Assembly: GCA_951406725.2 (NCBI GenBank)
Contig: OX597830.1
Span: 31,930,001-31,994,000, forward strand
Length of the DNA: 64,000 nucleotides
Direction: 5' to 3'
Source of the DNA: Octopus vulgaris
Lineage: Eukaryota
In this document: piece by piece, positions 1 to 64,000 of the stretch
How the letters are laid out: each line of letters begins with the position of its first letter
Numbering within the stretch: the stretch's first letter is position 1
Notes under the pieces: generated by a model
Seen by the model: the letters and a program-made list of their open reading frames with translations, nothing else
Told to the model about the DNA's origin: nothing
Databases searched by the model: none
Program-made: the position numbers and the translations under genes

Positions 1-365
1 CACTTTTGATCAGGTGTCAGAAGACGTGGCACCCACTGAACAGAAACCTTCCTCATGTCAAGTACATTGTGCAGAAGATACTCAATTGCATTGGCTATTT
101 CATCTATAGCCCATTGCCTGTCGTCAATTACCATGTGGTCAACATCATCGATGTTTTCCTCGGTGGTGACAGTTGCAGAACATCCATACTTCAGGTCCTC
201 TTCAAGACCCTCCCTTCTAATTTCAGCTACTCACTTTAGCACTGTTGATAAAACTGGAATGTCATCCCCTAGTGTAACAACCACATCCACATGAATGTCC
301 TTGGGAGGCTAAACCCTTTTCCGTAGGTGTTTGATAACACCACAACGCTAAATTTTGTCTGTTTT
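1..365 (-). mobile_element. Decayed mariner transposase, N-terminal part (runs off the window edge)
   Basis: Minus-strand translation with stops and frameshifts reads ...PKDIHVDVVVTLGDD...TVTTEENIDDVDHMVIDDRQ...LHNVLDMRKVSVQWVPRLLTPDQK. WVPRLL is the mariner WVPHEL linker motif. Confidence 0.85.
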
Positions 366-1136
366 CAAACCAAGTCACTACTATTTATTTTAAAGTCTTC
401 TCCTAACATTCAGGTGTCAGTTTTCCTGGAAAAAAATACAGTTATTAATAAGGAGAATTTAAATTAATGCATGCAAGATTTCACAGCTCTAGTGTCACTC
501 CTTCATAGTTATCTGATAAATTTTACAGCTTGCTCTCATACAAATTTTTATGAATCAACAATTACAATTAGAAGACATATTAATCATTCAAAAACACAAA
601 AACCATTAACTTCACTTAAACATTATTATTTGGTGTCAAAATTTTCATCACACCAATTTGACCTGGTCACTGACACAGTTTCAATGTTTAAATAAAGTTA
701 ACAGCTTTCGTGTGTTTTTGAAAGGTTAATGTGTCTTCTATGCTGTAATTGTTTTAGTTTCAGCTCATGGTCTCAAATTAAATCACTTGCCAGACAAGTA
801 TATCTTTGAAATTTAGGAATTAACTTTTTGCCAAAATAGACCAACATCAATTTTCCTGCATGCAAGATCTTACCTCATATTTATCTCAATGTTTTCCCTT
901 TGTGTCAAAGCTATTATATTGTCTTACAGGCTCTCCACATTCTCAGGCATTTTTCTTATTAAATAGCTATGATTTTTCCTTTTCTTTTTAATATGTAGTA
1001 CAGCACTGATGTGGAGTCGCAATTTTAGATAAATAAACTTTGAAACAATTCTTGGGAAGAAGATTTGACATGCAAATGGACTCATGAATATACATACATA
1101 CATACATACATGCATAAATATTTGTGTGTATATATA

Positions 1137-1204
<68 letters not shown>

Positions 1205-1205
<1 letters not shown>

Positions 1206-1768
1206 CAGGGGTGTAACCAGCCCACTTATGTGCACCTTTCTTTCATTGGACACTAGCCTCTGTTTGCAAAGAACTGTTCAGGCAAGTGAAATCGAAATCA
1301 AACCAAATTCACAAATTCGATGACTGGCACCTGTGCCAGTGGAGCACTAAGAGCACCATCCAAGCATGATCACTGCCAGAGCAGCTGACTGGCTTCTGTG
1401 CCGGTGGAATGTAAAAAGCATCATTCAAATGTAATCGTCACCAGCGTTGCCTTACTGGCACTTATGCCAGTGGCACATGAAAAACATTCGAAGGAGGTCA
1501 TTGCCAGTGCCGCTGGACTGGCTCCTGAGCAGGTGGCACGTAAAAAACACCATTTGAACGTAGTCGTTGTCAGTACCGCCTGACTGGCCCTTGTGACAGT
1601 GTCACGCAAAAGCACCCACTACACTCTCAGAGTGGTTGACGTTAGGAAGGGCATCCAGCTGTAGAAACTTTGCCAGATCAGATTGGAGCCTGGTGCAACC
1701 ATCTCGTCCAACCCATGCGAGCATGGAAAGCGGACGTTAAACAATGATGATGATGATGATGGTGATGA
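1205..1768 (+). mobile_element. RTE-clade LINE 3' UTR fragment with internal ~60-bp tandem units and (GAT)n tail
   Basis: Colinear with the sequence 3' of the RTE ORF end at 26060-26860(-). Ends ...ggaagggcatccagctgtagaaac...catggaaagcggacgttaaacaatgatgatg. Confidence 0.75.
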
Positions 1769-2924
1769 TAATGACATACTTATTTACATTCTATGAAGCC
1801 ATTGTAAAGGGTTTTTAAGCTTAAAATACCAGGACTAATTAAATATTTCTAAGGCAGCATTTCAATATCTTTCTCGTTGTCATTTCTTATATTCTATGTT
1901 CTATTTGCAATGCTATCACTTTCAATCACTCACTAATTTTCTACACACACACACAAACACACACACACACACACGCACACACACACATGCACGCACGCAC
2001 ACACACACACACACACGCACACATGCACACACACATGCACGCGCACACTCACACACTCATATGTACATACATACCATCACCATTATCATCATTATTATGC
2101 TCTCACTTTCCATGCTGGCATAGATACATGTGTCTGTATATGTGTGTATGTGTGTGTATCTGTGTATATCTGTGTATGTGTGTGTGTGTCTGTGCAATGA
2201 CTCTTGTGCATATAATCGCTCCGTATTTTATCCACTTTTTCCATCTTGTGTTAAGGTAAACATTTATGTACCTTACACACACACACACACACATATACAC
2301 ATCTACACACACACATGCACTTGGATGTTGCTAAAAAATAGAATATGAAACAAGTATGCTTGTGTATGCGCATATGCATGTGTATGTGCATTAGTGTGCG
2401 ATAGCTTGTGTATGCGTGAGTGTATGCATAAGTGTATGTGTACATACGGCAGGGTGAGTATATATATATATATATGTATTATATGGAAACAAAAAGAAAT
2501 CTCTGATTTGGTTTGATTTTGTTCGGTTTGGACAATAACAGCAAAACACTAAACAACAACAACATCAACAACGACATCGACAGTAACAACAACAACAACA
2601 GCAGGAACAACAACATCAGCAGCAATAGCAGCCAACTGCTTCGAAATGTGGCACTTGATGAGGGCAAAGCTTTTAAGGAATACAACAGCGATGTAAACTC
2701 CTCACGTTTCTATAGTTTATGGAACTGCCAACACTTTACAAGAAAATTGCTTTTAGCCAAAAACATTCTTTCTGTGTCGAACAGAAGAACACATTGGAAC
2801 ATTTGTTTGGGGTTTAAATAATAACAAAAATATAAAAATATAAAAAAAATTAATAAAGAAATAAAACAAACCTTAGCAAAAGACAAAAAAATTCTTAGAA
2901 GGTTATATCGTTTTTATATGATTT

Positions 2925-2956
2925 ATACATACATACATATATAGATACATTCATAC

Positions 2957-2989
<33 letters not shown>

Positions 2990-3082
2990 TGTATGTATGT
3001 ATGTATGTATGTATGTATGTATGTATGTATGTATGTATGTATGTATGTATGTATGTATGTATGTATGTATGTATATATATAA

Positions 3083-3120
<38 letters not shown>

Positions 3121-3169
3121 GTATATATAAATGTATATATATGTGTGTGTGTATATGTATATACATATA

Positions 3170-3216
<47 letters not shown>

Positions 3217-3264
3217 TATATATGTATATATATATGTATATATATATGTATATATGTATATATG

Positions 3265-3335
<71 letters not shown>
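2925..3335. repeat. Compound (TATG)n/(TA)n microsatellite
   Basis: Directly visible. Confidence 0.95.
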
Positions 3336-3338
<3 letters not shown>

Positions 3339-3451
3339 TTTATATTTCATGAGTGGATGTTATTTATTTGTTACTTCATTTATTTACTAATTCCTTTTTT
3401 TTTTTCTTTTTTACTTTTTACTTGTGTGTTGTTTTTGTTTGCGAGTTAAAG

Positions 3452-3653
3452 ATACTGGAAATTGAAATCAATTTATCCAATAACAACATGGAAAATGGAA
3501 CAACCTCTATCTGTCAGCACAGCAGCATATTTTGATCGGTTCTCGCACAGCTCAAATGTCCCTAATCATCGTTTTTCCAACTCCGACCACCACCCCTTAC
3601 ACTATACCCACTATCCACCACCACCACCACCACTACCACCCAAACCACCTTAG
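3452..3653 (+). other. Possible plus-strand exon-like ORF ending PPPPPPLPPKPP*
   Basis: T-rich tract then aag| at 3451; open frame YWKLKSIYP...RFSHSSNVPNHRFSNSDHHPLHYTHYPPPPPPLPPKPP. No homology recognised. Confidence 0.15.
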
Positions 3654-4149
3654 TGATATCCTTGAAATAGGGACCTACAATGAATTTTTTTTTAAAGTCC
3701 CTACTTTCATTTTCAATTGATTTGTAACTCTGACACCTTGAATGAAAGAAACAGAATGATGTCGATTTCTTGATTGGATTGACTCTCCATCAATAAAAGG
3801 TAAAATTTACTGCTGCAAAATTTGAACTTGGAGCATTTATGTTGGGCCACCATCAGTTAATGTAAACTATGCATCTACACACATGTACATGCAGGTCATT
3901 TTAATTCTTTATTCATTGGGTTGTGGCCCATGCTGGAGCACCACCTTGAAGGATTTATTTCAAAAAATCAACCCCAGTTTTTATGCTACTCTTTAAAATC
4001 TGGTACTTAGTGTATTGGTTACTTTTGCTGAACTGTAAACAATAAACAACCACAACCATTTGCTCAGCAGTGGTGGAGGACAAGTATGAATACAAAGACA
4101 CACACACACACATATAAATATGCATATATGTGTGTGCATGTGTGTGTTA

Positions 4150-4740
4150 TTTTAATGAGATACATCTTGTAATCACCTGAAGAGACACATCTACACTGAT
4201 AGATACACCTAAATAGGTTGAAAATGGACAAGATCATCATCAATGCTTGAGATATCAACACAGGGGGAGGAGGCATCACAATTCGGGCAGCTATTATTGG
4301 AGGTGTTAGGATTAGTCCTTGGAAAGTGTCAGACAGTGTTAAAATGACTGAAGATGCTTACATAGCATTTCTGAGGGAGCACCTCGAACCTTGGTTAAAA
4401 AAGTAAAGAATCACCTTCGAGACAACCATAAAATTCCTGCAAGATAATGCGTCCTCACATTCAGCGAAGGAAAAATGCAGAGAATCAACAGCAATTAGGC
4501 TTCTGTGGACCCCGGAAGATGAAGTTGCCTGTCTGCTCTCCTGACTTAAACCCTTAAGAAAACTTGTGGAATATACTAAAGTGATGAGTTTATGAGAATG
4601 GACACCAGTTTAGGAGCAAGGCAATAGTGGATGTATCTTGAGGTATGACATCAGAGGAGATCTAGAAATTAGCTTGATCCATGGATCAGTACCTATACCG
4701 ACTTATTTCAAACAAAGGCTCACACATACCTTAATAACTA
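4150..4740 (+). mobile_element. Decayed Tc1-like transposase, C-terminal catalytic region
   Basis: Translates to ...AYIAFLREHLEPWLKK*..FLQDNASSHSAK...PVCSPDLNP*ENLWNILK. QDNA and SPDLNPxEN are Tc1 DDE motifs. Confidence 0.85.
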
Positions 4741-4805
4741 GCTCACTTATCATTTTTGAAAGCTGTTTATTTGTTTGTTTCTATTTCGTCAATGTTTATG
4801 ACAAT

Positions 4806-5174
4806 TTTTACTCTTTTACTCTTTTACTTGTTTCAGTCATTTGACTGTGGCCATGCTTTGGAAGCCTAGTACTTATTCTACCTGTCTCTTTTGCCGAACA
4901 GCTAAGTTACAGGGATGTAAACACACCAGCATCGGTTGTCAAATGATGTTGGGGGGACAAACACAAACACACCAACATATACACACACATATATATGCAT
5001 ATACATATATATGATGGGCTTCTTTCAGTTTCCGGATACCAAATCCATTCACAAGGCTATGGTTGGCCCGAGGCTATAGTAGAAGACACTTGCTCAAGCT
5101 GCCACGCAGTGGGACTGAACTCGGAACCATGTGGTTGGTAATCAAGCTACTTACCACACAGCCACTCCTACGCC
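4806..5174 (-). mobile_element. tRNA-derived SINE family A
   Basis: Head ggagtggctgtgtggtaagtagc (A box), gttcagtccc (B box), CORE-like cttgagcaagtgtctt, internal TA/TG microsatellite, (gtaaaaga)n tail. More than 20 homologous copies in the window. Confidence 0.9.
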
Positions 5175-5458
5175 TCTATGTGTATGTCTTCATTTCAGTA
5201 TGTGTATCAAACAATTAAATTAGTGTTTTCTTGTTTACATGAATTTTAATTACACCTCACTAATAATCTGAAACAGTGAAAGTTAACATAAATTTAGCAA
5301 ATGGTCATAGTTTCTGTGTTGTTTTATGGAAACTCACGTTTTTTTATACACCACACGCATATAACTTGCCATTATTCTGTGAAAATTTCGTCAATTTCCA
5401 ATAAGTAGTTTTTAAATAAGATAAAAAGATGTTATATCATTAATGATTTGAAATGCAG

Positions 5459-5491
<33 letters not shown>

Positions 5492-5720
5492 CTGTGTGTC
5501 TCCTGGGTTTCAAAGCTGGTACAGTGTATATCTGCCTGGCATAAGAGGCCACAACAAAGGTTGGCATCATGAAGAGCATCCATTTATAAAGTAATGCTGC
5601 AAAAAAGTCTCATCCAACCCATCTAGCATGAATGGGCAGGCATAAGTATGATGATGATGATGAGGAGGAGGAGGAGGAGGGTGACAATGACAAAGAAAAG
5701 GGGATACATATATATATATC

Positions 5721-5980
5721 TGAAAGAAGCCCGTCGTATATATGTGTATATATATATATATGTATGTGTGTGTATATACTTGTGTGTCTGTGTTTGTCTC
5801 CCCAACATCGCTTGATAACCGATGCTGGTGTGTTTACATCCCTGTAAATTAGTGGTTCGGCAAAAGGGACCAATAGAATAAGTACTAGGCTTACAAAGAA
5901 TAAGTCTTGGGGTCGATTTGCTCTACTAAAGGCGGTGCTCCAGCATGACCACTGTCAAATGACTGAAACAAGTAAAAGAA
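5721..5980 (+). mobile_element. SINE family A, 3' half
   Basis: Matches other family A copies from gaaagaagcccgtcg to gactgaaacaagtaaaaga. Confidence 0.9.
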
Positions 5981-6007
5981 TATATATATATATATGAAAA
6001 TACATGT

Positions 6008-6186
6008 CTGTGGCACATATAAAAGGTACGAAGCGCACTCTGTTAAGTGGTTGGCATTAGGAAGGGCATGTGGCCATAGAAACCATGTCATAACAGGCAG
6101 CTGGAGTTTGGACAGCTCCCTGCCAGTCAGCTCCATGCCAAACCTTCCAACCCATGCTCACAAGGAGAGTAGACTTCAAATGATAA

Positions 6187-6190
<4 letters not shown>
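6008..6190 (+). mobile_element. RTE-type 3' tail fragment
   Basis: gtggttggcattaggaagggcat...ccaacccatgc motif shared with 1205-1768. Confidence 0.7.
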
Positions 6191-6244
<54 letters not shown>

Positions 6245-6317
6245 ATCATTGAAATTCTGACTTAGTCTGATCTTCACGCTTTATTATTTGCAATTTTTAC
6301 AATTTTACAATATCGAA

Positions 6318-6359
6318 ATAAACTAGTACTTTCATGTATTTTGCAATCATCAGGTTTAT
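6318..6359 (-). ncRNA. Minimal type I hammerhead ribozyme motif
   Basis: Minus strand: ataaac-CTGATGA-ttgcaaaatacat-GAAA-gtac-TA-gtttat. Perfect 6-bp stem I, intact core, palindromic stem III (AGTACT), imperfect stem II. Confidence 0.75.
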
Positions 6360-6531
6360 GTACTGGAAGTTGTGTTCCACAATTGACAACTGTAGTGAAA
6401 TGCTTGGATTTGTCCTTTAAATACCTTCCGGTAGGCTCCAGCAGGCTGAATCATACAAATTGCATTTTGACCATACAGCATGTGACTTAGATGTCACAGT
6501 TTGGTGGGCACATCAAGGATTCTTCACTTTG

Positions 6532-6625
6532 ACCACACCTAAAGGAATAATTGTTTGGCTATATTTTGGAATATTGTAAACAACATTTCAAAATGTAGCC
6601 AAACAATTATTCCTTTAGGTGTGGT
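6532..6625. repeat. Fold-back palindrome with ~46-bp arms
   Basis: accacacctaaaggaataattgtttggcta...tagccaaacaattattcctttaggtgtggt with few mismatches. Confidence 0.9.
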
Positions 6626-7425
6626 TACTCTAGAAATTTTTATGTTTAAGTTGAATCAATGTTCATTTGATCAAGACTACTACCATCCTCCACTACTGAT
6701 GTTGTTAGTGGTGGTGTTGGTAGCAGTAGTAATAGCTGTAGTACATATTATTATTATCACCATTACTATAACTGTCCATTTAGAACAGGTTTCAATTTAT
6801 CAATAAAATTCTTTCTCTGTCTTTTCTCTCAATTTCACTTGAGAAGTATAGTTTGTAGAATGGGAACATTATAAACTTTTTCTGACCACATGTTGCCAGA
6901 TGGTTGCTTAAAGATATCTGATGGAAATCAAGGTCCCTAATTTGCTGTTTGTGCACATGTGAGTGTTCTGTTAATGCATTTCCAGTCTGACCAATTCAGG
7001 CATTTGATGAAATTATTTTTCTACTATATATATAAATGGTAGGTTTCTCCTTAGTTTTTGTCAGCCAAATTTTGCTCACAGCTTTACCGAGTTAGCATAC
7101 GCATTTAGCCAGGATGATGCAGTGTGGAATCAAACCTGAACCTCTATGGTTATGAAACAAATTTCTTAACCACACATTTCAGGTCAGCTTTTTCATTGAT
7201 TTTCCAAAGTATAATACAACCATCATTCTTAACCGACCGACCAATCCACCCACCCACCCAATGACTGACTAACCAACCAAAAGATTAAGAAACTCATATT
7301 TCAAGGCCATACACAAGACCACTTTCTAAGAATAACCAGAAAAATGTGACGAAAAGGTTAAATGAAATTTTCAAAAAGAGAATAAAATGCCATCTCAAAG
7401 TATGTCGAATATTCTTAGCAGTCAC

Positions 7426-7494
<69 letters not shown>

Positions 7495-7739
7495 ATATAT
7501 GTGTGTGTATGCATGTATATATATATATGTGTGTATATATATATGTATATATGTATGTATATATACATATGTGTGTATATGTACATAAATCCATGTATAT
7601 ATATGTATGTGTATACATATATGAATATATATATACATACTCATATTTCTTTCTATGTGTGTGTGTATAATATCTGTATGCATGTATGTGTGTGCGTGTT
7701 TGTAAACAAACAAGAAACAAAGAAATGAAAGCAGTATAT

Positions 7740-7745
7740 TTTATT
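7740..7745 (-). promoter_or_regulatory. Candidate polyadenylation signal AATAAA
   Basis: Minus strand reads tgAATAAAatatactgctttca followed by a U/GU-rich tract (tttctttgtttcttgtttgttt). Lies about 790 nt downstream of the candidate exon stop at 8529. Confidence 0.3.
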
Positions 7746-8054
7746 CAATACCCATTTAGCACCAATTTTTACTAGAATACCAAAAAAGAAAGCAAATAAA
7801 GAGAAAAACAGAAAGAAGAAAATGTGAAATAAAAAAAAATGAAAAAAAATAGAGAGGAAAGGAAATAATAATAGAAAATATTCTACTTTTACCATTCTTC
7901 TCTCCACTCTTCCTGAAACTTAATGCGGATGTGTCGTGATTCATTTCATAAGAAAAGAAGAATAAAATAACCAAAAACAAATAAATAAATAAATAAAAAA
8001 GGTAAGAAACATTTCGTAAATCTTAACATTCACCCCACGCACAAAAGAACAAAA

Positions 8055-8125
<71 letters not shown>

Positions 8126-8528
8126 TAATAATAATAATAATAATAGTAATAATAATAACATAGGGCAGAAGACAAAACTGCAAGCAACTACCTATGAGAT
8201 GAGAGATTTCTGTCCATTTAATCTTGAATCTTTGGGAGTCGAAACAGCTGTTGGTTACGGAAAGTTCTTGAGACTAAAATATCTTTTTGTACAATGAGGC
8301 ATGTGGATGAGGGGAAGCAGCTTTTATTTATTTATTTATTTATTTTCTGTATGCATATATATATATGTGTCTGTGTGTGTGTGTGTGTGTGTATGTGTGT
8401 ATGTGTGTGTGTGTGTGTATATGGGATTTTTTTTTTGGTGTGCGTGTGCTATTTTTTTTGTTTTTTTGTTTTTGGTCTTAGCTTAGAACAGTAGGAAATA
8501 TAGGAACATTTGGGTTCAAGAGAGACTA

Positions 8529-8672
8529 TTAACAGTTCTCTGTTGTTGCTATCGGTGGAACTTTGTCAATGACGTCATTATCTGGATTGTCTGAAATGAT
8601 GGACAACGTCTGCAGTAAATGTGAGAAGGTGGAAGTTTGTCGAGTGTGATTCTGTAAAGAGGGAGATGGAAC
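8529..8672 (-). CDS. Candidate terminal coding exon of an unidentified minus-strand gene
   Basis: Acceptor tttgtttgtttttgttgtccctttttag|. Phase-0 frame VPSPSLQNHTRQTSTFSHLLQTLSIISDNPDNDVIDKVPPIATTENC*. Unique, TE-free sequence. The other two frames also stay open for 30-40 codons, so phase is uncertain. Confidence 0.35.
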   Translation of the reverse strand, partial: VPSPSLQNHTRQTSTFSHLLQTLSIISDNPDNDVIDKVPPIATTENC

Positions 8673-8972
8673 CTAAAAAGGGACAACAAAAACAAACAAA
8701 TGAGAAAAATGGTACCAAATAACAACAAATAAAAAAAATGGTATGGAGAAATAGAAGAAAAGAATAGAAATAGTCGAAGTGTTTTTGTTAATAGTTCATT
8801 CATATGCAGCCTGTCTGTCCATTTTGGTTTGGTCTTAATAGAATTGGTCAAAATGCAGAAACTGTCAGAACACTTCTTCATGGTCTAATTGTATACAAGG
8901 ACTTGGAATTAACCACTTCCAGCTTGCAACCCTCTCATTTAAATAGCATTTTCTTCTTTTTCTTTTCTTTTT

Positions 8973-9023
8973 TTAATTTTCCTGGAACTCCACAGTCTCA
9001 GAGGCCATGGGTATAGATCCTTT
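8973..9023 (-). CDS. Candidate short terminal exon
   Basis: Long pyrimidine tract ending gtttagtttgtag|. Phase 0 reads KGSIPMASETVEFQEN*. Confidence 0.2.
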   Translation of the reverse strand, partial: KGSIPMASETVEFQEN

Positions 9024-9312
9024 CTACAAACTAAACGGACCAAGAAAATAAAAGAAAGAAAAAGGTGGGGCGCAAACATATACATACCTACACACACACA
9101 CACATACACATGCACACACAGCTGCATGCGCGCACACTCAAAAATGCATACAAACATACATTTATAAATGCATATACGCATATATATGTATATACACACA
9201 CATATGCATATAAATATACATATTCATACATATATATATATGTATATATACATAAACATATATATGTATATATATATATATACACATACACATACATATA
9301 TATATGTATATG

Positions 9313-9349
<37 letters not shown>

Positions 9350-9351
9350 TT

Positions 9352-9386
<35 letters not shown>

Positions 9387-9437
9387 TATATACATATATA
9401 TATACATATATATATATGTGTGTGTGTGTGTGTATAT

Positions 9438-9484
<47 letters not shown>

Positions 9485-10071
9485 TATTCCCTGTTTGTAT
9501 TCACTGTTTCCTACATATTAAGGCATGAATTTCACGTCAGCAAGTGACAAATGGGTGAACAGCATTGAGAAGCCAGCCTCAACGAAGGCAAAACATCACA
9601 ATCATTCTTAAGAGTCACTGCCGTGACAATGTCCACCTTGCTCTGTCATATACAGTATTTTTAACATAATACATCTAGAAAAGATTGTCTTTCTGACAAA
9701 AACCACTGCATCATGCCATCCAATGGCTTATATAAATTTAGTATGACACACAGACAGAAATTTTGATTTAATGCTGTTTTAATTGCATTCACTGAGTTTT
9801 TTACACCCCAGCAAGCTTTCTGCAAAATCAGTGAATGTATTATTGATTGTTTCCTATATATTGAAGCACAAATTTCATTTTACAAGTCAAAAATCTGCAC
9901 AGCTTCGACAAGCTGCAAGGAGGGTGAAACTCATCACTATTTTCATGAGTCATTACCAGAATGATGCTTGCCGTGCTTCCTGTTTTTAACACAAAATGTT
10001 TATGAAGAGGTTTTTTTTTACTCAGACAAAAACCACTGTATCATACCTTCTAACAATGTATAGTATATAAA

Positions 10072-10695
10072 TGGCAGTGGCTGTGTAAATAGCTTGCTAA
10101 CCAACCACATGGTACTAGGTTCAGTCCCACTGTGTGGCACCTTGGGCAAGTGTCTTCTACTATAGCCTTGGGCCGACCAAAGCTTAGTGAATGGATTTTG
10201 TAGACAGAAACTGAAAGGCGGCGAGCTGGCAGAAATGTTAGCATGCCGGGCAAAATGTTTAGCGGTATTTCATCTGCTGTTACATTCTGAGTTCAAATTT
10301 TCGCTGAGGTTGACTTTGCCTTTCATCCTTTCAGGGTCAATTAAATAAGTACCATTTATGCACTGGGGTTGATATAATCGACTTAATCCATTTGTCTGTC
10401 CTTGTTTGTCCCCTCTATTTTTAACCCCTTGAGGGCAATAAAGAAATAAGAAACTGAAACAAGCCTGTTGTATATATGTGTGTGTGTGTGTGTGGTTGTG
10501 TATCTGCGTTTGTCCCCTTCTACTATCACTTGACGACTGATGTTGGTGTGTTTATGTCCCCATAACTTAATGGTTCAGCAAAAGAGACCAATAGAATAAG
10601 TACTAGGCTTAGAAAAGAATAAGTCCTGGTGTCAATTTGCTCGACTAAAAGTGGTACTCCAGCATGGCCACAGTCAAATGCCAGAAACAAGTAAA
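10072..10695 (+). mobile_element. SINE family A interrupted by a family B SINE
   Basis: Head at 10072-10215; body resumes at 10449 after the insertion. Confidence 0.9.
10216..10448 (+). mobile_element. tRNA-derived SINE family B (Meta/Sauria-SINE-like central domain), full length with TSD
   Basis: aggcggcgagctggcagaa...gagttcaaatt...gactttgcctttcatcctttcagggtcaattaaataagtacc. Flanked by direct repeat agaaactgaa (10206-10215 and 10449-10458). Confidence 0.85.
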
Positions 10696-10914
10696 AAATA
10701 TATACAGATATTAAACAGTATGGCAAAATGCTTAACAGCATTTCTTGACATTCTGAGTTCAAATTCACCTGAAGTCAACTTTACCTTCCATCCTTTCAGG
10801 GTTGATAAAATAAGTGCCAATTTAACAGTGGGGTTGATGTAATCAACTTAACTACTACCTTGAATTTTCTGGCTTTGTACTAAAATTTGAAACCAATGCC
10901 TTTGATGTACCTTT

Positions 10915-11230
10915 GACAAGTATCTTCTAAAGCCTCGGGCTGGCCAAATCCTTGTGAGTAGATTTGGTAGATGGAAACTGAAAGAAGCTCATCATATATA
11001 TGTGTGCATGTGTGTGTGTGTGTGTGTGTGTCTTTGTGTCTGTGTTTGTCCCCCCACCATCACTTGACAACCGATTTTGGCGTGTTTACTTCCCCATAAC
11101 TTAGTGGTTCGGCAAAAGAGACCGACAAAGAATAAATCCTGAGGCCGATTTGTTTGACCAAATAAAAAACAAAAACAAGTGGCGCCCCAGCATGGCCACA
11201 CTGAAACAATTCAAAGAATAAAGTAAAAGA
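10915..11230 (+). mobile_element. SINE family A, 5'-truncated
   Basis: Homology to other family A copies. Confidence 0.85.
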
Positions 11231-11279
11231 ATGTATAAACATACACACACACAAATATATAAATTATAAATAATATATA

Positions 11280-11325
<46 letters not shown>

Positions 11326-11428
11326 CGGAGTAAACACATAAATGTGAAACAAGGTGGAAAAAAGAGTACTCAAATACCAGTGGTAGAGTAATATGCTTTA
11401 TTTAAAGCAGCAGAAAATTCAACAAAAC

Positions 11429-11466
11429 CTGTTACTCTGAGTTTCCTGTTGCCATTCATCAGACAG
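11429..11466 (-). ncRNA. Minimal type I hammerhead motif (left arm)
   Basis: ctgt-CTGATGA-atg(gcaa)cag-GAAA-ctcagag-TA-acag. Confidence 0.7.
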
Positions 11467-11481
11467 TTTTTCTAGCAAAAT

Positions 11482-11519
11482 CTGTCCGATGAACAGCAAC
11501 GAGAAACTCAGAGTAACAG
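11482..11519 (+). ncRNA. Minimal type I hammerhead motif (right arm, U4C variant)
   Basis: ctgt-CCGATGA-aca(gcaa)cga-GAAA-ctcagag-TA-acag. Stem I extends to 9 bp (aaaatctgt/acaggtttt); stem II is damaged. Confidence 0.6.
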
Positions 11520-11646
11520 GTTTTGTTGAATTTTCTGCTGCTTTAAGTAAAGTATATATATATATATACGTGCATATATGGGTACAGGATGTCACCAACA
11601 GGGAAAATAACATGAAATATGTATACAAACGAGGGAAATACAAGTG

Positions 11647-11681
<35 letters not shown>

Positions 11682-11691
11682 CACACACACA

Positions 11692-11768
11692 CAGAGGATA
11701 TCCAGAAAGTTTCGCCCAATACTATTGTTTTCAAAATAAGAATCAAGTGAAACTTTTGGGACACCCTA
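11692..11768. mobile_element. Tiny Tc1/mariner-type MITE
   Basis: Imperfect TIRs cagaggatatccagaaagtttcgc and gtgaaacttttgggacacccta, embedded in TA/CA repeats. Confidence 0.45.
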
Positions 11769-12328
11769 CATACATATATATATATATTTATATATATATA
11801 TATATATACAAATATATATATATATATATTTATACATACATGCATATATGGGTACAGGACGTCACCAACAGTGCAAATAACATGAAATGCGTAAACAAAT
11901 GAGGGAAAAATGGGTGATATATATATATATATACACACACATACACACAAACACAATGTATGGATGTATATGTATGTAGGTATTGAGTTATGTATACATA
12001 GGGAGGGAGACCCTGAGAGAGCTTGAGAGCAAGAGACAGACAGAGATGGTACAATGATATAGTTTACTACTGTCTGTTATAACTGTTTTTTTTAATGTGT
12101 GTGTGTGTGTGTATCATGAAGAAAATCTCTTGAAAACAATCTAGTACAAAAAAAAAAAAAGAAGAAAATAAACAGAGAAGAAGTAAATAAGAAAACTAGT
12201 AAAACATATCTCAAAACAAACCATGTCCCAAAAAATTATGATTAAAAGCTTGGGGCAGTTTAAATCTAGTTGGTGACCTTTATTGGGGGAAAAGGTCAGT
12301 GACAATTGCTTAGATAAAAGGTTGTCAA

Positions 12329-12415
<87 letters not shown>

Positions 12416-12471
12416 AACAAAATCGAGTGAAAAATTCCACCCAAGACACAATAGATCAAAATAAAATTCCT

Positions 12472-12502
<31 letters not shown>

Positions 12503-12588
12503 CTGTGTGTTTGTGTGGTTTTCCATGTGTGTGTCTTGTGTGTATATGTGTGTGTGCGTGTGTTTATGTGGTTTTCCGTGTGTGTGTC

Positions 12589-12637
<49 letters not shown>

Positions 12638-13034
12638 TGCATACATATATATATATATACACTCGTGTTTGGTTTACTGAGAAGAGAAAGAATACTCTGT
12701 ATGTGATGCAGATTATATATATATATATATATTTTTTTTTTTTTTCGGTACTTGAGAATTCAAAAGTTACTGAAGAAACTAGAGTAACAACTGTGTTACT
12801 TTCTGCTAGTAAATAACCCTCACCCTACTCCCACCCTGCTACACACACACACACACACACACACTCAAATACACTTGTATATATGATATTATGCTATTTC
12901 TAGCAAATTAAATGGCCTTGAAGTTGCCACTGTTGATATCTATTGTTTTTTTTGTCTGTTTAGACCCAGTTAAGGTTTACATTTTTTGCCAGAAAATTCT
13001 AGCCTGATACACCAGCCAATGTGTTCTTTTCGTT

Positions 13035-13191
13035 TTATTTACATTATTTACATTTAACAGATATTTGTCCTCATCTTGTTTGTTGTTAATACGTTTCGGT
13101 TGATATATCCTCCAACCTTCATCAGGTGTCTTGGGGAAATTTCCAACCCGAGTTCTCATTCCTCAGGTAATTTTCAATGTTGTTGTTATTA

Positions 13192-13235
<44 letters not shown>

Positions 13236-13440
13236 GTTATTATTATTATTATCATTATTGAGTGGCTGTATGGTAAGTAGCTTGCTTACCAACCACATGG
13301 TTCTGGCGGGTTCAGTCCCACTGCACGGCACCTTGGGCAAGTGTCTTCTACTATAGCCTCAGGCCAACCAAAGCCTTGTGAGTGGATTTGGTAGACGGAA
13401 ACTGAAAGAACCCCATTGTATATATATGTGTGTGTGTGTT

Positions 13441-13477
<37 letters not shown>

Positions 13478-13796
13478 TTGTGTGTCTGTGTTTGTCCTCC
13501 TAGCATCGCTTGACAACTGATGCTGGTGTGTTTACATCCTCGTCACTTAGCAGTTCGGCAAGAGAGACCAATAGGATAAGTACTAGGTTTACAAAGAGTA
13601 AGTCCTGGGGTTGATTTGCTCGACTAAAAGTGGTGCTCTAGCATGGCCACAGTCAAATGACTGAACCAAATAAAAGAATAAAAAAAGAATTATTATTATT
13701 ATTATTATCATTAATATTATTCAGGTCACTACCTGGAATTGAACTCAGCATCTTGGGGTTAGTAGCCTGGGATCTTAACCACTACATCATATGCCC
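13035..13796 (-). mobile_element. tRNA-head/(AAT)n/hammerhead-tail element, minus copy (SINE A nested in the linker)
   Basis: Head 13722-13796 (gggcatatgatgtagtggttaag...gagttcaattccagg); body 13035-13180 with acac-CTGATGA-aggttg..caacc-GAAA-cgta. Same layout as 55168-55454. Confidence 0.8.
13259..13688 (+). mobile_element. SINE family A, near full length
   Basis: Head to tail present; inserted in an (ATT)n tract. Confidence 0.9.
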
Positions 13797-13851
13797 ACGG
13801 GCATATGGCATAGTGGTTAATAATAATATTAATAATAATAATAATGATAAT

Positions 13852-13928
<77 letters not shown>

Positions 13929-13930
<2 letters not shown>

Positions 13931-14239
13931 GCAAAAGGGGCTGATTGCTACCTAGCTCAGATACCAGAAAACACCAAAATAGCAGAAATTCAAAAGATAA
14001 TGCTCATGTGAACTGCCCATATCCTACGCAAAATACTTTCTATGTAATCTCAAGTTTTAAAACAAACATAATTTTCTTATGGTTTCTTAAACATTCTCTG
14101 GGACAACACTATGTGCAAAACCAAATATATGGCACCCTAGGCATAGCACTAACATGAACTTCTAACTTGTTGTCTCTTGGGGTCTCTGGGTGAGACTTGG
14201 AACCAACTTGTACAAATGTAAAGCAAAAGTCAAACACAA

Positions 14240-14245
<6 letters not shown>
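13929..14245 (+). mobile_element. R4/Dong-type non-LTR retrotransposon 3' end in (TAA)n
   Basis: Translates AKGADCYLAQIPENTKIAEIQKIMLM*TAHILRKILSM*, matching the R4-clade C-terminus QK..L.GTA.ILRK. Then a 3' UTR and (AAT)n. Confidence 0.7.
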
Positions 14246-14277
<32 letters not shown>

Positions 14278-14279
<2 letters not shown>

Positions 14280-14826
14280 GCCCTGATGCAGTACCAGGCA
14301 GTGGCTCTCATGACTTCTGATCTTAACTGATTGGAAGTGTTATTATTTTGTCTTGGTATAAAAGATGGGCTACAGCAAATATTCTGCTCAATACCACAGA
14401 TTTACTTGTCAGTTGTTTGACCTTAACCACTTGAGCATGTCCCTTAGTGGCTGACAATATGTGCATCTCTGATCACGAGCGTAAGTAGTGGGGGAGCATC
14501 ATAGCCATGTGTTGAGAGGGATTCTTGGGGGTTTGAATAATTTACCTCTGGAAACATGGGTGGTTCTTTCAACATCCTTAAACAACCCTTATTCAAGGAC
14601 CTTTTGAGCGGGATGGGTTACTCGACCAGAAGAAAATTCTAACTGGTCCCCACCGGCAAGGTCATGTGCTGTTTATCTTGATATGAGATCACCATGTCGC
14701 GCACATATGGTTGTGATGCATGTTCCTGGTGTACCCTTATCAGACGGGTAGTCATGATGGGTATACTGGGCTTCGTATATTTTACCCCAGTCTCACTTTG
14801 ATGGCATGCACTGCTCTCTCACTCAA
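14278..14826 (+). mobile_element. Unclassified ~550-bp insertion bounded by (AAT)n
   Basis: Complex-sequence block precisely flanked by TAA repeats; no ORF; orientation inferred. Confidence 0.5.
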
Positions 14827-14996
14827 TAGTAATAATAATAATATCATCGAAAAATACCTTAGGAATGAGAACTCAGGTTCGAAATTTCCCCAAGACACTT
14901 GATGAAGGCTGGAGGAGATATCAGTCGAAACGTGTTAACAACAAACAAAAAGGAGGACAAATATCGTCAAATGTAAATAATGTAAATAATGTAAAT
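14827..14996 (+). mobile_element. Hammerhead-tail body, plus copy of the element at 13035-13796
   Basis: catcgaaaaataccttaggaatgagaactcaggttcgaaatttccccaagacac-TTGATGA-aggctg..cagtc-GAAA-cgtgtt...(aatgtaaat)n. Reverse complement of 13035-13180. Confidence 0.8.
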
Positions 14997-15074
14997 GGAC
15001 AAAATGTTGCTAAGCATTTTGCTCAGGATACTATCGATTCTGCCAGCTCATCAGTTTTCTTTGTAATAAATAAT

Positions 15075-15270
15075 AGCTTCAAATTTTGGCACAAGGCCAG
15101 CGATTTCAGGGGATGGGGTCATTTGATACTGTCGACCCCAGTACTCAACTGATACCTACTCTAGTGAACCTGAAAAGATGAAAGAAAAGTCAACCTTGGT
15201 GGAATTTGAACTCGGAATGTAAAGATAGACAAAATACTGCTAAGCATTTTGTCTACTGTGCTAACAATTC
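15075..15270 (-). mobile_element. SINE family B, degenerate
   Basis: gatgaaagaaaagtcaaccttggtggaatttgaactc matches the family B reverse complement. Confidence 0.75.
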
Positions 15271-16045
15271 TAGTAATAATAATGGACTGATATGATTGAG
15301 TGTTGCTTTTGGATGTTGGTGATTTGACATGACTGGACATTGAACCTGTGCTGGGGTCACAACACTAGTGCAGCTAGAGTGTGTGCTGCATGGAGCATCC
15401 CTTCTGTTTGCTGCCTTTGGACACCCACGAAAAACACATATTGCCTACAGCAGACCCAAAATAGTCCCACCCCTTTAAAAGCGCTACCTGGGGGAAAACC
15501 GTCCCTACTGCCTCCTCCCCCCTACCACAGCTAAGCTAGTGGGTCACAGTATTTTTTGTCACTGACTGGAAACACACAAGCACACACATGCAGACACAGA
15601 CACACACACATACAGATCGAGAGAGTGAGAGAGGGAGAGGGAGAGGGAGGGGAAGAGGGATATTGTAATTTATTATTTGAATATGATTGACGCAGAAATA
15701 GTTCTCCTTTCCTCAAGTGCATAGAAGGAAATATACTCACACACTTAGACAGTGAGAGATAAGAGTGGGCGAGAGAATGAGAGAAGCATTAAAACGTCCA
15801 CGGTCAAATTGGTCAGCATTGAATTAGTGATACTGTTGTGTAAGTAAGACACTGAATCTATGCTGGAGTCCATTGTGTGTGTGTGTGTGTGCATGTGTGT
15901 ACATGTGGGTGTGTATCACTGTATGGTTCATTTGGCAGCATGTGTCTTCCACTATAGCCTCAAGCTGACCAAAGCCTTGTGATTGGATTTGGCAGATGCA
16001 AAATTGAAAGGAGCCCATCATATATATATGTATATATATATATAT

Positions 16046-16295
16046 TTTTTTTCCTGGTGAAGGCTGGTTTAAGGGGTTACCCTGGATTTCCTGTCCATAA
16101 TGGGTTTAACTTTATGGCATATTATCAGACCCCAAGACCTGTTGGCCTATGACCTCTTTGAAATAAAGGGGTCTTTATTTTAAAGAGATCTTGGGGCCAA
16201 CAGGTCTTGGGGGTCTGACAATATGCCATAAGGTTCAACCCTTTATGGATGGAGAATTCAGAGTAACCCCATAAACCAGCCTTCACCAGGAAAAA
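16046..16295. mobile_element. PLE-like fold-back element (~120-bp arms) with decayed HHR motifs, in the microsatellite of a SINE A
   Basis: tttcctggtgaaggctggttta...taaaccagccttcaccaggaaa. The minus arm carries ggggt-CTGATAA...GAAA-tccaggg-TA-acccc; the plus arm has CTGACAA and a more degenerate GAAA box. Confidence 0.7.
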
Positions 16296-16358
16296 TATAT
16301 AGACTGCTCTACTTCTTGGAGTGCGCTTTTTCTCTGGGTTTATGTTTTTCTAAAAACG

Positions 16359-16401
<43 letters not shown>

Positions 16402-16435
16402 CACACACACACACACACATACATATATGTACATA

Positions 16436-16564
16436 TCCCACTGTGTGGTACCTTTGGTGAGTATTTTCTAGTATAGCCTCAGGCTGACCAAAACCTTTTG
16501 AGCAGATTTGGTCGAGGGAAACTGTAAGAAGCCCATTGTATATATGTATAAGTATATATATATA

Positions 16565-16627
<63 letters not shown>

Positions 16628-16860
16628 ATGTGTGTGTATGTGCCTTTGTGTCTATGTTTGTTCTCCTATCATTGCCTGACAACTGGTGTCGATGTGTTTA
16701 CATTCCCATAACTTAGCAGTTTGGCAAAAGAGGCTGACAGAGTAAGTGCTAGTCTTAGAAAGCAAGTCCAGGGATAGATTTGTTCGACTAAAAACTTTCA
16801 AAGCATTGCTCCAGCATGGCCACATTCAAATGATTGAAGCAAATAAAAGAATAAAAGAAT
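16436..16860 (+). mobile_element. SINE family A
   Basis: Homology to other family A copies. Confidence 0.85.
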
Positions 16861-17102
16861 ATATATACATATATGTGACCAGACTGGAGCAATCTCGGGT
16901 ATAACCAGCAGAAATTGCAAAGATAATCTGGAACTCTACTGAGGAAAGAAAACTCCAAATGACTTGTCCTTGTTTTCTTTGTATCATCAATCTGGATGTT
17001 TTGTTGTCAAATTTTTTGTATCACCTAACTGTCTGGATGTTTTGCGTTCTTGTCCCATTTTGTATTTTTATATATATATATATGTGTGTGTGTATATCTA
17101 TG

Positions 17103-17158
<56 letters not shown>

Positions 17159-17350
17159 ATATATATATATAATGTATGTATGTATGTATATATATATATC
17201 TATCTATCTAAAAAACGAAGAAGGCTATGTATATATATATATATATATATACATAATTTTAAAATTTTTAGAGAGAGAGAGAGAGATGGAATTATCGATA
17301 GATAGATAGATATACATACGTACATACATTTAGAAGACATATATATGCAT

Positions 17351-17381
<31 letters not shown>

Positions 17382-17396
17382 AATAGATATATACAT

Positions 17397-17447
<51 letters not shown>

Positions 17448-17459
17448 CAAATACAAATA

Positions 17460-17917
17460 TATCTGTGTGTGTAAGTCTTTGTGAATGTGTTTGTTCCTCT
17501 CCAATATTTGACAACTGGTGTTGGTGTGTTTACATCCTTGTAATTTAGTGATTTGGTAAAATGAGACCAATAAAAATAAGTACTATGCTTTACAAAACCA
17601 CAAGCACTGGGGTCAATTTATTTGACTAAAAGCTCTTCAAGGTGGTGCCCCAGCATGGCTGCAATCTAATGACTGAAACAAGTCAAAAAAACAAAATAAA
17701 AGATATATGTCCATGTATATGTACATAAGCGTAGGAGTGGCCATGTGGTAAGTAGCTTGCTTACCAACCACATGGTTCCTGGTTCAGTCTCACTGCATAG
17801 CGCCTTGGGCTAGTGTCTTCTACTATAACCTCAGACCAACCAAAGCCTTGTAAGTGGATTTTGTAAACGGAAACTGAAAGAAGCCCATCGTATATATATA
17901 TATGTATATATATATAT

Positions 17918-17950
<33 letters not shown>

Positions 17951-17951
17951 G

Positions 17952-18002
<51 letters not shown>

Positions 18003-18138
18003 GGAGAATTCAGAATAAAAATCAGAGAAGACATGGTGGTGTGGACAACAAACAGATGTATTAGTATAATTGACTAGAGGCGGTGCTCCAGCATGGCCGC
18101 AGTCAAATGACTAAAACAAATAAAATAATAAAAGAATA
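17460..18138 (+). mobile_element. Two tandem SINE family A pieces (3' half 17460-17703; head 17728-17892 plus tail 18070-18138)
   Basis: Homology to family A. An unrelated fragment at 18000-18068 is also seen at 53072-53140. Confidence 0.8.
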
Positions 18139-18310
18139 CACACACACACACGTACACATATATTCCTATTCACATAAACACACATATATACATTCGAGAG
18201 ATAAATAATTGGAGAGAAATACCAAAAAACAAACAATACTAATAAAAAAAAAGAGCATCAACCAAGAGTCAATATAACAACTACAACAACAGCAATTGTA
18301 AATAACAAAA

Positions 18311-18357
<47 letters not shown>

Positions 18358-19024
18358 AATAAAAACAGGAAGAACAACATTCAGAAATGCCTCTTCTGCT
18401 GGTAATTGTTCTGTGGAATTGGAGAAGATGCTAAATGGACTGAAAATGGGTTAATATTCTTTAAAGATCATCAAGAGAAGAATTGTGTACTGGTATTTGT
18501 GATGGCGGTGGTGGTGGTGGTGGTGGTGGTGATGGTGACGGTGGTTGTTGTTGTTGGTAGTGGCGGTGGCGGCTGTGGTGGTGGTGGTGGTGGTGGTGGT
18601 TTTGATGGATTTGGTAGTTGCGGTGCTTGCAATGTTTAGTGACGGTTGTGCTGTATTTTTTTTTTGTTGTGGTGGTCATGCTGGTGTTGGTGGTGATGGT
18701 GCAGTGCTGGAACTTGTATTAGTGATGTTAGTTTGCAGTGGAGGAGGTGGTGGTAGTGGTTGTGGTGGTCAATGTTTAGTGATGGTGTTGGTGATAGTGT
18801 TGGTGTTGTTAGCAGTGGACAATGCTGGTGGTAACGGATGTTCATGTTAAAAGTGTTGCTGACATTCATGATGGAGAGGTGATGTTAGTGATGATGGTGA
18901 TGGTGGTGTTGGTGTTGGTGGTGGTTGTGGTGGTGATAGTGGTGGTGGTGGAGTAGGTCACTATTAGCAAATAGGAGCAGTTGCTATGGTGGTGGTTGCA
19001 ACGTTCAAGGTGATGGTTGAGGCG

Positions 19025-19483
19025 TTAAACGGAATAATGATGCCGGTAGCGATGGGGATGGTGGCGATGGTGGTAGTGATAGTGGTCATCGTGATCGTGG
19101 TGTAAATGGTGGTGATGGTGGTGATGGTTGTAGTAGTGTGGTTGCAGTAGTGGTGGTTGTGGTGGTGGTAGTGGGGCTTCGAAGGGGTAATAGTGGTGGT
19201 GATGGTGGTGGTGGTGATGATTGTGATGGCGGTGGTGGTAATGGTGGTGGTGGTGCCGATGGTGACAGTGGTGATGGTGGTGACGATGGTGATGATGGTG
19301 GTGATGTTGCTCATGGTGGTGATGATGGTGGTGGTGGTGGTGGTGGTGGTGGTGGTGGTGGTGGTAGTGGTAGTGATGGTGGTGTTGGCAGTCAGAGATG
19401 ACCGGTTTTGCTAATGTACAGTACATTTCGGAGTTAGCATTCTGTGCAGTAATTTTTACTTTTGAAGATAAAGATGAAGTGTT
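19025..19483 (-). CDS. Candidate exon with His-rich tail
   Basis: Acceptor tcttgttcatatcatag|. Phase-0 frame NTSSLSSKVKITAQNANSEMYCTLAKPVISDCQHHHH..., continuous with ORF 19025..19426. Most of the length is (CAC/CAT)n. Confidence 0.2.
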   Translation of the reverse strand, partial: NTSSLSSKVKITAQNANSEMYCTLAKPVISDCQHHHHYHYHHHHHHHHHHHHHHHHHEQHHHHHHHRHHHHHCHHRHHHHHYHHRHHNHHHHHHHHHYYPFEAPLPPPQPPLLQPHYYNHHHHHHHLHHDHDDHYHYHHRHHPHRYRHHYSV

Positions 19484-19627
19484 CTATGATATGAACAAGA
19501 TGATTCACTGGAGGGCAACCACATATCTCCCTGACTCCAAGGCACCCATTCATGACCCTTTATCATACTGCAACATCTCATCCTCAAGAATTAATACACC
19601 TTCCTCAGTACTACACCCTTCCTTCTT

Positions 19628-19870
19628 TTGAGGGGCCTTGCCTTGCAAGTTACCAGGTAATCTCACTAGTGCTGGTGCCAGGTAAAAAGCACCCGGGATA
19701 CTCTGTAAAACGGTTGGTATTGGGAAGGGTATTTAGCTGTAGAGACTTCTGCCAAAGAAGACCCTGGAGCACCATGTTGTGCTTGGACTCATCAGGTCCT
19801 TTTAAACCAGCCAACCCTTGTCAGTATGAAACATAGATGCTAAATAAAGATGATGAAGCTGATGACATTA
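19628..19870 (+). mobile_element. RTE-type 3' tail fragment
   Basis: gtaaaaagcaccc...ggttggtattgggaagggtatttagctgtaga...ccaacccttg...gatgatga. Confidence 0.65.
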
Positions 19871-19879
19871 AAAGATATG

Positions 19880-20045
19880 TACGATGGGCTTCTTTAAGCT
19901 TCCGTCTACCAAACTTACTCACGAGACGTCGGTCGGCCTGGAGCTTTAGTAGAAACCAGTTACCCAAGGCGCCATTCAGTGGGACTGAATCCGGAACTAT
20001 GCGCCCAGGCAGCAATTGTCTTACCACACAGTCACACCTGCCCCT
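19880..20045 (-). mobile_element. SINE family A head
   Basis: Reverse complement of the family A 5' part. Confidence 0.8.
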
Positions 20046-21009
20046 ACTACCACTCACAAACACACACATTTAATCTTCCCTCCCCACCGTGACATGAGAT
20101 CTTTTGCCCCCCCCCCCCCATTTATCCCAAACTAATTGTTTAACGACCTGTTTTCACATAATTTTCTTTTGTTGTGATAATCTACTGAAGAGGAAACATA
20201 ATAACATAATTCTTCAAGATCATAGCGGGGGGGGGGGGGCTATAGGGGATGGGGGAGCAGGGAGGTTGTGAAGAATTGGTGTGGGGGGTACTAATTGCAG
20301 TGGTGGTGGTGGTGGGGGGTGCTACTGGAGGTTGGGGTCAGTGGCAAGTTAAGATATTGGTGGTGACGGCGGCGGTAAGAGGTAAGATTTAGGAGATGAT
20401 ATTGTTTGCAGGTGGGGGTGGGGGTCTGAGAGTGGCCGGATTGAAGAACTGGCACTAATGGAAGGTAAGAATTGTGATGAAAGGAGTAATTATGGTGGTG
20501 GAGGTAGGAGGGAGAAATCGTCAGTGGTGGTGGTGGTGGTGGTGATAATGGTGGTGGTGGTGGTGGTGGTGGTGGTGGTGATGGTGGTGGTTGTGGTGGT
20601 AATGGTGATGGTAGTAACGGTGGTGGTGCTGGTGATGGTGGTGCTGGTGATGGTGGTGGAGGTGTGAGGTGAGAATTGTCGGTGGTGGTGGTGGTCGTTG
20701 TCGTTGTCATCATCGTCATTGTCGTTGGGATGGTGGGTGTGGTGTTAGATGTAGTAGTGGGAGGTAAGAATGCTAAGTGGTGGTGACAGAGTTGATTATT
20801 GTGGTGGTCGGAGGAAACAATTGTTGGTGGTGATGCTGGTGTGAGGTAGGAATCGTCAGTGGTGGTGGTGGGGGGGGGGGGGGTAGTGATGGTTGTTATG
20901 TTGGTGGGATGTAAGAATCATCAGAATTGGGGATGGTGGTGATGGTGATATCCATGTATTGGAAGATCCCCTCAACCAATGCCCCCTCCCCTCTCAGAGG
21001 AATTTTTTT

Positions 21010-21303
21010 GTCTTGCAAGTTACTTGGTGACCCTACCAATGCAGGTGCCACTTAAAAAGCATCCAATCCACATTGTAAAGAGGCTGGCATTTGGAAGGAC
21101 ATCCAGCTGTAAAAATCTTGCCAAAACTGCCCTCGCCTTTGCTTGTGCCATGTAAAAAGCACTCAGTCCATTCTGCTGGGTGGCTGGTGTTAGGAAGGGC
21201 ATCCAGCCATAAAAACCCTGCCAACAGTCTTCTGCCTGGCCAGCTTCTGTCAGACCATCCAACCCATGCCAGCATGGAAGGCGGATGTTAAACGATGATG
21301 ATG
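21010..21303 (+). mobile_element. RTE-type 3' tail with internal tandem duplication
   Basis: The aaaaagca...ggaagggcatccagc...tgccaa block occurs twice; (GAT)n tail. Confidence 0.7.
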
Positions 21304-21499
21304 AGGAAGAGGATATATATATGTCATTGTTCAGTTCTATTTTAAGATTTCTTGCCAATAGAGAAAGAGTCGGTTTCTAATCTAGATCCAAGGTTCCTTC
21401 ATAGAAACTTCAACATCAACAACAAGGCATATTCATTTGCATATATGTATGTATATGTGCAGATTTGCATGTTTGGCTTTATGTATGTATTCTCATGCA

Positions 21500-21932
21500 T
21501 CGTCATCATCATCATCATCATCATCATTTAACATCCGCTTCCCATGCTAGCATGGATTGGACAATTTATCTGAGGTCTGGCGAACTAGATGGCTGCACCA
21601 GACTCCAATCTGATCTGGCAGAGTTTCTACAGCTGGATGCCCTTCCTAACGCCAACCACTCTGAGAGTGTAGTGGGTGCTTTTACGTGCCACTACCACGA
21701 GGGCCAGTCAGGCGGTACTAGCAATGACCATGCTCAAATGATGCTTTTTATGTGCCACCTGCACAGGAGCACGTCCAGTGGCACTGGCAACGACCTCACT
21801 TGAATATATTTTCACGTACCACCAGCACAAGTGTTGGTACTTTTTATGTGCCATCAGCACAGAGGCCAACTTGTTGCTCTGGCAACGATCATGCTCGTAT
21901 GGTGCTCTTAGTGCTCCACTAGCATGGATGCC
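21500..21932 (-). mobile_element. RTE-type 3' UTR fragment
   Basis: Reverse complement of the 1205-1768 family. Confidence 0.75.
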
Positions 21933-21944
21933 AAGAGATGTTCA

Positions 21945-22280
21945 TATATATTTAAATGATAAACTTCTGGAAAGTTTTACAGATTTTTACAGTTTGAATA
22001 ATGGATTGGATCTGTAGTCTTCGAATTAGCTTTCTCATTCATGATTTTGAGAAGCCTAATTTCTCAAGATTGGTATTAAGGCAGTGTATTACATATCCAA
22101 GGGCTGCAATAATTACAGGCATAAACCAGAACTTGTAATCTGGATAGAGTAACTGCAGATTTCTCAATAGTTCAGTATAGGTGTTCTCTTTTTCACTGAT
22201 CTTCAGCTTTACGTTAACATCTGCTGGACAGCTAATTTCCACAACTGTGCACAGTTTCTCTTCTCCATCCCAAATCATTA
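21945..22280 (-). mobile_element. R4/Dong-type non-LTR fragment, restriction-like endonuclease domain
   Basis: KYNRSDIMIWDGEEKLCTVVEISCPADVNVKLKISEKENTYTELLRNLQLLYPDY matches the RPD...E...K..KY RLE motif. Confidence 0.8.
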
Positions 22281-23701
22281 TATCAGATCTGTTGTACTTA
22301 CTTTTATGTATGTATGTCTGTATGTATATTCGTATATGTGTGCATGTATTTATGCCTCCTTGTCTTGTCATTGTGTAATAGTTGTAAACGATTGTCACCG
22401 TCATACAAGAGGTGCATTCATCTCCAGTCTTCTTCCATGAAATCGTTTCCAGTCATAGGAAAATATGTTAGGTGAGGTGACTGACTAGGAGGGCATCTGA
22501 TTGCATAAAGACTTGCCTCAACAAATTCCATTTGTGTCATGCAAGAACGGGGAAGTGGTCACTAAAATAAGATGATGATGATGATGAGGAGGATTATGAT
22601 GAAGATTATGATGGTGATAATGATGACAATGACGATGGTGGTGGTGGTGGTGGTGGTGATGATGATGATGATGATGATGATGATGAGGAGGAGGAGGAGG
22701 AGGATGCACTGTCCAAAAACAATGCACCTGAGCAATCCATTTCACTTGCAGTTTTCTTGTTACTGTTCATCTTGTCATTAACGTTGGTGCACGTCAAAAA
22801 AAAAAAACAAAACAAAAACACTGATCCCTATTTTATGAACAGAAGGCTGGTATTTATTGAGCCTGCTATTTATCCCCTCATAAACATGGAACATACTCAC
22901 TATTTCTGCTTCTATTTCAGAAAAAGGGAAAAAAAAATTATGTTTTTTTAAGGGATGCTTTTATCTCAACATTAATGTTGGGTTCTCTATTCCGGCCCCT
23001 AATATTTGCAAAAGAATGCTTTCATTCCATCATTAAAATTGAGCATGCTGTCCCTTTCAGCCCAAGTTTACAAACGGAAATCTAGCATTCTTTGTGAGAT
23101 GCACTTTATCCAATTGTTAACATGGGGGCTTCTTATCTAAACTGATCCCTTTTATGGAGGAAAACCTGGTCTATATTTTACGAATGCTAAGACAGTGTTT
23201 GCTGAGGGTTGCTTTTATTCACTTGTTAATATGAGGATGTCTGTCTCTGTTTTATAGACGAAAAGTTGGTGCCTGTTAAGGGAGATATATCTGGCTGATA
23301 CATGAAGCAGGTTGAGTTACTACTATGCAGGAAACGGCATAGTTGGCTCAGACTAATTAAGATGTCAAACAGTGTGCACAGGGACAGAAAATTACACAAG
23401 GTAAAAGAGGGAAAGAGAAGAGAAAGAAACAGATAGAGAAGTAGATAAATAGACAGATAGAGAACTAGAAAGATAGACAGAAAGAGGGGGAGAAGGAGAG
23501 AGAATAATAGAGAGGTGAAGATGGAAATGGAGAGTATGGCAAGGAGAGCTGTGACGAAAGAGGGGAGGAGAGTGTAATTAGGAGAGCAGTAAAACAATAT
23601 CTGGTTAATAAAACAGAGTAAACAGTTGTGGGTCTTGCTTCTTAATGATATTTAAACACTAACAAAGCCTACACTTCTGACAACATAATTAACAAATGAC
23701 A

Positions 23702-23755
<54 letters not shown>

Positions 23756-23958
23756 GCTCACACACTCACACAAATACATGAACAAATATGTGCATGTGTG
23801 TGTGTGTGTGTGTATCTATGTATTACCAGATACCTTTGTCTGTCTGTTTGAATATCCAGGTAAATATAACTATGTACATGTTAGTGTTTGTCTAGCTTGG
23901 GCTCTTTAACAGTATATGTTGTGTGTGTGTGTGTGTTGTGTATGTACACATGTATGTA

Positions 23959-23992
<34 letters not shown>

Positions 23993-24056
23993 GAGCGTAT
24001 ATACATGAATACATACATACATTCATGAATACATATACAGGCACATATATATATAA

Positions 24057-24103
<47 letters not shown>

Positions 24104-24634
24104 TATATATATATATATGAGTATGTATGTATTATATATGTTTGTGTGCATGTGTATGTGTATAATCATACATACATATTTATACAGATACACATATATA
24201 TACACACACACATATATGCACACACAGACATGTGTATAGATGCATTTAAAGTTTCTTGATGCCTGTACACTGTTGAATATATATATATATATGAATAAAT
24301 GCTAGTCTACAGGATGTTGTGGTATCCTGGGAAGTAGTTTTTCCAATGTCTGTATTTTCCATCCAGCTATAGAGGATATAGTTTATGTTTTGTAGTTTTT
24401 ATTTTGAATAAATTTCATAATTTTTTTTAATGATTTAAAAAAAAAAGTTTCTAGTTTTTGTTTTGTCTTTCATACACCTTTTGTTAGTGAATTCCAAGGT
24501 AGCATTAATGATAATCTTTAGCAGAAATGACATCACTGGATTAAGTGGTCTTAACTTTTGGAGTCAAAACTATAAAGATACTTGAAAAAGCAGTTGAAGA
24601 TGGGATGTTACCTGCATCATTGCAGTTTGCTTAA

Positions 24635-25145
24635 ATGATGAATATTTAGATACTATCAAATAATAATGTGGTTCCATTATTGAACATTTAGACAATATCA
24701 ATTAGAGATGAACTTTTAGCCATTGTAAAGACTGTATTTTGGTAATTCAGAAATGAGCATTTAGATAACATATAGACATTATCAAGGCAATAATTTAACA
24801 TTATAATCATAACCACATGGACATTATCAAGGCAGAGAATATTTTAAGGTTTTAATGTTGAATTCCTTGACATTATCATAATAATAGTTTGGTGTTTAAA
24901 TAGTGAATATGTGGATAGCATTTTAACATTATCAGATCAATAATGATCATTCAAATACTATTAAGACCATAGTTTGGAGTTTCAAATATAAACATTAAAA
25001 CATTATCACAACAACAGTTTGGTGTTTCAACAATGAACATTAAGACATTATCAAGGCAATAGTTTGGCATTGCAATCATGATCACATGAACATTATCAGA
25101 GCAATGTTTAAAAATTTCAATAATGAACATTTATACATTATCAGT
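24635..25145. repeat. Degenerate AT-rich minisatellite, ~43-bp unit
   Basis: Recurrent aatgaacattaagacattatcaaggcaatagtttggtgtttc-like units. Confidence 0.7.
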
Positions 25146-25199
25146 TTAATAATTATCATTTCACTGTGGTCCATGCAAAAAAACAAACAAAACAAAACA

Positions 25200-25388
25200 A
25201 CTGTGCTAGTGCCACATAAAAAGCACCCATTACACTCTGTAAAGTGGTTGAGGTTAGGAAGGGCATCCAGCCATAGAAACCAAGCCAGAATAGACAATGG
25301 AACCTGTGGCACAGCTCCCCAGTGTGCCAACTCCTATCTAGCCATCTGACACATGCCAGCAAGGAAAACAGGCATTAAATGATGATGG
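25200..25388 (+). mobile_element. RTE-type 3' tail fragment
   Basis: aaaaagcacccattacactctgtaaagtggttgaggttaggaagggcatccagcc. Confidence 0.7.
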
Positions 25389-25921
25389 CAATGACAATGA
25401 TAATAATGGCGATGACAACGATGGCGGTAGCAATGGTGGAAGTGGTGGTGGTGGCGGCGTTGGAATCGCCGGCGGTGGTGGTGGTATAGGGGATGATGAG
25501 GGTGATGATAATGATGATATTGGTAGAGGTGGTGGTGACGATAATAGCACGAGTATAGTTTTGAAATTTTGATTAAAAATATTTAGACCTTATGAAGACA
25601 ATGTAATTAAGAACACATGGATTCACAATATATCCCAAGATTTCATATTCTTTCACTCAAAGAAGGTCAAAAATGGTAAAGTCCACCCTGGCAGGATTTG
25701 GAACAGGAACACTGAGATGCAGGCATGGTGGTATGGTTAAAAGTTTGTTTCCCAACCACATGGTTCAGGGTTCAGTCTCATCAAAGCCTTGCGAGTGGTA
25801 AACAGAAACCAAAATGAAGCCCTTCATAATATATCTATTTATATATGTGTATGTGTATGTATATATATACATATGTATGTATATATATACATATATATGT
25901 GTGTATGTGTGTGCGTGTGCG

Positions 25922-25954
<33 letters not shown>

Positions 25955-26059
25955 GAATGTGTGTGTGTGTATATATGTATATGTGTGTGTATATATATGC
26001 ATATATGTGTGTATGTATATATATATGTATATATAAGTGTGTGTGTGTGTGTGTGCATG

Positions 26060-26860
26060 TCATCATCATCATCATCATCATTATTGTTTAACGTCCACTT
26101 TCCATGCTAGCATGGGTTGGATGATTTGACTGAGGGCTGGCGAACCAAAAGGCTGCACCTGGCTCCAATCTTGATCTGGCAGAGTTTCTACAGCTGGATG
26201 CCCTTCCTAATGCCAACCACTCTGAGAATGTAGTAGGTGCTTTTACGTGCCATCAGCATGGGGGCCAGTCCAGCGGTACTAGTAATGACCTCACTTGAAT
26301 GATTTTTCACGTGCCAGTAAGGCGACGCTGGTAATGATCATGCTCGAATGGTGCCTTTTACGTGCCATCAGCACGTAAACCAGTTAGCCACTCTGGCAAC
26401 GATCACGCTTGGATGGTGCTCTTGGCACCCCACTAGCACTGGGCATAAGTACCAGTAAGATGACACTGGTAACGATCACACTTAAATGGTGCCTTTTATG
26501 TGCCACTGGCACGGAAGCCAGTTAGCCGCTCTGTCAACAATCACGCTCGTATGGTGCACTTTGTGCCCCACTAGCAAGGATGCCAGTCATTGAATTTGAT
26601 TTCGATTTTAATTGCCTCAACAGTTCTTCGCAAGCAGAGTTTAGTGTCCAAAGAAGGAAAGGTATGCATAAGTGGGCTGGCTACGCCCCCTGGCATAGGC
26701 CACGAGGTTATGGTCTCATTTGGCTTACCGGGTCTTCTCAAGCACAGCATATTTCCAAAAGTCTCGGTCACTAGTCATTGCCTTGATGAGGCCTAATGTT
26801 CGAAGGTCATGCTTCACCACTTCATCCCAGGTTTTCCTGGGTCTACCTCTTCCACAGGTA
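26060..26860 (-). mobile_element. RTE-clade LINE 3' end (ORF C-terminus, 3' UTR and (GAT)n tail)
   Basis: TCGRGRPRKTWDEVVKHDLRTLGLIKAMTSDRDFWKYAVLEKTR* matches the RTE C-terminal GRPRKTW...DR..W motif. Confidence 0.9.
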
Positions 26861-26862
26861 AA

Positions 26863-26896
<34 letters not shown>

Positions 26897-26907
<11 letters not shown>

Positions 26908-27078
26908 TATCGCCATACTAATATGGCATTCTTATAAAAATAAGAAAAAAGCTGTCCGCTTATTAGCTCCATGAGGCCATCGCCTTAAGTTAGCTATTTG
27001 ATACACAAACACAAAGCGGACAGCTTTTTTCTTATTTTTATAAGAATGCCATATTAGTATGGCGATAACTATTATTTT
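26897..27078. repeat. Perfect 65-bp inverted repeat with 52-bp spacer, in (TA)n
   Basis: 26897-26961 is the exact reverse complement of 27014-27078. Confidence 0.95.
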
Positions 27079-27126
27079 CCGGGAACGCTGCCACTGTTCT
27101 CTTTTAGAGAGACTTAGTTATTTTAA

Positions 27127-27171
<45 letters not shown>

Positions 27172-27242
27172 TTTTATTATTTTATATGTTTCAGTCCAAT
27201 GACTGTGGCCATGCTGGAGCACTGCCATGGTGGAGCACTACC

Positions 27243-27295
<53 letters not shown>

Positions 27296-28090
27296 CATAT
27301 ATATAGACACGCACAAAAGAAAAAAAAAACGACTGAACGGTCAGCATTAGTATATCTTTGATTAGAGATTACTCTTTGAACAGGACTGATAGAGCTGGTA
27401 AAAGTGAGTGGCAGGCAGGGTGGTTTTGGGTTGGTGGGCAGCTACACAATGACAGTCCAATACTAATAATTCTGTCATAATCATCATCATTATCATCATC
27501 AGCAGCAGCAGCAGCCCAGCACCAAACCCTTGCTCTGAGTTGATTTGGAAAATATAGAAATGAAAATTTAATGTATTGAAAAATCTGATATTAAAATGGT
27601 AATAGTGGAAGTTTCACTCTCATTACACCATTCTGTCAAAACACTGATAATGGAGTATGTATGTGTCTTTGAGTATATGTACCTGTGTGTGTGTGTAATG
27701 TGTGTAATGGGTGTGAAAGACGGTTGGTCGGTTAAGAGAAGGGGAGGGGGGAAGAAAACAGTGTGAGTGTTTGCAGGTATGTGTGTATGTGTAGGAGCCT
27801 ATGCGCATATGTGGTGTGTGCATGTCTGTGTATGTATGTATGTATATGTGTTGGGGGGCGAGATGAAATGAGACACTAACCAAACGACCTCCTAGAGATT
27901 AACCAACAAAAATGAATAAACAACAACAACAATAACAGCAATATTAACAACAAAAGTAACAACAAAAATAATAACATGAAAAAGAAAGAAAATTGAAGAA
28001 AGACATAAATATTGAATGGCAATTTAATTAGGGACTTGAATTTTGTTTTACCAAACTATTTCATTCATAAGATCATACATACATACACAC

Positions 28091-28172
<82 letters not shown>

Positions 28173-28743
28173 TATATACATTTATACAGATGTATATATG
28201 CATAATTATTAATATAAATATTTAAGCACACACATATGTATTTATACATATAGATGTACATATTTATGTATAAATTGTTGTATATAAATTTTGCATATGT
28301 CTATTATATAAATATACACATATCTATGTATCTACGTGTTTATAAATATAGATATCATCGAAATGTATGCATACACACACACTCATATAGATATATATTT
28401 ATATGTACTTATATATCAGAAAATAAATAACAAGCAACACAACGGGGAGTCATTCAATTTAAATTTCAATCTAGACCACTGTGATGGTGATGACAAAAGT
28501 AAGGGCTAACTGTACTGTTCTGGGCGTCTCTCATACAACCTCATCTTTCCATAGCAACGTTCCTTTGACCAAGATGCAATCGTGGGTCAAGAATCAACCA
28601 GCATTTGGTGCTTGGCTTTTAGAATGTCGCCAGGTCTTTGCAATATTACAGCAGCTGGACAAAGCTATCTGTGGCAAATCAACTCCAGATTTCCATCAAG
28701 GGAAATGATGGCTTTCAATTTACTCTGGGTACCAACGAAAACT

Positions 28744-28995
28744 GGAGGCACGTGGCTTAATGGTTAGGGTGTTTGACTCATAATTGTAAGATTGTGGTTT
28801 CAGTTCCTGGATGGGGGTGACACATTGTGTTCTTGAGCAAAAGCACTTCATTTCACGTTGTTTCAGTTCACTCAACTGGTAAAATATGAGTAATCTTCTG
28901 ATGGACTAGCTTCTCATCCAGGTGGGGAATATATACGCCATGGAAATCAAGAAACCAGCCCTTATGAATTTATACAACTCAGGAGGGAACTTTAC
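28744..28995 (+). mobile_element. tRNA-derived SINE family D (CORE/V-SINE-like)
   Basis: ggaggcacgtggcttaatggttagggtg...tgtgttcttgagcaaaagcacttc...gatggactagc. Other copies at 31520-31745 and 63185-63404. Confidence 0.75.
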
Positions 28996-29536
28996 TTCGT
29001 TTTTACCAATGTAAACACTTTGAGTAGATTTTGGGGTGAGGAGGGCAGCCTTCAGATCAGGGATTATGAACAAGTTGCTAAAACCTTTGGTATGGTCTTG
29101 CTACAAGGGAGAGTACTGCCTCTTTAAGGCAAGGTGAGTAGTCATTACAAGGCTATGAAAAATAGCCTTTACCCATGAGGGCCATGTAGTGGGCTCAAAA
29201 TCATGATATCTCAATTACAAAATTGAACTTTTTGACCATTTTGCCATGCTGCCTGCATTTACCATTTCACTATCATCATCGTCATCGCCATCATCATTGC
29301 TGTCACTGTCATCACTGTCATCGTCATCATCGTCGTCGTCGTCATCAATATCATCATAATCATCACCATCATCGTCATCGTCATCCTCATCATTATCATC
29401 ATCATCATTGACATCGTCCTTGTCATTGTCACAGCTGTAATTATCATCATCATTGTTGCCGTCATCATCACCATCATCATCAGCAGTAGCAGCATCACCA
29501 TTATAATCATCAGCATCGTCATTGTCATCATCGTTG

Positions 29537-29577
29537 TCATGATGCGAGTAATAACGACGGAGGCAGTGATTTTACAA
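29537..29577 (-). other. Candidate short terminal exon
   Basis: cactgat...caccatttcctgtcag|. Phase 1 reads xVKSLPPSLLLAS*; CpG-containing unique patch. Confidence 0.15.
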
Positions 29578-30097
29578 CTGACAGGAAATGGTGATCGTAA
29601 CATCAGTGACATTTATTGTTGTTATATAATCCTAAATTGACAACAATCAAACAGACATATAATCAAAGACGTTCCCAACATGACCATTCCACTTTTTGCT
29701 CAAACACCATATTTAAGACTACATCATTATCTAATATTGTTTAAAGACTGAACTGTGGCATTTGCAGGAAACAAACACCACCTATCATTAACGTAACCAG
29801 AACTGGAACACCAATAAAACAGTTTACAAAAATGGTTTATTGTGGTTTTATGCAATCTGTAAACGGTAAGTATGGAACTAGAAATTAGATGAAGAATAGA
29901 AATTGCATGAAAGACATTTGGAAACATGTCAAAATATTTAGCATCAAGGAATATATATAAGCAGTAATCCTTCGCCTAATTGCGGTTCACCTATCACAGT
30001 TTATTATTTAAGCTTACAGCGATTCCGCTGTGGTGTTGTTTTGCATTCATAATAAAAGAAATATATACAAATTATAAAAATGATTTTTAAAAAATAT

Positions 30098-30717
30098 ACA
30101 GTAGGAGTGGCTGTGTGGTAAGTAGCTTGCTTACCAGCCACATGGTTCCGGGTTCAGTCCCACTGTGTGGCACCTTCTGCAAGTATCTTCTGCTATAGCC
30201 TCAGGTTGACCAAAACCTTGTGAGTGGATTTGGTAGACGGAAACTGAAAGAAGCCTGTCATATATATAGACCCTACTACATGTCTAAATACAAGGACAGA
30301 GCTTTTCGGATCATGCCCACATGTGACTAAATTTCTGTTACGTTTTTGGTCCCCTAAAGAAAACAGATAGAACATGCTTTCTATGTTATGTCCCAAGAAG
30401 AATTTATATATTTTTATATATTTTTATATATTTTTTATATATTTTTTATGTATTTTTATATAATTTTTACATAATTTTTATGATGAAAAATATGAGCGAT
30501 GTATAAGTACGCAGGCAAGCAGAGTTATAACAGAGTAATTTCCCTTTATTTAACGGTATTTTTTCATAACGTTTTCAAATAGCCAGATAACCGAAGAGAT
30601 GGTGTTGTGGATTTCCACTTCGGCATCTGAAACTCAGAGTTTTATCTTGACTACCGAGTAATGTAACATATTGTATAGATATATATATATATACATGTGT
30701 GTGTGTATGTGTGTGTG

Positions 30718-30752
<35 letters not shown>

Positions 30753-30945
30753 GTTTGTCCCCCCAAATCGCTTGACAACCAATGCTGGTGTGTTTACATC
30801 CCCATAACTTAGCTGTTCGGTAAAAGAGACTGATAGAATAAGTGCTAGGCTTCCAAAGAATAAGTCCTGGGGTCAATTTGCTCGACTAAAGACTGTGCTC
30901 TAGCATGGCCACAGTCAAATGACTGAAACAAGTAAAAGAGTAGAG
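30098..30945 (+). mobile_element. SINE family A with a ~400-bp HHR-bearing insertion in its internal microsatellite
   Basis: Head 30098-30265, 3' half 30690-30945. Confidence 0.85.
30585..30647 (+). ncRNA. Type I hammerhead motif (U4C variant, long stem II)
   Basis: agataa-CCGAAGA-gatg...gtgg(attt)ccac...catc-t-GAAA-ctcagag-TT-ttatct. Perfect 6-bp stem I. Confidence 0.65.
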
Positions 30946-31039
30946 TACTGTTTCTACCTTGGGGATTTTCATCTATCATGGTGCGGGGTGGAATATAACA
31001 CCTGCATTAGTTGAGGGATTACTGTAATGTGTTGAGTCG

Positions 31040-32080
31040 AAAGTTTTGCAATGTTTTGGTAGCTTATTTTTTTTGTTCTTGCACCATCTGAAGACACCTT
31101 TCAGCCAGTTCTTTGATTCCATGCTGATACCAGTTCTTATCTTTTGAGGTGAAGAAACTCTTTTGCTGAAGCTTCAACCTCTGCTTGGTTGATGAATTTT
31201 TGTAAGCGCAGGAAGTGAGCCATGGATTGGGACAAGTAATAATCCAAGGGAGCTAGGTCTGGACTATGTGCTGGGTCTGGAATCAGTTCAATTCCTGCAA
31301 GTTCCTGGAGTTTATATCCAGGTCATTTGAGTGGTATGGGGTCTTGCATTGTCTTGTCGCAGAAAAGCTCGCTTTCTGTTAATCAATGCCACACATTTTT
31401 GCTGCACATTGGTATACACCCATGAGATATTGCACTCTCCTGATACTCTCTACGTGTTGGATTTTCCACCTTTGACCTGGAACACAGCCATGGAACCCCT
31501 AGTTTTAGGCCTACCTCTTCATGAGTCATACCAACTCATAAGGGCCAGTTTCCATGACATATATATATTCTCCAGCTGGATGGGACACCAGTCCACCACA
31601 GGATAACTCAGTTTTGCAAGCTGGGGTGGCTGGATCAATGTGAAATGAAGTGTTTTGCTCAAGAGCAAAATGCATCACCTGGTCCAGGAATCGAAACCAC
31701 AATCTCACAATCATGAGTCCAACACCCTAACCACTAAGCCAAATGTCTCCGCTTTAGGCCTACCTGACTTTGCCTAATTGCCAAAGTCCTTGCTGCCCTA
31801 AGCAAAATTTCTCGAACCATCTGGTTCCAGATCAATTGTAATTTCACCTTTTGCACAACAAATGTTTCTGGTTGCTTACACAGCATTATGGTGCAGTTGA
31901 AACATGTGATGCATAAGTTCCTCAATTCGGTTGTGTTGCACATTTATCTGTGTGCCTTTGAAATCACATACAGAGTGAAACAATGCATAATGTGTCAGTG
32001 CTCAAACTACCACGATACTACGAACCCCAGGGATTACCTTCCATGGTTTGAACTACTTTAGTCATGTGATGTACATGCTG
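31040..32080 (-). mobile_element. Decayed mariner element interrupted by a SINE D
   Basis: C-terminal part RQDNARPHT...IELIPDPAHSPDLAPLDYYLSQSMAHFL (31050-31430); N-terminal part ...TRWFEKFC...SGRPK (31745-32045). Confidence 0.8.
31520..31745 (-). mobile_element. SINE family D
   Basis: Reverse complement of the 28744-28995 family. Confidence 0.75.
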
Positions 32081-32109
32081 CAAACTACTAGCACATCATC
32101 ACCATCATC

Positions 32110-32445
32110 ACCGTCATCATCATTTAACATCCTTCTTCCATACTGGCATAGGTTGGACAGTTTGACATATGTTCCAAACTTCTATCTCTGTTTTGGCATG
32201 GTTTTCTTTTTTATGGTTGGATGCCCTTCCTAACACCAACCACTTTGCAGAGTTGATTAAGTGCTTTTTATGAAGTACCAGTAACACCCAATGGTCCTGA
32301 GGCTTTCCCTATCGCTATATCCTTAATTGCCTTATCAATTATACTGCTATCAACTCTGATGGCTGGTCCCTCAATTGGCTCGATATTTGAAAGACTCTCC
32401 TTCTCCAGTTCATTTTCCACATTTAGTAACCTTTCACAGTGCCAT
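32110..32445 (-). mobile_element. RTE LINE fragments (internal ORF piece joined to 3' tail)
   Basis: IEGPAIRVDSSIIDKAIKDIAIGKASGPLGV matches the pre-RT ..K.GKA.G..G motif; followed by the tail motif. Confidence 0.65.
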
Positions 32446-32452
32446 GCAAATA

Positions 32453-32635
32453 TTCTTTTCTACTCTAGGCACAAGGCCTGAAATTTTGGGGGAGGGGCCC
32501 AATCGATTAGATCGACCCTGGTATGCAACTGGTACATAATTTATTGATTCTGAAAGGATGAAAGGCAAAGTCGACCTTAGTGGAATTTGAACTCAGAATG
32601 TAAAGACAGATGAAATACCACTAAGTGTTTTGCCT
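32453..32635 (-). mobile_element. SINE family B
   Basis: Homology to 10216-10448. Confidence 0.8.
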
Positions 32636-32734
32636 GCAAAACTTTTGACTGACCTCAAATGAAACATATATATATGTTATGTATGGTCCACACTGTTATA
32701 TGGTGCAAAACATTTCTATATTAAATTATATCAT

Positions 32735-33180
32735 TATTATTATGCTGTATGAGAGGGGGACATGGTGTCTGAGAGAAAGCAAAATGGCAATTTTGAGAAG
32801 GACCAAATGAGAAATGGTAAGAGCAATGTGTGGTGTAAAACAATTGAATAAAAAGAGGGCTGAGGACTTGATAGGGATACTGGGGTTGCATAATTCGGTG
32901 GAACAGCAGGCAAGGGTGAATGGAGTGTGGTGGTATGTTGATGAGAGATGAGGATAATGTTCTGAGGAGAATGCTTGAGTTTAAAGCGAATGAACCGTGA
33001 AAAGGAGGTCACCCAAAGAAAACATGAAGGGGACAAGTGGAGGACTAGATTGGGAGGGTTGGCTTGAGGTGGGAGGATGCCCAAAACTGGGTGAGATGGC
33101 AAAATAGTGTGAGAGCGGTTGCTATAAGAGTGAGGTAGATCTGGCCACCCTTGTTAACATGGACAAACCTGAATTTAAAA
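32735..33180 (+). mobile_element. Decayed RTE-clade LINE 3' ORF fragment
   Basis: ..TWCLRESKMAILRRTK*EMVRAMCGVK...VWWY..DEDNVLRR...WEDAQNWVRW. Confidence 0.8.
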
Positions 33181-33589
33181 TATTGCACCAATGTAAGGTG
33201 CAAAAACATACATTGATAAAAACTCTTACAAATTGGAAGTGCTTGAAATGTGGACAGAAAACTGAATGTGAAGAATATCTTGGGCAAAATATAAAACTAA
33301 TGAAGTGTTGCAACAAGCAGATACAAAAAGATTGCTACTTTCAACTGTTAACCATTTCACTTTGGAAATCAGATAAATCCAATCAAAATTACATTACTCT
33401 TAATTGCGGAAAGCAATTTTACTTATCAATTTTTGTCTTTTGTTGAAGAATGTCGTATCTGAAACTATTTTTTGCTGAGATATGTCAAGTTTATTGAAGT
33501 AACATAGCTTGCAGAAAAACATCAGTTGTATTTCTTTGGTAGATATTTGACATCTTAACTGGAATAACAATGAAATTTGATTTCACAGT

Positions 33590-33815
33590 TAAGGGAATAA
33601 AAAAATTAAGCTAAAATACTTTGGCCACACTGTAAGAGGCAAAGTTTTACATAGACTATCTCTATAAGGAATGACAAATGGCAAATGTTTAAGCAGAAGA
33701 CCTAGAACAGACTGGTTTGATAACATCATGGACTGGAGTAAACTATCGTATGGTAGACTAGAATGGAAACCCTTGATTTTCAACCTGTCGAGAACAGATG
33801 GTACCTAATGGTAAT
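33590..33815 (+). mobile_element. Decayed RTE/BovB-like LINE C-terminal fragment
   Basis: KKIKLKYFGHTVRGKVLHRLSL*GMTNGKCLSRRPRTDWFDNIMDWS. Confidence 0.75.
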
Positions 33816-34906
33816 GATGTTTGAAGACAACAGGTACTTAAGTAAGATCTAACAGTTATTTCTAACAGGTCAAACATCCATAGAAAGACTTCCACATTGT
33901 TGTAGCTATTGTTGCTTAGGCCAAGGTCATTCCTGATTGAGTAGATATATGATCAATGACATTCCAGATGTGACCATCTCGTGTCAGTTTGAATAAGCAT
34001 TATCCAACATATCCTTTTCTGAGATGGTTTTGGTATGAGTTGATGGAGATTTGGCTGTTATTTCTAGTCACTCTAGTGTCCACATGGGATACATTCTTGT
34101 TCTTGTTGCCACTGTTGGTGATCGTAGTGATAGTTGTGGTGCTGGTGATTCTGATAGTGATGGTGGTGGTGGTGGTGGTGATGGTAGTGATGACGGTGGC
34201 GAGAATGGTGATGAAGATGATGGATATAGTGGTAGCTGTGATTGTGATGGTGATGGTGGTGGTGGTGGTGGTGGTGCTGAGTGTGGTGGTGATGATTGTA
34301 GTGGTGGTGGGGATAGTGGTGGTGGTGGTGGTGGTAGTGGTGGTGGAGGTGATGGTGGTGGCGATGGTGGCAATGGTGGCGGGTAGCAGTGGTAGTGATA
34401 ATGATGACGGCCATGGTAATGACAGCAATGGTGGTGGTGGTGGTGGTGGTGGTGGTGGTGGTGAAGGCGGCGGCGGCGGCAACAGAAGTGGCAGCAGTGG
34501 TGATGGCCATAGCGGATTTCCTTCTCCTAACAATTAAAAGGCACATGCACAAGATGTGGCTGTGACGCAGCCGCCATTCATTCCACAAAGGCTTTGGGTG
34601 CAGACCACAATCTTGTTCTTAGTGGCATCATTAACAGCAGAGGTGCCGGCGTTGGCAGTGGTGTTCGATGGTGGTGGTGGTGGTGATGACGGCGAGGATG
34701 GTGTTGTTGTTGACAACAGTTGCAAAGGATTGGAGGTGTTAATAACACATATCACCATAACATCAAAACCATTCTGTACATGATTGTTAATTCTCATTCC
34801 ATTAACTTCACAATTCTTCGCTCTTAATTCAATTTCTTTAGTTTGTTTAATAGATTCATATAGATAAATAGGAATGTATATATTAGTCTTGTACGTCTAC
34901 ATGTGT

Positions 34907-35056
<150 letters not shown>

Positions 35057-35151
35057 ATATATATCTATTTATATGTATGTCTATGTGTGTGTTTTTGCAA
35101 TTGTGTTTGTGAATATGTAGGTGTGAAATAATATGTGTGTGTGTAAGTATG

Positions 35152-35222
<71 letters not shown>

Positions 35223-35916
35223 CACTATCACGTATGTTAATCTAATTTATTTATATCTAATCTAATTTGTGTATTTATGTTTCCATAAACATACACACAC
35301 ACACACACACACACACACGTACATACATATTTGTACATAAGTACACAACATCACACCTATATAGATATATATATATATATATATGTTTGTATGTGTATAT
35401 GTATGGATATAGGTATTCATGTATATATTTAGATTTCAAGTTTTTAACACACTAATTGACGTGTTTGCGTGTGTGTGTGCGTGTGTTTGTCTGTGTGTGT
35501 GTGCACGTCTAAGAGCATTTACATATGTATACACAAATAAACTATATGAGAGTGTTCTTGTGTATAACTAGTTATTTATATAAATACATACGTCTCAATG
35601 CCTACATGTCTGTCATCCTGCTTGCATGTATCAATGTATAATTAGTTTTGTGTACGACAATACAACAACAAAACCATCAAAATGAACAAAACACACACAC
35701 ACACACACATACACACATACACATATACGCACACACATAGATGCATGCAGGCATATATACACACCCCACATGCACACACATGTATTCCAATATAAATAAA
35801 TACAAAAATCTGAAGATGCAAATGTAACAAGGAATAATTATATCATATACTGATATAATAAATATAGACATATAAGCAACAGAGGTAGATGCACAGTTGC
35901 TCAGTCACATGTTGAT

Positions 35917-35985
<69 letters not shown>

Positions 35986-36682
35986 GATATATATATGTCT
36001 ATCAATCATTCAATGCCTATCTATGTATCTGTCTATCTATCTATCTATCTATCCATATATATATATACACACACACACATATATTGATACATAGATATAG
36101 ATATATATGTATGTATAATTACTATGCAATTTTCTTCTAACACCTTAATATTCAAGCCCTTCATTCATTTACAGGTGATGCATACTTTTAATATATTTTA
36201 ACAAAAGCATTCAGTCATATTTGAGTACAAATTTTGATTGTAAATAGAATGTACACACACACAAATATACATACATACATACAAACATACACACATACAA
36301 ACATACATACATACATACATACATACATACATACATACACACATACACACATAAACACATACATATATACATACATACATACAAACATACATACAAACAT
36401 ACATACATATATACATGCATACATGCATAAATACATGCATACATGCAAATTGATGACATACACATATATATATGTACTCAGTTAGAGGTTAAGGTTATTG
36501 AACTCTGACCAAACTGGAGCACTCTTTCCTAGGGTTTAGGTAATGTAGTTGTCATATCTAAGTATGCTACTTATTATATTGAACCCTATTTGTCAAACTG
36601 CTAAGCATGGAGCGAAACAAACACAGAATGAAACAAACACACAGTTACATACATATATATACACACAACCATATATTCGAAT

Positions 36683-36762
36683 TTATAGAAAACAAAAGTC
36701 AAAGACAGGCAGGTGTATTTGAGGCTTGGGAAGAATGGAAAAGTCTTTGATATTTTGAGCCT
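36683..36762 (-). other. Candidate short terminal exon
   Basis: ~55-nt pyrimidine tract then aaagagcag|. Phase 1 reads xAQNIKDFSILPKPQIHLPVFDFCFL*. Confidence 0.15.
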
Positions 36763-36982
36763 CTGCTCTTTGACAGAAAGTGTTGAGTGGAAAAAAAAAT
36801 GGAGAGAATGAAAAAAAAATGTATATGTTGTCATTATTAGCTTGTTCTAAAAATGAATGCTATGATTGTGTGAGTGTGTATATGCATACACACACACTCA
36901 CACTCACACATACACACACACTTATTGAAAAATTTTATTTCTAAATCTCTGAATGAGAAACATTCAGTAACAGTACTACTCT

Positions 36983-37103
36983 AGAGTAAAGATTATTTGC
37001 GAACATAATGTGGCAGTCCTGATTAGGATGAATGCTACTGCTATTTATCCCCATTTGTCCTAATCAGGACTGCCACATTATGTTGGCAAATAATCTTTAC
37101 TCT
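36983..37103. repeat. 46-bp inverted repeat (1 mismatch) with 29-bp spacer
   Basis: agagtaaagattatttgcgaacataatgtggcagtcctgattagga and its reverse complement at 37058-37103. Confidence 0.9.
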
Positions 37104-37126
37104 CTCTCTCTCTCTGTATATATATA

Positions 37127-37160
<34 letters not shown>

Positions 37161-37255
37161 ATAATAATAAATATTAGGGAATAAATCCAAATTTACAGGG
37201 AAAAAAATCAGATTTAGGATTAAATCCAATTTTATAGTAAAATATTATATAATAT

Positions 37256-37370
37256 TAATTAGAGAAAAACTATTTTGCAAAACAAACAAGGAAAGACTTA
37301 ATCAATACATAAAATTTTATGTATTGATTAAGTCTTTCCTTGTTTGTTTTGCAAAATATGGTTTTGTCTC

Positions 37371-37376
<6 letters not shown>
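37256..37376. repeat. Spacerless palindrome (perfect over 37271-37358) ending a short element in (TA)n
   Basis: ...gacttaatcaatacataaaa|ttttatgtattgattaagtc... Confidence 0.9.
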
Positions 37377-37429
<53 letters not shown>

Positions 37430-38136
37430 CAGGGATCTGCAACAGATTCCAATCTGATTTTTCATGGCTTCTAAGGCTGGATGCACTTCCTATCAGCAAC
37501 CACTTTACAGGGTGTGCTGGATGATTTTACATGACACCACATGGGTACTTTTATGTGATTCCACATGAGTGCTTTTACATGGCACCACACAGGCACTTTT
37601 GCATGGAAACACCACGAGTACTTTACACGAGAGATATAATGGGCTTCCTTCAATTTCCGTCAACCAGTTCCACGAACCCACTCAGAGGACTTTGGTTGGC
37701 TCAAAGCTCTAGTAGAAGAGATTTACTTGCCTAATGTGCCACTCAAAGGGACTAAATACAAACTCATGCTGTTGGAAGCAAACACCTTACTCTCAAAGAA
37801 TCTCTCTGTCCTTATTTAACAAAATAAGATGTGATAAACAAATTTAGTGGCTGCTTCAGTGTATAGGCATGTCTCCAATATTGTAACATATAAGATAAAT
37901 AGTTAAAGCAAAGTTCTGTTTGTCATATGCACAAATCATGACCAAATGGAGAACATTTAATTAAATTTTGTCTTAATAATATTAATTATTATTATACTTT
38001 AATTAAATATATTGTATCAAGTTAGAAATTTAATATTTAATTATAAGCTAATAAATTCACTGTAACAGCATCCCAGTTTTCACATACATGCGAGTGAGTC
38101 AGTATGAACATGTACGTGTGTACATAATTGTATGCA

Positions 38137-38167
<31 letters not shown>

Positions 38168-38238
38168 ATATATTTATGTATATATTTAGGTATATACATA
38201 TCTGTGTATCTATCTAGATGTACACACACACACACACC

Positions 38239-38271
<33 letters not shown>

Positions 38272-38529
38272 GTGCACACACACACATATGTATATAATAT
38301 TGTAAAAGATGACTATATTTTCATTACATTAAGTAATTGAAAAGTAATCAACTTTAAAAATAATATATATCCTTTCATTAGTAGCTTTTCAATTCTGTGG
38401 TATTTTCTTTCTTTAGTCTACTCCTTGCAAACATGCATCATTCATTCATTCATTTATTCATTATACATCTGTCTTGCCATGTGAGCATGGGTTAGACCTA
38501 TATGTATACATGTATATATGTGTGTGTGC

Positions 38530-38568
<39 letters not shown>

Positions 38569-38581
38569 CACACATACACAT

Positions 38582-38659
<78 letters not shown>

Positions 38660-38754
38660 TCAGATGAATATGGCACTTAACTTGAGACACCAGAATTTAG
38701 TACAGTATTATCCATACAATTTCAAAGTAAAATGATTAAAATTGTTGCTTATTT

Positions 38755-38793
<39 letters not shown>

Positions 38794-39045
38794 CTACAGA
38801 GATCTACTTGCATAGCAAGTGACCTGATCTGAGATTGTGCGCTGGAACAAAAACAATTGCAGCATGGAAGGTGTTTATAAGCCATTTAAGAAATACACAA
38901 AAACCGTTAGATTGACTTCAACATTTAAATTTAATTTGCCAAAATACTTTTGAGAATGTGACCTGTTTGCTGACAAAATTCGATGCTGTAATTGTTTATA
39001 TATATATATATATACACACATACATACATTATATATATATATATA

Positions 39046-39140
<95 letters not shown>

Positions 39141-39340
39141 TTGTATATATATATATTATTATACTTGAGGATGTACTATAAACTTGTTCTTCACTTCAGC
39201 TTTATTATTATCGTTATTGTTATTATTGCTGTTGTTGTTATTATTTCAGTGTTTTTGCCTAAGCTTTTTCATCACACATCCTGCAACCTCATCAATGACT
39301 TTCTATTCTGCATGTCTTTTCTTGTTCTGTTCAGTCCATA

Positions 39341-39384
<44 letters not shown>

Positions 39385-39429
39385 TACATACATATATATA
39401 TATGTATATTATATGTATAATTGCATGTG

Positions 39430-39668
39430 TATATGTGTGTCTTTGTGTCTGTGTTTTTCCCCACCCCCAACATCACTTGACAACCAATATTAAGGGTGTT
39501 TATGAACCCATAACTTAATGATTTGGAAAAAGAAATCAATAAAGTACCTGGCTTAAAAAAAAGGACTGGGGTCAATTCTTTGAGCTAAAAGAATTCTTCG
39601 AGGTGGTGCCCCAGCATGGCCACAGTGTAATGAGTGAAACAAGTAAGCATATAAAAGATAAAAGATAA
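39430..39668 (+). mobile_element. SINE family A 3' half
   Basis: Homology to family A. Confidence 0.8.
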
Positions 39669-40334
39669 AGATGTGATTTGAAAGCAATTTGGCTCCTATT
39701 TCTTGCAGGTTCAGCAACCATGTAAGAGTTTTGTTGTTGATTGATATTCTTGTTGGTGTTGCCATAAACCTTGGTGCAGTTTATGATGTCAAAGCTGTTG
39801 AGGTTCGAATGGTTGTCGGTACTGTTGGAGGCAATGGTGACGGTGTTGGTGGTGGTGGTGGTGGTGGTGGTGGTGGTAGTATTGGTATTGGTAGTGGTGG
39901 TGGATGGTGGAAGCAGAGGCCGTGGTGATGGTGGTGGTGGTGGTGGTGGCGGCGGCGGCGGTGGTGGTGGTGGTGGGGGTGGTTGTGATGATGGAGCAGG
40001 TGAGATGGAAGAGCAGTTTAGCGCTCTGAGTGCCACAACAGCTGATGCTATGAGAGATTTGGTGAAGATCATCATGATGATGACAGCGGAGGTGGCGGCG
40101 GTGGTGGTGGTGGTGGTGGTGGTGGTGGTTGTAGGCACAGAATGACAGCAGGACAGGTGGTGGGGTGGTGGGGTAGGTGTAATAGATGAAAAATAAAGAT
40201 GAAAACAATGTCATTTCAAAGAAATGGAATGAAGTTAAATTTAGTTGTCTTTTCTCTTTTTTTTATCATCATTCATATATATATACACACATACATACAT
40301 GCATATACATACATATATATGTGCGTGTATATGT

Positions 40335-40399
<65 letters not shown>

Positions 40400-40664
40400 C
40401 ATATATGTATATATATACACATATATATATGTATATATATATATATATATGTATGTATATATATACATATATATACAAATTTCTTTTTTTAAATTAAATA
40501 TATTCTTTCCTTATCTGTTCATACATTTTTATTAATATTTAGTAAAAACAACAAAAAAACAAAACAAAACAAAAGGATATAAGATAATGAAAAGCAGAAA
40601 TAGAATATCATTATTATTACTATTTTTAATATTAGTAGTAGCAGTAGTAGCATTATTATTGTTA

Positions 40665-40707
<43 letters not shown>

Positions 40708-41079
40708 CAGCAGCAGTAGTAGTGGTGAGGGTAGTGCGTTTATTAGTAGCAGTATTACTACAATTTAAAAATGGAATTGGGAGAAATTATTTATTTTTTA
40801 TTTAATTAATTTTTTCTGTTTTTTTATTTTTTATTTTTTTGGACAGTGAATCGAAGAAAAGGTTTTGGTCTACAAAATTTTTATCTGATTTCTTTCGGGT
40901 TTTTTTTTTCTTTGTTTTTTTCTTCTTCCAGTTAAAAAATAAAGAAAAATATATTTAACGTTAAAAATATCACCACCACAACCACCACCAACAACAATAC
41001 CACCACCGCCACCACCACTACCGACAACAACAACAACAACAAGAAACAATAACTACAAAATAATTATAAAGAAGTAAAA

Positions 41080-41231
41080 TCAAATTGACGGATGTTGAGG
41101 ACGGCTTTGGTGACGGAAATTAATGTGATAATCATGGTAGTAAACCATTTTTTTTGCAGTATCGATAGTATTGGCTGTGGTAGAGGTGGTAGTAGTCGCA
41201 GAGGGTCGGGGTTCACGTGGGAGTTCTTGTA
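41080..41231 (-). CDS. Candidate terminal coding exon
   Basis: Acceptor ctatatttttacttcag|. Phase 1 reads xQELPREPRPSATTTTSTTANTIDTAKKMVYYHDYHINFRHQSRPQHPSI*. Locally GC- and CpG-rich against AT-rich flanks. Confidence 0.4.
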
Positions 41232-42489
41232 CTGAAGTAAAAATATAGTTGAACATATTGAATTATTTCTTGTTAATAATAAACAGCCATGAAAATAGAA
41301 ATCACTCATGTCAATTGCAATTTGTTTTGTTTTGTTTTATGCTGTTTATTGTTATTGTTGTTTTTTGGGGGAGATGTAGAGGTATGTTGGGGAGGTGGGG
41401 AATATGTGTTGCACTTTATTTATTTATTTATTTATTTTTTGGTTTTTGTTGAACCGTATCGCAAATAGGTATTATCAGTCAGTTGGAAAATTACTATCGG
41501 AGATTTTGCCTCATTTCACATCAGCGAATAAGCAAGACTAGATCGTGTTGAAACCAAACCATCCAAACAATGGTATATGGTAAGTGGTTTCCAACCTAAG
41601 GTACCACCTCAAAAAAAAAAAAAAAATGAAAAAGAAAGAAAGAAAAGCAAGAAATAGTGGGGCCCACATTAGAAATTTCAAAATTTGTTGAATTGGTGAA
41701 CTTTTCTTAACCCTGGGAGTCGGTTGGAAAAATTCTTTTAGCTAAAAGTATGTGAAATTTTGTTGGAAGTCATTGGTAGTGAAAAGGCTGAGGATCATGG
41801 CTATATGCTATTTATCTTTTCCCAAACTAACAACTTACTAATCTGACAATCTGACAATCTAACAATGAGCTAATTATTCTGGGAAAGGAAAACAAAGTAC
41901 GGTCATCCAGAGATAGCCTTTATGTGGTCACTAAATCTTCCAAAAACTGGAGCCAAATTTCACTACTTTATTAATTTTGAATGGACGACAGCTTAAATAA
42001 AATCATCTCAATCATTACTAATTAGCCTTCTTCTGCTGTAATTAAAAAGAAGCTAGCAAGAACAGCTCTTAAATCCTACCCAGATTTTATTCTTCGGTAG
42101 CTAAGCTACATAGGATGAAAATGACTGGCTATAAACACCAGTGTAAGGTCGCATTCTCTGGTTACATACATGGCAATGAGACAATGTGTGAGGGCACATG
42201 GCCTTGTGGTTAGGGTGTTGCACTGACAATTGCAAAATCAGGGTTTCAATTCCTGGACTGGGCGCTGCATAGTGTTCTTTAGTTAATTACTTTATCGCAT
42301 GCTGTTTTGTGATCACTTCAACGTCAGATATCTGGCACACTGTATACCTATTCTTGTCCTGGTAAGGTCAATTTGATTGAGGGAGTATGCAAACATTTGA
42401 TTAGTATAAAGAAATTCTTTGTGCAGGTCATTTGGCATGAAATTGCAGAACCATTTTTCTTGAACTAAAAGAAATTATAATCAATATGC

Positions 42490-42900
42490 TGTACTTGAGA
42501 AGAAGACCCATCAAGTTGAGTGAAATTGTATTCATGGAAGATACTAATGTCATACAAGTGGTACCCATGCTGATGGATGTAAAAACACCTATCAAGCGTT
42601 GAGCCTCATGGAGCTAACAACACAAGACCAAGACCCTTGGGATATGCTGTGCTTGAGAAGAAAACTCATCAACCCAAGTGAAGCCATAGTTGTGGCAGAT
42701 ATTGGTGTCATACAACTGGCACTCAGGCCACTGGCATGCAAAAGCACCCACCACACTCTCGGAGTGGTTGGCATTAGGAAGAGCATCCAGCTGTAGAAAC
42801 ATTGCCAAATCAGACTGGAGGTCTGGTGCAGCGTACCAGCCCTGGTCAAACCATCCAACCCATGCCAGCATGGAGAACAGACGTTAAATGTTGATGATGA
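42490..42900 (+). mobile_element. RTE-type 3' end fragment
   Basis: ...gatatgctgtgcttgagaag (YAVLEK-like ORF end) followed by the tail motif and (GAT)n. Confidence 0.75.
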
Positions 42901-42936
42901 TGATGGTGGTGGTGGTGGTGGTGATGATGGTGTTGT

Positions 42937-43004
<68 letters not shown>

Positions 43005-45045
43005 GGGATGTTGATGATGATGATGCGGGTGTTGATGATGATGATGATGAGGAGGAGGAGGAGGATGGTGGTGGTGGTGATGATGATGATATATGACAAT
43101 ATGTAGCCAAAGGTGTCTGGCTATATATATACATAGCTATGTGATGGTGTGTAGCCATTGTGTCCAGTTATATACACAGCTATGTTATACCCTGTAGTCA
43201 CAGCATCTGGCCTCATACGTGGCAGAATGTGGAGGGACAAAAGCTACCAACAAGCACATCCAGGTTCTAAACTTAGAGGGAGTGAACACATCAAAAAAAG
43301 ATGCTACAGCACACACCAAAAATTTTAAATTCATTTCTCTTATAGTATTACCTAAAACATTTCATTAGTTCCTAATATATGCAAATGTAGTCTACAGTTA
43401 TTAATTTCATATTTCAGTAAGAATGTCATTAAGTATGAATCTTAAAACAGTTTTTGATTAATCCCAGCAAGGTCGACCTCAGTCAAACTTGAACTTAGTG
43501 CATAAACATCTAGAACAAATACCACAAGTTATTTGTTTGCCAGTGCTCTCACAATACGACCAGCTCACTGTCTTTGACCATCTATTTGTGTAAAATTTTC
43601 AACTGACCACTAGAATGGACATTTGGGAGGAAAGAATCGAGAATATATCGATCTTTGGGCGTATCTGGTATTGGGCATATCTGGTATTTACAGCGTCAAT
43701 CTTAACTATGGAAGGTTAAAAAAAAGTGGGTAACTGGTGGGATTAGAAACTGAAAATGCAAAACAGATTGAACGAAATGCTACAAAGGTATTTTTACATG
43801 TGCTCTTCTATGTCATCAGACCTTCCGCCAACCACCTTGTAATAATAATAATGATGATGATGATGATGATGATGATAATGATGATGATGATGATGATGAT
43901 GATAATGATGATGATGATGCTACTGACGATGATGAAGGTGGTTGAATTCGTCATCATCAAAGTGGCAATGGTGGTGGTGGTGGTGGTGGTGGGGATGAGA
44001 ACGTTGACTACAACATCATTGATGATGATGATGATGATGATGATGACGACGACGATGATGACGATGACGATGATGAAAAGCAATATGAATCGACAAATTT
44101 CTCATTTCTTCGTTAATACATTTCATATCTTTCATATTTAGATTCATTTAAAATATTAAAATTTTTTTTTTGTCACAAAATAGTTTTCTTTTCTTTTCTT
44201 TTTTACACTTTTCTTCACCAACTTCTCTTCCTCTCACTCACTCTCTCTCTTCTCCCTCTACCCCCCTTTCTCCACACTCCTTAATCAGAATATTCTTAGA
44301 TTTAGATTTAGAAAATTAGGGAGCTGGATGATGAGACAACAGACTGTCCTTTTATTAATATTTTGTCCTATCCTTTGCTTTGTCATTGCTCTTTTTCTTC
44401 TCAATAATATTTTTTATTTACATTATTTTCTGTTTCATTTTTATAACTTTTGTAAGTATATGTGTGTGTGTGTGTGTATGTGTGAGTGCATGTGTACATG
44501 TTCCTCTCACGTTGCTTTTGTTTTTATATTATTAATAACATATCATATTATATTATTATTATATTATAATACATTTATTGTTTGTTTCATCGTCTTATAT
44601 ATTATTATTTCCAAGCAAGCCAAAATAGATTTCTCAAAGACAAAAATATTGTCAACGCTCTGTTCTTTCCTTTTATCTTTCTTATGGAACTTTATTAACC
44701 ATTCCAGCGTACAAAAATGATAAAACAATAACAACAACAGCAGCAACAACAACAACAGCAATAATAATAATAATAGATGACTTAATAAAATGAAAAATTC
44801 TGAATTTATATTTTTATTTATTTTTCTTGTTTCTATTTTTCTCTTTCGGATAGTTTTTTTTTTTTTTTTGTTTTGGATGTGTATATTGTTTTTGCGTTGG
44901 GTGATGGGGTAGGAACTTGTTTCTTTGCTGTTAGTGTCATAGATGTTTGAATTTTTTAAAAGCCAAGGCAGGATGAAAATATCTTATGCTCAAAAATGTT
45001 ATTTGCATACATATACATGTGCGTGTATATGAACATATATATGTA

Positions 45046-45086
<41 letters not shown>

Positions 45087-45306
45087 GTGTGTATAAATGC
45101 ATATATATATATATGTATGTATATGTATATGTGTATATATATATATCCATATATATACATGCATACACATACATACATACATACACATACACAAACATAC
45201 ATATACATACACACCACACACACCTGATACCATTCACACAACTAATAAAAAGATGGATACCTACATTTATACACACACATATACATACATGCATGCAACA
45301 CACACG

Positions 45307-45468
<162 letters not shown>

Positions 45469-45739
45469 GGTTAATCACAAGGATTGAAAACAGATTGGTT
45501 CAGTCTGAAATGAGAAATGAAATAACTGAAGAAATTTGATTCAAATTCTGCATGGAATCTCTCAAAGAGAATGAAATATAATGTTCCTGTTATTGCTGCT
45601 GTCATTGCTACCCTTGTTGGTGTTGTTGTTGTTGTTGTCATTACTTCTGTGGAATTTATTTTCTTTTGGTTGTTGTCACTTTGAAATTGAATTTGTCACA
45701 GTGAAGAAACAAAAGGATACCTATATTCATACATGTGTG

Positions 45740-46305
45740 GAGAGAGAGAGAGAGAGAGAGAGAGAGGGGGAATAGAGAGAGAGAGAAAGAGAAGAGAGGG
45801 AGATATAGTAAAGAGAGATATAAAGAGAAATAGAGAGAGAAGAAGAGTGACGAGAGAGAAAAGAGAGAGTGAAGAGAGAGAGAGGGGAAAATGAAGAGAG
45901 AGGAAGGGAGAGTGAAGAGAGTGGAGAGAGAGAGGGAGAGACAGAGACAGATTGAGATGGAGTGAGACACAGAGAGAGACTGAGAGAGAGTGAAAGAGAG
46001 AGAGAGAGAGTGAGAGTGAGGCAGAGAGAGAGATTAAGATAAAATGAAAGAGTGAGGCACAGAGAGAGACTGAGATAGAGTGAAAGAGAGAGAGAGAGTA
46101 GAGGGAGATTAGAGGGTGAGTAGAGAGAGTGGTAATGAGACACATAGAAAGATTGAGATAGAGTGAAAGAGAGAGAGAGAATAGAGGGAGTAGAGTGAGA
46201 GTGAGACACAGAGAGTGATTGAGATAGAGTGAAAGAGAGAGAGAATAGAGGGAGTAGAGAGAGTGAGAGTGAGAGAGAGAGAGATTGAGATAGAGTGAAA
46301 GAGAT
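45740..46305. repeat. ~570-bp (GA)-rich polypurine tract
   Basis: Directly visible; contains repeated gagatagagtgaaagagagagaga subunits. Confidence 0.9.
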
Positions 46306-46369
46306 GACAGAGGTGACACTTACATGTAGGCAGGTGTATGTCTGTATGCATGCATGTGTAAATGTATCA

Positions 46370-46798
46370 TAGGTGAAGGCGTGGCTGTGTGGTTAGGAGC
46401 TTGCTTCCCAACCACATGATTCCGTGTTCAGTCCCACTGAATGGCACCTTGGGCAAGTGTCTTCTACTATAGCCCTGGGCCAACCAAAGCCTTGTGAGTG
46501 GATATGGTAGATGGAAACTGAAAGAAGCCTGCCATGTGCATGTGTGTGTGTGTGTGTGAGTGTGTGTCCGAGTCTGTTTTTGTCTCCTACCAGCCACCAC
46601 TGCTTCACAACTGGTATTGGTGTGTTCTTCACCCTGCAACATAGCAGTTCAGCAAAAAGGACTGATAGAATAAGTACCAGGCTTTTAAAAAGTATAAGTA
46701 CTGGAGTCTGTTCATTTGACTCAAATTCTTCATGATGGTGCCCCAGCATGGCCACAGTCTAATGACTCAAACAAGTAAACGATGAAAGAGAAGAGAAT
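46370..46798 (+). mobile_element. SINE family A, full length
   Basis: Head to tail present. Confidence 0.9.
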
Positions 46799-46923
46799 GA
46801 GTACTTATCTGTTTACATGCAGAGTAGTGTGTATGTATGTGTATGCGTGTGTGTGTTTGTCTGTGTGCATGTATTTGTGTATGTGTGTATTTGTGTGTCT
46901 TAGTGTGTGTTGATGTGTTTGCG

Positions 46924-47300
46924 TGGAGGCGCAATGGCCCAGTGGTTAGGGCAGCGGACTCGCGGTCGTAGGATCGCGGTTTCGATTCACAGACCGGGCG
47001 TTGTGAGTGTTTATTGAGCGAAAACACCTAAAGCTCCACGAGGCTCCGGCAGGGATGGTGGTGATCCCTGCCATACTCTTTTACCACAACTTTCTCTCAC
47101 CCTTACTTCCTGTTTCTGTTGTACCTGTATTTCAAAGGGGCGGCCTTGTCACTCTCTGTGTCATGCTGAATATCCCCGATAACTACGTTAAGGGTAAACG
47201 TGTCTGTGGAGTGCTCAGCCACTTACACGTTAATTTCACGAGCAGGCTGTTCCGTTGATCGGATCAACCAGAACCCTCGTCATCGTAACCGACGGAGTGC
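46924..47300 (+). mobile_element. tRNA-derived SINE family C, CpG-rich (probably young)
   Basis: ggaggcgcaatggcccagtggttagggcagcggactcgcggtcgtaggatcgcggtttcgattc (A and B boxes); 3' stem-loop region cgtcatcgtaaccgacg; inserted in (TG)n. Confidence 0.75.
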
Positions 47301-48278
47301 TTAAGAGAAGGTGTGTTTGCATGTGTTTGTGTGCATGTGTGTGTGTGTGTGTGTGTGTACACGTCTGTTTGTGTGTATATCTGAATGCATGTGTGATTCT
47401 GAGCCATGTGTTCCAAAGGTGGATTGTATGTATATATGTATTATTGTGTCTGGACAGAGCCATTCTCTTTTAGTTCCTTATTATTTAACACACTCACAGG
47501 TGAAATGAGTGGAAATTTTACCAGTGTGTGTGTTAAATTGTAAGACACTAAAAGAGAATGACTCACCAGAAACAACAGAATATGCTTCAACACATGAACT
47601 CCTATAAAAAATCTTGCAAGCCAAATCTAACATATATATATATATATCATATATATATATCATTATAATTATATATATCATTATCATCATCATTACACTT
47701 TAAAGTCCATTTACCAAGCTGGTATGGGTTGGCTGATTTCCCAAGAGGGACCGGGTTAGAAGACTGCTCCAAGCTCTACTGTCTTGTTGGGCCTGGTTTC
47801 CATGTCCAGATACCCCTTCCAACACCAACCACTTTGCATGCGAAGTATACTGGGTGACTTTTATGTGGCACCAGCAACTGGTGGGGGGGGGGAGGGTCAC
47901 CAAATAACTTACAACACAAAACCCCTCAATACTTACTCCTCATTCATTGCACACACAAAAGAAAAGATTCACATCAACTGAATTTCAGGGATAAGGCTAC
48001 AGCTAGATCCATGGCAGGGTGGGATGGTGTGGAGGAGGGGTTCAACTAGCAATAAAGTCTTATAATGTTACTGACATAATCTTGAAAGAGTTATGTCAGT
48101 AGAGCATTAACCCTTTAAGCATTTAATCTGGCCGTATCTGACCAAAATATTTAACCTGTATTGTTAAACCTAGCCAGATCCAGCTTCTCACCCCAGACCT
48201 ACAATGTCATTCTAAGCAATCACATCATTGAAATCCCCAAAGCTATGAGATAAAGCAGGATTAATTCAAAACAGTATA

Positions 48279-48657
48279 AACAAGACCACTCAGAGAGTGC
48301 AAACCTCCACCAAGGCAACACCAATGTCTTCCGAACGATTAGCCAAAGATGATTTTTAGAATGAGAATATCTGAAATAAACTTGACTGCACTCACAAACG
48401 AGAATGCTAAAAATGAACCTGACCTTTCTCAAAAATTAAGTAAAAAAAAAAACGGAAAAATAATCCAGAATCCTTGTCCGGTACCAAATCGATCCCAAAA
48501 TCTAATCAGTTTGTGTCAGTCATGAGGCCAAACATCCCTGAAAGTTTCATCCAAATCCATCCAGCTGTTCTTGAGATATCTTATCCACAGACAAACAAAC
48601 AAACAAGCAATTACAACTGAAAACAATACCTCCGCCTTAGCAAAGGCAGAGGTAATA
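48279..48657. mobile_element. Helentron-associated non-autonomous element (HINE/DINE-1-like)
   Basis: Subterminal acctccaccaaggc related to the terminal stem-loop acctccgcctt-agc-aaaggcagaggt; (caaa)n near the end; A-rich junctions; no TSD. Confidence 0.65.
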
Positions 48658-48678
48658 AACAAACATATTTGACTGAGG

Positions 48679-48893
48679 AGAAGGTGGCGAGCTGGCAGAA
48701 TCGTTAACCTACCAAGCGAAATGCTTAGTAGCATTTCGTCTGTCCTTATGTTCTGTGTTCAAATTCTGCCGAGGTTGACTTTGTTTCCATCCTCTCAGGG
48801 TCAATAAATTAACTACCAGTGAAACACTGGGATCGATGTGATCGATTATTCCCTCCCCAAAATTTTCAGGCCATGTGCCTATAGTAGAAAGAA
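48679..48893 (+). mobile_element. SINE family B
   Basis: aaggtggcgagctggcagaatcgtt...gtgcctatagtagaaagaa. Confidence 0.85.
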
Positions 48894-49237
48894 TTATATT
48901 GATAGAATGATCTGAATACCAAAGGGTTAAAATATCATGTATTCCAACATACAAGTGAAAATTTTCTGACTAAAATTTAAAACCCAAAATGGTAAGTCAT
49001 TTCATACACCAAGACAAATATGGAGGACTAAAAATTTCGTGTGATATTGCAGCAGGATTTGGAAAGGTAATGACAATATTTTAATGCCTACACTATATAC
49101 TTTATTAATTCACATGGCAGAAAACATGGTAATTAGGATGAATATCAAGATGGATGTTAATATAATGGTACCAACAATTGAAGGCTTTCCAGCATGCATG
49201 ACAATTTCATCATCATCATCATCATCTGCAGCAGCAG

Positions 49238-49512
49238 CATTTAACGTCCGTCGTCCATGCTGGCATGGGTTGAACGGTTTGACTGGGCTGACATGCTGGA
49301 AGGCTGTGCCAGGCTCCAGTCTGATTTGGCATGGTTATCTATAGCTGGATGCCCTTCCTAACACCAACCACTCCGAGAATGTAATGGGTGCATTTACATT
49401 CCACTGGCACAGGTACCATTTGCATGACATCAGTATCTGCCACGACTGTGATTTTGCTTGGCTTGATGGATCTTCTGTTCAAGGATGACCTAATGACAAA
49501 GATCTTGGTCAT
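49238..49512 (-). mobile_element. RTE-type 3' fragment
   Basis: Reverse complement of the tail motif. Confidence 0.7.
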
Positions 49513-49624
49513 GTTTCAATTATTCTCGTTCTATGTTATTCAATATGTCCTTAATTTTTTCATAAGGTTGTGATTGAAAGGAGATTTAGCAATTGATTTC
49601 TGGATGTCTAGTGACTATGTAGAG

Positions 49625-49900
49625 CCGTGGTTCTCAACCATTTTTTTTTTACCTATGGACCCTTTCAGTTCCTATTTTATCCAGAAAGGCTTTCACACTC
49701 ATTTGATGCTTAAAAAATTCAATAATTTTTGTAATTAAATATCATTAAGAATTGAACGAAAAATATTGTCAAAATATTTTGTGTACTGTAGAAGTATAAG
49801 TGTTTTATTGCACATAAACCTTAACAGCAAACTCTTATACAGACCCCAAAGGGCTGTATAGACCCCAGAGGGCCATATAAACTCTGATTGTGAAACAGTA
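49625..49900. mobile_element. hAT/Charlie-like MITE remnant
   Basis: Left end ccgtggttctcaacc; related ends at 53445-53462 (ggttgagaaacactg) and about 54520. Confidence 0.45.
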
Positions 49901-50294
49901 ATGTAGAGGCCCCACTCTTTGGTACAAGGTCTAAATGTTCTTCGGCAAGACAGGTGCATGTTTTTGGAATAACAGCATACTTGACAGCAAATATTTCAAA
50001 AATTTCAGCAGACATTCAATTTTCTCTCCGTGTATTAAATCCCTTGTGATGGTAAAATTATCCTGGTTTGGATGTAATGAGGAGAATAAAATATGACAAT
50101 TCGCTTGAAGCAGTGCTTAATGAATATAAGGAGATATATTATAGAGTTAAAATCCAAAATAATGCTGTCAAAGAAATAAAGCAAATTGTCTTGTTATGCA
50201 TTAGCCAGAATATGATAGTGAAATGAGCTGTAATAACTGACAACACAAAATATAACCATGATGATACACACCAATTGTTCACAAAGTTCAAAGC

Positions 50295-50600
50295 TTACCA
50301 ATGAAAGCGCCACTGCAGCTCAGAGCAATTGATAAGCTCTGCTTTAAGGGTATTTAGGATGGAAATGGCTTCTTTAATTCTTAACTTACTGACAATTCTT
50401 TCTGCAGTTTTAATCATAACTGTGATGTTCATATGGTCATACAGAGAAGTATCACATCATTCGAAGTTTAAGGTGCTAAATTGTTATATTCATAATTTTG
50501 TTTTCAAGTTTTTCGCTGCTGCATTGAGATATGTGAGTCAATAAAGTTAGCAATTTTGGAATCAGTATATTTGTAGTAAGGGTAAAAGTATTCCAAGGTT
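50295..50600 (-). pseudogene. Decayed Penelope-type GIY-YIG endonuclease fragment
   Basis: 50447-50295 reads SLYDHMNITVMIKTAERIVSKLRIKEAISILNTLKAELINCSELQWRFHW*, resembling the PLE endonuclease end (..L.IKEA..I....P.LN). Upstream sequence is degenerate. Confidence 0.5.
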
Positions 50601-50682
50601 TTACATGTGATTTTCAATTTATCGGTTTGTGAACCGAACTGAAAGCGGATCAATTATGAAATATCGAAATACGAATAGATAA

Positions 50683-51045
50683 TACTCTTTTACTCTTTTA
50701 CTTGTTTCAGTCATTTGACTGTGGCCATGCTGGAGCAAATTGACCCCAGGACTTATTCTTTGTAAGCCTAGTACTTATTTTATTGGTCTATTTTACCGAA
50801 CTGCTAAGTTACAGGGATGTAAACACAGGGATAAACACAGACACACAAACACACACATATATATGTACATATACATATACACGACGTGCTTCCTTTCAGT
50901 TTCCGTCTACCAAATCCACTCACAAGGCTTTGGTCGGCCCGAGGCTACAGTAGAAGACACTTGCCCAAGGTGCCATGCAGTGGGACTGGACCCGGAACCA
51001 TGTGGTTCGTAAGCAAGCTACTTACCACACAGCCACTCCTACACC
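50683..51045 (-). mobile_element. SINE family A
   Basis: Reverse complement, head to tail, with internal deletions. Confidence 0.9.
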
Positions 51046-51309
51046 TAATATGTCAGAATTTTTTACCTGCTGTTTTATAAGTTATGATCTTTAGCTTCTT
51101 CTGCATCTGAGCAACTTCTTAAAAAAATATTTTAAAAATACTTCAAACGAAAGCAAGACTATCCTTCCACTTGGCAGGTGCCTTCTGGAAGGACAGTCAA
51201 ACATCAAACCAAAGGAGTAGAGAGAATCTACAGCAGTGATTATCAGCCATATTTTTTCTATGAACCCCTTTCATTCCCATCACAATTCAATGTTTATTTT
51301 CATAATTAA

Positions 51310-51354
<45 letters not shown>

Positions 51355-52044
51355 CCAACACTTGTTGGCCTTGTGGCAAAATTTGAAACCATTATTATGC
51401 TGGAACTTGGAACATAACATGAAATTCTGATGGAAGGCTTTACTATGAATTGTTTAAAAACATGAAATTTGTGTCATAGAACCAGGTGTGATATCAGGCA
51501 GGTTAAAAAAGATTAAAAACTGGACTCATGTCTATGAGTCAATGATGGAAGCTTTACACCAGGAGTAGGTGACTACATTTTACCATTTTTCTTTTTTTTT
51601 TCTTTTCTGAAGGCAGCATTGAATTAAGTATAAACTAAAAAGGTGATGTTAAATGAAATATTATTAAATATACAGAAAAATGTAATTAAATTTATTGTGA
51701 AAATATAATTATATTTATTGGGGAAAATGTAATTATATATTATAAATATTAAAGTAAGAGATAAAATTGTAAACTGACATTTTTAATGATTTTTAAGAAT
51801 TTTAAGAGAACATGAATAAATATAATAACCTGTAATCAAACAATATATATTTTAATGCAAAATCCAGAAGGTTGCACTTAAGATTCACAAAGACTGCATG
51901 TGACTTCAAGATTTTTTGCCATTTTTACAGCCCTACTTTATACAGTTGCTTGACCTAGAAGAAGTAAATTGTAACCTCAAATTCTATGCTATTGTCTTCA
52001 GAATGGAAAGACATTTACAGTGTAGTATTTGTCATGGAATAGGC

Positions 52045-52582
52045 TCAGGCATGGTTGTGTGGTAAGAAAATTTCCTCTTGACTGAATGGTTCTTGGGTTC
52101 AGTCCCACTGCATGGCACCATGGCCAAGTGTCATCTGCTATAGACCTACTCCAACTAAAGTCTTGTGACTGGAGTTGGTAGACAAAAACTGAAAAACGTG
52201 TCCTACACACACGTGCACGTACACATACATGCATTATACACACGCACACACACAAACATATACATACATATATTTATGCATATATATATATATCGCAGGA
52301 GTGGCTGTGTGGTAAGTAGCTTGTTTACGAACCACATGGTTCCAGGTTCATACCTACTGCGTGGCACCTTGGGCAAGTGTCTTCTACTATAGCTTCAGGC
52401 TGACTAAAACCTTGTGAGTGGATTTGGTAGATGGAAACTGAAAGAAGCCAGTCGTATGTATATATACGTATATATATATGTATGTGTGTATATATGTTTG
52501 TGTGTCTGTGTTTGTCCCCCCCCCCAACGTCGCTTGACAACCGATGGTAGTGTGTTTACATCCCTGTAACTTAGAGGTTCAG
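52045..52582 (+). mobile_element. Two tandem SINE family A copies (52045-52205 and 52293-52582)
   Basis: Homology to family A. Confidence 0.85.
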
Positions 52583-52589
52583 AAGCCTA

Positions 52590-52961
52590 TACTCACAATC
52601 AACTTTTATTTCCTGTCTTACAAGTGTTTAATGTAGTCACCACCTGCAGCACGGGCAACATCAATGCAATAAGAGAATTCCTCCCAGACACATATCAGCA
52701 TGTCATGATCCACTGAGTTGATCACTGTTGTTAGTCGATGTTTAAGGTCATCGAGTTTAGTGGACAGCAGTGGAACATAAATGCGATCTTTTACGTATCC
52801 CCACAAAAAAGAAAAATCACACAACAACGATCAACTCAGTGGATTGTGATATGCTGATACACATCTTGAGGAATTCCCTTATAGCATTAATGTTGCCCAT
52901 GCTGCAGGTGGTGGCCACATTGAACTCTTGTAAGACAGGAAATAAAAGTTGATTGTGAATA
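52590..52961. mobile_element. Tc1/mariner-superfamily transposase C-terminal fragment duplicated as an inverted repeat
   Basis: Minus ORF CDFSFLWGYVKDRIYVP...DDLKHRLTTVINSV...GGDYIKHL. 52821-52961 is a diverged inverted copy of 52590-52731. Confidence 0.8.
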
Positions 52962-53259
52962 AATGCTTATGACTTAGCTGGAGTTTTTTTATTGCTTTTC
53001 CCTTTTAAAATTTTGCATAATGTAATCAGTCCATTCTTTTTGAAATATATATATATATATATGTATATGTATAGGGAGAATTCACAAAAAAAAGAGACGA
53101 AGACAGGTGGTGTAGATAACAAACGGATGTATTAGTATAACGCTCAGGAAGTGAAAAAGTCTTTAATGTTTAGAGCCTACAGAAAGAGACACAGAAACAA
53201 GGAGAGAAAATAGAGAAAATAAAAAATGTGTAGTGGCTATCGATCTTATATACATGCAT

Positions 53260-53311
<52 letters not shown>

Positions 53312-53529
53312 GTATGTATATATAAATGATATTTACCACGTGAACTATGATGAAAAAATATTAAAATTATATGGTATATAATTTTTATTTGTACAGCGGT
53401 TCCTTGAGATATGTAATGTATTTTAAGGGTCATGCAAGGGTGACAAGGTTGAGAAACACTGCTCTTCTGGACCCCCATAGCCATTCTATGTTTAAAAGAA
53501 TCTCTTTGTATTTTTATAATTAAATATTG

Positions 53530-53745
53530 ATTTCAAATTTTGGGTACATGCCCAGAAATTTTGGGGAAAAGGTATAAGTTAATTACTCCAACCCCAATGC
53601 TCAACAGGTACCTTATTTTATCAGTCCCAAAAGGATAGATGGCAAAGTTGGCTTTAATGGAATTTAAACTCAGAATGTAAAGATGGACAAAATACCACTT
53701 AGCATTTTGCCCCAGCATGCTAACAATTTTGCCAACTGACTGCTT
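53530..53745 (-). mobile_element. SINE family B
   Basis: Homology to family B. Confidence 0.8.
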
Positions 53746-53889
53746 TTTCTATTCTTAACCCTTTTGTTACCAATCCAGCTGAAACCATCTCTGGCCCTGT
53801 AGTACAAATGTCTTGTTTTCATAACTTTCATAAACTGTTTTATACTTCTACAATACGCAAAAATATTTTAACAATATCCTATGCAAGTC

Positions 53890-54458
53890 ATAGGAGTGGC
53901 TGTGTGGTAAGAAGGTTGCTCCCAAACCACATGATTCTGGGTTCAGTCCCACTGCAAGGCACCTTGAGCAAGTGTCTTCTACTATAGCCTCAAGCCAACC
54001 AAAGCCTTGTGAGTAGATTTGGTAGACAGAAACTGAAAGAAGCCTCTCGTATATATATATATATATATATCATCATCATCATCATCATCGTTTAACGTCC
54101 GTTCTCCATGCTAGCATGGGTTGGACGGTTCGACCGGGGTTCTGGGGAGCCAGAAGGCTGCACCAGGCTCCAGTCTAATCTGGCAATGTTTCTACAGCTG
54201 GATGCCCTTCATATATATATACATATACATGTATGTATGTATGTATTTGTGTGTCTGTATTTGTCCCCACACACATCATCACTTGACACTGATGTTGGTG
54301 TATTTATGTCCCCAAAACTTAGTGGTTTGGCAAAAAGAGACCGATGGAATAGGTATTAGGCTTACAAAGGATAAGTCTTGGGGTCAATTTGTTTGACTAA
54401 AGGTGTTGCTCCAGCACGGCCGCAGTCAAATGACTGAAACAAATAAAAGAATAAAAGA
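53890..54458 (+). mobile_element. SINE family A with an antisense RTE tail (54070-54210) in its microsatellite
   Basis: Head 53890-54050, 3' half 54240-54458. Confidence 0.85.
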
Positions 54459-54604
54459 ACTCCCAATAATATCTAATTGTAAAATAGGAATCAAAAGGGT
54501 CCATAGGAAAAAGAAAAGGCTGAAAATCACTGGGTTTAGTCGTCAGGGGTCCAGCCTTCTTTCTTGACAAAAATATACAAAAAAAAAACGGAAAATTAAA
54601 GTGA

Positions 54605-54862
54605 TTTCTTTTCTACTCTAAGCACAAGGCCCAAAATTTTTGGGGAGGGGTCAGTCGATTAGATCGACCCCAGTACGCAACTGGTACTTAATCTATCGAC
54701 CCCAAAAGGACGCAAGACAAAGTCGACCTTGGCGGAATTTTGAACTCAGACTGTAAAGACATGAAATACCAGTAAGCATTTCGTCCAGCATGTTAACATT
54801 TGCAGCGAGGGAGCCAGTCGATTAGATCGACCCCACAAAAGGATAAAAGGCAAAGTTGAGCT
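54605..54862 (-). mobile_element. SINE family B with partial internal duplication
   Basis: cagtcgattagatcgacccca occurs twice. Confidence 0.8.
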
Positions 54863-55167
54863 CAAAACAAAAGTGAATTTCTCTTTTACTGGTCAATACA
54901 TTGTCATCATGCTAAGGTGCTGCCATCTGTGACCAGAAATGAATAGGAAAGAGTAATGCAATAAACAAAAACTTTAAGTTATCACAATAACAATGGTAGT
55001 AATTGTTGTTGCTGTAGTTGTTGTTGTTTAACCCCAGGTCAACCCTGACCGATCATATTTATGATCAAAAGCAACCTGGTTATGATTACACCATTTTTAT
55101 TTGGGGCTCAAACAAACCAAGATTGGTCATCAAAATTGGTCATCAAGCATAGGAAAAATATAGAGAC

Positions 55168-55324
55168 ACATTATTTACATTATTTACATTTGATGGATAT
55201 TTTTCTTTCATCGTGTTTGTTGTTAACACAGCGTTTCGGCTGATATACCCTCCAGCCTTCATCTGGTGTCTTGGGGGAAATTTCGAACCTGAGTTCTCAT
55301 TTCTAAGGTATTTTTCGATGTTAC

Positions 55325-55370
<46 letters not shown>

Positions 55371-55471
55371 GTTATTGTCCAGGTTACTGCTTGGAATCAA
55401 ACTCGGAATCTTGGGGCTAGTAGCCCGTGCTCTTAACCACTATGCTCTATGCCCGTGGGCATATGGCGTAG
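55168..55471 (-). mobile_element. tRNA-head/(AAT)n/hammerhead-tail element, uninterrupted copy with short 5' inverted duplication
   Basis: Head 55377-55454, linker 55321-55376, body 55168-55320. HHR-like 55226-55269 reads acac-CAGATGA-a-ggctg..cagcc-GAAA-cg-CT-gtgt. Inverted head copy at 55457-55471. Confidence 0.8.
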
Positions 55472-56245
55472 AACTGTATACAGAGACACACTGTATACAT
55501 ATATATAACTATATACAAAGACACACTTATATAGAAACACACACACACACATACATACATACATACATACATACACACATAAAATAAGCATAAAGAAGAA
55601 AAGAAAGGCAAAAATCTTGTCTATTTTACTTGTTTTCTTTTTAATTCAATTATCTCACAATTTCTTAGGTTTAATCTGATAGAAACACACACACACACAT
55701 ACACACATTCATATACATACACCCACAAGCAGATACACGTTTACACATACACACGTTTTATGTAGCATGTTTTAGCTGTAACGTTTCTCTTGATTGATGT
55801 GTTTAGCTGATAACCATGGTAACTGCTGTAAACAAACTTTGAGCAAAAGAGACACTGCTGCTGCTGCCAAAGATGATGATGATTATGATGATAATGACAA
55901 TGCTGCTGCTGATGACGATGACGACACTGATGATGGTCATGATGATGATGACGATGATGATTATGATAATGATGATGATGACTATGATCACAGTAATGGT
56001 GATGACAATGATGATGATGCTGATGATTATGACAATGACGATGACCATTATGTCAACGATAATGATGATAATGATGATGCTGTTGGTGGTGGTGGTGGTG
56101 GTGGTGCTAATGATGATGATGATGATTGCTTCTAACATAAGCTCATGACCTGGAACTTTGATGAGGTGGTGGATGTTTGATTCAATTAACCCCAGTACTT
56201 AATAATAACGATGATAATGATAATGATTTCAATAATGATAATACA

Positions 56246-56276
<31 letters not shown>

Positions 56277-56526
56277 CAGTAACAATAACAATGGTGATGA
56301 GGTGGGGAAAAGAAAGAGGAAGAGGAAAGAGAGGAGGAGAAGAAGAAAGAAGAGGAGGAGGCAAAGAAATAGAAAAAGAATAAAGAAAAAAGGAAAAAAG
56401 AAAGAAACAAAGAAAAAAGAAAGAAAGGAAGGAAGAAATAAAGAAAGGTGAAGAAGACAAATTGCAATGACAAAAAAGAACAACAGTACTTTGAAGAATG
56501 GTAAACCTGAAGAAATCTTCTGGCCC

Positions 56527-56564
56527 TTATATCCCAACCCTTACCAACACCATCTCCATCACTG
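56527..56564 (-). other. Candidate short terminal exon or micro-exon
   Basis: ttttgttttacttcttttgtttcatag|cag (NAGNAG acceptor). Phase 1 reads xVMEMVLVRVGI*; internal G|GTAAGG is a possible donor. Confidence 0.2.
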
Positions 56565-56792
56565 CTATGAAACAAAAGAAGTAAAACAAAAAAATAACTC
56601 TTTACTGAAAAATTTAAACTTCAAAATAAATAAATAAATAAACAAATAAATAAACATTTACAAATAGAGAAACTTTTTTTTTTTTTAAATTGCAAAAACA
56701 CTAAAAGCTCTGAGAAAAATCAGTGACAGTGTTAAATAAGAGAAAGATGAAGTAAAGGAAATACTTGAACAAAAGAGATGAAGTGACTGGAT

Positions 56793-56842
56793 TCATGAGA
56801 TGAAAGCATTAGGAAAGAATGGTGAAGGGCCAAAAGGCATTG
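56793..56842 (-). other. Candidate short terminal exon
   Basis: ttatcattccctttgcag|. Phase 1 reads xMPFGPSPFFPNAFIS*. Confidence 0.2.
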
Positions 56843-56929
56843 CTGCAAAGGGAATGATAATAAGGATAAGAACGATAACAATGATGGTGATGATGATGGT
56901 GATGATAACAATAATACCATTGATGATGA

Positions 56930-56954
56930 TGATAATAATAATAATAATAATAAC

Positions 56955-57012
<58 letters not shown>

Positions 57013-57069
57013 TTAATAATAATAAAACAGATGATGGTAATAATGATAATAATATTGATAATGATGATG

Positions 57070-57120
<51 letters not shown>

Positions 57121-57172
57121 TTAATAATAATAATATTAATAATAATAATAAGTAGAAGAAGAAGAAGAAGAA

Positions 57173-57219
<47 letters not shown>

Positions 57220-57270
57220 AGAAGAAGAAGAAGAAGAAGAAGAAGAAGAAGAAGAAGAAGAAGAAGAAGA
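56930..57270. repeat. Compound (AAT)n then (GAA)n triplet array
   Basis: Directly visible. Confidence 0.95.
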
Positions 57271-57879
57271 GGATGAGGATGAGAAGGAGGAAGATAATAT
57301 GCATCGATATAAATGGAAGATAATTTCTGGGGTTTTTTAATGAAATAGAATCGAAATCAAAAAATGCAATCTTTAAATTTAATAAAGATGTTAAAATAGA
57401 AGTTTGAAATGGTAATGAGGAAGTAGGCAAAACAAATAAATAATTAAAAAGAAATTAAAAAAAAGATAAAGATGACTATTTATAAAAAAATAAATAGATA
57501 ACATAAATAAATAAGATAATAAACAGATAATATTTGAATAAAAATTAAATAAATAATAAATAGCAAAATTTCTTCAAACATTTTAAAATAAATAAAAGTG
57601 AGAAATAAGAATACAAAAGACAACAGAATATTTTTTTCCTGTTTTTCTTGTAGTTTATTTTATTTTATTTGATTTTGTTTGTAAAAATTGAAACAAGCAG
57701 AAACATGTGTAAAATAAATTTAATAAAAAATATATTTAAATCTTGTTTTTTTTTTAAAAAAAAAAGAAGACGAAAAAGGAAATTTTCAATACAGATAAGA
57801 TGAAATAAAATTGGATAAAATTCGAATAAATAAATGAAAATAACAAATAATTATTTGTTGAAAATAATAAAAATAGGAA

Positions 57880-57908
57880 TTAAACATTGACCCTTACGTT
57901 ATACGTAC
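57880..57908 (-). other. Candidate micro-exon or short terminal exon
   Basis: ttttttttctattcatag|GTACGTATAACGTAAGGGTCAATGTTTAA; an isolated complex patch in A/T-rich sequence. Confidence 0.2.
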
Positions 57909-58067
57909 CTATGAATAGAAAAAAAAAATCAAATACAAATAGCTAAAAAAATTTTTTGAGCAAATAAATACAAGAGAAAATTGTCAGAACAACGGCAGTA
58001 GTAACAACATCAATAACAATAAAAGAAAATCTTATGTAACAGAAGCAATGACAACAACTGTAATCAA

Positions 58068-58113
<46 letters not shown>

Positions 58114-58318
58114 GGCACAACAATATGAAGGACAATAATCACAACCAAAACAGTTCTAAGAAGAATAAAGTCGTATTTAAAAATATATAATTCATAAAAA
58201 AAAAGCAATTAAAAAAAATAAAGCGGAATTTTAAAATGTTTGTTTTAATTGTAGATTTATTTATTTCAAATTGTTTTTTATCTTTTGTATCTTGTACAAA
58301 ATATATACAACAGTTATG

Positions 58319-58369
<51 letters not shown>

Positions 58370-59500
58370 ATGTTACTGATGGTGGTGATGATAACGATGA
58401 TGATCATGATCATGATTCTTATTATTTTTATGGTGGTGGTGATGATGATGACTATGACGATTGCAATGACAGTGATGATGATGATGATGATGATGATGAA
58501 AAGCAAAACAAAAGTACAAAGTAAATAAATGCATAATTTGAACAAAATAGAAAATTTCGATGATATAATTTAAGAAAAAGAAACACTAAAATAAAATGGC
58601 TTTTTTTTTTTTCAATCAAGATTTTAAAAAAGTTTTTAAAAGATACAAAATGAAGAAAACATACAAAATCAAAATCAAAATAAAAATAAAAACAAAAATT
58701 ACAAAATCAATAAAATACAAACAAACAAACAAAAAGAATAACTAAAATGAAAAACAAATAAACACTAAATGAAATAAAACAAGAAAAAATGGTGGCTTGA
58801 CAAAATTTTTCCCTGCTTTTTTATTTAAATTTAAATTTAAAATTTAAAAAGAAAGAAACAAAAGCAAAGACAATAAAAACAAAAACAACAATACTGATGA
58901 TGAAAATGTCAAATTGTTCTTTTTTATATTTTATTTTATTTATTTATTTATTTATTTATTCATTTCATGTACATTTGTTTTTAAAATTTATTTAAAATTT
59001 CTGGAAATTTTTGTCAAATTTTTTTTTATTCTATTTCAGAATTTTACAAAAATTTTCTCCACGTATTTGTTTTATTTGTTTGTATATGTGCATATATGTT
59101 TGTGCATATGTGCATATGTGCATGTGTATATGTGCACATCTGTATATATATATATGTGTGTGTACATGTATGCATGTACATATGTGTATATGTTTATGCT
59201 TGTGTGTATAGTAATACATACGTTTTAACTTGTATTTTCCTGGGGTTTTTTACTCTACTTTTACGTGCATGTATATGGCTGTATGCGTGTATTTGTGTGT
59301 GGGTAAGAGTTTTCAGCTTTCTGTTTTACTAGGGTATTTGCTTCTACTGTATTTTTCTCTGCATATGGGTATATGTACGTGTGTACGTATGTGTGCATGT
59401 GTACTTGTCTTTTTCCTTCTTCTTCTTTCCACCTTTTTTAATTTTTTTTTTTGCATGTTTTTGTATGTGTTTAACACCAAGAAAGCTGATCCTTACACTA

Positions 59501-59560
59501 TCAAACACTGTACTGATCCATTATTTGGTCATAAATGAATGCCTTAGGGAAATGAATGTA
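59501..59560 (-). other. Candidate short terminal exon
   Basis: (CT)n tract ending tag|. Phase 0 reads YIHFPKAFIYDQIMDQYSV*. Confidence 0.15.
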
Positions 59561-59584
59561 CTAGAGAGAGAGAGAGAGAGAAAG

Positions 59585-59625
<41 letters not shown>

Positions 59626-59703
59626 GGGGAGAGAGTGAGAAAGGGTGAGAGTTAGAGAGCCAGACTGTGTGAAAATGTTTATATTTACCTCTGTGCATGT
59701 GCA

Positions 59704-59741
<38 letters not shown>

Positions 59742-59941
59742 CACACACACTTGCATATATATATGTGTATTTGTATGTATATGTGTGTGTGTATGTATAT
59801 ATTTATATATATATATACAGATAAATATATATATATATATATATATGATGATGATGATATATATATATATATATATATGTATATTTATATATATATATAC
59901 ATATATATATAAATATATACATACATATATATATATACGCG

Positions 59942-59991
<50 letters not shown>

Positions 59992-60212
59992 AGAAAGAGA
60001 GAGATGTGTGCTTGTAGGTTCTGCTAAGGCCCTGAGAGGAGGAGAGTACAGTAAACCAAGACAGGGACAGTATAAACAAATAAACAAACAAATGTAGACG
60101 TATTTATTTATTTATTCGTTTGGTAACCAGAAGACAATTGTCATACAAGTATGTTAACAAATACATCAACATCAACAACACTTTTTGTCAGTGTCAATAA
60201 CACCAGCACCCC

Positions 60213-60244
<32 letters not shown>

Positions 60245-61245
60245 ACAACGACAAAAGCATTAGTGACACACACAACAACAACAACAAAACGACAGCAACA
60301 GGAACAACACCAAAAACTACAACAACAACAACAACAACAACAACATCATCATCAACATGATCATCATCATCATCATGGTCATCATCATCAACATTGCTAT
60401 CATTTTCATCAACACCACCATCATCATCATCATCAACATCATCATTTGACAGCCAGCCATAATAGTGTGAACGGCTGCAGCAACAACCACTGCAGCTACA
60501 GCAAAAACAACAACAACACTAGTCATAAGTACAGCAATAACAACAACAATAAATAACAGCAAATTGTTGGAGTACTTCATTATGGGTTTTATTTTTTATT
60601 TTTTTCTATTCAAAGTCCAAAAACCTTTCAGAGTACCTTTTCTTTTCACTCTTTAATATTCACCAGTAAATTGAACAGATACCTGTGATTTATTGAGGGG
60701 TGTAGGATTTAATTAAGTGGTCTCTATCTGTTGCCTCACAAATATGTCAGCAATTCTTATTTCTCTTTATTAAAGGGGCAGTAGGTAACAAAACGTTTAG
60801 ATTGCTAAACAAAATTCTTCAATGGTTTTTTGGTATTTGTTGATATTTAGTTCTGCTGAAAATTTGTATTCCTCATAGATTCACTTTGCCTCTCAGCAAA
60901 GTTTTGCTGTTGGGGTATTTTTGTAACCTGAGGGGATCATTAACAGAACAGAACTATTACCAAAGGTATTCCAACCATGACCATCCTGTTTTTCTTTCAT
61001 GCTATTACATATCAAAAATGATATTATCAAATGCACCTGTCCCTTTTCAAGACAATTGGATGAATTTGAAGGGAAGATTTGGTGACAAATTAGCTGTAAG
61101 CATACAAGGGAGCCATTTTATTGCTTGATTAACTACAAAATGACCCCCTAGTTAGCTTATCCCTTACACTATTGATAAAACTAACCTAAAGGGATTGGAT
61201 TAAGAAGTTAGTTAAGTGAGAAATGAGGTGAACAAGTAAGATATG

Positions 61246-61667
61246 TTTACTCTTTTACTCTTTTACTTGTCTCAGTCATTTGACTGTGCCCATGCTGGAG
61301 CACCACCTTTAGTTGAGCAAATCGACCCAAGGAGTTATTCTTTGTAACCCTAGTACATATTCTATCGGTCTCTTTTGCCGAACCACTAAGTTACAGGGAC
61401 GTAAACACACCAGCATCGGTTGTCAAGCGATGTTGGGGGGACAGACACAGATACACAAACATGTACACACACACATACATATACATATATATATACATAT
61501 ATACGATGGGCTTCTTTCAGTTTCCATCTACCAAATCCACTCACAAAGCTTTGGTCGGCCCGAAGCTATAATAGAAGACACTTGCCCAAGGTACCACGCA
61601 GTGGGACTGAACCCGGAACCATGTGGTTGGTAAGCAAGCTACCTACCACCCAGCCACTCCTATGCCT
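61246..61667 (-). mobile_element. SINE family A, full length
   Basis: Reverse complement, head to tail. Confidence 0.9.
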
Positions 61668-61794
61668 ATGTTTCTTCAAAATTTTTTATGATGAACTTCA
61701 TTTTTCTTATTCTTCAAGCAATATGATTAAATACACACAGGGTCAAGAATTTCTTTTATATTTGTCCTCGTCAAGCAAGGGAAATCATAGTCAT

Positions 61795-62040
61795 GGCCTA
61801 TGCCGGTGTCATGTAATTGACACTTGTGCCAGTGGTGCGTAAAAACATTTGTGCCGGTGGCACATAAAAAGCAGCCATTACATTCTTGGAATGGTTAGTG
61901 TTAGGAAGGGTGTCAAGCCATAGAAACTATGTGGAATCAGATTGGAACCTGGTGCAGCTCTCCAGCTTACCAGTACCAGTCAAACCATCCAACCCATGCC
62001 AGCATGAAAGCAGACATTAAATGATAATGGTGATGATGAT
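61795..62040 (+). mobile_element. RTE-type 3' tail fragment
   Basis: Tail motif plus (GAT)n. Confidence 0.7.
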
Positions 62041-62081
62041 GTGTGGTTCCTTTCCTTACAACTTTACTTTGTTATATATAT

Positions 62082-62114
<33 letters not shown>

Positions 62115-62199
62115 CATATATACATATATACATACATATATACATCTATCTATCTATATATATTTAAAAATGATGGACTTCCACACAGCCAGCAATCTC

Positions 62200-62560
62200 A
62201 AGTGAAGAGTTAGGTTGATTACATCAACCCCAATAATCAACTGGTACTTGTTCTATTGACTCCAGATGAATGAAAAGCAAAGTCGACCTCAGCAGAATTT
62301 GAACCCAGAATGTATAGGTGGATCAAATGCTGCTCAGAATTTTGCCTTAAGTGCTAAGAATTTTACCAGCTTGCAGCTCTTAAATTTGGTAACAATATTA
62401 ATGCTGGTAGAACCATTAGCATGTCAGACAAAATACTCAACAACATTTCTTGGTACTCTTTTCATTGTGAGTTCAAATCCCACCAAGGTCAATTACACCC
62501 TTCATCTCTTCTGGCTCAATAAAATACATACCTGTTAAGTACTGGGTTATGGCTATCGTT
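62200..62560. mobile_element. Two degenerate SINE B copies head to head (about 62200-62380 minus, 62400-62560 plus)
   Basis: gcaaagtcgacctcagcagaatttgaac, then gagttcaaatcccaccaaggtcaatt. Confidence 0.6.
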
Positions 62561-62656
62561 AATCCACATCATACTGTAAGGAACATAGGGCCAATTTCCC
62601 AGAATTTCTGGTGTATGCATATTCCTTGCTGGACGAGACACCAGTCACTTGAAGGT

Positions 62657-63055
62657 TTACTCTTTTTTCTTTTTCTTGTTTCAGTCATTTTACTGTGGCT
62701 ATGCTGGAGCACCGCCTTTAGTCGAACAAATCGACCCCAGGACTTATTCTTTGTAAGCCTAGTACTTATTCTATCAGTCTGTTTTGCCGAACCGCTAAGT
62801 TACGGGGACGTTGTGAAGCGATGTTGGGGGGGACAAGCAAAAACACACAAACATATACACACACATACATATATGTATATATATATATATATATACATAT
62901 ATATGAAGGGCTTCTTTCAGTTTCTGTCTACCAAATCCACTCACAAGGCTTTGGCCGGCCCGGGGCTATAGTAGACGACACTTGCCCAAGGTGACACACA
63001 GTGGGAATGAACCTGGAACTATGTGGTTGGTGAGCAAGCTACTTACCACACAAGC
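62657..63055 (-). mobile_element. SINE family A
   Basis: Reverse complement, head to tail. Confidence 0.9.
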
Positions 63056-63059
63056 AGCT

Positions 63060-63404
63060 AAGGAGAATGGAGTTACATGACATGACGTGTTTTGCTCAAA
63101 AACATAACGTATCACCCAGTCCAGGAATCGAATCCACAATCTTACAGTCATGGGTAAAGTAGGTTACCTTTTCGAATAATGCTAACTCATCAAGGCCCAT
63201 TTCCTGGTTTCATGGCATATATATACTCCACCTGGATGGGATGCTAGTCTGTTACAGGGTTACTCACTTTTGCCAGCTGAGTGGACTGGAGCAATGAGAA
63301 ATGAAGTGTTTTGCTCAAGGACACAATGCATCACCCAGTCCAGGAATTGAAACCACAATCTTACAATCATGAGTTCAACACTAACCACTATGCCATGCAC
63401 CTCC
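63060..63404 (-). mobile_element. SINE family D (partial copy 63060-63150 plus copy 63185-63404)
   Basis: gtgttttgctcaa...ccaggaatcgaa..cacaatcttaca occurs twice. Confidence 0.75.
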
Positions 63405-63652
63405 AAGTACTGAGGTCAATGTCACCACATTAACTTCTCCCCTCATTCAGGTGATGCTGGGTTTGAACACTGCAACAGATCAGTGTCTCATTCAAGGGTG
63501 ATGTGGTGATGTCCATAACTTATACGCCACGGGTGCTGCATAAGTGGCCCTATGACTTCTAAGGCCGAAGCAATTAAATACATCACTAATGAGCAAAAAT
63601 AGTCATAGAACACAGGTTTTTACATGGTGAATGGGTGAGGAAACAGTCGATT

Positions 63653-64000
63653 ATGTAGGAGTGGCTGTGTGCTAAGTAGCTTGCTTACCAACCACATGGT
63701 TCCGGGTTCAGTTCCACTACGTGGCACCTTGGGCAAGTGTCTTCTACTATAGTTTCGGGCTGACCAAAGCCTTGTGAATGGATTTGGTAGATGGAAACTG
63801 AAAGAAGCCCATCGCATATATGTATATATACATACATATATATATGTATGTGTGTGTGTATCTGTTTGTGTGTCTGTGTTTGTCCCCCCCAACATCGCTT
63901 GACAACCGATGCTGGTGTGTTACGTCCCCATAACTTAGAGACTGGTAGAATAAGTACTAGGCTTACAAAGAATAAGTCCTGAAGTTGATTTGCTCGACCA
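63653..64000 (+). mobile_element. SINE family A (runs off the window edge)
   Basis: Head gtaggagtggctgtgtgctaagtagc onward. Confidence 0.9.

Follow-up and report, generated by a model that had tools for sequence, protein, structure and literature searches.

At 55 kb of the window, the whole 64-kb stretch of Octopus vulgaris DNA that was analysed, lies a short element read on the minus strand (55168-55471), which by its sequence is almost certainly a Penelope-like element (PLE), namely a solo pLTR insertion of a Penelope/Poseidon-type retrotransposon. The following features make up the locus:

55159-55169, plus strand: probable target-site duplication (TSD), left copy TATAGAGACAC, the last 2 nt of which overlap the element end
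55168-55321, minus strand: body, the first ~150 nt region of the pLTR, with the ORF start ATG at 55300-55298, ending at the short (tail-less) 3' end
55225-55270, minus strand: minimal type I hammerhead, overlapping ORF codons ~11-25
55322-55379, minus strand: (AAT)n tract of variable length, located between head and ORF start and host to secondary insertions
55380-55454, minus strand: tRNA-derived head, closest sampled isotype Arg, with boxes mutated here and the cloverleaf not intact
55450-55461, no strand: TGCCC-NN-GGGCA hairpin core, centre of the head-to-head junction, native to the 3' UTR/head boundary of the parent
55457-55471, plus strand: second (inverted) arm, head +1 to +15, matching the family majority
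55469-55479, plus strand: PLE tail end TAGAACTGTAT, distal end of the second arm, fused to it via a TAG microhomology
55479-55489, plus strand: probable TSD, right copy TACAGAGACAC, with 1 mismatch to the left copy

The original prediction had described an independent, uninterrupted copy of a tRNA-hammerhead element in the order head, (AAT)n and body, with a gccc-ac-gggc junction and an inverted extension of only 15 bp. On the minus strand the order head (55454-55380), (AAT)n and body is borne out, as is the junction, centred at 55455-56; GCCC-NN-GGGC occurs twice in the 64-kb window, at 13793 and 55451. The inverted arm (55457-55471) indeed measures 15 nt; it agrees with the family majority throughout and differs from the left arm at 3 positions, but the insertion does not stop there, as the adjoining 55472-55479 read AACTGTA(T), the end of the PLE tail (TAGAACTGTAT is an 11-nt match reaching 8 nt past the arm), and lead into the TSD candidate. 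"Uninterrupted" applies to the left arm, whose 3' end on the minus strand lies at 55168-55170 within AATGTAAAT repeats, but not to the right one. What had been called the body is the ORF start region of a PLE, overlapped by a minimal type I hammerhead. Residues 1-10 and 9-33 of the family ORF are matched there by tblastn, one extra C shifting the frame, and the same body sequence continues into the ORF in L202-L230.

Similarity to a related locus at 13-15 kb ends at the element borders (87-90% identity in the body by alignment), and the flanks of that locus are without homology. Since homology is confined to the element, the 55 kb copy is an independent insertion, as had been claimed, and a segmental duplication of the two loci is ruled out. 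Contigs under two species labels cover 55419-55530 with 2 differences, so that the junction is not an assembly artefact. Among the 63,989 11-mers of the window four lie within 1 mismatch of the TSD candidate, both copies included; no empty-site contig for the locus was found, and the 11-bp TSD stays a candidate. ARAGORN called no tRNA in the whole window and five family loci, and at lowered threshold returned only a mis-registered fold. Rfam matched no hammerhead or tRNA at the 55 kb locus and in five family loci, and over the whole window the matches listed comprised only microsatellite-driven miRNA matches below cut-off. The tRNA-like head and the hammerhead rest on motif and alignment evidence. 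No long meaningful ORF was found in the 64-kb window. The 55 kb copy is an aged, decayed and dead insertion of a known element class.

In a script-computed majority sequence the PLE family has a unit of ~2.66 kb with an 835-aa ORF that begins inside the body, arranged as ORF end, ~30-nt UTR, tRNA-like head, (AAT)n, ORF start with hammerhead, ~30-nt tail and remaining ORF. Natural pieces agree with this sequence, the N-terminal and endonuclease matches being recovered. The loci compared are best-scoring matches and not random draws: 85 were selected on the body (90 minus 3 self matches and 2 duplicates), 29 on the head after removal of the self match, and 29 each on the endonuclease, RT and N-terminal regions. 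The body is present in 27 of the 29 head-selected loci, which bears out head-(AAT)n-body as a family property, and in four loci of this set a GIY-YIG-like coding region lies upstream of the head. The ORF stop is followed by the head after ~30 nt in 25/29 endonuclease (GIY)-selected loci (by eye), while body or tail continues into the ORF in 22/29 N-terminal loci by BLAST and 28/29 by eye; L188 is a near-full-length copy, and L209, L216, L222 and L223 carry the pLTR in direct tandem. A reading as a free-standing, SINE-like tRNA-hammerhead element was accordingly rejected: the short unit as a whole, its head as well, lines up with copies that carry the ORF, and it represents the pLTR of an autonomous PLE.

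Walking 5' from the endonuclease region, a Pfam match to RVT_1 was found in L183 (E 3e-11). The family ORF shares 37% identity over 808 columns with an Anolis protein, its best named relative, and 57% with P0007, the N-terminus of which has the hammerhead-encoded TPD.G...PKRCVNN peptide; the relatives P0001-P0009 range from 57% to 75% identity. In the endonuclease region VYSIPCSCGRLY aligns to Anolis VYRIPCSCGQVYIG (E 6e-24; variant YKG). Pfam PF01541 left this region unscored, the N-terminal piece and both endonuclease pieces were without Pfam match, and no additional cysteine cluster was noticed by eye in the linker of the ORF. An RT ORF, an endonuclease region, a pLTR containing the ORF start, an inverted arm with tail and a hammerhead motif place the family among EN+ PLEs, probably in the Penelope/Poseidon clade. 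In evenly spaced stretches totalling 800 kb of the 2.8-Gb assembly, a random sample, five loci were encountered, which extrapolates to ~17,500 loci genome-wide (95% range 5,700-40,800). The ORF beyond the pLTR was present in 0/5 of them, and short copies greatly outnumber ORF copies.

The hammerhead of the 55 kb copy has every part that had been read from it, with ACAC/GTGT as stem I, GGCTG/CAGCC as stem II (6 bp including a G-U pair; fold z -2.1), CAGATGA and GCT. The latter two represent the core changes U4>A (55264) and U16.1>C (55231), and by established core rules this copy is probably inactive. The family majority has the intact CUGANGA/GAAA/NUH core that the 55 kb copy lacks, and the proposed consensus holds across 92 arms, where the core reads CTGATGA in 58 and CTGAAGA in 19, and GAAA is present in 81; in the family form, CG-TT and then the stem I strand come after GAAA. 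The common non-CpG core substitution is at the free N7 position and exchanges Asp and Glu in the ORF. Minimal type I hammerheads are described by CUGANGA, an unpaired nucleotide before helix II, G10.1-C11.1, a long helix II, a palindromic CG at 15.2/16.2, no helix III and a helix I of 4-5 bp (PMC4209133). The family form matches all of these traits of metazoan PLE hammerheads without difference, whereas the 55 kb copy departs by its two core mutations (Cervera and De la Pena 2014, PMC4209133). The same two changes are found in L002 (1501-1653), which was chosen as best match; with thousands of copies to draw from, convergence by chance would be enough to explain this. L006 has a second hammerhead-like motif ~300 nt upstream of its central body (CTGATGAG ... 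GAAAC) with a very long stem II loop, which probably comes from another PLE family.

The related locus was originally counted as two further copies, giving three in all. Its features are:

13035-13800, minus strand: left arm of another insertion of the family, with body at 13035-13180, head to 13796 and a split AAT tract
13799-14996, plus strand: probable right arm of the same insertion, with head +1 to +22 jumping into a TAA tract and body at 14837-14996

A single inverted insertion probably accounts for both segments, 13035-13800 and 13801-14996, as its two arms, the right one carrying secondary insertions at 13933-14245 and 14280-14826, so that the count of three would not stand. No TSD was seen and both ends are of the short type, which makes the reading as one insertion only probable. 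The segments 13254-13690 and 14280-14826 are two other abundant repeats in AAT tracts, matching 162 and 25 fetched loci, respectively, and the former begins with a tRNA-like head. At 13933-14245 (plus strand) a LINE 3' end with a ...LM.TAHILRK-type C-terminus lies inside the (AAT)n tract of the PLE; by its motif we take it to be a restriction-like-endonuclease element of the Dong/R4 type, which targets TAA repeats. The same LINE-type 3' end is located upstream of the body in L020, L021, L030 and L094.

Across the family, the 3' ends of the 85 body-selected loci fall on two sites, 46 at the short site and 38 at the tail ~30 nt further, with 1 elsewhere. In 51 of these loci an inverted arm is present that has a 3' end of its own, and the two arms combine a short with a tail end in 47/51. 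TSDs, for which a check had been proposed, were searched as flank matches of at least 8 nt and detected in 26/51 pairs, as compared to 2.3% in a mismatched-pair null, a few of the matches being of low complexity; many pairs are flanked by TSDs of 8-15 bp. Non-CpG changes are common to both arms at 0.65, as compared to 0.16 in random pairs (46 pairs, 0/5000 permutations), indicating that both arms derive from one template. Which arm reaches further 5' was compared in 63 short/tail pairs: it is the tail arm in 27, the short one in 18 and neither in 18. The difference is not significant (P 0.23) and argues against a strict one-way fold-back; arm asymmetry can also arise by deletion after insertion, so that fold-back may still have taken place. 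Inverted arms, one-sided tail, TSDs and hammerhead are already known PLE traits, the first three having been published for other members of the group (PMC11167929, PMC3846280). As a rule head-to-tail arrays are absent, and copies are single or head-to-head, with short direct tandems in few loci (e.g. L155). The identity of a non-LTR retrozyme, which is described as short hammerhead units in head-to-tail tandem arrays (10.64898/2026.07.22.740005), was therefore rejected.

In ORF-bearing copies the head is preceded by ATAATTGCCC-AY-GGGCATAT, an imperfect native hairpin predicted at -17..+13 (z -1.6), a context seen in L041, L047, L051, L060 and L082-L110. The gccc-ac-gggc core is thus inherited and not made by the inversion, and the native hairpin can become a perfect palindrome if the cDNA ends at about -7. 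Junctions were scored in the 57 body-selected arms that reach the head start (L166, one further palindrome case, falls outside the scoring range). A palindrome of at least 11 nt was found in 8 arms from 7 loci, one of 8-10 nt in 3 and the core only in 9, while 33 arms begin at -5..+6 with a non-symmetric junction and 4 continue into native sequence. Thus, the idea that most copies bear the inverted head holds for some inverted arm (51/85 loci), but not for the exact symmetric junction (7/85 loci). Over both sets the palindromes measure 17-35 nt in 10/12 cases, and 64 and 75 nt in one locus. Beyond the palindrome, several arms switch at a microhomology into the AAT tract, the head end or the body (by eye). 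Recurrent microhomology is also seen in L154, L160, L170, L059 and L033, where the second arm breaks at head +17 to +24 and rejoins downstream at the short repeats AGTG, AAGA and TAA. What had been taken for a variable inversion length largely reflects microhomology deletions in a complete second arm that ends at the fixed PLE 3' ends. Priming of the second strand by a hairpin, as originally suggested, survives in part: the hairpin is involved at the 55 kb junction, but simple copying alone cannot yield this locus, because the left arm has the full head and no tail, while the right arm has the tail and lacks ~290 nt, so that neither can simply have been copied from the other. The locus arose either by the joining of two cDNAs via the hairpin or by later deletion within a fold-back product.

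What is unusual about the family is its head, which resembles tRNA-Arg, contains A and B boxes and lies shortly before the ORF. Compared with 9 sampled tRNA types the head is closest to genomic tRNA-Arg (49/75-76 identical, z 7.1-7.7), and the positions of the A box (+8) and the B box (+53) in the family follow canonical tRNA numbering, with the cloverleaf broken; in the 55 kb copy both boxes are mutated. As an observation apart, L236 (1-3072) contains seven tRNA-Cys-like genes clustered within 3 kb. The head probably serves the family as a promoter for Pol III; the chance that Pol III makes the full coding RNA appears about even. Among the 67 loci with the head on either arm, the 5' end falls at -17..+6 in 46, as compared to 4.4 expected under a constant hazard, further out in 5 and earlier in 16; values of -14 to -17 mostly represent BLAST over-extension across the palindrome. 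The native hairpin coincides with this pile-up and could itself cause it. Sequence upstream of the head is present in four N-terminal loci and 5/67 short copies, which indicates that longer RNAs or template jumps exist.

TTTT does not occur in the 2,669 nt of the sense strand (P 0.027 with synonymous shuffling, 0.003 with free codon choice), and GGGG is likewise absent (P 0.28 and 0.045 under the same two nulls). In 73 natural copies 22 TTTT were counted in 83,865 nt (0.26/kb), as compared to 22 in 6,726 nt (3.3/kb) in five ORF pieces chosen from three other PLE families with comparable T content, i.e. a ~12-fold lower frequency, with the reservation that these control families are distant (~28-30% protein identity); no tRNA-free Poseidon sister family with DNA was present among the fetched loci. 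Phe depletion was rejected as support for TTTT avoidance, since the nine closest homologues are equally Phe-poor, and for the same reason low TTTT may be a trait of the subclade. Of 30 tRNA-like loci from this genome, 23 have a run of at least four T within 40 nt. In the 370 nt before the ORF no TATA, CCAAT or CRE motifs were found, while the control L351 has 1 TATA, 5 CCAAT and 6 CRE motifs, located after its ORF. L351 (1744-4087; G000:C16:20835000-20841000), L352 and L364 represent a separate, young PLE family. Many of its 781-aa frames are intact, a further ORF of ~360 aa lies upstream, and CCAAT, CRE and TATA motifs abound in its pLTR.

RNA polymerase III normally makes short RNAs only. 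The best explanation of the data, to which we assign a probability of about 60%, is nevertheless a PLE RNA started by Pol III, two RT start sites and arms joined by a hairpin. In an upstream pLTR, Pol III would start ~5-10 nt before the head and, with no TTTT in its path, would continue into the ORF. The RT/GIY-YIG protein would then nick both strands of AT-rich DNA, and reverse transcription would begin inside the RNA at two sites near the ORF start, for both of which the anole element in vitro provides a precedent. A start at the 5'-proximal site would give the short, head-to-tail SINE-like copies that dominate in the genome. A cDNA reaching the RNA 5' end would finish in the native TGCCC-NN-GGGCA hairpin, and this hairpin end could prime the second arm or anneal to it. 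At 55 kb the second arm would have lost head +16 through tail, either by a jump at the TAG microhomology or by later deletion. The wider claim, which falls a little short of an even chance, is that this is an autonomous, protein-coding Penelope in which the Pol II promoter was swapped for a tRNA-derived Pol III one, TTTT was purged over 2.7 kb, and tens of thousands of SINE-like copies arose from the element's own 5' end without a SINE master.

The alternative that survives best, although unlikely, keeps the same PLE and regards the head as a captured SINE fragment, from which Pol III yields only short RNAs and hence the SINE-like copies, while Pol II read-through or a promoter that escaped detection would supply the ORF mRNA, and base composition would account for the missing TTTT. 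It is consistent with the poor processivity ascribed to Pol III and with the argument that the autonomous partners of TRIMp3 elements need Pol II (PMC10886601), with the equal absence of GGGG, with close homologues as poor in Phe, and with the failure of all five random-sample loci to extend beyond the pLTR. Against it, TTTT is missing over the whole 2.67 kb and not just in the first 300 nt, with the ~12-fold rarity relative to other PLEs, and Pol II motifs upstream of the ORF were not found. Less likely again is an inert relic as head, in which case the native hairpin of the same PLE would stall the RT and prime a fold-back second strand, and later microhomology deletions in the unstable palindromes would produce the asymmetric arms. 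Such a course would fit the imperfect hairpin predicted at -17..+13, the recurrence of the symmetric junction in 8/57 arms and its appearance among loose ends in runs under three further species labels, the origin of both arms from one template, and the self-priming that has been proposed for palindromic PLE junctions (PMC3846280). However, the 33/57 arms beginning at -5..+6 have non-symmetric junctions, a stall would be expected at ~+13, the 3' foot of the stem, rather than at -7..+5, each 55 kb arm has sequence missing from the other, and the canonical A/B spacing and the TTTT depletion are left unexplained. A separate non-autonomous, SMalpha-like tRNA-hammerhead SINE with its own masters, sharing only its 3' end with the PLE, is very improbable: short copies are far more numerous than ORF copies, SMalpha provides the example of a Pol III-transcribed hammerhead SINE (PMC6765202, PMC8490949), and a minor variant with the extra C of the 55 kb copy exists (5/68 and 2/26 in sets not selected on that copy), but the short unit is colinear with ORF-bearing copies from the head onward, there is no diagnostic split, as 1/15 N-terminal copies also have the extra C, and 3' ends, tail and TSDs all agree with the PLE.

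Poseidon_Ac of Anolis (PMC11167929) and Adineta Pen2a (PMC3846280) share with the octopus family an ORF of ~840 aa with RT and C-terminal GIY-YIG, the ORF start inside the pLTR with a hammerhead over it, a ~30-nt tail, optional and present on one arm, that lies between two RT start sites, an inverted 5'-truncated arm, TSDs of 8-10 bp and palindromes at the pLTR 5' ends; the promoters described for their pLTRs are of Pol II type (TATA/Inr) or unspecified (PMC11167929, PMC3846280). Unlike these, the octopus family has an A/B-box tRNA segment with (AAT)n, a pile-up of 5' ends there and no TTTT. The Schistosoma elements SMalpha and Sjalpha are of tRNA origin. Like the octopus family, where the promoter is a candidate, they combine a Pol III promoter with a type I hammerhead, and in their tandems a unit is transcribed from the promoter of the preceding one; SMalpha forms non-coding tandems, and its hammerhead is canonical (PMC6765202, PMC8490949), whereas the octopus family is protein-coding and head-to-head with TSDs, and has a minimal hammerhead in its ORF. 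The TRIMp3 elements Cassandra, Helenus and Ajax likewise carry a small-RNA-derived promoter in the terminal repeat, with the boxes kept and the RNA structure lost, and are described as non-autonomous LTR elements of <1.3 kb (PMC10886601). By contrast, the octopus family is an autonomous-type PLE of 2.66 kb. OK, OR1 and OR2, which Ohshima and Okada are said to have described in 1994, are reportedly tRNA-derived, high-copy octopus SINEs, OR1 and OR2 reportedly deriving from tRNA-Arg; the head of the present family is likewise tRNA-derived, and the family is likewise high-copy in octopus. The head or the short form may already be catalogued as one of these or in Repbase/Dfam. The full-text literature searched, largely from outside subscription journals, yielded no PLE with a tRNA-derived or Pol III promoter, and a listing of Penelope families mentions no tRNA head or Pol III feature in its available part (PMC13282606).

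The single 55 kb copy is itself an ordinary dead insertion. For annotation, many copies of the family would be mislabelled as SINEs. Independently of Pol III, the family provides natural statistics on PLE integration, with one template and one of each RT start site (47/51). Transcription of the full unit by Pol III, if real, would mean that a polymerase to which only short non-coding elements are usually assigned drives a protein-coding retrotransposon, which would raise the question of how an uncapped RNA gets translated and would provide one route by which SINE-like repeats arise straight from a Penelope element.
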